Shown here: positions 1 to 64,000 of the stretch, one piece after another
Layout of the letters: each line of letters starts with the position of its first letter
Numbering within the stretch: the stretch's first letter is position 1
The notes under the pieces: generated by a model
Database searches by the model: none
The model's input: only the letters and a program-made list of their open reading frames with translations
What the model was told of the DNA's origin: nothing
Assembly: GCA_965112155.1 (NCBI GenBank)
Contig: OZ218098.1
Source of the DNA: Podarcis liolepis
Lineage: Eukaryota
Length of the DNA stretch: 64,000 nt
Reading direction: 5' to 3' (one strand)
Program-made: the position numbers and the translations under genes

Positions 1-802
1 CAACCCTGTCCAGAACAGCTAGCCTCCCCAATTCCTTGACTTGAAACTACCTCTCCATGTTGAGTAGTTCCTGGGATTATACCCATGGTGGGATCAGGGT
101 TGACAGAGATGGGAAAAGGTATCAACATTGCATATTTCATTCCTCCTCTGAAACATTTGACTCTATAACCCCCCTCTGCTTAACACGCCCAGCACTTGTG
201 GGCGGTTTCAAGTAAAAGATCAAAAATGGAAGCTTACAAAGTTTATTTAGGTAATAGGACTCCGAGGTACATCTGTCCACACTAAAACAGAATGGGACCT
301 TTTGTTCAACAGAAATGAATACCAACAGTTGTAGTGATCACATCACCTTAACAAGCTTGATTAAACCAGCAAACATTTCCCAGACTTGGGGTACTTACAG
401 ATTATCATTCATTTTGATTTGTTTGCACAAAATTTCTTGAGGTTATACACTATTAGTTGAGACTGATTTGTGTGGAAATTCTAGTACATCACATCAAGCA
501 ATTGTAACCCTACATTTTCCAGTGCATTCTTCCCTACACTTTCCTTACTACAAGAAGCGTCATTTAGAGGGAGTATGGTTTGTTGCATAAGAGTGCCAAA
601 TACACTTTAATTTCGTAACCCAAATTTGCTACATGCAGTCTAATTCCCCCTGCAAAATAGAAAGTCAGGAAGTAGAATACCTTACATGCAACCATGCCAA
701 CAGATTTTTGCATTTTTCTACCAATATTACAATAGTACAATGCATGATATGCACTGTACTTCTTGAATTTTTCTTTGCACAGAATTGCTAGTCTCTCATT
801 AA

Positions 803-1690
803 AGAGCCTGCTGGATGAGGCCAATGGCCCACTTAGTCCAGCACCCGGTTCTCACAGAGGCCAACCAGATACCTGCGAGAAGCACGCAAGCAAGATCCAA
901 GCATAAGAGCCCTCACTCCTTCTGCCGTTTCCAGCAACGGGTATTCAAAATAATTCTGCTTCTGACCATACAGACAGAGCACAAGTCTATTCTACATTTG
1001 TTCAATCCTCTTTTAAAGGCTTCCAAGTTGGTGGCTATCATGCCGTTTATGGGAGTGGGTTCCAGAGCTTAACTATGCGTGAGGTACTTCAATAAGCATC
1101 GTTGAATGTTTCTAGTGTTATGAGGGAGAAAATATTTTCTCAATCCCCTTTCTCCATGCCACGCCTAGTCTTATAAAATCCTATCATGTCACTACTTACC
1201 GTATTTTTCGCACCATAGGGCGCACTGGACCATAGGGCGCACCTAGTTTTTAGACGGGGAAATCAATAAAAAAAATCTTTTCCCCCCTCCAGCCCCAAAG
1301 AGCAGCGTACAGGCTGCGCACAACCTCTCCCTGCCGGAGGGGTTGCACGCGGCTATGTCACAAGCCAAGGTAGCCAGTGGGATGGATCCCGCTCACTGCT
1401 TTGGCTTCCTCTTTAGCCCCACGCAGCCTCTCCCTGCCGGAGGGGTTGCGCACGGCTATGGCACAAGCCTGCATTCGCGCCATAGGACGCACACACATTT
1501 CCCCTCAATTTTTGGAGGGGGAAAACTGCGTCCAATAAAGCGAAAAATACGGTACTTGCCTTCTCTCTAAATGAAAAAGTCCAAAATGCTTTCCTCATAG
1601 GGAAGCTGCTGCAGCTCCTTGATCATTCTGATTGCCTTTTCTGAACCTTCTCCAACTCTCATCCTGCGCATCATCAGTTTTTTCTGCTCT
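803..1690 (-). mobile_element. CR1 LINE 3' fragment interrupted by a MITE
   Basis: Reverse of the typical reptile CR1 3' end (gagcctgctggat...tagtccagca); boundaries approximate. Confidence 0.6.
1199..1552. mobile_element. Tc1/mariner-superfamily MITE (CCGTATTTTTCG TIR family)
   Basis: TIRs CCGTATTTTTCGC / GCGAAAAATACGG, TA TSD. Confidence 0.85.
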
Positions 1691-3161
1691 TCTAAACAAG
1701 ATTCAAAAAGGTGTGAAATTATATCACTGCACCTGTGTACTTGGGCTGCTTTCAGACAGGTACTTATTAATGGGTGTTCCTCGTGCAGTTTTTTTGCACA
1801 ATCTCATTGGCATCAAAATGCTAGACTGTATATTCTCCCCCCTTTAACCTGCATTTACCCTTCGGGGGGGGGGCGGGCTCCTTATTAAAAAAAACCCAAA
1901 ACTGTTGACAACAACCCAATTGTAATTTCTGAACAACCTACTTACAACATTAAGTCCCCGCCCAGAAGCCCTCTGTAAGATTTAGTTCTGCTTTGGGTGA
2001 ACGGACAAAAAAAGGTAGGTGCCGCCAAACACAGAATCTTTCTTCCAGCTTTATAATGCATAGCACAATTTGCCCAGCGTCCTCACATTGTTACACTATG
2101 TGCTTCCTGGCCCACACCAGCCAATCCTGTGAAGCAAGGAAAGGCACAGCTCAATGACATCAAAATACAGGACAAGTTGTACCAGATGGCACAGAGGGGA
2201 AAACTCACAGCACTGCCATTTTCATATTGATCCAAGGTGCATGCAAGGGCGTGGGTGCAACTGCACATACACAGCATGGGTTAAGTGAAATGCAAAACCC
2301 AGGAAAAAGAGTGTGAGACAAGGACCGTGAGTGACAGCAGAGATGGAGAACCTGGGGTCTCCAAGACCAACCATATGGTATGGTGGCATGTGGAATCCAC
2401 TGACATTTGGAGGGGTACCAACTCTGGATCTCTGGGATCTCTGGGAGTCCCAGGAACTGCCATTCTCTTAGCCGGAATGAGTGCAACTAGTCTTCTTCCT
2501 CTTCTTCCTCCTCCTCCCATTAAATTCTTTGCCACTCTATCACCCATGAGCACGGAAGGGATTATTTTTATATATATATTGCACATCTCTAATTAAACTT
2601 GTTGAGAAACTTCTGAAAATAAATTAAAGTTCGGTGAAGTGCAAGCCAAGTGATTCAGTCTTCCTGGCAAAGCTACACACAAGAGAGTAACATGGTAAGT
2701 GTGAAGCAATATTACTTGTAGGCTTCATTACTCGTGCACCTGCATACTTAATCAATTTTAATCCATGCTCTAGTTAAAAAAGGTGCGATAACAAGGCACA
2801 TAATCAAACAACAGATCACTCCTCACATTATTTCCTTCGCCTTTCAAGAAATAATCTGCATGGTAGCCTTAGGAAGTGGCATATGCATCTTTTAATGTGC
2901 ATGATTTTTTATTGCCTAGTGCTTGATATTCTGGAAAGACAGCTTATCTTACACAACACAACCGTCCCAGGAGATAATGCATGAACCAGACGTCTAAGAT
3001 GCACAAAGGGACTCTTTCTGGCATGCACCTTGTACTGTTTAACAGTCAGCAGTCATTAAACAATGCTGTCTCACACCCTGAGGATGTTGTCTGATGCCCC
3101 GAGCAATCTTTCATGCGCACCACTGCACAGTAGGTTTCCTAAAGCCAAAACCAGCTCAAGA

Positions 3162-3167
3162 TTTATT
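3162..3167 (-). terminator. Candidate AOX polyadenylation signal (AATAAA)
   Basis: First AATAAA I noticed after the stop (about 860 nt); motif only. Confidence 0.3.
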
Positions 3168-4022
3168 TTACCACAGACCTTGTTCAAAGTAAATAAAGTG
3201 GATCAATTTGAGATTCGCACTTCAAAGACAACAGCAGCAGTAGGCAGATGCTCAGTGGCAGCCAATCCTGGCATGTGGGAACAGGGAAACACACAGCATA
3301 ATGAGACGAGGAGGATGCAAGGCAAGTTCAGCTACCATCAGCCTTCGCCAACCCAGATGTTGTTGGACTCCCAAGTCCCTTCAGCTCCAGCCATTTTATA
3401 ACCAATGGTCAGGAATGATGGGAGATGTAGTCCAAAGCATCTCAGGCTCACTATGTTGGGGAAGGCTGAATTAGATATTGCCTGAGGTTGGGGAACTCTG
3501 TACATGATTGCTATGTCTAGTGGCTGGCACATGTTTTTCTGTAACATTTAGTAATACCTTGAAAAACTGAGGGAAAGAGGTGTGAAAGAGGCAGAAGACG
3601 GATGGAAAGGTGGTTAGAGGTTGTAGGAAACTTAGTAGCCAAGAAAAGGAGGGGATGGTGAAATAGGACCCTGGGAGAGGAGGGAGAGTAGACTGGCAAA
3701 TGAGTTAAGAGAGGCAGGAGACCCCTGGATCTGCTGAGGGGGCTCCATGAAGGAGACGGAATATGTTAGCACTAGGAACCTAGCAAGGCAGATAGAAACA
3801 ACCACCAAATGGTTAGGCCTTGAATTGTAGCAGCCTAGTACCAAACAGTGTGAAAATGGTAGGAGACTCTCATGTAAATGAATATGAAGCCTGCAATATA
3901 ATTCCCCACAAGAAAGCAACTACTGAACTAAAATGAACTGCATTTGTTGATAAAGCACTGGAAGATGTTGACTTGAAGAAGTTAGCACTTCATGGCACTT
4001 TCTGCACATTCCTGGTTCTTCT

Positions 4023-4076
4023 TCAAAGGGAGATTTCCCACGGAACAGTGGACTTGCTTTTTTCATCCTTTGGGAT
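4023..4076 (-). CDS. AOX1: AOX exon 35 coding part ([17 protein letters not shown])
   Basis: 54 nt incl. TGA, tag acceptor, terminal VPW motif. Confidence 0.9.
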   Translation of the reverse strand: MPKDEKSKSTVPWEISL

Positions 4077-7000
4077 CTAGAAAAATGAATAAGTAGTAAA
4101 CGGAACAATCAGTCTTGAAGAGTCATTGCTAAGGCTTGTTGCAAAATCAGTTTGGATTTCTGTGAAACTGATTCAACAATACCTGAAGGCAACGAGAGGA
4201 AGCCACTGGAGGCACAAAAGATTTAGGGTGCCATTAAGGACAGACAGACCAGAAGATGCTACGTCCTGATTTTAATTTAAGAGTAACCTATTCCTCATCC
4301 TGACAGTCACAAGAGAAAGAAGAATTAGGCACCAGATGCATTAAAAATCTTTACCATCTCCGTAAACTGGTCACCACAGGCCATTCGCACTCGTTCAGGA
4401 GTCAAGGGGCTGTTCAACACAAAGTCTGATGGCAATCCTCTTTCCTTCCTGGCAGCAGCCACTGCATCCCATATTGCAAAAAATACAGAGCTCCCCAAGA
4501 AAAGTGCCGCTTCACCGAGGCCCTGCCAAAAGCAGAGACAAAAGCAGTGAAATCATGTTGAGGCATTAGCAAATATTTCACATCAAGAACCTTTCAGGGA
4601 GCATCTCTGTCCGCACACGAAATGAGTTTTGTTTTCTCATTGTGTGGGAACAAGACCCAGCATCTGACACACTCTTAAGAGCTTGGTGGCATCAGCCTTT
4701 GTGGACTCACTTGGGCCAGCAGGCAGACCTTACATGAGCCAGCACCTTCATGTGGCTGATGTGAGAAGCCATAGGAACCTACTGCATAACACCTCCCTGT
4801 GCTCAGGGCTGGCTCCAAGCTTGAGGGGGCCTTTGCAATGGGGCCACTAGCGGGCTTTCCGATTCAGTATGTGATGAGTGGATATTCCAGTCTCATTCTC
4901 TGTCCTTCCACTTATTTCCCACTAAGCTCCAAGGGTGGTAGGTGGCCCTGCCTTACTGAGAAGGAGGAGGAGCAGTAGTGATGGTAGCAGAAGTAGCAGC
5001 ACTCCTCAAATCAGTACTGGGTGGCTTATCAATGTCCAAGTGTCACAATTGCAATGGTGCCCACCTGTTGCTCATCTGTGGAGAAGGAGACAGCTGTATA
5101 TCTAACAAGGGTCCTGTGGCAGCCTTTCTGAGAATGCTGACTGCAAACTCTGGGCTATTTTAGAAAGGTTTTAACCTATTCTGAGTGGTTGCTTTAAAAA
5201 TATATGTGAAAGCATGAGCTTATATCCACATGTGTGCACATGCAGCTTTTTAAAGACTAACCAAAATGAAAACAAACAATGTGAGGCCACACCTCTCTGC
5301 TAGTAACGCACTGCTGCCATTCAAGAACATATTTTTATTGTGTCCTAGTCGGTTCACAAAGATTGCTCACCATATTCCAAAATGGTGGCAGCCGCAACTG
5401 CAGCCTATCATGGGTGCTGGAGAGCTGAGTGTAGTGGGAAGAGCAAATTGCCCATGCAGCTGGCTGATGTCACAGACTAGGAATCTGTGACTGTTATTAT
5501 TCTGCCCCTCTCATCTGAGCTTGGGCTGCCACTATATAGCTCCCCCTCGTCTGTGTTTATCCTAAGATGCAACATCTGTCCAGTTCCCTGGAACGACGTG
5601 TTTCATTTTACATGCCACAGTTTTTACATCCAAAAGGCCAAAGGTGAAAAGCCCTTTTGAGCGTCAGCCCAATGAGATCAAGATATGGATGGACACAATT
5701 GGCATCACCTGATATTAGTGCTTTCCCAGGGGCTCGTCAACTTAGGAAGGGAGCCCATTTAGGAGAAGGAAAACACTGATCCTAGACCTCAAGATGCCAC
5801 GTGGGATATCTTTGGAAAAAGAAAAAGCTAAGGAGTAAACCCTGCACAAATCCAGAGTGCAGCCCCTAAAACGGTTGGATGTACAGTAAGCCTCTTTCCG
5901 GCAAATCCTGCAGTCAAGCTGGTGCAAAACGTATTGCTCTACTTTCCTGTGTAACACATCAGTGAGGCTGAAAGGGGAGGCTCTTGCCATCTGCATAGCT
6001 CAGGACCTCCATACATACTGCCCAGGGCTGTGCAAGGGGAGGTCATTTTGGTGCTGCTAACACAGTGGTTTGAATTCATCCCTGGAGGTGCACTCCATTG
6101 TCTCTCAAAACAGATGGATGCCAATCAACAAGCAGAGGTGGTTAGCACAGCCAGCAGAGCTACAGATAATAACACTCAAGTGTGTGGTCTGCAAGGGATA
6201 ATTTAGGCCTTATAGTCACAATCCGTCAAGCTGTGTAACTGGCTAATCCCCCATTAGGCTTTTTGGCCTTGTTTTGCTAGAAGTTTGACATAACTTGTGT
6301 TCTGTTTGGCTGCAAGTAAATAACTGTGCTCTGACTGTTTTCGGCTAGTTGGCACAGTTTTTCTAGCTACCACTGCCTCGATGGGTAGTTAAGAGAGAAG
6401 GCTACGCCACTGTAAAAATTGCATTCCTTATTTCCGATTGTTTGATAGCCTGTTCTGCTATCATACCTCCAAAAAGGGCTTTGTTGTTGTTGTTGTTGTT
6501 GTTTAGTCGTGTCCGACTCTTCGTGACCCCATGGACCAGAGCACGCCAGGCACTTCTGTCTTCCACTGCCTCCCGCAGTTTGGTCAAACTCATGCTGGTA
6601 GCTTCAAGAACACTATTCAAGCATCTCATCCTCTGTCGTCCCCTTTTCCTTGTGCCCTCCATCTTTCCCAACATCAGGGTCCTTTCCAGGGAGTCTTCTC
6701 TTCTCATGAGGTGCCCAGAGTATTGGAGCCTCAGCTTCAGGATCTGTCCTTCCAGTGAGCACTCAGGGCTGATTTCCTTCAGAGTGGATAGGTTTGATCT
6801 TTTTGCAGTCCATGGGACTCTCAAGAGTCTTCTCCAGCACCATAATTCAAAAGCATCAATTCTTCGGCGAAGAAGAAGGGCTTGGAATGCCTCAAAACTG
6901 ACTGCTCTTCTCCCGATAGGGGGACATGCTACAGTGAAACAATTGCCTAGCAAGGGTTCCCACTGGAGTATATCATGTATTTTTCTTTTGGCTCTGCTGC

Positions 7001-10000
7001 CTTGTGGTCTGCAATCAATATTCCAATGGGAAGTTGAGGACTTCAGTCTTAGGGGAGACAACTTGCTCAATAATATGTCACAAAACTGAATGAAATACTC
7101 CTGATATTATATCCATGTGGGCATAAACCCAACCGCTGTTAAGCGCATTTAATCACTGTTGATTTCAAGCGCACTTATGCCTGAATGGCTGTGGGATGGA
7201 TTATAGCCGCATGATTAATAATACAGTAACAAGATATTCATAATGAAAACAACTTATTCTCTTGTATCATTTCCATCCCATCCTCCAAGTCTGCAGTTTT
7301 TCCTTCAGTAATATGGGTCACTTAGGTTTAGCAGGAGAAAAGGGGAAGAACTTCACCTTGGATTTCAATCTTCTTACCTTGGATGAGTAGATCGCTGTTG
7401 GGTTTTGGCTAGATGCCAACAAGGAGACACTGATCTGTTCTGGAATGTCACAAACAGCAGGGATTTTATATTGATCTGGGCCCCGTGTGTAGAGGACCCC
7501 CTCTGGGGAATATTTGAGTTCCTCTGTTGTGTAGAGTCCAAGGCCCTGGACAAAGGCACCTTCAATCTGCCAAGAGGAAGGATAGCTTATAGTGAGATTT
7601 CCATATACTTTGTTGTGTTAAATTAATACGAGCTCTCGTTACATTGTCTGAAAGCGATGCTAGCTTTAAAATTATAATTATTTATTATTAAAATTGAACA
7701 AATGAACCATAAAAGCAAGCATAAAAATCTAACATCTGAAGGACAACTGGACACCTTTCCATTAATATTGTAATTAGACTTTCAGAATTCTATGAATAAT
7801 GCTGGCCTTTCACAAATATTTCAATTCTTTGCTCTCCTTCTCTTAAATTTCACCATCTAACAAAGCTGAAATGGCATTTTTGCAAGATGCTACATTTTAA
7901 TTACCCATTTCTATCATAAGAGTTGGAAGGAGGTCCAATCCTGTGCTCAGTGAATTTCTGTATTGTTGGGTTTTGTATCTGTCACTGAACAGGGAGTTGG
8001 ATCTCCCTCCAAATCTTATGATTCTAATTGAAGTGAATTTAGTACCTCATAGCAAAATGAAGAAATTCTCAGGACTTACCTGACCTATATCCATTGCCGG
8101 ATTGATGCTGCATCCAATGTCCATAACAATATCTGTTTTGACATTCTGTTAATGAAAAACAGGTTGTAACTTTGTATTACATTCGGGGGACTGAAGCATG
8201 AGGAGATGAGCCAAATATTATGGCTAGGATATCGAGAATTTGTACCCAGTGTGATATGACCTATTTGTGGCTCATTTTGGGAAATAAGTCCCAATGAATT
8301 TAACAATACTTTATTTGTTATAAGTATGCTTAGGGCTGAAGTCCTTATCTTGTAATACTTTCCCCAGTCTAAAACCATATTAAAGTCAATGATGCTACTT
8401 TCATTTTTAGAAGTAGGTAGAGTGGACATCACTTTAATGGAAAAGTAACAGTAGCCAGCAAAGCTGGTGCATTGTATTGGCTAAGAAAGAGAGCTTTGGC
8501 TAAGAAACCAACAAATACCAGCTTTTGAATCCTCCCAATATACTGATTGAAAATGTATTGTAACTTTTGAATAAAGGTTTCTGGTTTTTTTAAATAAAAT
8601 TTTCCTTCAACTATGAATGTACCGGGCAGCCTTTCAGCCTCAAAGCCAGATTCCCATATACCAAAAAGGAATAATACTGCAGGAATCCTCCAAAATTAGA
8701 GATACAGTGGTACCTCGGGTTACATACGCTTCAGGTTACAGACTCCACTAGCCCAAAAATAGTGCTTCAGGTTAAGAACCTTGCTTCAGGATAAGAACAG
8801 AAATCGGGCTCCGGCGGCGCGGTGGCAGCAGGAGGCCCCCATTAGCTAAAGTGGTGCTTCAGGTTAAGAACAGTTTCAGGTTAAGAACAGACCTCTGGAA
8901 CGAATTAAGTACTTAACCCAAGGTACCACTACACAATATATGCAAAGTGGACTACACTCGTTTATGTGCTATATAAATGCTATGTATTCTTTTTATCTTT
9001 CTGTGGCAATAAACAGTATACCACTTCTATGGGAAAATTCATGTGCAAAATGGAATTCATAAATTGTAAAACTTAAATAAAAAGCTGTCTGGTTCTGCAC
9101 AAGGCTGCCTGCTTTTGCCCAGTCAGCTTTGGAAGAAAACAGCTGGGAAAAGGGCAAAGTGGAGGCTGTTGGCTACTGCAACACAAGTGCCCGGATGAAT
9201 TCACATTCAAAGTTGCCATGCATGTGCCATAGCAGCAGCTCATGGATTACTGAAGTCACACAAGGAAGGAGGAGAGGTTAAACTCAATCCACACAAGAAA
9301 CCACTATGTATCCTGCACCCATTTCCAATCACCGTATTTTTTGCTCTATAAGACTCACTTTTTCCCTCCCAAAAAGTAAGGGGAAATGTGTGTGCGTCTT
9401 ATGGAGCGAATGCAGGCTGTGCAGCTATCCCAGAAGCCAGAACAGCTTTCACTGCGCAGCGATCCCTCTTGCTGTTCTGGCTTCTGAGATTCAGAATATT
9501 TTTTTTCCTTGTTTTCCTCCTCCAAAAACTAGGTGCGTCTTGTGGTCTGGTGCGTCTTATAGAGCGAAAAATACAGTATCCTGCACCCATTTCCAATTAG
9601 CTGTGCTTTGTAGAAACCAGCAGGATTTATTGCTGTCCACTGCAAACAACTGTTTAGACTGAATACGACAAAGAAAACACAAGAGCCTTTCATTAGTTAC
9701 ACAGGAACTTGGCTGTGCTTTTTGCACTAGCTGTAAGTGACACCTGACAGTTTACCTTGTGGTCTCCAGTCAGACAGTCTATTTCAACCTCTGCGCAGGC
9801 GGCTCCAAAAACAAAATATTCAAATGGGTGGCCTTCCCCTTTCTCCCAGTCCATGTTTGCTTCATAACCTCTGCAAGAAGCAACAAAGTATGTTGGAGAG
9901 TAAGGGATGCTTGCAGGCATGGGAACAACAATAAAGGAGACAAGGGGGAAATAGCAATAAAGAGCCTCACAATCACAGTGATGTGCTGGACCCTCAGTTG

Positions 10001-13000
10001 GTACAATCGGTCATGACAGTGGAGCAATGTGATGTTTGCTCTGATAATGCATCATGTTGTTTAAGAACATAGCAGCAGGCCTGCTGATCAGATGAAATGT
10101 TCATCTAATTCAGCATTCTGTTTCTGGAAGTGGCCAGGCCTCCAGGAACCCCAAAACAGGAGATGTAGGTAAAAGCCCCTGACATTCTTCACCCCCAAAG
10201 CCAGTCAATACTATAATGGCTAATACCCATTAATAGATCTATGGATTTGGCTTTTCCTCATTTAAAGCTGTATCATCTACTACTCATCGTTGCCACATTA
10301 TATTCTCCCTTGATGCAGTCAGAATGCAGCGCTGACCTGAGTTCTCTGATTCGGAAAGACTTTTCCTTTACAGAAACATAAAAAAAACCCCTCCAGACTC
10401 ACTGACAGCACTTTTAACCAAATGTACAAATTTCTGAATGCGACCAATAATTCCTTCCACTTGATCAGTGGTTTGGATCCAGAGTTACTGTAAGCAGAAT
10501 GCAGATCATGAGAAAGCCCATGAGGTGGGTTGGGGAGGGGGAGAACAGGTGAGTTTTGCCTGAAAAGTGGCTCTGGAGAGTTGGGAATGTCTCTGGAATC
10601 ATTTGGGAAGCAGCACAGGGCAGCCTTCCTCTTTCTCCAACTGGTTAAAAAAAATGCATCTTTCTCCAGCAGAACGATCTGCTGGATCTTAGTGCCTTTC
10701 AATCACAGAAGGATCCTCTGGATCCTCCCTGAAATATTTATCGATTTAGTGCCATCAGTGTGCATGATTCATTATAGAGAGCCAGTGTGGTGTAGTGGTT
10801 AAGAGCGGTAGTCTCGTAATCTGGTGAACCGGGTTTGCTTCCCCGCTCCTCCACATGCAGCTGCTGGGTGACCTTTCTCAGCCCCAGTCTCTCAGCCCCA
10901 CTCACCTCACAGAGTGTTTGTTGTGGGGGAGGAAGGGAAAGGAGAATGTTAGCCGCTTTGAGACTCCTTAAAGGGAGTGAAAGGCGGGATATCAAATCCA
11001 AACTCTTCTTCTTCTTCTAGAATGCAAAACAGTAGGCCACAGTCGTGTAGCTTTAACTCTGCTGCTAACATTCTCCTTCAGGACCTTCATGCACAAGACT
11101 AGACATGACATGCCCTTTTCTCTGTATGCTTATGTCTAAGAAGTATATGCAACTACTAAAAGCATCAGCTCAAGTCATTCATGATCCCTGCAGAAGCCAC
11201 CTTGTTATGCAAGTCATTACAGTAATTCTCTTTTGACAGTCACTTCTTGAAGTCATGAGTTAATATCTAGTACCTGAAATAACCTATTGCTGACAGATTG
11301 ATACTCTGCTCAAACGCTTCTTTGGCCTGTAAAACAAGCAAGCATAGTAAGTTTATTCCTTCAAAAAGCAATCTTGTATAAAAAAGATACCATGGCCATG
11401 CTAAAACCAAGACATTCCTATTAATATTTCCAGCTGGACGATCAACTCATGAGCAGGATTTGAGCTATGAGTAACAGAAGTAATCAGGCAATAATATTGT
11501 GCTTATGATTTAATAGATAGAATATAGGGGGCAGCAGAAGGGGAGAAACAACTCCATGGAAAATGGGGTGGGAAATCAACAAAAAGAAAAGACGAAATCG
11601 TGTTTTGATTGTATATGTTAAAAGTGTTGAAACTTAATAAAATACAATCGGAAAAAATTGTATTTCCAGTTGACTGAATGATGAAATGGAATGTTGCACA
11701 TATGAGAATTGTGAAAATGAGGCTTTCACTGAGGAAGTAAGACTGCTGGTAGGAGCTCAGGTAGCTGAATACTCCTCCAAATAAAACAATCCCATCCATC
11801 CAGAAAATTAGTGTTTCAGGGAGAAGTTTGGCCTAGCCTTCTTCCTGACATGATAGTTGCAAGCAGTTGTTTTCTATGGAGAGGCGTCCCAGTACATGAG
11901 CTCTCACTAGCACCACACACAGGTTTATTAGCTTAGTTAAGAGTCAAATTGTACCTAATTCTTAGTAGCCGTATATTTTCCTCCAGCAAAAGAGAAGCAC
12001 CTGGTGGTGGAAAAAGTTGCTTTCTATATAGCGGCGTGCGCCATAAAGCTTCTGGAAATGTGTCTACAGTACTGTATTTTTCGCTCTATAGGACGCACCT
12101 TTTCCCCTCCAAAAATTAAGGGGAAATGTGTGTGCGTCCTATGGAACGAATGCAGGCTCCTTGGCTTCAGTGATAGCAACGCGAAGCCTCCGAAGCGCAG
12201 AGGGAGCACTCCCTCCACACTCCAGAGGCTATGCGTTGCTTTCGCTGAAGCCTGGAGAGCGAGAGGGGTCAGTGCACAGTGACCCCTCTCGCTCTCCAGG
12301 CTTCAGGGATAGCCGCAGCACGAGTTTCCGCTGTGCTCCAAAGGCTTCAGGTGGCTATCCCTGAAGCCTTTGGAGCGCAGTGGGAACTCGCGCTGCACTC
12401 CGAAGGCTTCCGGTTCCTTTTGCTGAAGCCGGGAGAGTAAGACTCTCCCGGCTTCAGCAGAGAGGGAGAGCTGTGCAGCGCCCCTTCAGTGAAGCGGGAG
12501 GAGAAATGGAAGGGGCTCCGTTTCTCCTGCCGCTTCGCTGAAGGGGTGCTGAGCAGAGAGGAGGAGAATTTTTTTTTTCTTGTTCTGCCCCTCTAAAACA
12601 AGGTACGTCCTATGGTCAGGTGCGTCCTATAGAGCGAAAAATATGGCACTTCATTTCACCTCCTCACTGCTCTTAATTTAAATGTTAATTTGTCCACTCA
12701 AACCGTAGACTAATATCCCCCCTGGAATGTGTCCTTCAGCTGTGGTAACACCCTGTGCATGCCTAGATGAAGTACGGAGAACTGTGCATGCAGAACGGTA
12801 GGAGGGGATGCAGAAATCTGTGACTTTTGTGCGGCTGCAATGTTGTTTTCTTTACAAAGGTAAGAGTCACATCAATTGCTGTGCACACCACTTCCCACAG
12901 GGGAAAGCAGTTCTTGGTGTGCGAAAGATTCCTCTCCTCTGTACTAAGTGCATTAATTTAAGGGACAGTGGAAAAGAAAACAAGCCCCTTTATAAAAGTG

Positions 13001-15276
13001 TGAATAACAAATCTGAATGAAGAAACTTGCCAAAGGCAGGGGCAAAGTCCTGCATAAACACAAACTCTTCATATTCCATTTTCTTTCTTTAATCATGTTG
13101 CGGTAAGCTAGGCAAGTTAAAACAAGAGGTTATGCCTTGGCTCTAAAGTCATGTAACATTTAATACAAGTCAAATGTCTGTTGTGGTGTTTCTTATTTAA
13201 TTGCTGTAAGTCAATCAACCCCTTTGTTATGGTCAATAGCCAGCGGTCAAAATAGAAATGCCCAAATATATAAAATGATCCCCAACAAAACAAAGTAAAG
13301 ACTGACAATGCTGAAATTACTAGTAACTGTATCATACTATATAATACCGGGAATAGAGAGCAAAATTACAAGTTGCTAAAGTTTTACATGCAGCAGCACT
13401 ATAATTAGCCATGCTGCAAGAAATTGATGCTTTCTGATCTGAAGGGAGTGCAAAAACATAAAATGTGCCCTGGGAATTTCCATATAAAGGGTAATCCATG
13501 GAAACCACAGAACTAATCTTACCCACTCTTTCCATGTGCCCTTAGGGTTCTGCCTAATGATGGGCTCAAGATGTTTCCGGAGGGTCTGGCAGGCATCCTG
13601 ATGACATTGGGAGGAGCACAAAGAAGGAAAATTTCTATGTAAGACATTGAAAGGGTTCTGTTTTTGCCATGCTGCTACGCTGTTGCTCACACCACAGGAG
13701 TCATTGAACACTAGCCTATGGCATTGCCAAGAGGTTATTTCAACAAAAAAATCAAGAGCCTCCACATTCAGTCCTGAGCAGCTTAAATTCTGCAACCCAG
13801 AAGAGGAAGGGCATCAGTTAAACCTCATTAAGGCTTCTTCTGTACTACAACCAATTGGGCAAATTTGCACTAACCAGATGTTGCATGCTCTGTGCTGTAG
13901 CTCACCAGGTAAGGACCATAGCTCAGTGGTGGAGTATCTGCTTCGCATGCAGAACATCCCAGGTTCAATCCCTGGCATTGCCAGGTAAGTCTGATAAAGA
14001 GCCTTGCCTGAAAAACTGGAGAACCACTCCCCATCAGTGTAGACAAAACTAAGTTAAATGGGCCAGATGTCTTACTTGGTATATGGCAGTTTCCTATGCT
14101 GTTCCTGTGATTCGTACATTCCCACCTAGCTGTCTGAAAGCCATTGCAGGATAGAGCATGAGACTCTTAACCTCAGGGTCATGGGTTCGACCCCCACATT
14201 GGGTGCGAGATTATTGCATTGCAGTGGGTTGGACTAGATGACCCTCATGATCCCTTCAACTTTACAATTCTATGAATCTATGAAACTCCCAGCACTTCCC
14301 ATCTCAGCGTGTATCTTCTCTGCAAAACACAATGTTGCTCAAGGTATGGGGAATAAGAGAAAGTAGGACTCAGCTCCTGAAGGTGTGTCTCCACCCCCAT
14401 CTTTCAGCCCGGACACTGAGGTCCAGCTCCGAGGGCCTTCTGCTGGGTCCCTTGCTGCGAGAAGTAAGGTTACAGGGAACCAGGCAGAGGGCCTTCTCGG
14501 TAGTGGCGCCCTCCCTGTGGAATGCCCTCCCAGCAGATGTCAAGGCAATAAGCAACTATCTTACTTTTAAAAGACATCTGAAGGCAACCCTGTTTAGGGA
14601 AGTTTTTAATGTTTAATGCTGTACTGTGTTTTTAATATTCAGTTGGGAGCCGCCCAGAGTGGCTGGGGAAACCCAGCCAGCTTGGTGGGGTATAAATAAT
14701 AAATTATTATTATTATAGTTTATACGTTATTTAAGGTTGCAATCCTAAAACACAGTCAGGCACCTGTGTTCAAGAAGTCAGTGGTGCTTTCTTCTGAGCG
14801 TTTCTGTGCACTTAGTATGAAAGTCTTTCAAAAAAAACAATACATTTCATCATCATCTACCAGAAGTAAGCTCCTATGAATATCTTTCAAGAAGCTGGAA
14901 CCTTGGAATTTTGCACTAACTAGAAGATTAATATCTTATTTTACCTTCACTGCCATTCCATTGACATCCGTTCCCATTGATCCAACTGAAGCACATGCAT
15001 TCGGGACTGTCTGCGTACTTGTTTCACAGAAGTGAATATTTGACATTGGCATCTTTAATTCTCGGCTTGCAACCTAGAATGAGAAAGGAATACGTACAAT
15101 ATTCTGTTTTAAGTACAGCAACCTAGACCAGGCTTCCTCACCTTCGGCCCTCCAGATGTTTTTGGCCTACAACTCCCTTGATCCCTAGCTAGCAGGACCA
15201 GTGGTCAGGTATGATGGGAATTGTAGTCTCGAAACATCTGGAAGGCCGAGGTTGAGGAAGCCTGACCTAGACCTTT

Positions 15277-15308
<32 letters not shown>

Positions 15309-18300
15309 GTTACACCTCATAGTTCTGCTTGCAAAAGGTCTTTTTGGGTTCAGTGGCATTCACAAAGACACTCAACAAATGCCATTGACCCAAATTCCCC
15401 CACTTTCAGCAGCTGAATACTGTATGGAATAATTATACTCCCATGGTCATGGAGGGGGTATAGCTGGAGAAATCAGATTAAGGTTTAGCTCCTCCACAAT
15501 GTCTACTGTATATAGACCATACAAAGAAGCCAGAGCCTATTTTATCATGTACATGTATCAGGAACTGATAACTATTTAATTTGCTTGCGTATAATCACAG
15601 CTGTTCTGCATATTAACTAGAGTAACGCTGAAGGTAGGTGAAGAGATGTCAGGACGGGTTGGGTTTTTTGCTCCTCTTTTAATGCTGCAGACAGTTAAGG
15701 GAGTGTTCACCAACTTTCACATCTTGGCACCATCTTCTCTGACTAACCTTATTGCCCCAATGCAGATTAGTGTTGAAGCAGACTTAAATTATGGCTAAAA
15801 GCATGTGAAAGTAATGCGGACCAGAAACAGCCAGGTTTGTCCATCTTTTCATCGAGCATAACTAGCTCATTGTTCCCAATGTGGCTTCCCAACTGCAAAT
15901 AAAAGGCAGTATTGCGTGGCCAGACGAAGACCCCCCCGGCCCCCGGGTGGAATAATGACTCATGACATGTTATGGGATTAAAATTGGCCACAACTTTATT
16001 AAACTTTCAGATGTAGGGAGACCTTGGCATAGGCATTGGGCATTTATCCCTCCCAGTCCCCAGCCGGGGATCTGGGGAACATCAGGGTTGTCCAAACAGT
16101 GTGGGGATTGGGCTGGCTCTGGAGAATGTAAGCAGAGAGCCCACCCCCCATTTCACTGCAAAGCAGGGGAGAGCACTGACAACCTATCAGCGTACGGCCA
16201 GTGACTCCCCCAAAAACAACCCCTTTAATGGGGAACCCTGGGATCACCGCCACAGGGGGGGCATGGGTCACCGCTTCACGCCCCCCCCCAATTTAGGGAA
16301 GATAGACTAAAGGATTCCGCCCAAGGCCTGAAACTGCCAAGGTTGTGACGTTTTTGCTACGGGGAAGGCAAAACCTGCCAATGCAGGGAAATTCCTTCCT
16401 GATCCTTCAACAGCAACCATCAATGACCGTAGCAGCGCCCGCATACCTGTAAAGAAGATGTTAACCTGCAAAATGAAGGCATAAACTGAGGGAGGGCAGG
16501 GGACTGAGGACTCCCAGGTAAGTTCCACCCTCTATTGTGTGTGCAGGGCGGTCCCAACCCTACCTGGTTGACTCCCCTGGCAACACCTCCCCAGCTGGGA
16601 TTGGTTTACTGTCTGAGGTGGGGCGGGAACCTCCAGGTATCCAGCTCGGGGAGGTGAAAGCAGGCCGAATTGCCGGAATCGTGTGGGATCAGGGGGCTGC
16701 ACGCGGCCACGCAAAAAGCGCCCCCCATTTGAAGTGGGGAGCAGTCATTATTAGCCACAGCTAGAGGCAGTAATGCTTCCAGTTCCTGGAAACCACCGGG
16801 GGTTGGGTCCTCAATTAAAACTGGGGTTTGTAGAGACTTCCGGGGTGGCGCCTCCGGTGATGGCGGACTCCCTCTGAACTGGAGGGACTAGCTCCGCACG
16901 AAACGGGTCTTTTCCGCTGCAGCATAGCGGGGACCCTTTTGGAAATCACAGGCGGAGGAAGCCTGTGACCGTGGGACTCGGCGGGCACCCTTAGCGCGCC
17001 CCCAACCCACAAAGGAGCCCATAAACGGGCTCCGAAGTGAAGAGGGGGAAGTGGCGCGGTGCTGTGAAACAAAAGGAACTTGGACTTTTAAAAATTTACC
17101 CTAATTCGGTACTGAAATGGAAAGGGCTAAACAGGAAGTCACCCTTCCGTTCTCTTGTAGCTACAACAAAGCAAAGACAATGCAAACTAGAGCCTTAAAA
17201 ATTTACTTTTAAAGGATCGGCTTTCAGCACTTAAAATCGCGGAACCCCCCTTCGGAAGCAGGAGAAGAAGGGGGTCCCTTTATTGAGTTGTTTAAACCTG
17301 CAGAAATAAAGTTAAAGTACTTTTCCACCGACCTGACCCTGGAGCGGGGTGTCAGACTTGATGATTGAAGCTCATTGACCAGAAATAAATGCTTTGACAG
17401 ATAGTTAAAAGGAGAGAAACATTGTGACTCCATTGTTTCCTTTCGTCTTTTAAAAGAACTAATATGGACAAAACATCTTGAAAAAGAAACTCTGTTGCTG
17501 TTGTTTTCAAGGAAAAGAACAATCAGAAGTTCCCCCCCTTGAGGGGAATGACAAAACTGTAACTAAATTCTGGGAACTTGCAGCTGTCACTGATTACAAC
17601 CGTGGGAAAGGATTTTGTGACCTTGCAGGACAATGCCTTCAGAAGCACTGCTGGGTGCTTTCTGTAAAATAAATGCCCTATTGGATCAATTAAGCCAAAA
17701 GATGGTTTTTATGACTAAGGCTGCCAGAACCTTTGATCAGGTAGTGGAAAAGTATATGGAACCCACTCAGGAACCAAAACAGGAGCGCGCCATGACAGAA
17801 CAACAGAAAGAAGAGGATTTTGTTGAATCTGGGGCGCCAGGGATGGGTCTTTTGGCCCAGCAGGGAAATGAACCTTTGGATTTGATAAATGAACTTGGGA
17901 AAAACCAGATTTGGAAAGACAAAGCTTGGATTGACTTGGAAATGGGGGGTTGGACTGACCCCCCCTATGCAGGGATGTTTGGACTTTCCGAGTCTGGCAA
18001 TGGGCCGCCAGAGGTTTGGAGCTGTTGGGACTTCCAATCTGGGAGGGAATTTGAAACATGTCCTAAAATACCACATGGAGCTTAGTCTGGACTATGAGAA
18101 AGGGGCTGACTTGTTGAAAAGGGTCAAAAACATTACTGAGCTGGCGTTCCCTCGAGTGAAAGGAAAATATGAAGAAGAGCTGCGGAAGGGACATGGAAGA
18201 TATTTGAAGGCCTCGGATGTAAGAGCACCAGGTTTATGTGCCAGAATAATGGGATAAAAAGGACTGACAATCCCGGGACCGGGGGGAGGGGACGCTGGAA

Positions 18301-21300
18301 GAAGATTGGATTGTTTATTATTCTCTTTTTTGTTTTCTATTACTAGAAATGTTTTATGAATGTTGGGAAAATGTTGAAATGAAATTACTTGGCTCTTGTA
18401 AAAAATGTTTTAAGAACTAGGTAAAAAGGTAATGGTTATGAGAAGTTAGTAAAGATAAGATTTAAGTTTTAAGTTTTAAGACTTTTTATAAGATAAGATG
18501 ATAATAGAGTAAGGTAACGTAATGACAGAATATTATGAATTATGAGAAGGATTTGCTGTGACAATTATAAATCAAGATACAAGAGAGGGGAGGAGGAGGT
18601 CATGGAAAGAAGGTAACGAAAATTGATAACTTGAAAATAATGGTTTGTTTTTTCTTTTTTTCTTTTGTTGTTTTTTTTTCTTTTTATAATTTTGTTTTTT
18701 ATCTTTGTAATTTTGAGAAAACTCTTTTTTTCAATAAATATTATTTTTTAAAAAAACAAAAACTGGGGTTTGTAATTACCCTTATCTTGAGATCAGACCA
18801 CTATATTCCATCTGGCATAACTTCACTGAAACTAATAAATAGATGCCAGGAAGTAACATGGACTGCTGCCATCTTTTTAAAACAGAAAATTAAAGATGTC
18901 AATCAGCAGAAACTCTCATTAAAGCAATTTGTTATTCACACACACAAGCAAGAGATAAGCAATTCCTAGTACCTGGATCATTTTGGTGTGGAGCCCTTGC
19001 CCCATTTCTACACCACCGTAAGTCAGAAGCACGGACCCATCGGTATACAAATGAACCAGAGCAGCGGCCTGCATAAAATAAGAACACACAGTTTGGCTCT
19101 GCACTCTGCATGAAACGAGCAGAAATGTTTTCACTTGGGCTGTCTTTATCAATCTAAAAGTGAAGAGCTATATATATATTTTAAAGAGACGCTCTGCAAT
19201 GAAAGGTTAGGATTGCTGCTACAATCTGCTGCACTAGTGTTAGCCCTATTCTTAGGTCAGGGATTGGCAACCTCAGGCCAAGGAGTCAAATGCAAGCCTC
19301 CAGGACTTGCCCTGACTTTTCCCAAGCCACATCCACTCTCCAAACACAAGTCCCTAGCCGTCCATGTTTCACACCCTCCACGAGTGCTTCTCCCTTGATG
19401 GAATATGCACTTGAATACTGATAAGAAGAGTTTGGATTTGGATTTGATATCCCGCTTTATCACTACCCGAAGGAGTCTCAAAGCGGCTAACAATCTCCTT
19501 TCCCTTCCTCCCCCACAACAAACACTCTGTGAGGTGAGTGGGGCTGAGAGACTTCAGAGAAGTGTGACTGGCCCAAGGTCACCCAGCAGCTGCATGTGGA
19601 GGAGCAGGGAATCAAACCCGGTTCACCAGATTACGAGTCCGCTGCTCTTAACCACTACACCACGCTGGCTGTTGCTCGTTTGGAAGATAGAAAAGGGTGT
19701 GTAGAAACTAGCCAATGGTCCAAAGATGAAATTCACACTTGTTGCTCTGTCAGCTTCTGCCTTTGGCCCTCTTCACCCGTGAAGGTTGACAGAAGGGCTA
19801 AAAATTATTTCCCCATCCTTGCATTAAGCAGAGGAAAACAGCTACCCCAGGCAAGCAGATGCTGGGGTGGTAGGGAGAAGTGGTATAGGAGGACAGAGAT
19901 ACACGTAGCCTGGCCTGCACCCCTAAGCCAGTCTGCTGTCCTCATGTGTGGTGGTGGGCATTGCCTGCTCAGAAGTGCTGAAGTGACCTTCCACTGCCAA
20001 ATTTCTGTATGTGGAATTGGAAACGCACTGTCCTTGTGGACAGCAAAATGTCTCGGGGCAGTCTTGAGCACGGTGTTGCTGTTCTGCTGGTGGTACACAG
20101 TGCTAGTAAAACTGCCATGTTGATGGTTCACCAGCAATGCAAGGATGATGATGATGATGATGATAGGAAAGTCAAGGTTGCAGTGGGGGAAGAATGGTGC
20201 TTAGTGGGAATTCCATGCCTGCTTGGGGGTCAGTCGTAACTTGAGAATACACCACTGAAAGCTGCAAAGGAGACGGCATAAATAAAAACCACTCCCATGT
20301 ATTGCCCTCCTACAATCAAAGCGCAGTAAAGGATTACAACTGACACTGCTGCCAACCATGGCACACCTATCAGGAGCATGTCTGCCCTTGTAAGGGAAGC
20401 TAGCTCAGATTTCAAGTTGTGTGGCAAGGGGCATGCAAGTGGGAACTGCAGTGAAAGGGAGCACTTTCCAAAACGAAACAGAAAACAGCCAATAATAATA
20501 ATAAAATAAAAACAAGAAAGGCATGTGACCAATGCTTGTCTTCTTGTACAGTGTCCAGAGAAACTGACCTGACCTAGGGAGCGTAAGCCAAATCCAACAG
20601 GGAACGTCATGGGAATAATGGCAATCCCCTTTTTCTTCCAGTAATTTTCCTTATTGAATTTATTCACAGCTTCTTTCCTGGTGTGATACATAGACTTCTC
20701 CATGCATTCGTCCCAGCATCTGAGGAGGTTCTCTGGCTTGAGCTCTTGTTTATAAGCTGTCTGTCCGGTTTCTTTGTACATATTTATTTCTCTAATCTGG
20801 AAGACAAGTATCTCAACAAACTGCAATATGGTGCCACATTCATAACGAGCTTTGGGAGTTAAGATGCATTTACCCAAAGCCAAACCTTATATAGATTTTT
20901 CTCAGCCTAGAGGTAGAATTGGGCCTATTTATATTTTACACACACATCCACATTTGAACTATTACCAGATCATAAAGTATTATTAATGCTAGCATCAATA
21001 CAAGCAAGTAACAATAATATTCAGGACACCTCAAAAACAGGATTCAGTCACACAAGGGTACTTAATTATATGACCAGGATCAATATATTTGAGAAAGCAA
21101 ACTTTTCAAAGTGGGTTTCATCTAGGTCTTATTAATACAGAAACCAAACAAGCCCATTTCTTATGCTCCTTTACAGCTGAAAGGGTCCCAAAAGTGGGGA
21201 GCAGGGAGTTGATAGCCTGCCCACCACTAGAAAGCAAGAGGGCAATTAAACTATTCATGGTACTGAAACCAATGTTAGATGCCAAGTTCTTATCTCCTAC

Positions 21301-24300
21301 TGATGCAGCTACATTTCCTCTCAGCTAACACTCCTTTCTGATAGGCTTTCTGAAAGTTCAGTCTTGCAAAAGTCCTGTGAAAAGTATCTTGCAGTCCCTG
21401 GTTTATCTGAAATCTTCAAAAGTGTACTCTGTGTACTCGGGTCTCTTCTTTCTGGGGAGTGCATAAGCTACTTACACCCAGCCTTCACTCTCACACCTCT
21501 TCCCAGAATGCCCTTTGCAACCAGCTGCACTTTTTCATTCACTCTTAAAATTTCAGAACCATAGGCATGCAGTTTCTCTTTCTCCCCGCCCCCAATCTAC
21601 CTTCTCTGGTAATAATCCACATCTGGCTGCAACGCGTGTTATCCAGGCTTCTGTAATGAGTCCTCCTTGTGGGAAACCGAAGCCACGGAAAGCAGTGTTG
21701 GGTGGCATGTTTGTCTTGCAAGCGCGGGCGTGAGCTCGGATATTGGGAATCTTGTAAGAATTATTCAGTTTCAGCAGCATTATCTCCGAAACCTTCATCA
21801 GGGGAACATTAATAGCTGAGCATGAGAATAACAACAATATGAGAGAACACTGGGCCGTTCGCAACATAGGGTGACCTTCTTCTAATACGGGCATTAACCA
21901 CTCCCACTCCCCTCTCCAGGAACTCCTGAAGCTGTTGCCTCCATTATTGTTTTGGCAAGGAGGACACTGAAAAGCTGGGATGGTTAGTGCTGTGCTGCTA
22001 CTAGGTCTCTTGCTGAAACAAGTTGAGCAGAGGTTAAAAGGACTGAATACAATGCACAGAAATGAAAATGGGATCAAACAGGCAAGAAAGAAGCTAAGGT
22101 TCAGATTCCATGTGCCACAATCAACTGAAGCAAATCAAAGCTAATGCCTATTGCTAAATGGAGCCAACGTGTTGCTCCCCAGAGGTTGTTTGGTTGCAAC
22201 ACCCACCATCTCCGAGTGTTTACCACAAGGCTGGGGCCGATGGGAGTTGTAGCCCAACAGAATGTGGAGGGCACCGTGTTGGCTTCCCCTGGCCTATTAA
22301 CACTAGCCTCTTTTCACAAATGGGGGGCAGGGAGAGAACTGGACCGCACCAGCCATGCCCCAATGATGGCACATGTCTCAGGCCATGCTCCTCCACATGC
22401 CTTCAGGTGTATGTATGCTGGAGCTTCTATTATGAAGATCAGGTACAGTAGTGTGCGGCTGTAGCTAATGTGTATTCTGGAAAATGCACATTGCTAAAAT
22501 ATCCCAAGTCTGTCTGCACTCAGCTATTTATGGTGAATGCCATACCATACATTTATTTATATTAAAAAGCCGTTGGGCAAGTTGAACATTTTCACTGGTT
22601 TGTATGTGTGTATATATTTGTTTTGGATTTAATTGTTGACCTTTCTTGTTTTATCTAACCTGATTTCATTGTTGAAACATTGTAAACTGAACTCCTGCAA
22701 CTGGACGGGTGATAATGTAACATATAGTAACTAGGGGAACAGCGGCTTTTTAAAAATCACCCTACATAAGTAAATCAATTAATCAATCTTTATTACGGTC
22801 CAGAGACCCAACAAATCGTTACAAAGCAATGCACAATTCAGACAGCCTACCTCAAGGTTAAACAAGCATTTTGTTCAGACGTAAAGATAGGGATCATTGG
22901 TTCTTGCAACCACTGATAAAAACTTTGCCACTGATAATGTTCTAGCGTTTGTCCGGTCTTCCAATAGGAACCTGACATAGTGAGCCTCTGATTTTCCCGG
23001 GAAAGGTACCAGCAAGGGTAATATCAGTAACTAGGGGAAGAGCGGCTTTTTAAAAATCACCCTACATAAGTAAATTGCATTCATCCTCATAAGAGCTGCC
23101 CTTTTCCCCACTGTTCTCATAGGAAGGTGGTGTTTTGTTCATTTTCCTATTGTACAACATGAAAAATCATTCCGGTTAAAACATACTCACCAGAACAGAA
23201 TCATCAGTGGTGCATCCTCCATTCAAGTACAAATTGATATCCAAAGCCATGATTCTGCCATCACTCATGAAGCCAACCTAAATTGGATCAATGAAAGGAC
23301 AGGCTACTTTGAGCTTAATGCCCGGTACTCTCCACTTATCTATTATTTAAATGGTACTGCAGCAAAATATAGTCTTTGCGGGGGGTGTTCGGGGTTTTTG
23401 AGTGGGGCTTGCTGTTCTTTTTTCGTACAGTGGTGCCTCGCAAGATGAAAAGAATCCGTTCTGTGATTCTCTTCGTCTAGCGGTTTCTTCGTCTTGTGAA
23501 GCAAGCCCATTGACGGATTAGAGGATTAGCGCTATTAGCGCTATTAGCGGCTTTTAGTGGCTTATCGGATCAGCTGATAAGCGGCTTAGCGGCTTAGAAA
23601 AAGGGGGGGGGAGGAAAAAAACCCCACAGGAACTCGCAAGACATTGTTGTCTTGCGAAGCAAGCCCATAGGAAATTCGTTTTGCGAAGCACCTCCAAAAT
23701 GGAAAACTCTTTCGTCTAGCGAGTTTTCCGTCTTGCGAGGCATTCGTCTTGCAGGGCACCAGTGTATCTTTATTTTAGACCTTGTGATTTACTTTTGTTG
23801 TTTTGTAGTTATGTATTTTTTCATGTTGTAAGTCACCTTGAGCATGGATTGAACTGTGGAAAGGCGGCATACAAATAAAATTATGTATGTACAAACAACC
23901 ATTCAGTTAAAAGGATAGCTTTCCCTGCAATAAACACAGAAGATGAGGCCAAATCTTTCCCTATTTTCACTGCAATGTTGACCACAGGCAGATCCAGTCA
24001 TTTCATTATAATTACAGTGCTACCTTGGGTTAAGTACTTATTTCTTTCCGGAGGTCCGTTCTTAACCTGAAACTGTTCTTAACCTGAAGCACCACTTTAG
24101 CTAATGGGGCCTCCTGCTGCTGCCACGCCACCAGAGCACGATTTCTGTTCCCATCCTGAAGCAAAGTTATTAACCCAAGGTAATATTTCTGGGTTAGCGG
24201 AGTCTGTAACCTGAAGCGTATGTAACCTGAAGCGTATGTAACCCGAGGTACCACTGTATATCCTTTTGTAAGTTGCTTTGAGAGGTGAGAAGAGGAATAT

Positions 24301-27300
24301 GATGTTTTAAAATAGGGCAATATTTAAAGCATTTACATAGCACTTCATAAGGTTCAGGGTGCTTCAGATACATTGAATGCCTTTGGATGATAAGAATGAG
24401 ATATGAAACAGCCTTTTGCCAACCCTTCATTGTTGTTGTTGTTGTTTAGTTGTTTAGTCGTGTCCGACTCTTCGTGACCCCATGGACCAGAGCACGCCAG
24501 ACACTTCTGTCTTCCACTGCCTCCCGAAGTTTGGTCAAACTCATGCTGGTAGCTTCGAGAACACTATCCAACCATCTCGTCCTCTGTCGTCCCCTTCTCC
24601 TTGTGCCCTCCATCTTTCCCAACATCAGGGTCTTTTCCAGGGTGTCTTCTCTTCTCATGAGGTGGCCAAAGTATTGGAGCCTCAGCTTCAGGATCTGTCC
24701 TTCCAGTGAGCACTCAGGGCTGATTTCCTTCAGAATGGAAACCCTTCATAGAAGCCACCTAATAAACCTAGAAGTCTTAGTTATCTTCTTTGCAAACACT
24801 CTTTGAACACTCCTCATCATACCATTTCAAAAAACTGAGACACAATGGCTTGCTGGGAGCTCCTGAATGTGTGAGCTGAATGTAGCAGCAGCAGAGTCAA
24901 TCTCTGCCATGTTTGGATACTTCACACATCTCCAATGTGACTATGCTTGTACATGTGCAGTCCCTTCTCCAGGCAACTGACAAGCATGCCTTTGCAGTTT
25001 CTTGCCTGCATGGGAGAGATTCTATTTGCAGAAGAATGTTGCAAATGAGTGAGGGAACACATGTGGGTAGATACCTTTCCCATAACTGTGTTCCTTGAGT
25101 GCAACGAAGAATGCCAACAAAGTTTGAAGAGGACTGAAGGACCTCTAGTAATGTGAGCCTGTGCCTTTCTACTTTCACAGCTCAGCCTCTGAGGTACCAT
25201 GCTACATGTGTGGCATTCACAATTGATGCAAGTGCATTGTTCTATGTACACATTTATTTGCAAGATGAGAAGCAGGAAAAAATTCTGACACACAGGTTAA
25301 TTCTGCTGCTTACTTTATATTTGCCGATGGTTGGGTGACGGCCTCCGGTGATTAACATGTCAGTGCTTCTGTCTAGAACACAGCGAACTGCATGGCCTGT
25401 CCTGAAAACAAAAAAATAGCTAAGTAGAGAGTGACAAAGAGGGCTGCCCCAACCTACTAGGCAATTCAAACTACTGCCTCGGGTGGCAAAACTCAATGAG
25501 TGCCACTGCAATACTTATGTAATCATCAAACAGATTTCAGGTTTCTGTAGAATGTGGGAGATATCAGAGGAAAGATGCAAGGAAAAGGAGAGAGCTCTTT
25601 AAGTTTAAAACAAGCTGTTCCAACCAGTGGTGGCTGTGAATGGAAACTGAAGTAGGGAGAGAGAGAGAGAGAGAGTTTTTTGCACAGGTGTGAAAGTGTA
25701 ATTTGTGATCTTTGAGAAGCATGTTTTATTTTCTAAGTTTGTAATAAAAGCATTCTATGTAACCAAGCCTAAAACGCCCCTTTGATGCCTACTTTTATGA
25801 TAATGTAGCTTAACATTTTCTTAGGAGCCCCCTGCACATCATATGGCAGACAGACACATGTGATCCATGTTTATTCATCTAGAATAACCAAACCCCTGCT
25901 CCATGTTCATAATAACTGCTACCACATAAACTACTCCCATATACTTGAACTATAGGCAATGGATCAAACGGGAAGGGAGCTATACTATCACCAAACTAGT
26001 TGTGATGTTAAACATGTTGGGCAGAGCCATACCATATACAGTGGTACCTTGGGTTATGAACTTAATTTGTTCCAGAGGTCCATTCTTAACCTGAAACTGT
26101 TCTTAACCTGAGGTACCACTTTAGCTAATGGGGCCCTTGCCGCCGCCCCGCAATTTCTGTTCTTATCCTGAAGCAAAGTTCTTAACCCGAGGTACTATTT
26201 CTGGGTTAGTGGAGTCTGTAACCTGAAGCGTCTATAACCTGAAGCGTCTGTAACCCGAGGTACCACTGTATTTAAAGAACGTTCAACACACATTTAAAGC
26301 ACATGTCTTCCACCAAAGAACCCTGGGAAATGAAGTTTCCCCATCACAGAGCTACAACTCTCAGGGCCCTTAGCAAACTACATCTCCCAGGATTCTTTGG
26401 GGGGGGGGAGCCAAGCACTTTAAAAGCACTTTATGTGCTTTTAATGTATGGTGTGGATCTGCCTGCTGCCATCTGTAGGTCCCTTTTCTTTTTGATAGTA
26501 TCCATTGTGTGTGGAGGTGATTTGGCTTAACCCCTTTCCCTATGGCTTTTTCCACCACCAGCCCAGCTAATATTTACAGATTTGCACCTCCGGGGAAGAA
26601 ACAGCAGCTTCACTCCCTGCCAGCTGCTATTTAAAAGGGTGTAGGGACCCCATGACAGACAATGTGTCTAACATTCCATCTAGTTTTGCTCTAAGAAAAC
26701 CATGTTATTATAGCCTAGAGTGTTCAAGTACTTAACTTTTCAGACTGCTAAGTGTTGTGCTTTTAAGCTACTGTGCTCCTTTGAGGCTGTATTCACTGGA
26801 GTCTTTTGCTGTTTTCACTGTGCTGTTCTTTTTAATTTGGCAACGTTCCTATCATATTGTATGACACTGCATTTTTTAAGAAATTGTAAACTGCCCCAGG
26901 AACTCTATAGTGCTTCTGGTGTGGAATATAAATGCAGCAAATAAATGCTTCAGCAATTCTTTGGATGCTTGTCTTTCCAACTTTGAGCATGTTTCAGCAT
27001 TTTATTCACATGCTACCATCTAAGGAAATAGTTCCCGTACTGATCCCGCGCATACCAAGCGCACACGCACAGAGAATAGCTATTATCATGGCTGAAATCC
27101 AGAGGAGACAAAACCTTTAAATTAAATGAGCTGAATAAGTATGTTATTTTTTTAATAAAATGAAAAACTTAATCAGGGAGCAAGCCCCAGTCCCTTAATG
27201 TGGCTTCCTTCTCAGTAAACACGAACAGGCTTGCAATGTGAAATCCCAACATTAACTATCATTTATGGTGATGGGAATGGTAGCCCAAAACCTCTGGAAG

Positions 27301-30300
27301 GCGTCACACTGGCTACCCCTGGCCTATGCAGTTAGCAGCTACAGCAAAAAGTATAAATCCCTTTGTTTAAAAAAAGAATAAGGCCAATTGATCTCACCTT
27401 GGTATCACGGCTATATGTTATGAGGTACAAAAAAAAGTAATCACAACAAAACCTCTTAACATACACAGCTTTTTTGAAATTTAGTTTTATCCTTAGATGA
27501 GGATGTCCAGCACCAGTGAAATATATCTCTTGCCACTAAAATCTGAAATGGTGGCTTTGTATCCAAAACACAGCCTTTCTTCGAGATAGGAACCACTTGC
27601 ACAACAGCCCATTGCTTTGGGCTACAACAGACATCCTGTCATTATCTATTTCAGGGGTCTGCAACCTTTAAGACAAAAAGAGCCACTTGGCCCCGCTTCC
27701 GAAGGAGAAAAAAAAACTGGGAGCCGCAAAATCATTGCGACATTTAAAACAAATATAACACGCCTTTATCCGTGGCTGGCCTACCAGGGGTCCAAAACAG
27801 GGACGTCATCTTCCTCTTCGCAGTTATAGACCTGCATGCGCGCCTCTGCCCTCTGATCTGATAGTGGGCGGGAAGGTGACGTCGGGACGGTGCGTGACTG
27901 ATGCACGCACCACTCCCATGCGACGTCACAGCCAGTACAGCGCCCGCCACAGTGGGGAGTGTCGGGGCGCACAAATCACCTCCTCCCCTCGCTAGTATCC
28001 GCCCGGAGCCGCGGCAAAGGTGGAAAAGAGCCACATGTGGCTCCGGAGCCGCGGGTTGCAGACCCCTGATCTATTTCAATGAGTCACAATGCTACTGTCT
28101 CAACAGAAGCTCTGTTGGTCTCAGCACAGCATGGCAAACCCTATACACCTCCTCTACATTTGCCAAGAGTTTTATGACAATTCCTTCCTGGCATTTAAAT
28201 CCATCCAATGCTACTTTAAGTATCAAAATAGATACGTTCAGTTTCTAAAAGCTTGTTGACTGTGTTCCAATTAGCATCTGAAAATGGGATGGATGTTTCA
28301 CCCGCCTTATTCATTATTTCATTTCCCATCCCCTCCAATTCCACTGCTTTGACAGACAACTTCATGAGCTATCGTATATACACACACACATACACACTTA
28401 CTTCTTAGCTGCCACAGCAACAACACATGCCAGAAGACTTGTTTTCAACAGTTTTCCACCAAAAGCCCCTCCGATTCGTTTCACATGACACATGATCCTG
28501 TTGCTTGAGATGCCTAAACAGGAGGCCACCATTTCCTGCACAAAACCAAATATTTTATTATGCCGGTACAATCAGAGGTGTCTCAAATTCGGGATAACAC
28601 ATAGGTTAAAAAAGTAAAAGGGGAAAAAAAACACCTTTCTAAAACTTGGACCAACAGAAATACTTCAGAGGCTGGTTGTTGTTTTTCTCCTAAATCTTCT
28701 CCAAAAGTGGTTGAACATTAGCAGAATCAGGTAAGGCACCAGCTTTGCTATAAATGCAAATTCAATCAAATTGCAAATTTGTTGGTCTCTGGAGCGTAAT
28801 AAAGATTGATTGATTGATAAATGCAAATTAATCATAGCTGAAGGCTTATGCGAGTCTATTGTTTCCTACCTGCGGAAAGCAATTTACCGTATTTTTCGTC
28901 CCATAGGACGCTCTGTCCCATAGGACGCATCTAGTTTTCTGAGGGGGAAATAAAGGGAAAAATTTTCCCCTTTATTTCCCCCCCAAAACCAGGTCGGGGA
29001 ACAGCAGTATGGCGGTGCTGCGCCTCCCAGCTGTCCCCCGAGCTTGTGGGGCTGGCCGATGTCTGCCCGGTGCGCGGGGCGCTCTGCTTCAGGGTGGCCT
29101 GCGCGCCGGGTGGCAGGCTGCTATCCGCAGCGTGGGGAGCCCCGCAGGAGTTCCCGCAGGGCTCGCGACACTGTGGATGTCTGCCCGGCGCGAGGGGCGC
29201 TCTGCTTAAGGGCGCCCCGCGCGCCGGGCGGCAGGTGTAAGAAAGAGCCCATTCTGGAGCTCCTCTCCAGGGTAGCATCCTGATTTCCAGGTAGCAGCAA
29301 AATATCAGTGGGAGCCCATAAGAGAGGAAGTGATATGCTGAGCCCAATAAACGTAGGGCTTTAAGACACAGAGAACGTGGCTGTCACTTGTGCAACATGT
29401 TATGAGATAGCTCTCTTAACCTGTACAAATGCTGGATGCTGGGTGGACACAAACAAGTTCATTTCTTTATCCTCTCCTGTTGGAACAGCAAGAATGCTCT
29501 GAGTCTCCATATAAAAGTGCTCCTGTCCACCAACATGGATCTCGCCTGTTTCAAAAAGAGAACATCTTAAATCAGTACATCCAAAAGTGTGCAGCCTGGC
29601 TTTCTTGAGACTGGGAAGAAAGTGGATGAAAAACCACACTGCATTGTGCATAACTGTAGACAAATGTTCATTTTTGCAATCTTAGAAATGCCAAGCCTCA
29701 AACCGCCTAGTATAATAAAGGGCACCAGTAAGAAAGGATGTAGATGTTGCACTTCTCTATGGCAGAAATTATGAGGCACAACTAATCTTTAAAAGTCTGC
29801 CTGTATGCAGAAGTTACAAATTATTGCCTGTGTGAGAATTAGGGTTAAGCACCTGCATTCTGACAAGGTATATATTCAAATCGAACAAATAGCTGTTTCT
29901 GACATTGTATGGTGCATTAACTACAGTGGTACCTCGGGTTAAGTACTTAATTCATTTCGGAGGTCCGTACTTAACCTGAAACTGTTCTTAACCTGAAGCA
30001 CCACTTTAGCTAATGGGGTCTCCTGCTGCCGCCAGGCCGCCGGAGCCCGATTTCTGTTCTTATCCTGAAGCAAAGTTCTTAACCTGAAGCACTATTTCTG
30101 GCTTAGTGGAGTGCGTAACCTGAAGTGTACGTAACCTGAAGCATATGTAACCCGAGGTACCACTGTATATTCGCAAGTTTGGGAGGCATGGATTTGCAGC
30201 GGCGTAGCGTGAGTTGTCAGCACCCGGGGCAAGGCAAGTAATTTGCGCCCCCCAACCCCTAACCTGCCGCGTCAGGTGATCTGAGGCGAGTTGCCGCTGG

Positions 30301-33300
30301 TGCTGCCGCCCAAACGACGCCGCTTGCCCGGAGGAGGAGGGGGCAGAGAGGCGAGGAAAATGCAACATGGCCCAGCAGCTGCAGCAGCAGCGGCGGAGGC
30401 GGGGCTGTGAGGAGGGGCTGCCTGGCGCGTCCTCCGCGGCCCTGACGCACGGGGACCGTGGCGAGCGCTGAGAGCCGCTGCCTGCCGGACGCCTTCAGCC
30501 CGGACGCGCGCACAGCTCGTCGGTTCCGCGAGACATGGGGCTCTGCTACAGCCTGTGCCTGAGGCTCTTCGGCGACTCCAGAGGCAGCGAGCGCGCCCCC
30601 CCCCCAGATGTTGCGCCCGGTGCGGCCGGCCCCCCTTGCACCCCCCACGCTACGCCACTGTGGATTTGTATTGTGTTCAGTCCAAGTGCACTGATGAGTG
30701 GGGTGTAAATCAGGTACAAGGAGCCTTTAGATTTCCAGGTGTTGCTGAACGTCCAGCTCCCATCATCATTGGCAGTGCTTGCTGTGGCTGATAGAAGTCT
30801 CAGTTCAGCAACATCTGGAGGGCCAAATGTTCCCCACACCTGCTGCAAATGGTGGGGTGTCTGTTCTGTGGCTTTCACGGTAAGGTTTTGAATCAGCAGG
30901 CTGAGATTTACCTTTAAGCACATGGTCGACGACTTTAAATGCTTCATCCACATTTCCTCGTTCCAGTTTTCTCTGTGGTTCAAAGAATGAATTGTGCTCT
31001 ATTGCCTCCTGCAGCAACAGAAGAGACATACACCTAAGCTCAGAACCCTACCTGTTTATTTTGAACAAACTGCCAGCACCCCTTGAGGGAAAGCCATGAT
31101 ATTTAAACTTTTATGCATTGTGAATCTTTAATATAGACATGCCCAAATACACAATTTACAGGGCAGGCTGTGGAGCAGTAAAATCAGAAGCAACAATGAG
31201 TATTGTGACACTTGAAAGATTAACCAAGTCTAAATTGGGAAAACCAAAGCAGGGAAGGAGGGAAGTCCGGGCGCGAAATTGCGCAGGGTAAATAAGAAGA
31301 TAAAAAAGGTTGAATGTTAAAGTTTTATTTAATTTTGTTTTGTTTTTGAAAATCAATAAAAAAGTAATAAAAAAGAGAAAGATTAACCAAGTCAATTATG
31401 GCATAAGCTTCTGTTTACTAGAGTGCAACAAAGCTTAGGGCACAATAAGCTTATACCATCATAAGATGTCTCGGTTTTTAAAGTGCCACAGGACTCTTTG
31501 GTTCTTCTGTTATAACAGACTGACTGTCAATATGGAAATTAGTAAAATCCGAATATCTGGTTGTAGGCCTACTTAGCCCTACAATGGGACTAGATTATTT
31601 TAAATCAATGTAATTTGATTTAACTGGGTTGTGGACTGAATCAGACACCTGGAATTTTAATAGAAATAACTAGTAGTACAAATAAATAGCTTTTATCACA
31701 GCAGCAGTTAAGAAAAGGATGTTCTTTACCTCAATGGTCAGGATCACAGGTTCTTGAAGTTCATACTGTATTTTCACTTTTGCAGCTGCTTGTTTAGCAT
31801 GAACATCTGAATCTGCTACCACTGCACAGACAATCTGACCCACACAAATCACCTGAAAACCAGAGAAAACCAGTGTCTTAACTTTTGGACACACATATTC
31901 CACAGAAAGCTGATGAAACTGCAGTAAGCCCACAATTTACACACATTTAACTAGTGTGCATTCAGCTTTACGCATGTGGTAATTTTAAAAATAAAAAGGG
32001 GGCAGAATTCTGGGAGAAATGACTTTGACGACCCCACCTGCCATTGAACCCAGGTGGAATCCACACACACATAAAAACCATTCTGAAAATGCTTTTTTAA
32101 AAAGCGTTTTTAAAAATATATTGATTTTTCCATAAGGCTCACCATCGCCATCTAGTGTCACATTGTATATTGCACTTAAAAGTTTTATTTGCAGCTGTAT
32201 AGCTGAGTCCCCCAGCGTGTTAGACTATACATGATTTTGGTTTTAGTAGTTATCCCCAGAATTTAACCCCTGTGTAAATAGTGGGCTTACTCTACATACA
32301 TATGCAAAGTTATCTCTTTTTTATATAAAAAAGTGTGTATCCTAAACCTCAGCACAAATATATATGTTGGTTCAATATTGGCTCCACACTGATGCACAAC
32401 TAACTTGTATAATTAACGGAGCAAGTCAGTGGTTTGCTGGTTTGGTGCACAAACCAAACTGTGGGATCTGCATAATTTCAGGAGCTAGTTGAAAGCTGCA
32501 CTTTTCCCAACTGTCCCACACTTTACTTTCATTAGCCAGGCATGAACTGAGAGACAGTGTGAAAAAGTACTCTGTGAATGAAGCCCAGTCAAGAAACTGT
32601 CACACACTGTCCCTGGCAGGGGAATATTAGAGAGATAAAAAGTGAGACAAATCGGTGAACACTTAAATAATAATGCAACAGAAACAAATATTCAAACAAA
32701 AAACAAAGTATATATACAATGGAGAATGAGTCAATTCTTATTTAAATTAACAAAATTAAAATAAATAGTTTAAATAACTATGAACTGTTGATGATTAAAC
32801 GTGGCATACCTTTTCTCTGGCAAACACAATATCTGGGACATCATAGTTGTAGAACTCATTAGTCGCTGGGACATCCTGAACAGAAATGATATCAACTACC
32901 CCTGACACCTTGAGAGCTTCTGAAGAATCAATAGATCTGCAAGAAGTAGTGCAAGCAAGTTAACTAATAATAAGCGCAGAAACAATTATTCATAGGTTGC
33001 TGGGACAAGGGCGGGGAGAAAAGGAGGTACGTGGCAGAATGAGGATGAGATGTGCCAAGGGGACATTGGGCTGGCAAAGACTAAAGGGGCTATGGGACTG
33101 GGGTGGGGAAGCAGGGGGATGTGTCGCTTCGACACTGAAATGGAGACGGGGCTGGTAAGGAAACTGGGGGGGGGGGGGCAGGGAAGGGAAGGGGTGAAGA
33201 CCTACACTGGCTCCCAGTACGTTTCCGAGCACAATTCAAAGTGTTGGTGCTGACCTTTAAAGCCCGAAATGGCCTCGGTCCAGTATACCTGAAGGAGCGT

Positions 33301-33588
33301 CTCCACCTCCATTGTTCTGCCTGGACACTGAGGTCCAGCGCCGAGGGCCTTCTGGCGGTTCCCTTGCTGCGAGAAGCCAAGTTACAGGGAACCAGGCAGA
33401 GGGCCTTCTCAGTAGTGGCACCCGCCCTGTGGAACGCCCTCCCACCAGATGTCAAAGAGAAAAATAACTACCAAACTTTTAAAAGACATCTAAAGGCAGC
33501 CCTGTTTAGGGAAGCTTTTAATGCTTAATAGGTTATTGTATTTTAGTGTTTTGTTGGAAGCCGCCCAGAGTGGCTGGGGAATAAATAA

Positions 33589-33636
<48 letters not shown>

Positions 33637-36600
33637 TACTACTAGTAGTAGTCTGTACCTCCCTTATATTTGGGTTACATGCAGCTATTACATGACACAT
33701 CATGCTTATTTTGTATTGTTTTTACAGTGTTTTCCGTTATATTGTACTTGAATTTATTGTTATACACCACAACTTCTTATCTTATAAGATCAGGTGGCAT
33801 ATGGTTATTGTTTAGCCGTCTTAGTCGTGCTTGACTCTCCGTGACCCCATGAACCAGAGCATGCCTTGGAAACTCTCACTTTCTTCTCAAAGCTTCCCAT
33901 TTTTTATGTCTGCGGAGTTTTCTTGGCAAAATACTGGAGTGGTTTGCCAGTTCCTTCTCCAGGTGGATCACATTTAGGCTAAACTCTGGGCTATGACCTG
34001 TCCGTCTTGGTGGCCCTGCACGGCATAGCTCTTAGCTTCTTGGGGTTATTAAAGCCCCTTCGCCACGACAAGACAGTGATCCATGAAGGGGCAGATGGCA
34101 TACACACACACACACACACACACAAATATATATAATTTTCTATATTGCGGCACATACACAATCTTTGCATGGGGTTTAGAACTGGTTACTAAAGCCAAGA
34201 AGAGTTCTTCATCAACGGTGCGAATGTCATCACAATAAATAGCTTCCCCTGTGGCGTGTTTAGTACCGGCCTGGTGCATGACTGGACGTCCTACGGGATC
34301 TTGAGGAAGCTGTCCTGGCTCCACATCCTTTTTAATTAAAAGAAAGAAAGAAAAGGAAACCACAAATCAACTACAAAAAAGTCAAGATGACCCTTTGCTT
34401 TAACTTCTTTTCTTTTTAATGCAAACTATTTCTCCTTTCGACAATCCACCCCGCAAATTGGAATCACAATGAGATAAACTGCATCCTAAACTGTAAGGAA
34501 GAGAAATCAGGGCTTATCCACATTATGTTTTAGTTCAACTCTTTCAGTCAAGCTAGTGCCACACTTTTACCTAATACTTTTACCATAACATGCAAGTGAA
34601 CAAGACTTCTACCTAGCATGAAAGCAGACTGTGTTTCCCTTAGCTTCCATAGCCCTCCAATGTATAGACTAAAAAAGCTGAAATCAATGACTCTCTGGAA
34701 CACCTCTCATTCCACCTTGGAAATAGCTCACTAATCTAACAAAGCTCACTGATCTGACGAAGAAAGCTAAGATAATGATTGAATTCTAAGCAGGCAGCAA
34801 TAGCTTAACACTTAGAGAAGTCAAAGCCTGATATTACAAAACCCCTCAAAATCACAGTTTTTAAATAATGTGTTTTGTGTAATAAGGTAGTACTAAAATA
34901 ATTCTGCTCACCTGATACTTTTGCATGCTCTGTGGCATTTTTGTATGGAAACTTTCAAGGGCACTTGCATAATTATCTGGGATATCAGGATACTGAGTAG
35001 GATACTGTAAGAAGATGATTTGTCACATTTTATAAAAAGGAAACATTTAATTAAAACTCAATTCTAAAGTTAACATGCACACAGGAACACACCTCCCCAT
35101 ACACAATAACAGTGGTACCTCGGGTTACATACGCTTCAGGTTACAGACTCTGCTAACCCAGAAATAGTACCTCGGGTTAAGAACTTTGCTTCAGGATGAG
35201 AACAGAAATTGTGCTCCGGTGGCGCAGCAGCAGCAGGAGGCCCCATTAGCTAAAGTGGTGCTTCAGGTTAAGAACAGTTTCAGGTTAAGAACGGAATGAA
35301 TTAAGTACTTAACCCGAGATACCACTGTAAATGTAATTCAGTTAAATAAGTTTTTGAATGTTTAAAAATAAACTATACCATGCTCCTTGCAAAAAGGGAC
35401 AGAATCCAAAAATAAGGATATGTGCAAGCATGTGTGGAAGAATGGTGGGTCTCCTCTTTTTATAGGCACCTCATGGTTCACTGTGAGAAGAGGATGTCAG
35501 ACTTAGAGGGACCTTTCGTCTGATCTAGTAGCAGAGCCATAGAGATGTAACCTGGGGCAAAACATAGTCTCAAGACTTCCCCTTCCTCCAAATGCTATCA
35601 GAAGCAAATGCAGCATGGAATATAAACAAACCAAATGCATTATATACTTTAGTGAATTCCAGCTCAACATCTATTACATTCACCTTCCAACATCTAGAAA
35701 TTATAATTATAAATAAAAATACTCCCAAGACAAGAACAGGCAGATTGAGACGCAGCTTCTAAAATAACTTGGTAGGCTGCTCACCCTGAGACTGCGCCCT
35801 TCAATTCCACCCAGAAATGGAACTGAATTATGTAGGCATGCAGGCATGGAAATGTCATTTACCCAACACTTTGGCTTTAAACGGTTTATGAATCAGACTG
35901 GTCACATATAACAGCAAAACAGGGATCAATACAAATCAAAATTACCATTATCTTCAGTGACTGCAACACCTCCAAGTAGAATTTGAAGATGAAACTAACA
36001 ATGAGAGTTCTTCTGTACTCCACTTTACCACCTGGAGCTGAACTTGGGAGAATAATTTCTTTGAGGACCGCTCTGCAAGCTTCATCCAGCATCTGCCCAT
36101 CCCAAGGTCTGGAAAAATAAATAATTATATATGCTCAGTAAGCAGGCAAACTAAACAGTAGTTGCATATCTACTATTAGAACAACAGTAGTTGTATCCTT
36201 ACTATTCATTTCCTATAGGAACACAGCTCTAAATGCACAGGACTGTATTCAGCACAGCACATCTCTCCCCTTTCCCTAAATCTGTCTGGGGGGAGGGTTT
36301 CACTCAACCCCACAGAACAGATTTGGAGACAGAGCAAAGCATACATGGGAGGAAAAATCGCCTTACACTAGCACAAAAATAGTGCCCAGCGTTTTGATCA
36401 TGAAGTTTTTATTCCAACGGGCTATCTCAGTAAAATTAGATTCTTAATGGGGGAAAGACTTAAAACATGCATTCTGCAGCACACTGTTATTGTACATCAA
36501 GGAAACAGATTCACTATTCCAATGGGGATTGATATTTTGGGGTGCCTTAGTTATGAGTATCTTCCTTTGCTAGGAAGTAAGTGGATCTGATTTCTGTATT

Positions 36601-39600
36601 TTGGTTAAAGAAGATGTGCACAATATACAGCTTACAAAAAGGACCCCCATCCCAAGGTGTTCCTGTTTAAAACTGTACGAATTCCAGTTTAATTTTTTAA
36701 AGACCTATGTAGCTAGCCCTCCTGACTACTGTGGTAAATTTGGAGGTCAGAACAATCGTAGAGGGCTAGAACCAAGGAGTCAGGCTGCATATGTTTTTCA
36801 ACTCTTTTAATGACTGTTTCTTCGGTTCCATTTCAAAATAAGACTAGACTAGAATAAGTATAGCCTGTCCACCAAATCTAGTTAACGCAAACAGTGACAA
36901 CTTCATTAACTAAGGATGGTATTCAACTGTTTTATTCAGTGCAGACCCACTGAAATGAATGAACTTGACTAAGTTAGGTCCATTAATTTCTGTGACTCTG
37001 CACAGGAAGTAATGGCATATGCTAGCTTATATGCACAGATGTAAATTTAGAAATAGCTGCTAACATACTCAAGGCAACTGACAATCATTAAACATTGCAT
37101 GCATGCATCATGCATTATGTATTTTTTTAAAAAAACATCATAAATTTAAAATGCTTAAAATGTGCAGAAAATACAAAATGATTTTACAAGATGGCAGAAC
37201 TTGTTTAACTCTTGGTACTGAACTGCTTGCTCACTAGTGACTTTGTGTGATCAAAGACGAACAGAATGGAAAAGTAAAGATAGTTCCATTGTGTTGATGA
37301 ATCCAAAAGGAATTCTGAAGAACAATAAGGTCTGAAATATTCTTACAACCTATTTTATATAAACAGTAATTTGGCCATTTAATTGCTGCATGTCGAGCAT
37401 TTATCCGGCAACAATATGATTTTAGGATTTGAGAACTCACAGTTTATCTATTTCCTCTTCCTTTGGAAATTGCTACCATTGGGGTGAACTTTCAGTCTAA
37501 AAGGTGTCAATGCTACAGGAAATCATATAGTACCTTCCAATGAGCGCCTGGCATGTTTGCTTGGCGGCAACTGTAGTGAAGCCAACACCTCCGTAACAGA
37601 TGCGCAAGTCCCTAATGATGTTGCAGTCTTCTTCAAAGGCAACCCTCATCCCTGCTGTAACAATAGGTAAAGCATTTTCCCGCCTCGGAGCTTGTCGAAA
37701 CGCTGCGACAAACTCACCCTGGAAAGGGACAGGAATCAGAATAAAAAAAGAGAGATTAGTTGGGCTACAACCTTTTGAAATCCACCTTTTATTACAGGAC
37801 ATTCCACAGTGGCACTCACAACCTGACCATTGAAAACTGAGAGAAAGGTTTTTCCTAATTTCTCCCCTGGATCGTATTCAAATCTAAGTTTAAAAGGCTG
37901 TATTCCTCTTATAGCAGTTGCAGACCGCCTTTGTGCCTTAGATTAAATTTGGAGGCTACTGCTATATATTCTCCCCTACATACAGTTTGATTCCTATTTT
38001 TCACAGCAAACTGAATAGAGTATGGGGAGAGCCAGGGTCCGCACTACAGATGGTTCAAAGCCCTGGAGCTCCTGAAGCAAGAGGCATAGCCTCTGGGCAA
38101 GGATTGGCAGTCCCATTAAGAAAGCACTTTGCCCTTGCGGTCCCCATTTACGACTGTTCACGTATTTATGAATGTATCATGTTTCAGTCCCAAACCAATC
38201 TGAATGTGGCAAAAACACTGACATTTGCCAAAATATGCATGTTGTGGATTGTCATCTAACTTTTTTTAATAATTACCAATCTTAAAGGAAAAGGAAAGAC
38301 CACTGACCTTCCTGGAATGTGGGATTTTAACAGACACTAGGATCTCCTCTGGTTCCAGGGTATTGTTTCCAAGTCCATCAGCAAAAAGGTCACTGAAAGG
38401 AATCTGTCGCAGCCTCCCTAACAGAGAACGTTAACATCCATACAAATTGAAAATAAATACTAAGCACTGTAAAGAGATCACAGAGTGATCATTTTGGCTT
38501 GGCTGACATGGAAAATTCTGGACTAGCTATGCATGTAGGTTGCAGAAACTCAAAGCAATTCTGTTGGCTTTCTTGCTTAGGTGGCAGGAGCGATCACTTT
38601 CTCTTCACCCCCCTATAATTATTAAAGAAGTGTGCCAGAGCAAAGTCGGAATGCTTTTGGGAGTCTCACACCTTTGCATTTTAATATATCTACCTAAACT
38701 TGTAAGGGTGCAAGGATGTTACACAGTAAGGGCCATAGCTCAGTAGTAGAGCATCTGCCTTGCTTGCAGAAGGCACCAGATTCTGTCTCTGGCATCTCCT
38801 GGTAGAGCTGCAAATGACCCCTGTCCAAACCCTGAAGAGTCACTGCCTGTCAGTATTAGCAACACTGAGCTAGCTGGACCAATGTCCTAATTTCGTATAA
38901 AGCAACTTCCAACATTCCACAAATTGCTTTGCAAAGAACATATGCAAACAACCAGAAACATGTGTGCATACTTCTTCTCATCATAACAGAAGTGTGCCTT
39001 GCCCATGAGATTTTGCACAGTGGAGTTTGGATTTGATATCGCGCTTTATCACTACCCAAAGGAGTCTCAAAGCGGCTCACAATCTCCTTTCCCTTCCTCC
39101 CCCACAACAAACACTCTGTGAGGTGAGTGAGGCTGAGAGACTTCAGAGACGTGTGACTAGCCCAAGTTGACCCAGCAGCTGCATGTGGGGGAGCGGGGAA
39201 GCGAACCCGGTTCACCAGATTACAAGTCTACCGCTCTTAACCACTACACCACACTGGCTCTCCAACTAAGCCTGGTTTGTAAGATAGCATACTGCGCCTT
39301 TCTTAATGTAACATACAAAGCATTGCTGTGCCAAACTACACATTGCATTAAATGGGCCTTCACAGTTGTGTGCACCACAACCGCAGGAGACCCAGATTCA
39401 GGTTAGGACTACAGGTGGAGGGGTCCCACCCCCGTCCCCTGCCATGATGTGGTCCTGATGAAAATCACCTCTCTTGCCCACAAATGCTGCTATTTACCCT
39501 AAAAAGAAAGCTGACGTGGGCATCAAAAACATGCCCTTAGTAGGATAAGCAGGCAGCAGGAAACTCAGCTAGTGAATGAATGAATTTATCAAAGGCCTTA

Positions 39601-42600
39601 GAGTGAAATACAGTGGAACCTTGGGTTACGTACTGTCCTCCTTACAAATGCTTTGGGTAACGAGCTCCGCTAACCCGGAAGTAGATGCTCCTAGTAGCAA
39701 ACTTTGCCCCCGGATGTGAGCGGAAGTCATGTGCCAGCGGCGCGGCGGCAGCAGGAGGCCCCATTAGTGAAAGCGCGCCTCGGGTTAAGAACGGACCTCT
39801 GGAATGAATTAAGTTCGTAACCAGAGGTACCACTGTAATAGGATCTTCATTCCAATCCTTACTGTGATATTTGCTTATTCGTAAAAAGAAAACACTGGCA
39901 CCTTAGAGTTCCTTATTGAGAAAGGGTTTAGAGTGAAAAGAACAAAAATATGATGAAGGCTGCAACTCCATACAAATTCACCTGGGGAAAGTCCCATTGA
40001 ATTCAATGGGCCTTACTTCTGAGTAGACATGTATAGGATTGCGCTACACAGCTTACACTCCCTGTGCCAATGAAAGAAAGAAAGAAATATCCTCACAAGC
40101 AACTATCATAGCCACAGCCTTATCTCTAGCTCCCTCAAGGGCACAGGCCTGCAGCTGGCTTCCCAGGGACCTACAATGTGTTCCAAATACATAAAAGAGA
40201 TTTGGAAGGTTTGGATAATACCAAGTGTGATGGAAAACTGAGAATGCATTTGGTCCTACCTTGTGATGCCACATTGAGGATACAGTTGCTCACTGCTAGA
40301 ATGGGATTGATGTCAGATGTTGAACTTCTGCTTATGATATTTCCTCCAAAGGACTAAAAACAAAAAGAGGGGAGGAAAAATGCAGTTTCGACACACAAAA
40401 ACGAAACACTTACAATATCAACGTTAACAAATTAAACTGGAAAATATTTGTTTCTCAGTTAACAGTAATCCAAGGTAAAATTTGTAAAAATGTTTCAATT
40501 AAGGAAACATACAGCCACGTTTCGGATCTGCTGTCCACCCAGAGTTTTTAATTGTTGCAAAAGAGCAGAGAATATCTTGGTTTTCTCTGCTGAAAGTTTT
40601 GAGACCGCATCTGTCAGGATGTTTTTCACTGCAGTCAGGCTACACGCAGCTCCTAGAATTAGTCCTGAAAAGAGTAAAACACAGGAGTAAAACACATGCT
40701 GGAACTGCTTTTTCAGAGCTCATCAAGGGGGGAAAATAATCATTTAATGGAGCACAGTGTGCACTTTCAAACTGATCCCACTGCTCTTAAAACTGATAGC
40801 GGGGCCCAAAGATAGAAAACAAAGTTTACTGACCATCTTCTGTGCGTTCCACAACATACAGATCCAATATTCTAGTGGGCGAGATGATAAGTGGATGAAA
40901 TACACCTTTAAATTTCATATCAGGTCCTAAAGGGCAGAAGATAACAGTGAAAATGAGGAGGAAGGGGAATGTTGCTTGATTGCAATTTAAACCTTTGAAA
41001 ATATTTGTTTATAAAAATTGTGAGCCACTTCTGCTACTCACAGATGGGATATGAAGTACTCTAAAGCTAGTAACAATCTAGAGAATGTTTTAAAAGTACA
41101 GTGGTACCTCGGGTTAAGAACTTAATTCGTTCTGGAGGTCTGTTCTTAACCTGAAACTGTTCTTAACCTGAAGCATCACTTTAGCTAATGGGGCCTCCTG
41201 CTGCCGCTGCACTGCTGAAGCACGATTTCTGTTCTCATCCTGAAGCAAAGTTCTTAACCCGAGGTAATATTTCTAGCGGATTCTGTAACCTGAAGCATAT
41301 GTAACCTGAAGCGTATGTAACCCAAGGTACCACTGTAGAGAAAATCCAATAACATATAAATGCTGCACTTTAAAATATGCCACCATAAGATTAAAATGTA
41401 CCACAGTAACCAGAGACTAAACTTACTGCTGGTAAAAGGTGTTGCGTATGTATAGGTGTGGGTGTATTCTGGGCCAAACAGAATTTCCTTGGCAGACTAT
41501 TTTAAATGAAAAGCTGTTCCCACGGAAAAAAATCCCACCATGTCAGTTCGCAGATTTGATCACTGCAAACGAAGGGCCACAAAACAAGGCGCGCAGTGAT
41601 ACATATACTGGTATTACAGTAACAGGATATACCGAAATTCTACAGAAAGAATAAATCACAGCAGCTCCATGAAACCATGGCCTACAGACAGATCACGTAC
41701 AAATCATCTAACTTTAACCAGGAGCTGACTTTCAATAGCTCATAGTGGGGGAGCTGCTCCTTTATGTATGGAATCTACATACCCACAGCAGTATTGCCTA
41801 CTACAAGAGGTGCCTGGGGGTGCTCGGCTTTCAGTTCCAGAAGTTCATTTAGATTTACAGGAGAAATCCACGCAGTCCTTTCTCCATGGTAAACAAGAGT
41901 TTGTGGTGTCTGATCTTCAGCCATTTTCTGTAGGGAAAACAGTATCAGATTCAGAGGTTTGATATGCTTTGGAGTGTGTTTGAACTGCACTGACCTTGCC
42001 CCTCTCCTTCCCAGGACACTACAGCAACATGTATGGTGGGAGGTCAGTTAAGCGCTGCTGCCCTACCACACTGGTAGCCTTAGTACAAATTTTAGGTATG
42101 GGGAGTGGTAGATAAGCTATTGGATGGCAAACCCCAACGTTGGCAAAGCGTTTCGCCAGCTGCTCCAACTCAGGTCAAAGGATGGTTCACCAGTTGCTAA
42201 GTTCAGCCTAACTTCAGCTTTATATTAGTAAGGCATTCTACAATCAGGGCACACAGTAAAGCTATCAGAGCTGGTTGTGTATAGAACCAAATGTCCCCAA
42301 AGGCCTGTAAACACGATCTTGGTAGTCAATATAACTAATCGATGGGAGCTGTAAAATGAAATCACACATGATTTTCTGTTTGTTTTGAAGCTCTGAAACC
42401 TTAGTTTTGGTTCAGTTAGTTGGGAGAGGGGAGACTCCTCACTCTGCCTGCCTGTCAGCCACCCCCATATCTGAGAGATGGATGGAAGTGGGGAACAGGT
42501 CTCTAAGCCAGGGATGGTTAATTGGGCTATTGCTGCCAGCTTACATAGCTTGCTTTTTGTATAAGTAACTCATATACAAATGGCCCGTCATGGACAATGC

Positions 42601-44825
42601 CATGGTGTTTGCCCCTACAACATCTGCTCTGAGGTGCGGTGGCAAGGAACCTTGCATTGCACTGCTGCAAGTCTCTTGATTTATTTAAAGCACTAGAGCC
42701 GATCGCTCTGGCCTTCTGTGCATCTTTCTTTGGAATCCCTGCAACAGGGTGCTGTGGGGCATCAGGTAAACTTTCGCCCTAGTCTGTATTTGGACCCGTG
42801 GGACAGAACAAGGTTGCTTCTTCACAAATTCAGTGTTCACGACTCACCCAGTAGCCCAAATATCACCACATTAAAATGATAGTGGAAATTGGCTCTAAGC
42901 TGCAAGACAACATGCTGTATGTATGCTAATTTTTCTTACTATGAGTTCTGGCGGAAATATTAGTTCTTGAGTGGGATCCAATGGCTGGAATTCTTCTGCA
43001 GAAAATAGTGCTGTGCAAATCTTAAAAAGAGAAAGACAGTACACAAATGTGTGAATTTCCATTGAAATCACCAAGAGTGTGTATTTTCAAAACTGAATAT
43101 TAAGTTGGGTAGATTTCAGACTTTGCCCCGAAGAACTAGCATTTATCACTGTGACTGTGTTATGCTATCATCTCATATTGTCATTGGCCTTTATTACCAT
43201 AAGGCTATCATCTCATATTAGGGTGGCTATGGTTCATTCAATTATACAGTGGCAGGAAAAAGTGCTATGGGTCTTTGCCTATTCCATCTACTTACTTTCT
43301 CTGGCTCTTGGGTTTAACCTGAATCATTCTCTTCCACATGAACAGTGGCCTTTGTTTAGCCCAGTCCACCTGAGAAGCTCGTGAAGAGGCTAACAATTGC
43401 TGCAGCTTAGCTACATGGCTCTAACAAGCCTTTTTTGTGTTCTTATACCAATAATTAAGGAACTTTCACCACTGTAACTAGGCCTAGTTTCACTTCCTGT
43501 GTTTTCTGACAGATGTACGAAAAAGCACATGAACCTTATCTTTGGAGAGTTTGTAAGTAAACCATTTAACTTACCAAATTTGTAGTCTTTTTCTATGATG
43601 GGGAAGAGAGCGACTATGGAAGGGACTCACAAGGGCATATTTTAAAGGTCTAACAACATGTATTTCCCCGCTTTGCTGCATATTTTGTGATTTTCAATCT
43701 CTGCTGGGGTTCTATCTCCAAATACTACCTGCCCCAAACGTGAATCTTGGCATCCAGGAATTCTCTTTTTATACTGATTTTGTTCTTGCCACCAACAATT
43801 GTTACAATCAAACAAACAAAAATAGGAAAGGGGGAGTGTGTTAATCAAATAACTTACCTTTTTTTCATTAGTTGGTGAAGGTAAATAATCTTTTTGATTC
43901 AAGCAACAATCCCCAGAAACTTTATTTTGGCAACAAGAGGATTCCTAAATACAAAATTCAGTAAAGAGAAATATGGATATTAGCAAAAAGTGGAATGGCT
44001 TCCATTAATCCAAAAAGGCCTTAGACTGAACTTTTATTTTAGCTAATAATGGAACTGCCCCTCCAAATTGTATTCATGTATCTATGTATATATTAATAGT
44101 TCTGCAACTGAATTGCCAGAAACAATTTTGGTATTGGGCATGGAATTCAGCCCCACAACCACCTCAATTCTCTTTTCTTTTTATAAAGAAAAAAGAAAAG
44201 GCACAATACATTTTCAGTTAAACAGTCAATGGGAGCAATTTAAGCATGTACAATGAAACCACTGAAAGAGAGGGTCAGAACCATGTGTGAATCCCAGGTT
44301 GAATTCAAAAGCAAGACTTTCTTGAAGTGTAATGCTGGGAGCCCCTCCATTGTAGCCTCAAGGTTGCATATATGTGTAAATATGCCTTATGTCATATGTC
44401 ATAAAGACCCCACAGTCTACACTGTGCCTAATTTCCAAAAGGAAACATGGATTCAGGGTAAGTGCCTGGAACCCATGGAATCTTGCACCACTAGGAAATT
44501 GGGGAGGCATGTAACAATGCATTCGTTTCATAATCAGCAATCCATCTCATAGTTGTGCATGGCCTTTTTTCTGTAGATCATAGGAAGCTGTGTCAGATCA
44601 TCGTTCCATCTTAGAACACTACTCTACACTAATTGGCAGCATCTCTCCAGGATTTTGAGTCCTTCCTAGCACAACCTAGCAATGCTGAGGATTAAACCCG
44701 ATACCTTCTGCATAAAATGCAAATGCTTTACCACTAAGCTATGCCCTTTATCCCAAAATCTGTGAATGCAGAATTACGTCACAGAGAGCAATACCAAATG
44801 GAAATAAGAGAACCAGATGAACAGA

Positions 44826-44856
<31 letters not shown>

Positions 44857-47800
44857 ACCTTACAGAAGGTTTTACAACAGTCAATAATAGGTCTGTAACC
44901 TGTGCAGCGACATAAATTACCTAATTAAACAATAAAACAGATAAGGTTATTTCTTCAAGATAAGAAGACCCAAACAAATGTAGTTTTTTTAAAAAAAAAT
45001 CACTATTTCTATGTACTTAACAGATTTTTATGCTACCCTTAAAAAAACCATCTACAGGGCAACTTACACATGAAACAGCAGCAATGAAATGTTGAGGTTT
45101 TTTTTAAAAAAAATCCAACATAAAAGTAGCATAAAACAATTCAGAGTTTAAAATTATCTTCAAAGTATTTACCAGCGAGAGCTTCCATCATTTCATCCGA
45201 CGTGGGTTCCATCTGGTTGCGCAGCAAAGAGTAGATCGACATCACCATTCCAGGGGTGCAGAAGCCACACTGAGAGCCATGACTTTTAGCAATCCGTTCC
45301 TGGGACAATGGAAAACCTGCTGCAGGATTACCACATTCTCTTATTCAGCTATTTTAAATGAAAGCCTGCTCATGATTCATGCAGGAGCTGAACCTGAAAT
45401 GTTATAAAGGTCACCATAGCTTGGCTTATTGCTTATGGAACCTGCATGTGTTGCTGCGACAGGACATGAGTCGACTGCTGTTGTAAAACACAAGTAGGCA
45501 ATGTGGTACCTTCCAGACCTTGTTGGACTACAGCGCCCATCATTCCTGACTACTGGCCAAGCTGGCCTGGGCTAATGGGAGTTGGGAGTTCCAGTGATAT
45601 CTGGAAGGCACCATGTTAGCTTTGTTTATTCTAAAACAGGGAGCCAACAAGTGGCCTCAAGTGGCAGATGAAGTGGAAAAAAGCAGAAAGCTCAGGAGTG
45701 CTGCGTATGTATTGCACATGAGAGTAGTCCTGTCTGAAACTTAGGGCTTGATTTATAGTTTGCCACATCAGATCCAAGAATCCCCTCAAGGCAGCCTACA
45801 ACATCAGAAAAGCAATTTGAAACAGGCAACAAGAGTTTAAATCCCACATTAAAAAATAACAAGCCCATAATAAAATCACAAAGCAAGAGCTAAAATACAA
45901 AGATCGTAGTCGTCCACCATTGGTCTTAGGAAAGCCCCTGGGCATAGTTTGAGGGGGAAGATTGCAGCCACCTTACTGAGTTTAAGTAGGTCAGGTCAGA
46001 GCCTGTAGAGCAGGCTGCCTGGAGAAACTTTATGTACGCTGCCTTGAGCTTCATGTTGGAAAAAACGTGAGACTGATTAAACAAAATTAAAGCAAAATAA
46101 AACAAAAACATTTTTACCCATCTCTCGAAGGACAAAAAGTTCAGCCACAAGTTATTTTAAATTAGCAAAATGACCATGATGTATGTATGTGTGTGCACAT
46201 GCGTGTACACAGGCATGCACTCTCAGGGGAGACTTGTATATTGTAAGGATCTCTCATTGGTATGTTTGCCTTCACTGCAACATTGTAATAAAACACAATG
46301 TTTTCTCTTCATTCGTGAATGAATGGCTGGAGCTTCTGTATATTCTGGACAAGAGTAACCTGCAAAGCTGGATGTTTTTCTGGATTGGTGCCATGGACTG
46401 ATGTATTAAAATGTACTTAGCTATGATACAACTGGAATGGCTGTAGCCATTTTCACATGTGCATGTGCTCTAATAGTCTGGATGCAGGCTTAACTGCACC
46501 ATACTCGGCCCTCTGCAACCGTGTTCATGAATTGGACAGTTCCCAATAAATATTCACAGCACTGCTGGTTGCTGAAATGTACAAGGAGTAAATAAAAAAT
46601 CTCCCACAAGTTACAGCATGCATTTACCTGAACTGGATGAATCCTGGTTTCTGTATTTCCAATTCCTTCTACAGTGATGACTGCACTGCCATGCAATGAA
46701 CATATGGGAATCAAGCATGCATTGGCTGAATAATGACTTGGATTGTAAAGAAAAATATGTTTAGCATTTATTATAAGTATATTATTTGCCTCTATTATTT
46801 GTGTGCATTATAATTACAAATATATTTAAAATTAAACACTTAGGTTAAAAGGTAAAGGGGACCCCTGACCATTAGGTCCAGTCGTGACCGACTCTGGGGT
46901 TGCGGCGCTCATCTCGCTTTATTGGCCGAGGGAGCCGGCGGACAGCTTCCGGGTCATGTGGCCTGCATTACTAAGCTGCTTCTGGCAGACCAGAGCAGCG
47001 CACGGAAACGCCGTTTACTTTCCCGCTGGAGCGGTACCTATTTATCTACTTGCACTTTGACATGCTTTCAAACTGCTAGGTTGGTAGGAGCAGGGACCGA
47101 GCAACGGGAGCTCACCCCATCGCGGGGATTCGAACCGCCGACCTTCTGATTGGCAAGTCCTAGGCTCTGTGGTTTAACCCACAGAGCCACCCGTGTCCCT
47201 CAAACATTTAGGTTGGAACTGCCTAAAATTGTCACCGCCTGTATTTATGCACTGAGCTACTGTAGCTCAATTGTTTCTGGGTTTGTTTGTTTTCTATTAT
47301 ACTTCTGTCACTTTCCCATAAACATCCTCCAGCATAATACGGAAAAGTAGTATGTAAAGATCACTGAAGCTGAAATTGACGATCACCTATATAGAGTCAT
47401 GAGCATTCACTTTCCATTGACAATACTAGCCTGGGCTGATGGGAGTTGGGAGCCCAATGACACCTGGAGGGCTACAGGTTTCAAGTCCCTGACATGGAGA
47501 TCATGGCACAGCTATAAACATACTTAACCAACAATATTCCTCATCTGAGGAAGACGGTTGCAATGTGCAGTTTACCAGTCTCTTGGCTCAAAAGGATACA
47601 CAATCTTCTTAGCGACAGGCTCATATTTTGAGATCATCACAGTGCATGCACCACATCCGCCTCCACCACAGCCATACTTGGTACCTGTAAGACGGACTGA
47701 AAAATCTGCAGTTAAGGAGGAAATGTTTCGTGCTGGAGCACAACTACACAAATTTTCTGTCTGCTTTAACCTGGAACACCATTGCTCTTGCGACAAACTT

Positions 47801-50800
47801 GTCTTACCCCATCTACATTTAACAAGACATGGACAGGGACCCATAGGTCCTCCAGATGTTCCTGGACTACACAACACTCATCAGCCCTGAACACTGGCCA
47901 TGCTGGCTGGTGCTGATGTGACTTGTAGTCCACCCACATCCTGAGGGTCACAGTTTCCCCATCCTTGTCCTATGGCAATACACATTAAAAGGTACAAGCA
48001 TATTATCTGGGAACCCTTATGGCTATGAAGGGAGGTTGCTTGAAAAAATGGGGGCAATAGCCAGTTAACTATCCAAAGTTGGGATGTGGGACTCAGTAGG
48101 ATTGTAGTCAGCAGCGAGGGACTTTAGTGTTCTCTATATTCCCACGACTAGAGCAGAATAAATAACACAATAAAAGTAATTATAAATTTCATTTGTGCAA
48201 CTGCATAATTTAGCTTTCTTTCGTGCAGGAATTCTGCCTTGAAGCAGAATTTTTAAAATCCAGTTTACATACATCCCCACCCATAGATTATTTCAAGATT
48301 AGAAGCCTGGGGGCACACTCTCAGATTGCAATACTGACCTTTCCTGGGCCTAAAGAGGGTACTGTATCTGTTTTGGGTTGGTTGATTGCACTTTTATTTC
48401 ACAATTCCTCCCAGAAGCTCAGGGTGTCATATGACCCAGTCCTAATGCTATTCTCATAACAAACTTGCCACATAGGCTAGGTTGAGAGATGATGACCAGT
48501 CCAAAGGAACCCACTGAGATTCATGGGTTACTTTTGTGACAAGCAGAAGTTTGTGTTTTCCAAACTAAGGATGTAATATCATGCACTTACTTGGAAGTGT
48601 CACTGAACTAAGAAAAACTTACTGCAGAGTAAGCACGCATTTCATTGGACTGCAAGGTTTTCAAACTGTGTTAGAGATGGGGACCATCACTTCTGAAAAC
48701 AAGCGTTTCCAAAGTGATGATTCAGTGGATTCCTCCCTCAAGTTTATTCTGGGAAAGTCAGTGCTAAAGAGTTAAATGAGGTACAATTAAAATAATAGAA
48801 GTGCAAAAGTTGATTTGTTGCAGGAAAGATTATCGGTAGGCTACAAACTAATGAGCACTACAGAACAAAAAGAAGCAATTCCATTTTCATAACAGAGGCT
48901 TATATGTTGTTTGAAATCATTAATCCAAGCATAAAATCCAAGCATATCATCAGACTTAAGAAAATGACCAGCAGTCCAAAATGGGTGCAACCTCTCCAGC
49001 ACTAAAAACAAAAGGAAAGTTTATGTTAAATAACACTGGCCTTCCTAGTATAAACCGTGCATAATTTGAAGACATCTAAATTAATTTGAAGTGATTGAGC
49101 AATGTTATAACATGGAAATTTTCACATTTATATAACTGACAAAAATTCTGAAGGCACTTTAAATTACTACTTCTTTTCAAGACGCGCATTGCTCAGTGCT
49201 TCATGTTCTTGACTTTTGATATAGAAAGGATTTCATGTAATACACAAAGCATCCTCCCTCCATTTCCTTTCTATGTTTATCGTGTGGTTCACAGGCTGGT
49301 CACAGACTAGCTATAAAACTTTACAGTCAGTCAGTACAAAACCGCATAAATTTAATGCCACATCAACTGAATTAAGCCAAAGAACTGGGATACAAAATTA
49401 TCTAAATGCATGTACAGTAATCTTCCATTATTCTTTCAAGCTGCCAAATGCTAGACCCTCGGAAAACTGAATTAACCCTCATTTTCTCCCCCTCCCCTTC
49501 TAATATGGTACTACAAAATATACAGGCAGATGGAGTTGACAGTGTCCAAATGAAGCTAGTTCCAGTAGCCCTGTGCAGCCAATGCAATAGTCCTAGGTGA
49601 ATATGTTTTGCTCACTTGTCTCATGCCTTCAACGCATGACCTTTGTGTTTACAGCTGTGTGCACAAGGTGCTCACAGTTCCAGATCATGTCTCCATGTTC
49701 TGACTGTAGGCACAGAGGATGGCGTGTTACTTGGCACGTGATGTGGGGAAGCAAAATTACTTGGTATAGTGCCGTTCCCTTCACAAGCATTGGAACATGT
49801 GACTAGAACTCCTGTGTTGGCTAGACTCTCTAACCACTAGAATGCCTTTTAAATGTGAACATTCAACAACACAAATATTTGGAAAGCAAATATGCAGACT
49901 CCTTTCCCTGAGCCTGCATTTTGGTTTTAAAAAAGGAAGCACTGGGAGGCTTAATGACATATTTGTTTGGTGTGTGTGAAGAAGTGGGAGGAGGAGGAGG
50001 AGGAGGAGGAGGAGGAGGAGGAGGAGGAGAAGAAGAAGAAGAAGAAGAAGAAGAAGAAGAAGAAGAAGAAGAGTAGTAGTTTGGATTTGATATCCCACCT
50101 TTCACTCCCCTTCAGGAGTCTCAAAGCGGCTAACATTCTCCTTTCCCTTCCTCCCCCACAACAAACACTCTGTGAGGTGAGTGGGGCTGAGAGACTTCAG
50201 AGAAGTGTGACTGGCCCAAGGTCACCCAGCAGCTGCATGTGGAGGAGCGGAGACGCGAACCCGGTTCCCCAGATTACGAGACTACCGCTCTTAACCACTA
50301 CACCACACTGGCGAGAGAGTGAGAAAGAACAGGAGATGAGTGAAAAACGTAGTAGAAACAGTTGACTTGATTCTGGGCTGCCACAAGCGGAAGAAGGATA
50401 CGTATCTTCCGTAGATAAGGCAGCAATGTCTGCTCAGGGTCGGCATTCTTCTCCACTACCTGCAGAGGGGGGTGAAAACCAGATAGTCATACCCACAGCA
50501 CACATTTAAAGCACTCCTGTACCACATTTAATAGATGTGGCTAACCCAAAAGAATTCTGGGAACTGTAGTTTAGTTAAGGCTTCTGGGAAATGTAGGTAT
50601 AGGTAGGCTCAGGTCTGGACCAAGGTTGGAGAACCTATAGCGCTCCTGATGTTGCTGAATTACAACTCCCATAAGCCTCAAGAAGCACCATCAATGGGTC
50701 AGGGATTATGTGAATTGTAGTTCAGTATCAAAGGTTCCCTGACACAGGGGATAGGTTTTTTGTTTTTGTTTTGTTTTCCATAAAAAGGTAAAGGGACCCC

Positions 50801-52343
50801 TGACCATTAGGTCCAGTCGTGGCCGACTCTGGGGTTGCGGCGCTCATCTCGCTTTATTGGCTGAGGGAGCCGGCGTACAGCTTCCGTGTCATGTGGCCAG
50901 CATGACTAAACCACTTCTGGTGAACCAGAGCAGCACATGGAAATGCTGTTTACCTTCCCGTCGGAGTGGTATCTATTTATCTACTTACACTTTGAGGTGC
51001 TTTCAAACTGCTAGGTGGGCAGGAGATGGGACCGAGCAACGGGAGCTCACCCCATTGCAGGGATTTGAACCGCCGACCTTCTGATCGGCAAGTCCTAGGC
51101 TCTGTCGTTTAACCCACAGCGCCACTCACGTCTCTTGTTTTCCATGGTGGGTAGCTAAACTGCTTTTTTAATTTTTGTAAAGGAAATCAGATGAGTAGTG
51201 ATGGCTTGAGAGAACAGCATTGGCAGTGAGGAAATGCTTTTAAAAATCAAGATCGAAAGGCAGTGCTTTTAAAATTAAAACCAGCAAACTAGTCCACACT
51301 GTGGTAGTATGTTGCAGAAGTGTATAGAAGGCCCTTTTAAAAAACGAAATTAAAATGACAAAGTTAATAAAATGGAAGGAAGATATAGAGGTGAAACTAA
51401 TATCAACGAGCACTATCCAAGAATGCTCTTGAAACTTAAGAGCTGCTGGAGCATGCCAATGGCCCATCTAGGTCACAGGGGCTGACCAGTTGCCCATGGG
51501 AAGTCTGCAATCTGAACAAGAGCACAACAGCACTCTCCCCTCCCAAGAGTCCCAAAAGCTGGGATTTAGTCCAAAAATCTGGGATTCCGAGGCAGCGGAG
51601 GTGTAACATTTATTTATTTATTGCACGCCTATCAGCCAGTATGTTAAAAGTCTCCGTATGTTTAAAAAAATCTAAATGCCCTTGTTTGTTTCCAGCTAGT
51701 AAATATGCACACCCTTGGCACTGAGAGTTTATTGCGCTGGAGAATGGGGGGTGAATTTCCTGCAATATTCCAACACTCGAAAGGATATTTGTACAGTATA
51801 GCTATACCCTACACATTATAGTCTGGCATTTTATAAATAGGATTGACTGCCGAGAGTTTTGACTCGCTTTTCTGAATATCAACGAGACTCCTAAGCTGCG
51901 CACTTGCTTAGCAGTAACTCCTACCGTAGCCAGAGGAATTCACTTCTGAGCAAAGGTGTCTATAGTTTCAACCTGCAAAGCAAGTGAAATGCAAACCTTC
52001 CAGGGTTTTTACGTAATTTGCCGCTGTGTTTTTCCCTAGGGCCGGAGGCAGGGAAGCATTTCTGCCGTTTGGGTTAATACGCAGAATGAAACGTCTTGTT
52101 AGAAGAGGGATAAAGGGGGTCTATCTACTATACTGGGACCCTCTAATCGGAAGCAGAGGGCAGTACAGTACAGGCAGTTTCCTTTTGCTACACTTCAAGC
52201 TGCACTGTCAGAGCAGGAAATACCCGCAAGCAGCTGTTCCTGCGTCCTCGGGGAGCTCGATTCCCACTTACCCTTTTGCCGTTCACGTAGAAAATCAGAT
52301 CGTCTGAAGCCCTTTCTTCTCGTTCTGTTGCTGGGACAGACAT
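4023..52343 (-). CDS. AOX1: Aldehyde oxidase (molybdo-flavoenzyme), complete 35-exon gene span, 4044 nt CDS / 1347 aa
   Basis: 35 GT-AG exons with consistent phases and no internal stop. 2Fe-2S motifs [14 protein letters not shown] and NLCRCTGY; FAD-domain [15 protein letters not shown]; MoCo motifs GGAFGGK, AFRGFG, EMGQG; catalytic Glu in GLGE. Lacks the XDH Glu802/Arg880 equivalents. Lies immediately downstream of SGO2, as mammalian AOX1 does. Confidence 0.95.
4355..4522 (-). CDS. AOX1: AOX exon 34 ([17 protein letters not shown]...[14 protein letters not shown])
   Basis: 168 nt, contains the catalytic Glu (GLGE). Confidence 0.95.
6482..6870 (-). mobile_element. BovB (RTE) LINE 3' fragment
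   Basis: Encodes [20 protein letters not shown]...[17 protein letters not shown]; (CAA)n tail; aagggctt repeated at both flanks. Confidence 0.92.
7378..7566 (-). CDS. AOX1: AOX exon 33 ([13 protein letters not shown]...[10 protein letters not shown]...IYSSK)
   Basis: 189 nt. Confidence 0.95.
8080..8145 (-). CDS. AOX1: AOX exon 32 ([22 protein letters not shown])
   Basis: 66 nt. Confidence 0.95.
8705..8931. mobile_element. Tigger/pogo-like MITE (CAGTGGTACCTCGGGTTA TIR family)
   Basis: About 230 bp, TIRs, TA flank; 1 of 8 copies. Confidence 0.88.
9332..9576. mobile_element. Tc1/mariner-superfamily MITE (CCGTATTTTT family) flanked by a 23-bp direct repeat
   Basis: TIRs ccgtattttttgctctata / tatagagcgaaaaatacag; flanks 9309-9331 and 9577-9599 duplicated. 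Confidence 0.88.
9756..9870 (-). CDS. AOX1: AOX exon 31 ([38 protein letters not shown])
   Basis: 115 nt. Confidence 0.95.
10777..11018 (+). mobile_element. Squam3-type tRNA-derived SINE
   Basis: gagagccagtgtggtgtagtggttaagagc head, ...gatatcaaatccaaact(ctt)n tail; 4 copies in window. Confidence 0.85.
11274..11326 (-). CDS. AOX1: AOX exon 30 ([17 protein letters not shown])
   Basis: 53 nt. Confidence 0.93.
12072..12646. mobile_element. Tc1/mariner-superfamily MITE (CCGTATTTTT family), long GC-rich variant with internal hairpins
   Basis: TIRs ctgtatttttcgctctataggacgcac / gtgcgtcctatagagcgaaaaatatgg. Confidence 0.85.
13523..13597 (-). CDS. AOX1: AOX exon 29 ([25 protein letters not shown])
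   Basis: 75 nt. Confidence 0.95.
13913..14100 (+). mobile_element. tRNA-derived SINE with CR1-like tail (possibly Squam2-type)
   Basis: ccatagctcagtggtggagtatctgc...ggttcaatccctggc head; related copies at 38730 and 44579. Confidence 0.7.
14150..14284 (+). mobile_element. tRNA-Lys(CTT)-derived SINE with CR1 3' tail
   Basis: agagcatgagactcttaacctcagggtcatgggttcga head plus gggttggactagatgacc...ttctatga tail. Confidence 0.75.
14369..14716 (+). mobile_element. L2 LINE 3' fragment
   Basis: [15 protein letters not shown] coding remnant and (ATT)n tail. Confidence 0.85.
14945..15073 (-). CDS. AOX1: AOX exon 28 ([43 protein letters not shown])
   Basis: 129 nt. Confidence 0.95.
15129..15264. mobile_element. 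Short hAT MITE
   Basis: TIRs caggcttcctca / tgaggaagcctg; exact 8-bp TSD acctagac. Confidence 0.88.
15910..16800 (-). repeat. Unclassified GC-rich interspersed repeat, possibly an LTR or other retroelement terminus
   Basis: Compositional shift; minus-strand AATAAAGTTGTGGCC near 15980-16000; boundaries uncertain. Confidence 0.4.
16833..18758 (+). mobile_element. Full-length ~1.9-kb non-autonomous L1-type retroelement (HAL1-like) with internal ORF
   Basis: 16-bp TSD aaaactggggtttgta (16817-16832 / 18759-18774) at a TT/AAAA site; CpG-rich 5' end GAGACTTCCGG...GATGGCGG; AATAAA near 18733 and A-tail; ORFs 17633-18085 and 17889-18257; no RT/EN motifs. Confidence 0.85.
18973..19068 (-). CDS. AOX1: AOX exon 27 ([32 protein letters not shown])
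   Basis: 96 nt, EMGQG motif. Confidence 0.95.
19423..19670 (-). mobile_element. Squam3-type SINE
   Basis: Reverse complement of the 10777 element. Confidence 0.85.
20569..20796 (-). CDS. AOX1: AOX exon 26 (IREINMY...[26 protein letters not shown])
   Basis: 228 nt single exon. Confidence 0.95.
21601..21792 (-). CDS. AOX1: AOX exon 25 ([17 protein letters not shown]...[11 protein letters not shown]...LPEK)
   Basis: 192 nt, AFRGFG motif. Confidence 0.95.
22776..23025 (-). mobile_element. 5'-truncated LINE 3' end (RTE-X-like) with 50-bp flanking duplication
   Basis: Encodes [23 protein letters not shown]...VAKFL; 3' end GGTCTCTGGACCGTAATAAA(GATT)n; direct repeats 22726-22775 / 23026-23075. 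Confidence 0.8.
23191..23277 (-). CDS. AOX1: AOX exon 24 ([29 protein letters not shown])
   Basis: 87 nt, gtgagt donor. Confidence 0.94.
23428..23764. mobile_element. Tigger-like MITE (CAGTGGTGCCTCGCAAG family) with internal ttagcg tandem units
   Basis: Imperfect TIRs, TA flanks. Confidence 0.75.
24015..24256. mobile_element. Tigger/pogo-like MITE (CAGTGGTACC family)
   Basis: TIRs and TA TSD. Confidence 0.88.
24431..24739 (-). mobile_element. BovB (RTE) LINE 3' fragment
   Basis: [15 protein letters not shown]...VTKSRTRLN; exact 10-bp TSD aacccttcat (24421-24430 / 24740-24749). Confidence 0.92.
25314..25401 (-). CDS. AOX1: AOX exon 23 ([29 protein letters not shown])
   Basis: 88 nt. Confidence 0.95.
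26020..26463. mobile_element. MITE (possibly PIF/Harbinger-like) containing a nested Tigger-like MITE
   Basis: Ends ggcagagccataccata / tatggtgtggatctgcc are inverted repeats. Confidence 0.6.
26039..26268. mobile_element. Tigger/pogo-like MITE (CAGTGGTACC family), nested
   Basis: TIRs and TA TSD. Confidence 0.88.
27652..28068. mobile_element. hAT MITE
   Basis: Perfect 15-bp TIR CAGGGGTCTGCAACC; exact 8-bp TSD atctattt. Confidence 0.92.
28402..28535 (-). CDS. AOX1: AOX exon 22 (EMVASCLG...[16 protein letters not shown]...)
   Basis: 134 nt, MoCo-binding GGAFGGK. Confidence 0.95.
28763..28816 (+). mobile_element. 54-bp extreme 3' stub of the same RTE-X-like LINE family
   Basis: ggtctctggagcgtaataaa(gatt)n; 13-bp TSD ataaatgcaaatt. 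Confidence 0.7.
28887..29235. mobile_element. Truncated CCGTATTTTT-family MITE, GC/CpG-rich
   Basis: Left TIR ccgtatttttcg...ccataggacgc; no right TIR seen. Confidence 0.7.
29421..29545 (-). CDS. AOX1: AOX exon 21 ([16 protein letters not shown]...STQHPAFVQ)
   Basis: 125 nt, [10 protein letters not shown] motif. Confidence 0.95.
29924..30165. mobile_element. Tigger/pogo-like MITE (CAGTGGTACC family)
   Basis: TIRs and TA TSD. Confidence 0.88.
30197..30660. mobile_element. GC-rich hAT MITE
   Basis: TIRs CAGCGGCGTAGCGTG / CACGCTACGCCACTG; exact 8-bp TSD tggatttg. Confidence 0.9.
30912..31008 (-). CDS. AOX1: AOX exon 20 ([32 protein letters not shown])
   Basis: 97 nt. Confidence 0.95.
31231..31376 (+). 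mobile_element. L1-type 3'UTR fragment
   Basis: 17-bp TSD gaaagattaaccaagtc (31214-31230 / 31377-31393), AATAAA and A-rich tail. Confidence 0.8.
31730..31852 (-). CDS. AOX1: AOX exon 19 ([15 protein letters not shown]...VILTIE)
   Basis: 123 nt. Confidence 0.95.
32053..32210. repeat. Short dispersed repeat (copy 1) containing a CTCF-like motif
   Basis: Aligns by eye to 55994-56169 (ggtggaat..., gccatctagtgtc, gcagctgtatagctgagtcc). Confidence 0.7.
32810..32936 (-). CDS. AOX1: AOX exon 18 ([17 protein letters not shown]...VFAREK)
   Basis: 127 nt. Confidence 0.93.
33201..33650 (+). mobile_element. L2 LINE 3' fragment with (ATT)n tail
   Basis: [15 protein letters not shown] remnant. Confidence 0.85.
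33802..34091 (-). mobile_element. Bipartite BovB-derived non-autonomous element (5' UTR fused to 3' end)
   Basis: Minus strand begins with BovB-like 5' ATGGATCACTGTCTTGTCGTGGCGAAGGGGC and ends with BovB 3' CATGGGGTCACGGAGAGTC; 11-bp TSD cag(g/a)tggcata. Confidence 0.8.
34158..34327 (-). CDS. AOX1: AOX exon 17 ([19 protein letters not shown]...HAKI)
   Basis: 170 nt, [11 protein letters not shown] motif. Confidence 0.95.
34912..35004 (-). CDS. AOX1: AOX exon 16 ([31 protein letters not shown])
   Basis: 93 nt, cag/gtgagc boundaries. Confidence 0.9.
35110..35327. mobile_element. Tigger/pogo-like MITE (CAGTGGTACC family)
   Basis: TIRs. Confidence 0.88.
35946..36108 (-). CDS. AOX1: AOX exon 15 ([11 protein letters not shown]...[12 protein letters not shown]...LKIM)
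   Basis: 163 nt. Confidence 0.95.
37534..37718 (-). CDS. AOX1: AOX exon 14 ([17 protein letters not shown]...CQALIG)
   Basis: 185 nt. Confidence 0.95.
38308..38417 (-). CDS. AOX1: AOX exon 13 ([11 protein letters not shown]...[12 protein letters not shown])
   Basis: 110 nt. Confidence 0.93.
38730..38910 (+). mobile_element. tRNA-derived SINE (same family as 13913)
   Basis: gggccatagctcagtagtagagcatctgc head. Confidence 0.7.
39023..39263 (-). mobile_element. Squam3-type SINE
   Basis: Same family as 10777. Confidence 0.85.
39611..39835. mobile_element. Tigger/pogo-like MITE (divergent CAGTGG-ACC subfamily)
   Basis: TIRs and TA TSD. Confidence 0.82.
40260..40353 (-). CDS. AOX1: AOX exon 12 ([31 protein letters not shown])
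   Basis: 94 nt. Confidence 0.95.
40513..40664 (-). CDS. AOX1: AOX exon 11 (LILGAACSL...[10 protein letters not shown])
   Basis: 152 nt. Confidence 0.95.
40834..40926 (-). CDS. AOX1: AOX exon 10 ([30 protein letters not shown])
   Basis: 93 nt, AG/GT boundaries, phase 1-1. Confidence 0.93.
41099..41335. mobile_element. Tigger/pogo-like MITE (CAGTGGTACC family)
   Basis: TIRs and TA TSD. Confidence 0.88.
41783..41927 (-). CDS. AOX1: AOX exon 9 (KMAEDQ...[11 protein letters not shown])
   Basis: 145 nt, FAD-binding GNT motif. Confidence 0.95.
42940..43020 (-). CDS. AOX1: AOX exon 8 ([27 protein letters not shown])
   Basis: 81 nt, [14 protein letters not shown] motif. Confidence 0.95.
43858..43944 (-). 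CDS. AOX1: AOX exon 7 ([29 protein letters not shown])
   Basis: 87 nt, CC..CC linker, gtaagt donor. Confidence 0.9.
44579..44746 (-). mobile_element. Degenerate tRNA-derived SINE (same family as 13913)
   Basis: Reverse complement of the gggcatagcttagtggtaaagcatttgc head. Confidence 0.55.
44859..44920 (-). CDS. AOX1: AOX exon 6 ([21 protein letters not shown])
   Basis: 62 nt, NLCRCTGY motif. Confidence 0.95.
45173..45299 (-). CDS. AOX1: AOX exon 5 ([28 protein letters not shown]...)
   Basis: 127 nt, QCGFCTPG motif. Confidence 0.95.
46628..46736 (-). CDS. AOX1: AOX exon 4 ([36 protein letters not shown])
   Basis: 109 nt, aag acceptor, gtaaat donor. Confidence 0.95.
46737..47599 (-). other. 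U12-type (minor spliceosome) GT-AG intron 3 of AOX
   Basis: Donor GTATCCTTT (47599-47591); branch-like TTCTTTAC (46752-46745) about 10 nt from an AAG acceptor with no intervening pyrimidine tract. Confidence 0.88.
46847..47200 (-). mobile_element. Sauria (POM/Squam1) SINE
   Basis: (ACCTTT) tail, tRNA-like head; 13-bp TSD aaaca(c/t)ttaggtt. Confidence 0.92.
47600..47696 (-). CDS. AOX1: AOX exon 3 ([31 protein letters not shown])
   Basis: 97 nt, 2Fe-2S motif, U12-type donor gtatccttt. Confidence 0.96.
47697..50401 (-). other. U12-type (minor spliceosome) GT-AG intron 2 of AOX
   Basis: Donor GTATCCTTC (50401-50393); branch point TCCTTAAC (47718-47711) about 14 nt from the 3' splice site. Confidence 0.92.
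49988..50312 (-). mobile_element. Squam3-type SINE with expanded (CTT)n(CTC)n tail microsatellite
   Basis: Same family as 10777; tail 49988-50071. Confidence 0.85.
50402..50459 (-). CDS. AOX1: AOX exon 2 ([19 protein letters not shown])
   Basis: 58 nt, cag acceptor, U12-type donor gtatccttc. Confidence 0.95.
50782..51134 (-). mobile_element. Sauria (POM/Squam1) SINE
   Basis: Exact 11-bp TSD ttgttttccat. Confidence 0.92.
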
Positions 52344-52700
52344 CGCAGCACAGAGGGATAGCAACTGAGCGAGGAAACAGGAGCAGCAGGTCGTGAAGGA
52401 GAGTAAGGACTGATTGTGAATTCAACAACATGAAACATGAGTGCGAGGCGTGGCTTTGAGGCTTCAGCCCTAGCCTCCTCCTTCCGCCTTAGAGGGGGGG
52501 GGGGTGTAGGACATTTTTCTCTTGCAGAGGAAAAGTTTTTTGGTCGCCGCTTAGCCATAGCATCCCCGATCTTCCAGTTATATCCCGGTGCAGAACACTT
52601 CGTTTCGGAAGAAAAAGCCCAATTTCCTGTAATTTAATTCCTAACAACCCTTCTCCTTAACTCTGGATGTGGGACGACATCGTCTTTGCTTTTTCACAGT
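52000..52700 (-). promoter_or_regulatory. CpG-enriched AOX promoter / exon 1 region
   Basis: Local CpG enrichment in non-repeat DNA around the first coding exon; TSS not determinable. Confidence 0.55.
52272..52343 (-). CDS. AOX1: AOX exon 1 ([24 protein letters not shown])
   Basis: ATG at 52343, LIFYVNG motif, donor AGG|gtaagt; 72 nt. Confidence 0.9.
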
Positions 52701-53668
52701 AACGAGGGAAAACCACTGGATAAATGCATGCTTCGTGGCACTTCCTTGCTAATTAGTTGCATGCCCCAATCCTCCTCCAAATTACAGCCTGATAAATTCA
52801 GCCATCCAAGAAGCCTCATGCAATTCTATCTGGGATATGGTATTCTTAATATCTGTCTTCAAGATAGTGGGTGATATTCAACTTTTGTCATCCTACAGTA
52901 GACCCAATGAAACCCACAGACATAAATTATGTTAACTGAAGGCCAACCCACACTAAGTTTTTTAAAACCAGTATGATCACAAGCAGTGCATGTGATGATA
53001 CTCACTCCCAGGTGTGATATGGCTGACCCCTTAATTCTACGATTTCTCGGACTAGTTTATGCTGATTTACTGGTTACTGTGTTTTGCTATCACCCCTTCA
53101 TCACATGTGCGCTGCTCCTCTTAACATGCCTTCTCTGGGTTTCTCAGCCACTTTCACACACATCTCTTCCCTACTCCACCCAGGACTGTATATTTCTCTG
53201 GACAAATTAAGATGGTGCATGGATGGGTACCCCCAGCTATGTGGTTTCCAGTGTGTCCAACTGCCCTGCCATCAAAGTTTTTTGTTTTCTAAAATAAGTT
53301 TAACGGGACAGGAGATCTAGGGTCTGGCAGAAAAGGCTCAGGGCTCAGGGCCCCAGGCTACCTAGAAACAACATTCCTGCCATACAGCCATTCATTTCCA
53401 TGTGTATATTCATGTTGGGCACTGGCTCAATCACTGCAGGCCACAGCTTTTCCCATGGTAAAAAGCTCACTGGGAGTGTTCCTGGGTTGGGGGAAATTAA
53501 AAGCAAAGCTTTCTCAGAAAACAAGTGTGTTATGAACACCTATTGCATAGTGCCTGAAACATCAGTATGATAAGCACTACATTTTCCTCCTGATCCCCAT
53601 GTTATTTTGAGACACTTAAGGCACACTTTTTGGCCTTCTTATTCCTCTGTTGTTGTTTTTGTTTTTTT

Positions 53669-54044
53669 GTGGCACTGTGGTCTAAACCACTGAGCCTCTT
53701 GGGCTTGCTGATCAGAAGGTCGGCGGTTTGAATCCTCGCGACGGGGTGAGCTCCCGTTGCTCGGTCCCAGCTCCTGCCAACCTAGCAGTTCAAAAGCACG
53801 CCAAAAAGTGCAAGCAGATAAATAGATACCGCTCCGGCGGGAAGGTAAACGGCATTTCCGTGCACTGCTCTAGTTTCGGTGTTCCGTTGCGCCAGAAGCA
53901 GCTTAGTCATGCTGACCACATGACCTGGAAAAACTGTCTGCGGACAAACGCCGGCTCCCTCAGCCTGTAAAGCGAGATGAGCGCCGCAATCCCAGAGTTG
54001 TCTGCGACTGGACTTAACTGTCAGTGGTCCTTTACCTTTACCTA
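53669..54044 (+). mobile_element. Sauria (POM/Squam1) SINE
   Basis: gtggcactgtggtctaaaccactgagcc head, tttacctttacct tail. Confidence 0.9.
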
Positions 54045-55086
54045 GTGGCACCTGCTATTATGTAGGGGACAGGAATACAGGATTATTTATACTTCATGAT
54101 GATGATGATGATGATGATTTTATTATTTATACCGTTGTTGTTATGGTACACGGGGATAGCCCTTAATATTAAGATAATGTTTCAAATGAATTGGAAGCAC
54201 AGCGAATCACAGGAGTGATTAGAAAACAGGGTTAATTAAATGTAAAGACAAAATTAGAGAATATGAAATTGACCACCCTGGCTCCTCCATTATTGTCACA
54301 TTTTATTTATATACTTTTCAGTAGCTAAGTATTTCTCCAGGTAGAAGGTTCTCTGAGTATTTTCTCATTGTCATGGAAGGTGGACATATTTTGTGAGAAG
54401 CCAAAAGTGTTCTTGCTAGTTGTGCCATATCCAAATATTGTTAATGCTAGGGGAAATGTTGAATGGATATAAAAAGTACATTGCTGTCAATGTAGGTTTC
54501 ACATTTCTTGAAAAAGGAACATTTAAACCTCGCATAAACAGCTCAGTCTTGCATATGCACAGGAATAGGCTTGGGTTCCCAGTCTATACAAAGTATCCTC
54601 TGCCTGCTTGATTTGGCATCAGGAGCTGATTCTACTTCTTGCAGTAGTGCTTTTGTGCAAAGGAAAATTCATGAGGAACACTCACCTCATGGTGCAGTCA
54701 CAAGGCTTTTGTACAATAAAGAGAGAGCAGACAGATGGTAAGAAGGGGAGGACAAAATCCATTTAGGAAGAGATCCCAAATTCCTATCAAAATCATATCA
54801 ATGCAGGGAACTGTAGCAGAGGGTTTTCTTCTTGTTAGAAGCAAGCAAGCAAGGGGAGGGTATCTATTCTAGACCAACCTTCCTTATCTTGTATAAGAAC
54901 CCTGTCCTCACTTGTCATTTGGTCACCCCATGTTTTTATATAGGCCTCTACATACAAGACACAACAGCTGTAACTCAGAATTGGTTCAGGCTGTGAGAAA
55001 GACTACTTTCCCAAGTAAAATGGAAAACTTCTGTTATCCTCTGAAATAATTATATTCACTTTACATTGTGTGCAAAACTTGGAAAC

Positions 55087-55092
55087 TTTAAT
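55087..55092 (-). terminator. Candidate SGO2 polyadenylation signal (ATTAAA)
   Basis: About 260 nt after the SGO2 stop; motif only. Confidence 0.3.
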
Positions 55093-55348
55093 TCAGCATT
55101 TAAAGTAGAATATGCTACGCAAAAGATGCTACGAAATGCTTAAACTTACATAAACTATCAACACTAAAGTTTTGTCTGTGTAGATATACTTTTGCTCACC
55201 TTGTTCATTCTGATTAAAAAGAGAGTGGAAGAAAGCAATCTAGTTCAAATAAAAATTGAGTCAGTGGAATTTAGTAAAGAAGAAATAATAAAATTTGTTT
55301 AAAAAGTAGATACAACATACTAGTAGGCATTTTTCCTGTATATCCACT

Positions 55349-55454
55349 TTAGAGTAATCTTGATTTACTTTTAAAGCTTTGTTTGTTTCTGACTTTGAAG
55401 ACTGGAACATTAAGAAACTCTGTATCTGTGAATTTATCTCCTCTCCTCAATTTG
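55349..55454 (-). CDS. SGO2: SGO2 last coding exon (KLRRGDKFTDTEFLNVPVFK...SRLL*)
   Basis: 106 nt incl. TAA; second half of the SGO box. Confidence 0.92.
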
Positions 55455-56187
55455 CTGAAAGACAAAAATAATTGAATCACTAGTGGCACTGAGAATAGAA
55501 CTGGTGAGCTTTTCTGGCAAATATCATTCATAAATTTTACTTAGTATAAGAATTCATACAGAATAGTCATTCCTCTAATTAAGACACTTTGGCTGCAATC
55601 CTAACTCTACTTACCTGGGAGTAAAAAACCCATCCCCTCCTCCTTTACAGCCCTAAAAATACATAAGTAAGTTCTTTGTATTTTGCAATAAGCTGCAGTT
55701 GATTGAGAGATGGTAGTTTTGAACTTTTTCTCTAATGGGGTACTTGAAATTACCGGTATGTGATATAGTCACTATACTAGATTAGCTTAGATTCACACAA
55801 GAAGCCCCTCAAAAATCTGTGTACATTTAGAAAAGTCATAGCAGCTGTGTGATTCCAGAAAGGTGTACTAATTGTGCTCGTGCTCCACTTGCAAAATGTC
55901 AGCACCCATGTTTCTTTTTATGAGGCAATGAAATGACTAATACAGATCCATCTCCTTCATGTCTACTCAAAAATATGGGTTTAATGGGACTTAGGTGGAA
56001 TCACACACATAAAAAATGATGTGAAAATGCTTTTTTAAAAAATGTTTTGAAAAAATACCTTGAATTTGGCATAGCTCACTGTTGCCATCTAGTGTCCCAT
56101 TCATATATTCCACTTTACAACATAACGGTATTTGAAATGTTATTTATTTGCAGCTGTATAGCTGAGTCCCAAGTCCTAGGAAGTGTG

Positions 56188-56228
<41 letters not shown>

Positions 56229-59200
56229 TTATTATTTGTACCCCGCCCATCTGGCTGGGTTTCCCCAGCCACTCTGGGCGGCTTCCAACAAAGATGAAAA
56301 ATACACTAAAATGTCACATATTAAAAACTTCCCTGAACAGGGCTGCCTTCAGATGTCTTCTGAGGATAGGATTGCACTATTAGACTAGTTTGAGTATGGG
56401 TTGCAGCTTTGTCTCTCTTTGTATGTGTTATTCCTTAAAATCAAACCTAAATTTTAGGTATTATTAGTCTCAACTGTCATGATTATGGAAAGTGTTTCAA
56501 TAAACTCTCACAAAGTAGTTATTCTACTCTCCTAAAATGTTTCTGGGTCACTTTTGGGATTCTTTTTTGTACAACTGTATGTTTCCATAAAATAAATATG
56601 CTTGATAAATGCCAATTACAGAATAAGGTGTCAAGCATACTTTGAAAAATATTTAAATATAACAAAACAAAAAGAAACCATCTGACAAAAACTAACCTGT
56701 TGATTTTGGGTTCTTTGTAGCAAACTGTAGCTCGCCTGCGTCTAACAGGTGATGTGGAATTTTCTTCTAAGTCTTTATTGGGTTTTGGAAGGGAAGGTGC
56801 TTTGATATTTGTCAGTTCTTGAAGAGGCTTACGCCCTGAAATTACAGCTATTATTGAATCATTAATTGCAAAAATATTTGGAACGTTAGTAAACTTGAAA
56901 AAATAATAAAGATATATTTTTGGAGACACAGTAGTGTGGTTGATTGCATGCCAAACTTAAAATGGGAAGACGAGTTCAGATTTTGTTCAACCATGATACT
57001 TGGTGGCTTTGGGACAGTCACCCTCTCTAAAACTAATTTATTTCACAGAATTGTTGTGAGGATAAAATATTGGTGGGCAACATAGCTCTCTCTGGAAGAC
57101 CAACAGGATGAAACTGTAATTAATTAATCAAACACAAGTTAAGCCATGGTATTTGAAATGAACTTGGTGATTTGTAAAAAGTAGATGCTGTAATATTCCC
57201 AGTTTTAGCAACTGAAACATAGCTCAAGTGAGAACTCTTAATGTTATTTCCTCACCTACTGTATCAGGCAATACAACTGGTAGCATAGAAGTACAATGTC
57301 TGATTACATGGAGGGCAAACTTTATATAGAGTGTGAAGGGATGTTGCACATTTGTGAACACGGAGCGACACATACTTGTGAGCTGCAATCAATCACATAA
57401 CTGTTGTGCATGTTCACCATATTTAACCACTGTATCTCCCTTTAATTATTATTATTAACATTTATCAGTCAACTGGATAGCTCAGTTGGTTACAGCATGG
57501 TGCTGATAACACCAAGGTTGCAGGTTCGATCCCTGTATGGGATTAGCTGCATATTCCTGCGTTGCAGGGGGTTGGACAAGATGAACCTCAGGGTCTCTTC
57601 CAACTCTACAATTCTATAATTAATTTTTTGCCACAGCAGCTTAAAACGACTTACACAATATTTTAAGCAAGCCCTGTATACATACATTAAAACCAACACT
57701 TTCTTTTAAAAACCCCAAAAACAAACTCTGTACAGTGGTACCTCGGGTTAAGTACTTAATTCGTTCCAGAGGCCCGTTCTTAACCTGAAGCACCACTTTA
57801 GCTAATGGGGCCTCCTGCTGCCGCCGTGCCGCTGGAGCACAATTTCTCTTCTTATCTTGAAGCAAAGTTCTTAACCTGAAGCACTTTTTCTGGGTGGGTT
57901 AGCAGAGTTTGTAACCTGAAGTGTATGTAACCTGAAGCGTATGTAACCCGAGGTACCACTGTACACTAAAACATTCCAGCCATGAAAAAAAAAAGCTATA
58001 GATGATTAAAAGCCAAAGAGCGAATTAAAAACAAAATATTTTGCCTGGTCGAAATATATGTAAAAATTGTCCCAGGCAAGCTTCCCTAGGGAGAGTGTTC
58101 TACAAGTGGGGAGCCACCACTGAAAAGGCCTGTTCTTGTGTTGCTACCCTCCAGACCTCTCATTTAGGTGGGCATACAAAGAAGGGCCTCAGATGACAGT
58201 TGCAAGGTCTGGGTCAGTTCTTAAGGGGAGAGGTGGTCCTTGAGGTATTAGGGTCCTGATATGCAGAAGACTTTATAGGTCAAAACCAGCACTTTAAATT
58301 AGGCCTGGAAACTAACCCGTATCCAGTGCAATCAGACCAGGATTGGTGTTACATGCTGAGACCGTCTTGCTCCAGTGAGCAACCTGGCCGCTGAATCAGC
58401 TGCAGTTTCCAAATCATCTTCAAAGGCAGCCCCACATATAAAATATTGCAGTAATCTAACCTAGAGGTTACTAGAGCATAGACAACAGAATTTAGGCTAT
58501 CCTTCTCCATATAGGGGTGTAACTGGGCCACCTATCAAAGCTGATGGAAGGCACTCAATGCTACTGAGGCCACTTGAGCTTCAAAGAACAGCAATGGATC
58601 CAGAAGTACCCGCAACTTACATATCCTTCAGAGGAAGTGTAACCCCATAAAGAGCAGTCAGCTTTCTGTTATCAGGTCTAGGGAACCACCCATTAACAAG
58701 TTTATTGTATGGCATAAATGTTCATGGACTATTATAACTCACTTTATCAGATATATGAAGTGGGATAGAAGGCCATGAATATGAGGCAACAATCATTAGA
58801 TTTTTAAATATAGCTCAAAAGTTTCTGCATACCACTGTAGGATACCACTGATGGACATATAAGCATCGCTTCATACCAGAAAAGCAGTTAGTGCTACATG
58901 CGCTTCCAGATACTAACCAGAGCATAGGACATGATTCTTAATCACCCAGAGCACACTACCTGATCCATAATGGCTATGGTCCAGGCCTATTCAATTGCAT
59001 ATATTCTAGTTTCTTCGTACAGGGATGTATATCTGAAGAATTTAAATCAAGTATTATTAAAATCACAATACCCACCCAATTAAATTGGGGAACGGGGGCA
59101 GAAATTGACAGAGTCAGACTAATACCTAGAGTGCCTTTCCTAATATCCAAAGTAAAGCTACACATACCAAAGTCTGATACTGGTCTTTTGCTGCAAGACT

Positions 59201-62200
59201 CTTTACAAATTATGTTCACATTCTCTGTGGAAGCATAGTAATTTTCTTCCTGGTAAATTCTTGAGAATTGCAATGTTTCAGGGTTTTTCAGAACTGGAAT
59301 GTTTTTTTGAATTTTATGGAACTCAGTAGCTATTTCAGTATTGTTAGAAATTACTTTCTCTACGCTCTTACCTTGATCACATGAAGAAACACTATAGGTC
59401 TTCTTGCTTGGGTTTGGTGTAGAATCTACCCTTTCTTCGGATGTTTCAACGCAACATTCAGCCGCTTTCTTTAGGTAACATGAAATTGTAACATGCTGAA
59501 CATTGGAATTTCTTTGAATGTTTTCATTTCCTTCATGGATATTCTCAGCATACACATTTTCATCGTGTAACTTTTGTTTCACAGAAGTTTTTTTCTGAGA
59601 GCTTGGGTATATAATGTATGTCTTCCTACCAGCTTTTGCAAAAATTCTTCTTTTATCACCATGTGAAAACTCTTCATTAATTTGATCTGTTTTAGGAATA
59701 CCTAAAGCATGAGCAGATCTCTCTGTTGTTGTTCCAAAATTGGAAGACACTTCTCTCTTATTAAAGTCACTTTTTATATCAGTCTTTTCATCTTGTATAG
59801 TCTGGCTATTAGAATTGCATACCTTTGATCTAGGCCCTTTCAAATACTGCCCATTTTCCATTTCACTGTAATGTGATTTTTTAATTTTGGAAACAACAGG
59901 ATAGGTCTCATTTATGTCTAAATCCTGTATTGAAACCACACAGCTTTGTACTGGAGGCAAGCTTTCAATAGAATAACCTTCTAATGGTAATTTACCACCA
60001 GGTACGTCAAAATCATGTTCTGCGACCTGGTTTTCTGAATTCTGAGCTGTTTCAAAAATTTTATCTTTCATTTTTTCTTTTTCTAAAAAATGAGTTGTTT
60101 GCCGCAAGTCTACAAGTCTTAGGGGGTGCACCTGTTTGTCATTCTTGTTACAGTTCTTGAAATCTTCTCCAAGTTTATTGGTGTTCTTCAGTTTCATTTG
60201 CTGATCATTTCTCATTTGAAACAATCCTTTTTCTGGTGGTAGAACATTTTTAGATTCAACAATATCTTTAACTTTTCCATTACTAGGAACTTTCTCGTTA
60301 CATTTTTTAGGTTTAATGTTATATTTATCCTCAATCTGTTTTTCTGTACTTTTAGTTTTCACTTTTCTCAAATTTGCTGAAATTTTATCAGTTTTTACTA
60401 TTTTAGCATTCTCAACCTTGGCTTTTGATTTAATTAGGAGTATCTCACCTAGTTCACTAGCAGTCAATTCCATGTCAGCATCATATACAGTTTCTTCTGG
60501 TTTTTTACCATTTATAGAACATAGTTTATCAGTGTGATCAGGCTCCTTTCTAGGTTGAGATGATTTAGTGCATGAAACATCTTTTGGGGCCATCTGACCA
60601 TTAGTGTGGACTTTGTCAGTGTCACAATGCAATATGCTATTTTGCTCTGTTTTACTCTCAAAATTGTTTATAGTAGACTGAATATTTGATGTGCAGGACA
60701 GTCCTCGTTTCTTCCGTTCAGTCACATATTTATGAATTAGAAAAGGACTACTGTGTGCTTTTGATTGTCTTTCATATTTTTCTACAGAAGATGCATTATC
60801 CAGATCCAGCTTAAAGGTCCTACTAGACATCTGATCCATACATGATGGATTTTCTGCAAACAAAGCAAAACTAGGTTCATTTACATTGCATAAACAGGTA
60901 AAGTTTGTTTTTTCCATTTGGAATATGCTTTATTCTAATCTTCAAAAACAATTTCAGCTTGCCAGATGGAACATTCTCCCCTTCCCTACACCTGTGGTTT
61001 TCTGATGGATCTCCAGACACCCAAGAGCCATTTGGGGAGAAGCATGTAGGGGGCACGCAAGGAGAAGGGAAAGCAGGGCTTCAGCTGATAGGGTTCGTCA
61101 GGGGAATCCCACCCATTATTATTAACTATTTATATATCAACAACATGCATCTGTTTAACTGAAACGGTTAACAGTGTTTTTATAAATATCAGATGGGAGA
61201 CCTGAACAAACCTAGTGATACTGGAGCTATTTTATTCAAATTGGTCTGTAACCTACTATAGTGTTTTAAATAGCTTACATAAAAGTATCTTATGTGCCTA
61301 ATTGTTTAAAATATAATGAAAAAACATTAGGAGTAACATTATGCATTTCTGTGTTGATGTGTCCCAACATAAATGTTCATTTATTTTTTAAGACTCGAAC
61401 GAGACATGAATCATATATCTAGCTCTATTGTCCCTGATTTTATAAACATAGATTGCCAGCATGAAACACCCCCCCACCCACCGCAATCTGAATCAAGACA
61501 CAGGCATGGAGTGGGAAGTAAGGTGCTTTAGTCCTTTATCCCCTTCTGTGGACCTGATGCAATGTGCACTGGGGTGAAATTCCTCCAGTGGGTGTATTTT
61601 TCATTTACAAATTGCATGCACCAGAGATCCAATATGGACAGGAACTACAATGAAGGGAAAGGGCTGAAGACATCTACCCACCATGCCGGGGTCACAATCC
61701 ATACCTCTCCTGCTGACAATTTATATTTTAAAAGTCCTGTATTGAGACTCTTGCTTTCTGCAACATTTGTTGGGGAGAAAGGACCCTAGAAAATGAAGTG
61801 AATGCAATAAAATATGCTGTATACCTTTTGTAAATTTATTTGCGATAAATACTGTTTCTGTTTTATTTGTTTCACTTGATTTTGATGTATTTTTTTCAGA
61901 CACAAATAACTCTGCATTGATTTGATCTGCTGCAGCTTCCTTTGATGTAACAAGATCATCAGGTACACAGACTGATATGTTACTTTGCTGATTTCCATTA
62001 TGTTCTTCAGTCTGAGTGCTCACATGTTGCCTGATAGTTCTGAAAGAACAATTTATTATGAAAGAGAGTTAATAAAATGGGATTCACTTCAGCATTTAAC
62101 TCATAAGTAAATTTCACTTTGCTCAGTGGGACACTACCAGATAACAATGCATGGATTTGTAATCTAATAATAATCACATTCTGTGTTATAAAAAACCCAA

Positions 62201-63706
62201 AAAATAAGTAGGAAACAAGATCTAACTGTAAAACAGAAGTGTATGAGATTACATCTAAGGAGAAAAACTGCTAGCACATGTACTACTGTAAACTACCTTA
62301 ACCTAAGGTATAAATTGCTATTCCTAATAGCCTGCAAACAATAATTACCATGTATAGGTATAAATTATGTTTTTGTTGGCAAAATACACATAAATGTCAG
62401 TTCATAAAAGATCAGAGTCTTTGTCATGTATTTTTCCAGGAAATACTATAATCCTGCATGTATACTAGTTAAATCCTGTTAACCTCAGCAGGATTAGCTA
62501 TGCAATCCTATACAGTAGATGTCTACTCAAAAGTAAATCCTGCTGACATTAATAGACTTTACTTCTGGGTGTGAGTATAGAGTTGCACCCTCAAGCAGTC
62601 AAACTGTACATATGATTGCAGCCTAAAACAAAGTTTATGCATGACACTATGAATGAAATGTGTTTAATTATACTGTATCTAGTTCTTTTTATTTATAAGT
62701 ACAATAAACTAAACTTTAACGTCTTATTTAAAGCAGCCCTTAGGAACCTGTGGGACTGTAGCCCTGATCGATACAATCTTTTGGCAGGTTTTATTTAAGG
62801 TTCACATTTTGATTTCCATCTAGATTAATAAATCAATTTAAATATTACCTAATTGGTTGATCAGAAATCTCAGGCTTTTGACCAGAACTGTTGCAGTGGT
62901 CTTTTTCCATTGCTAAGGGTTTTTGAATATGCTGTTTAAAAAGAGAAAAACGCTCAGAACACTTAAAGAGAAATTTTATGTACAGTATGTCTATAGAGAA
63001 ATAATTCCCAGTTGAAGGGGGTTTGCTCCCAGTTTTGTGGGTATAGAATTGCACCCATACCAATATATTAAGATTTCGAGTGTTAAACTATTTCAATGAG
63101 AACATTAATTAAAGAACAACTTTAATACAGTAATGTAAAGTGTAAAGATTAGCAGCTGTAAACTAGGAATATATGTATAAAGCACAAATATGCAGGTCAA
63201 GAAAATATTTGCTCACATAATGTAGTTATTTCATTGAAATGCCACTCTTCTTGTGCACATATTGAGCATTTATAACAGAAAAAGTTTATTAATAAACCAT
63301 TGATTTTGTACATGGGTATCATTTTACTGCTAGAAAGTACAGTACAGCAATATTGTGTATTATGTTAGTTGAAGTCATCTAGTTGTATGTTTAAATTTAT
63401 ATAAATATGTCAACAATACAATTGGATTTCCATTGTTTTGATCAACATGTTTGTCCTGCTGTATCTGTACTTTAATCAAACCTCAAAAGTAAATCCACAG
63501 CTAACTTCTGAAAAACCAAAGGAATATTGATCACCAAATCAGTTTTTATACTGATTTTCAAAACATGAAGGCATACAGTAGCAATTCCCTCTTCACCCTA
63601 TGATAATAAGCGTCACAAAGCAGCATACCTCTGAAAGAGTGCTCATTTCAATTGCAGTTGAAATGTTATTATTCAGGAATGCTTCCAGTTCTATGAGAAT
63701 TTTATT
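55349..63706 (-). CDS. SGO2: Shugoshin 2, 3' part (six coding exons; 5' exons outside window)
   Basis: End of N-terminal coiled coil (NNNISTAIEMSTLSE), TVYDADMELTASE motif, large low-complexity exon, C-terminal SGO box RRRRATVCYKEPKINSKLRRGD; syntenic with AOX1. Confidence 0.92.
55994..56169. repeat. Short dispersed repeat (copy 2) containing a CTCF-like motif
   Basis: Matches 32053-32210. Confidence 0.7.
56188..56362 (-). mobile_element. L2 LINE 3' end with (TAA)n microsatellite tail
   Basis: Reverse of the 14369/33201 L2 3' ends. Confidence 0.8.
56697..56835 (-). CDS. SGO2: SGO2 exon (RKPLQELTN...RRRRATVCYKEPKIN)
   Basis: 139 nt, first half of the SGO box. Confidence 0.92.
57470..57616 (+). 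mobile_element. tRNA-Ile-derived SINE with CR1 3' tail
   Basis: tagctcagttggttacagcatggtgctgataacaccaaggttgcaggttcgatccc head plus gggttggac...ttccaactctacaattctat tail. Confidence 0.78.
57733..57961. mobile_element. Tigger/pogo-like MITE (CAGTGGTACC family)
   Basis: TIRs and TA TSD. Confidence 0.88.
57965..58640 (-). mobile_element. Older L2 LINE fragment
   Basis: Remnant VVYALVTSRLDYCNILYVGLPLK typical of the L2 ORF2 C-terminal half. Confidence 0.8.
59168..60853 (-). CDS. SGO2: SGO2 large exon (1686 nt)
   Basis: Core of ORF 58974..60917; acceptor tttgcag, donor gtatgt; TVYDADMELTASE motif. Confidence 0.88.
61825..62039 (-). CDS. SGO2: SGO2 exon (TIRQHVSTQTEEHN...FIANKFTK)
   Basis: 215 nt, phase 2-1, open frame. 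Confidence 0.8.
62849..62931 (-). CDS. SGO2: SGO2 exon (HIQKPLAMEKDHCNSSGQKPEISDQPI)
   Basis: 83 nt, phase 0-2, good polypyrimidine tract. Confidence 0.75.
63629..63706 (-). CDS. SGO2: SGO2 exon (NKILIELEAFLNNNISTAIEMSTLSE)
   Basis: 78 nt, cag/gtatgc; resembles the SGO2 coiled-coil end. Confidence 0.9.
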
Positions 63707-64000
63707 CTGCATACAAAAAATTAAATATAAACATAATCAAAACTTTTATTTAACACAGTTAGAAAGTTAGAGAAAAACAATGATAAAAAAGAGTTATATT
63801 CCTGGAGGAAAGAAAGAGGCAGTTTTGAGAAATTAATATATTTTATTTGGCATTAAAGAGATGAAATTTATCTAAAAACAAGAAAACATTAAAGTTGTTT
63901 TTTTTAATAAAAAAAATATTGTAAAACCTTCCCCTGCTCCAACCAGGAGCATTTTCCCCTCTGCTCTTTTACACATAAAGTAATGTACCTTATACAGAAA

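Follow-up and report, generated by a model that had tools for sequence, protein, structure and literature searches.

Within the window, the 64,000-nucleotide stretch of Podarcis liolepis contig OZ218098.1 analysed here, a compact + strand retroposon has inserted about 200 nt inside an intron of a gene on the - strand, whose motifs suggest that it belongs to the aldehyde/xanthine-oxidase family. The insertion is thus antisense to an AOX-type gene, as a preliminary description of this DNA had placed it. The copy begins GAGACTTCCGG...GATGGCGG and its features, all on the + strand, are as follows.

16817..16832 (+): left TSD, an exact 16-bp repeat preceded by TT
16833..18758 (+): the entire insert, 1,926 bp, a copy of lineage A; its sisters measure ~2.05 kb at full length
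16835..17199 (+): CpG-rich 5' head, related by profile matches to the opening ~480 nt of the 5' UTR of the progenitor L1
approx. 17064..17068 (+): site of a 142-nt deletion, from comparison with sister copies
17633..18233 (+): ORF1p-derived coding region, split by a one-base frameshift; ~200 aa in intact copies
17642..17758 (+): predicted heptad helix at the N-terminus (residues 4-42), in weak alignment with the beginning of the coiled coil of ORF1p
17959..17965 (+): C run, frameshift site of the window copy, from comparison with intact copies
18081..18191 (+): degenerate remnant of the ORF1p CTD (ORF1p ~aa 262-322), bounds approximate, from profile alignment
18192..18233 (+): conserved 14-residue tail ending R-x-P-G, from alignment of intact copies
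18234-18236 (+): stop-codon position after the tail, TTA in the window copy
18258..18704 (+): L1 homology by profile matches, covering the final ~40 codons of ORF2 and the 3' UTR
near 18587-18601 (+): purine-rich GGA(A/G)GTC motif within the 3' L1 homology
18733-18738 (+): AATAAA signal
18750-18758 (+): short, impure A-tail
18759..18774 (+): right TSD, an exact match to the left

Much of this anatomy had been read correctly from the letters alone, including the exact TSD after a TT/AAAA site, the AATAAA signal with its A-tail, the CpG-rich 5' end and two overlapping ORFs of 150 aa (17633-18085) and 122 aa (17889-18257). Within its opening 300 nt the element carries 20 CpG at 57% GC. The head, which matches the progenitor L1 5' UTR strongly over 16835-17070 and weakly over 17079-17199, is likely an internal promoter. 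The suggestion that the two ORFs are halves of one frameshifted frame of about 200 aa is borne out by sister copies, 16 of 30 DNA-selected ones carrying it intact at 197-201 aa. At the C run the window copy has seven C against six in intact copies (among the 29 DNA-selected copies with a readable run, 8 show an expansion), and it reads TTA where intact copies have their stop. The insert had also been called a complete 1.9-kb element: its TSD-bounded length is indeed 1,926 bp, but it lacks 142 nt of 5' UTR found in sister copies, so the full-length element is ~2.05 kb rather than 1.9 kb. Any antisense promoter that it might supply inside the AOX-type intron, as had been suggested, would have to act with those 142 nt of the promoter region gone. 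That the missing piece is a spliced intron was rejected because its 3' end is not AG.

The parentage of the element lies in the same genome, where an intact L1 family of 6.2 kb (loci L131-L148) encodes an ORF1 of 352 aa and an ORF2 of 1246 aa. A DNA profile built from 45 full-length element copies matched this progenitor in three places: at the 5' head in 12 of 18 loci (E ~1e-51 to 1e-65), in the ORF1 CTD DNA (best E 4e-7), and across the ORF2 tail and 3' UTR in 15 of 18 loci (E ~1e-14 to 1e-19). The element protein is colinear with the progenitor ORF1p (E 2e-8 to 6e-6), its profile scoring 18-26 bits on all 12 progenitor-family ORF1s and, among the best 30 rows, at most 1.6 bits on the other 17 ORF1s and 29 reversed controls; a profile-profile comparison (hhalign) with ORF1p was modest, at a probability of 13.8% and E 0.002. 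In six-frame translations of 45 copies, ORF2 profiles match only the C-terminal end of ORF2 (its last ~60-90 aa), in keeping with the reported lack of endonuclease or RT, and RNA reads that come from the ends of L1 ORF2 can be aligned, with loose ends, to what remains of the ORF2 tail. Judged by these three blocks, each colinear with one L1 family, the element is an internal-deletion derivative of L1. The shared 5' head and 3' end and the colinear ORF1p therefore make it HAL1-type, an identity we hold with high confidence, rather than the source of a protein without known ancestry. The earlier proposal of a HAL1-like family, mobilised by L1 and coding for a protein though non-autonomous, stands, and the protein then thought unassignable is an eroded ORF1p. 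A first reading of the protein as unrelated to ORF1p, made when the first 20 L1 loci sampled yielded no ORF1 match to it, was dropped once the progenitor-family DNA and protein profiles matched.

The window copy is far from alone. It belongs to a multi-lineage family of ~2-kb elements, of which 110 copies were examined, 80 picked by protein search and 30 DNA-selected; an ORF of 197-221 aa is intact in 95 of the 110, a count to be read with the protein-search choice of 80 of them. Three lineages (A, B and C) carry 5' heads that group apart from sampled L1s, being ~70% identical to one another and only 58-61% identical to the progenitor L1. A flanking repeat was found at 84 of 110 loci, some spurious, and 45 copies pass a strict filter; their TSDs measure 12-20 bp and their insertion sites loosely favour Y|AAAA. 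The family has amplified independently with the hallmarks of L1 (TSD, poly(A) and a T|A-rich nick site). ETS-like and YY1-like motifs in the 5' end also occur at host promoters, as expected if the insert were a processed host-gene pseudogene or a one-off deleted L1; that explanation, to which we attach almost no probability, is refuted by many dispersed copies with nested subfamilies and their own TSDs and by colinear L1 homology in three regions, and database searches found no host-protein homolog. Identity as a SINE was likewise ruled out, the head being L1 5' UTR, with no credible Rfam match to a tRNA-, 5S- or 7SL-derived head.

The protein that these elements encode is a drastically remodelled ORF1p. 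At ~200 aa against 352 aa, and with a median pI of 5.13 against 9.3, it has lost the basic N-terminus; its RRM is partly deleted (21-49 of 83 positions aligned, that is, 34-62 missing) and 3-6 of 32 listed ORF1p-invariant residues are kept. The canonical RRM and CTD folds and the basic RNA-binding surface are absent: the low-confidence model of the element protein contains no strands and gave no Foldseek match, whereas the progenitor ORF1 model, serving as control, matched human L1ORF1p (E 2e-6). Of the coiled coil, a shortened version persists as a helix predicted at residues 4-42 (pLDDT 82-95), the sole confident part of the model, and the heptad-like N-terminus noted earlier is seen in a hydrophobic 3-4 spacing maintained across 95 proteins. 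Other searches were largely silent. Pfam gave nothing significant for four element proteins or 54 alignment members, and genome profile searches with PF02994 and PF17490 found no match; these nulls are uninformative because 10 local L1 ORF1s miss the same Pfam L1 models and the genome-search controls were silent too. A PDB sequence search returned weak coiled-coil matches only (best E 0.18), the ESM Atlas held no usable match, and no longer homolog appeared among 7,997 candidates, which is weak evidence.

The protein may be near-vestigial, its frame kept open mainly for translation and stability of the RNA and its putative degron clearing a useless or toxic product. The middle of the ORF, with dN/dS of 0.5-1.0 over most of its length, many in-frame indels, an RRM deletion and a disordered model, would fit this, as would the concentration of constraint on the tail; however, lineages with only ~28% identity have retained L16/L17 and the heptad pattern, and in lineages B and C the helix has a dN/dS of 0.06-0.48 (1.1-1.3 in four of five lineage A pairs), and we judge the vestigial reading quite unlikely. 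All 13 within-lineage pairs have a whole-ORF dN/dS of 0.38-0.76, values overlapped by the 0.47-1.95 range of 42 UTR pseudo-frames (hand-computed mean ~0.97); between lineages it is 0.72-0.99. N/S on internal versus terminal branches is 1.82 versus 1.67 (p=0.36), the terminal branches being biased by best-hit picking. Purifying selection, for which a test had been proposed earlier, is clear in the tail; whole-ORF values point to moderate selection within lineages and near neutrality between them, and over most of the ORF selection is weak.

The 14-residue tail is the most constrained part of the protein. All 95 ORFs of at least 195 aa end in G, 95 of 95 intact proteins ending R-x-x-G and 93 of 95 R-x-P-G-stop; across 91 rows, synonymous changes per codon are equal in the tail and the rest (1.79 in both), and amino-acid changes are 1.86 in the tail versus 4.13 in the rest (p=0.008). 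R, P and G are invariant on internal branches, and the intervening x changes most. Third bases are near-fixed in three tail codons (GCC 90/95, TCG 81/95, CCA 90/95), and RNA-level constraint may therefore contribute. The coding sequence of the tail is probably ORF2-tail DNA, here used in a different frame; similarity to ORF2 within its 14 codons is low, which leaves the ORF1-ORF2 junction approximate. A 2A/StopGo reading was dropped, the spacing differing from DxExNPG-P. By motif, the tail matches C-degrons of CRL2, R-x-x-G at the extreme C-end being described as binding APPBP2 (PMC10614623) and PG being listed among KLHDC degrons (PMC9098119), and it is possible, on this likeness, that it acts as a degron.

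Constraint also reaches ~15 residues upstream, to G(-15) and L(-10), which counts against the degron reading. This stretch before a fixed stop, together with the invariant Pro-Gly, is what might be expected of a ribosome-arrest or slow-termination peptide in an element of the same HAL1-type ancestry: the nascent helix would be held on its own mRNA, much as in XBP1u-like tethering, and then ride to L1 particles, which would let the protein act in cis with no RRM. We regard this as unlikely, since the R-x-x-G/PG pattern directly fits published C-degrons and no such peptide was found for retrotransposons in the literature titles searched.

We favour instead a cis-degron half-L1 retroposon model, in which the helix docks on L1 ORF1p particles and the R-x-P-G end is a degron, and to which we assign a probability of roughly 0.6. 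Transcription would start from the L1-type 5' head and intact L1s would supply ORF2p in trans; the N-terminal helix of the remodelled ORF1 protein would dock onto LINE-1 ORF1p particles, bringing the element's own RNA to LINE-1's copying enzyme, and the degron would restrict the protein's help to the RNA that made it. That the protein acts in cis is, in our estimation, rather probable, and docking on L1 ORF1p falls a little short of an even chance. Multimerisation with autonomous ORF1p has already been proposed for non-autonomous LINEs that retain ORF1 (PMC5786205), and ORF1p trimers are likewise proposed to be linked by N-terminal heptads (PMC5940361); a predicted complex of the element helix with two coil segments of ORF1p came back without a verdict (score 0.01) and weighs neither for nor against docking. 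The same pair of conserved ends, with an acidic linker evolving fast between them, could belong to an adaptor or saboteur: its helix would capture L1 ORF1p, or else a host restriction factor, while its tail, which fits CRL2 receptor motifs, would recruit CRL2 to degrade the target and free ORF2p for the parasite. Such trans action would benefit all copies and make selection on the ORF harder to explain, and we consider it improbable. More broadly, and tentatively, an L1 parasite may have remade ORF1p, an RNA chaperone, as an adaptor with two working ends, a coiled-coil hook and a frameshift-born cis-acting tail (degron or ribosome-arrest), a route to ORF2p capture distinct from those of Alu and classical HAL1 and maintained in several element lineages of lacertid lizards.

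The closest known systems are the mammalian HAL1 elements, including rat RNHAL1 and guinea-pig HAL1, which, as described in PMC5753468, PMC2241872 and PMC3627910, are also L1 derivatives with a 5' UTR, one ORF1-derived ORF, no EN/RT, an L1 3' end, poly(A) and TSDs, and also retain coding capacity over long periods. The lizard family differs in its squamate host and its L1 progenitor, and whereas HAL1 is described there as encoding ORF1p, the lizard protein is acidic, shrunken and endowed with a new tail. HeT-A, Ag-Sponge and HAL1 are likewise internal-deletion derivatives with a single ORF1-like protein proposed to multimerise with that of an autonomous partner; HeT-A and Ag-Sponge belong to the Jockey and CR1 clades, unlike the L1-derived lizard element, and the passage describing them mentions neither RNA-binding-domain loss nor a degron-like tail (PMC5786205). 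With its progenitor L1 the element shares a homologous head, ORF1 coil and CTD traces, an ORF2 tail and a 3' UTR; the progenitor differs in being autonomous, with a basic ORF1p of predicted RRM and CTD. The likeness to CRL2 C-degrons is one of motif, and the conserved stretch extends beyond it. Literature searches, with Repbase, Dfam and the original HAL1 description outside their scope, found no reptile HAL1, and HAL1-type elements appear to extend to squamates.

How non-autonomous RNAs beat the cis preference of L1, and what the minimal function of ORF1p might be, are questions on which this half-L1 family bears as a natural deletion series, in which the heptad helix was kept, a constrained tail gained and RNA-binding parts lost. 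Since intact copies and intact partner L1s share one genome, each part is testable in a standard assay. Families of this kind can escape notice, since the Pfam L1 ORF1 models match neither them nor the L1 ORF1s first tested from this genome. RNA reads from a related organism contain no pile-up of 5' starts marking a transcript that begins in the element; their coverage of the family is shallow and falls on both strands, leaning towards sense in one single-cell run, and priming on the A-tails of intronic copies could explain them. Separately, 'hypothetical proteins' annotated as Podarcis lilfordi genes are accounted for by the half-L1 family.

The insert at window 16833-18758 (+), 1,926 bp long and a damaged copy of a family of about 2.05 kb, is in our judgement a real and new variant within the HAL1 (half-L1) kind. 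An internal deletion, an ORF1-derived ORF, the lack of reverse transcriptase, amplification of its own and many genomic copies bear out the preliminary description of an RT-less, protein-coding, HAL1-like family. The element matches the definition of the HAL1 type, but its protein departs from canonical ORF1p. A literature search found no reptile HAL1, and a Repbase or Dfam entry may exist. The copy is the sole family member in the window (n=1), where the target-site duplication (TSD) at a TT/AAAA site, the CpG-rich head and the AATAAA described earlier are all present:

16817-16832 (+), left TSD, exact 16 bp, after the TT/AAAA site
18733 (+), AATAAA signal of the element
18759-18774 (+), right TSD, exact 16-bp repeat of the left TSD

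The element, in + orientation, sits about 200 nt into an intron of a minus-strand gene that we take, by its motifs, to be of the aldehyde/xanthine-oxidase family, in keeping with the antisense, AOX-type intronic placement first proposed. The copy has a 142-nt deletion in its 5' UTR and one extra C within a C run of its ORF, which has lost its stop codon. Both overlapping ORFs noted at the outset are there (150 and 122 aa), and the guess that they formed one frameshifted ORF of about 200 aa proved sound, a single intact ORF of 197-201 aa occupying 16 of the top 30 loci in a DNA search of the source genome. Expansion of the C run (window 17959-17965) affects 8 of the 29 copies that could be read (six +1, one +4, one +5), from more than one subfamily, and may reflect a slippage hotspot or an assembly error.

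That search, which the preliminary description had proposed for copy number and length uniformity, gave 3,661 candidates; the best 40 were scored, and most of the top 30 measure about 2.05 kb. Database relatives share 27-84% identity, some being annotated as hypothetical Podarcis lilfordi proteins and the others nameless, and three of them, used as protein queries, recovered lineages A (that of the window copy), B and C, with the best 150 scored of 2,906, 2,375 and 2,957 candidates, which are counts before deduplication rather than copy numbers. In the 110 loci examined, 80 of them chosen through protein searches and thus biased to intact ORFs, 95 have an ORF of at least 195 aa, and all 95 end in Gly. 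Forty-five loci passed a strict full-length filter; their TSDs measure 12-20 bp, and identity to the nearest neighbour reaches 97%. One TSD is shared by L063, L066, L067 and L068, and another by L021 and L025, making these segmental duplicates, not separate insertions.

What the first 20 intact L1s sampled share with the element is limited to the GACTTCCGG start and a motif in the 3' UTR; none has an ORF1 matching its protein, and their ORF2 profile matches weakly at the element ORF's stop (5.7 bits; reversed control -1.9), through the last ~80 residues of ORF2. A second L1 family (ORF1 352 aa, ORF2 1246 aa), reached through a flanking fragment, is related to the progenitor far more closely than they are. 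Three stretches of it are hit by the element's DNA profile: the opening ~480 nt, in 12 of 18 loci at E about 1e-51 to 1e-65; the ORF1 CTD DNA, with a best E of 4e-7; and the end of ORF2 together with the 3' UTR, in 15 of 18 loci at E about 1e-14 to 1e-19. The protein had earlier been assigned to no known family; this no longer stands, for its profile scores 18-26 bits on 12 of 12 second-family ORF1s, colinearly at about aa 79-218 and 262-320, with other ORF1s and reversed controls at or below 1.6 bits among the top 30 rows; hhalign against ORF1p gave E 0.002 and a probability of 13.8%. The second-family ORF1 is a real ORF1p: the predicted model of one such protein matches human L1ORF1p (E 2e-6). 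Head identity is ~70% among A, B and C and 58-61% to this L1 (unrooted tree), and a single old origin of the lineages would fit. Many intact L1s of several families populate the source genome (L031-L050, L131-L148), and Pfam L1 ORF1 models missed all 10 local L1 ORF1s scanned.

Homology to ORF1 ends near E-D-L-x-K-G, and homology to the ORF2 tail, clear just 3' of the stop and faint inside the tail, begins around the element ORF's last 14 codons and stop, in a different frame; RNA reads that come from the ends of autonomous ORF2s map to this remnant. Lineage B proteins begin at the site of ORF1p's second Met (MAAGG) and thus lack the basic stretch of ~50 residues at the N-terminus. In 11 representatives, by approximate alignment, 21-49 of the 83 RRM positions can be aligned, and of 32 ORF1p-invariant residues 3-6 are kept; median pI is 5.13 (95 proteins) against 9.3 for ORF1p. 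AlphaFold is confident only of helix 4-42, whose 3-4 hydrophobic spacing is conserved between lineages.

Whole-ORF dN/dS is 0.38-0.76 within lineages (all 13 pairs) and 0.72-0.99 between lineages (four pairs); the pairs are not independent, and UTR pseudo-frame controls average about 0.97 (range 0.47-1.95). For the helix alone, lineages B and C show constraint (0.06-0.48) and lineage A does not. No difference separates internal from terminal branches (p=0.36). Over 91 rows, with duplicates L059, L066, L067 and L068 removed, the 14-residue tail has the same synonymous rate as the remaining ORF and less than half its amino-acid change (p=0.008); internal branches show no change at R(-4), P(-2) or G(-1), and position -3 is the most changeable. 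Three tail codons hardly vary at their third base, and a constraint at the RNA level may therefore add to the conservation of this segment.

The ORF of a non-autonomous element would stay selected only when helping its own RNA. ORF1-only mRNAs are described as mobilised in trans by ORF2p if their ORF1p is functional (PMC11260458), and multimerisation with the partner's protein has been proposed for proteins of such elements (PMC5786205). Direct RNA packaging by the element protein is unlikely because the RRM and basic surface are lost. We favour docking of the nascent helix onto L1 ORF1p assemblies, N-terminal heptads of L1 ORF1p having been proposed as a trimer-to-trimer link (PMC5940361), after which ORF2p would act on the element's L1-type 3' end. 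The terminal R-x-P-G matches the degrons of APPBP2 and the KLHDC family, and Gly is reported to be the rarest residue at normal C-termini (PMC10614623, PMC9098119). If the tail is such a degron, fast turnover would confine the protein to the RNA encoding it, much as for unstable cis-acting transposases. Less likely rivals are ribosome arrest at the tail, a near-vestigial protein, and a saboteur that recruits CRL2.

Among the second-family L1s, the intact L138 holds a near-full element-family copy (1-1722), antisense, within its 5' UTR region, and the likewise intact L131 has a second 5' UTR head in place of its 3' UTR (about 7401-7756 on the L1 strand), possibly a chimera or tandem insertion. 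Elsewhere in the window, a 651-aa open frame (58974-60929, -) probably belongs to a second host gene as one large exon, and 6402-7106 (-) and 24450-24806 (+) are presumably fragments like the 3' end of RTE/BovB-type elements or Sauria SINEs.
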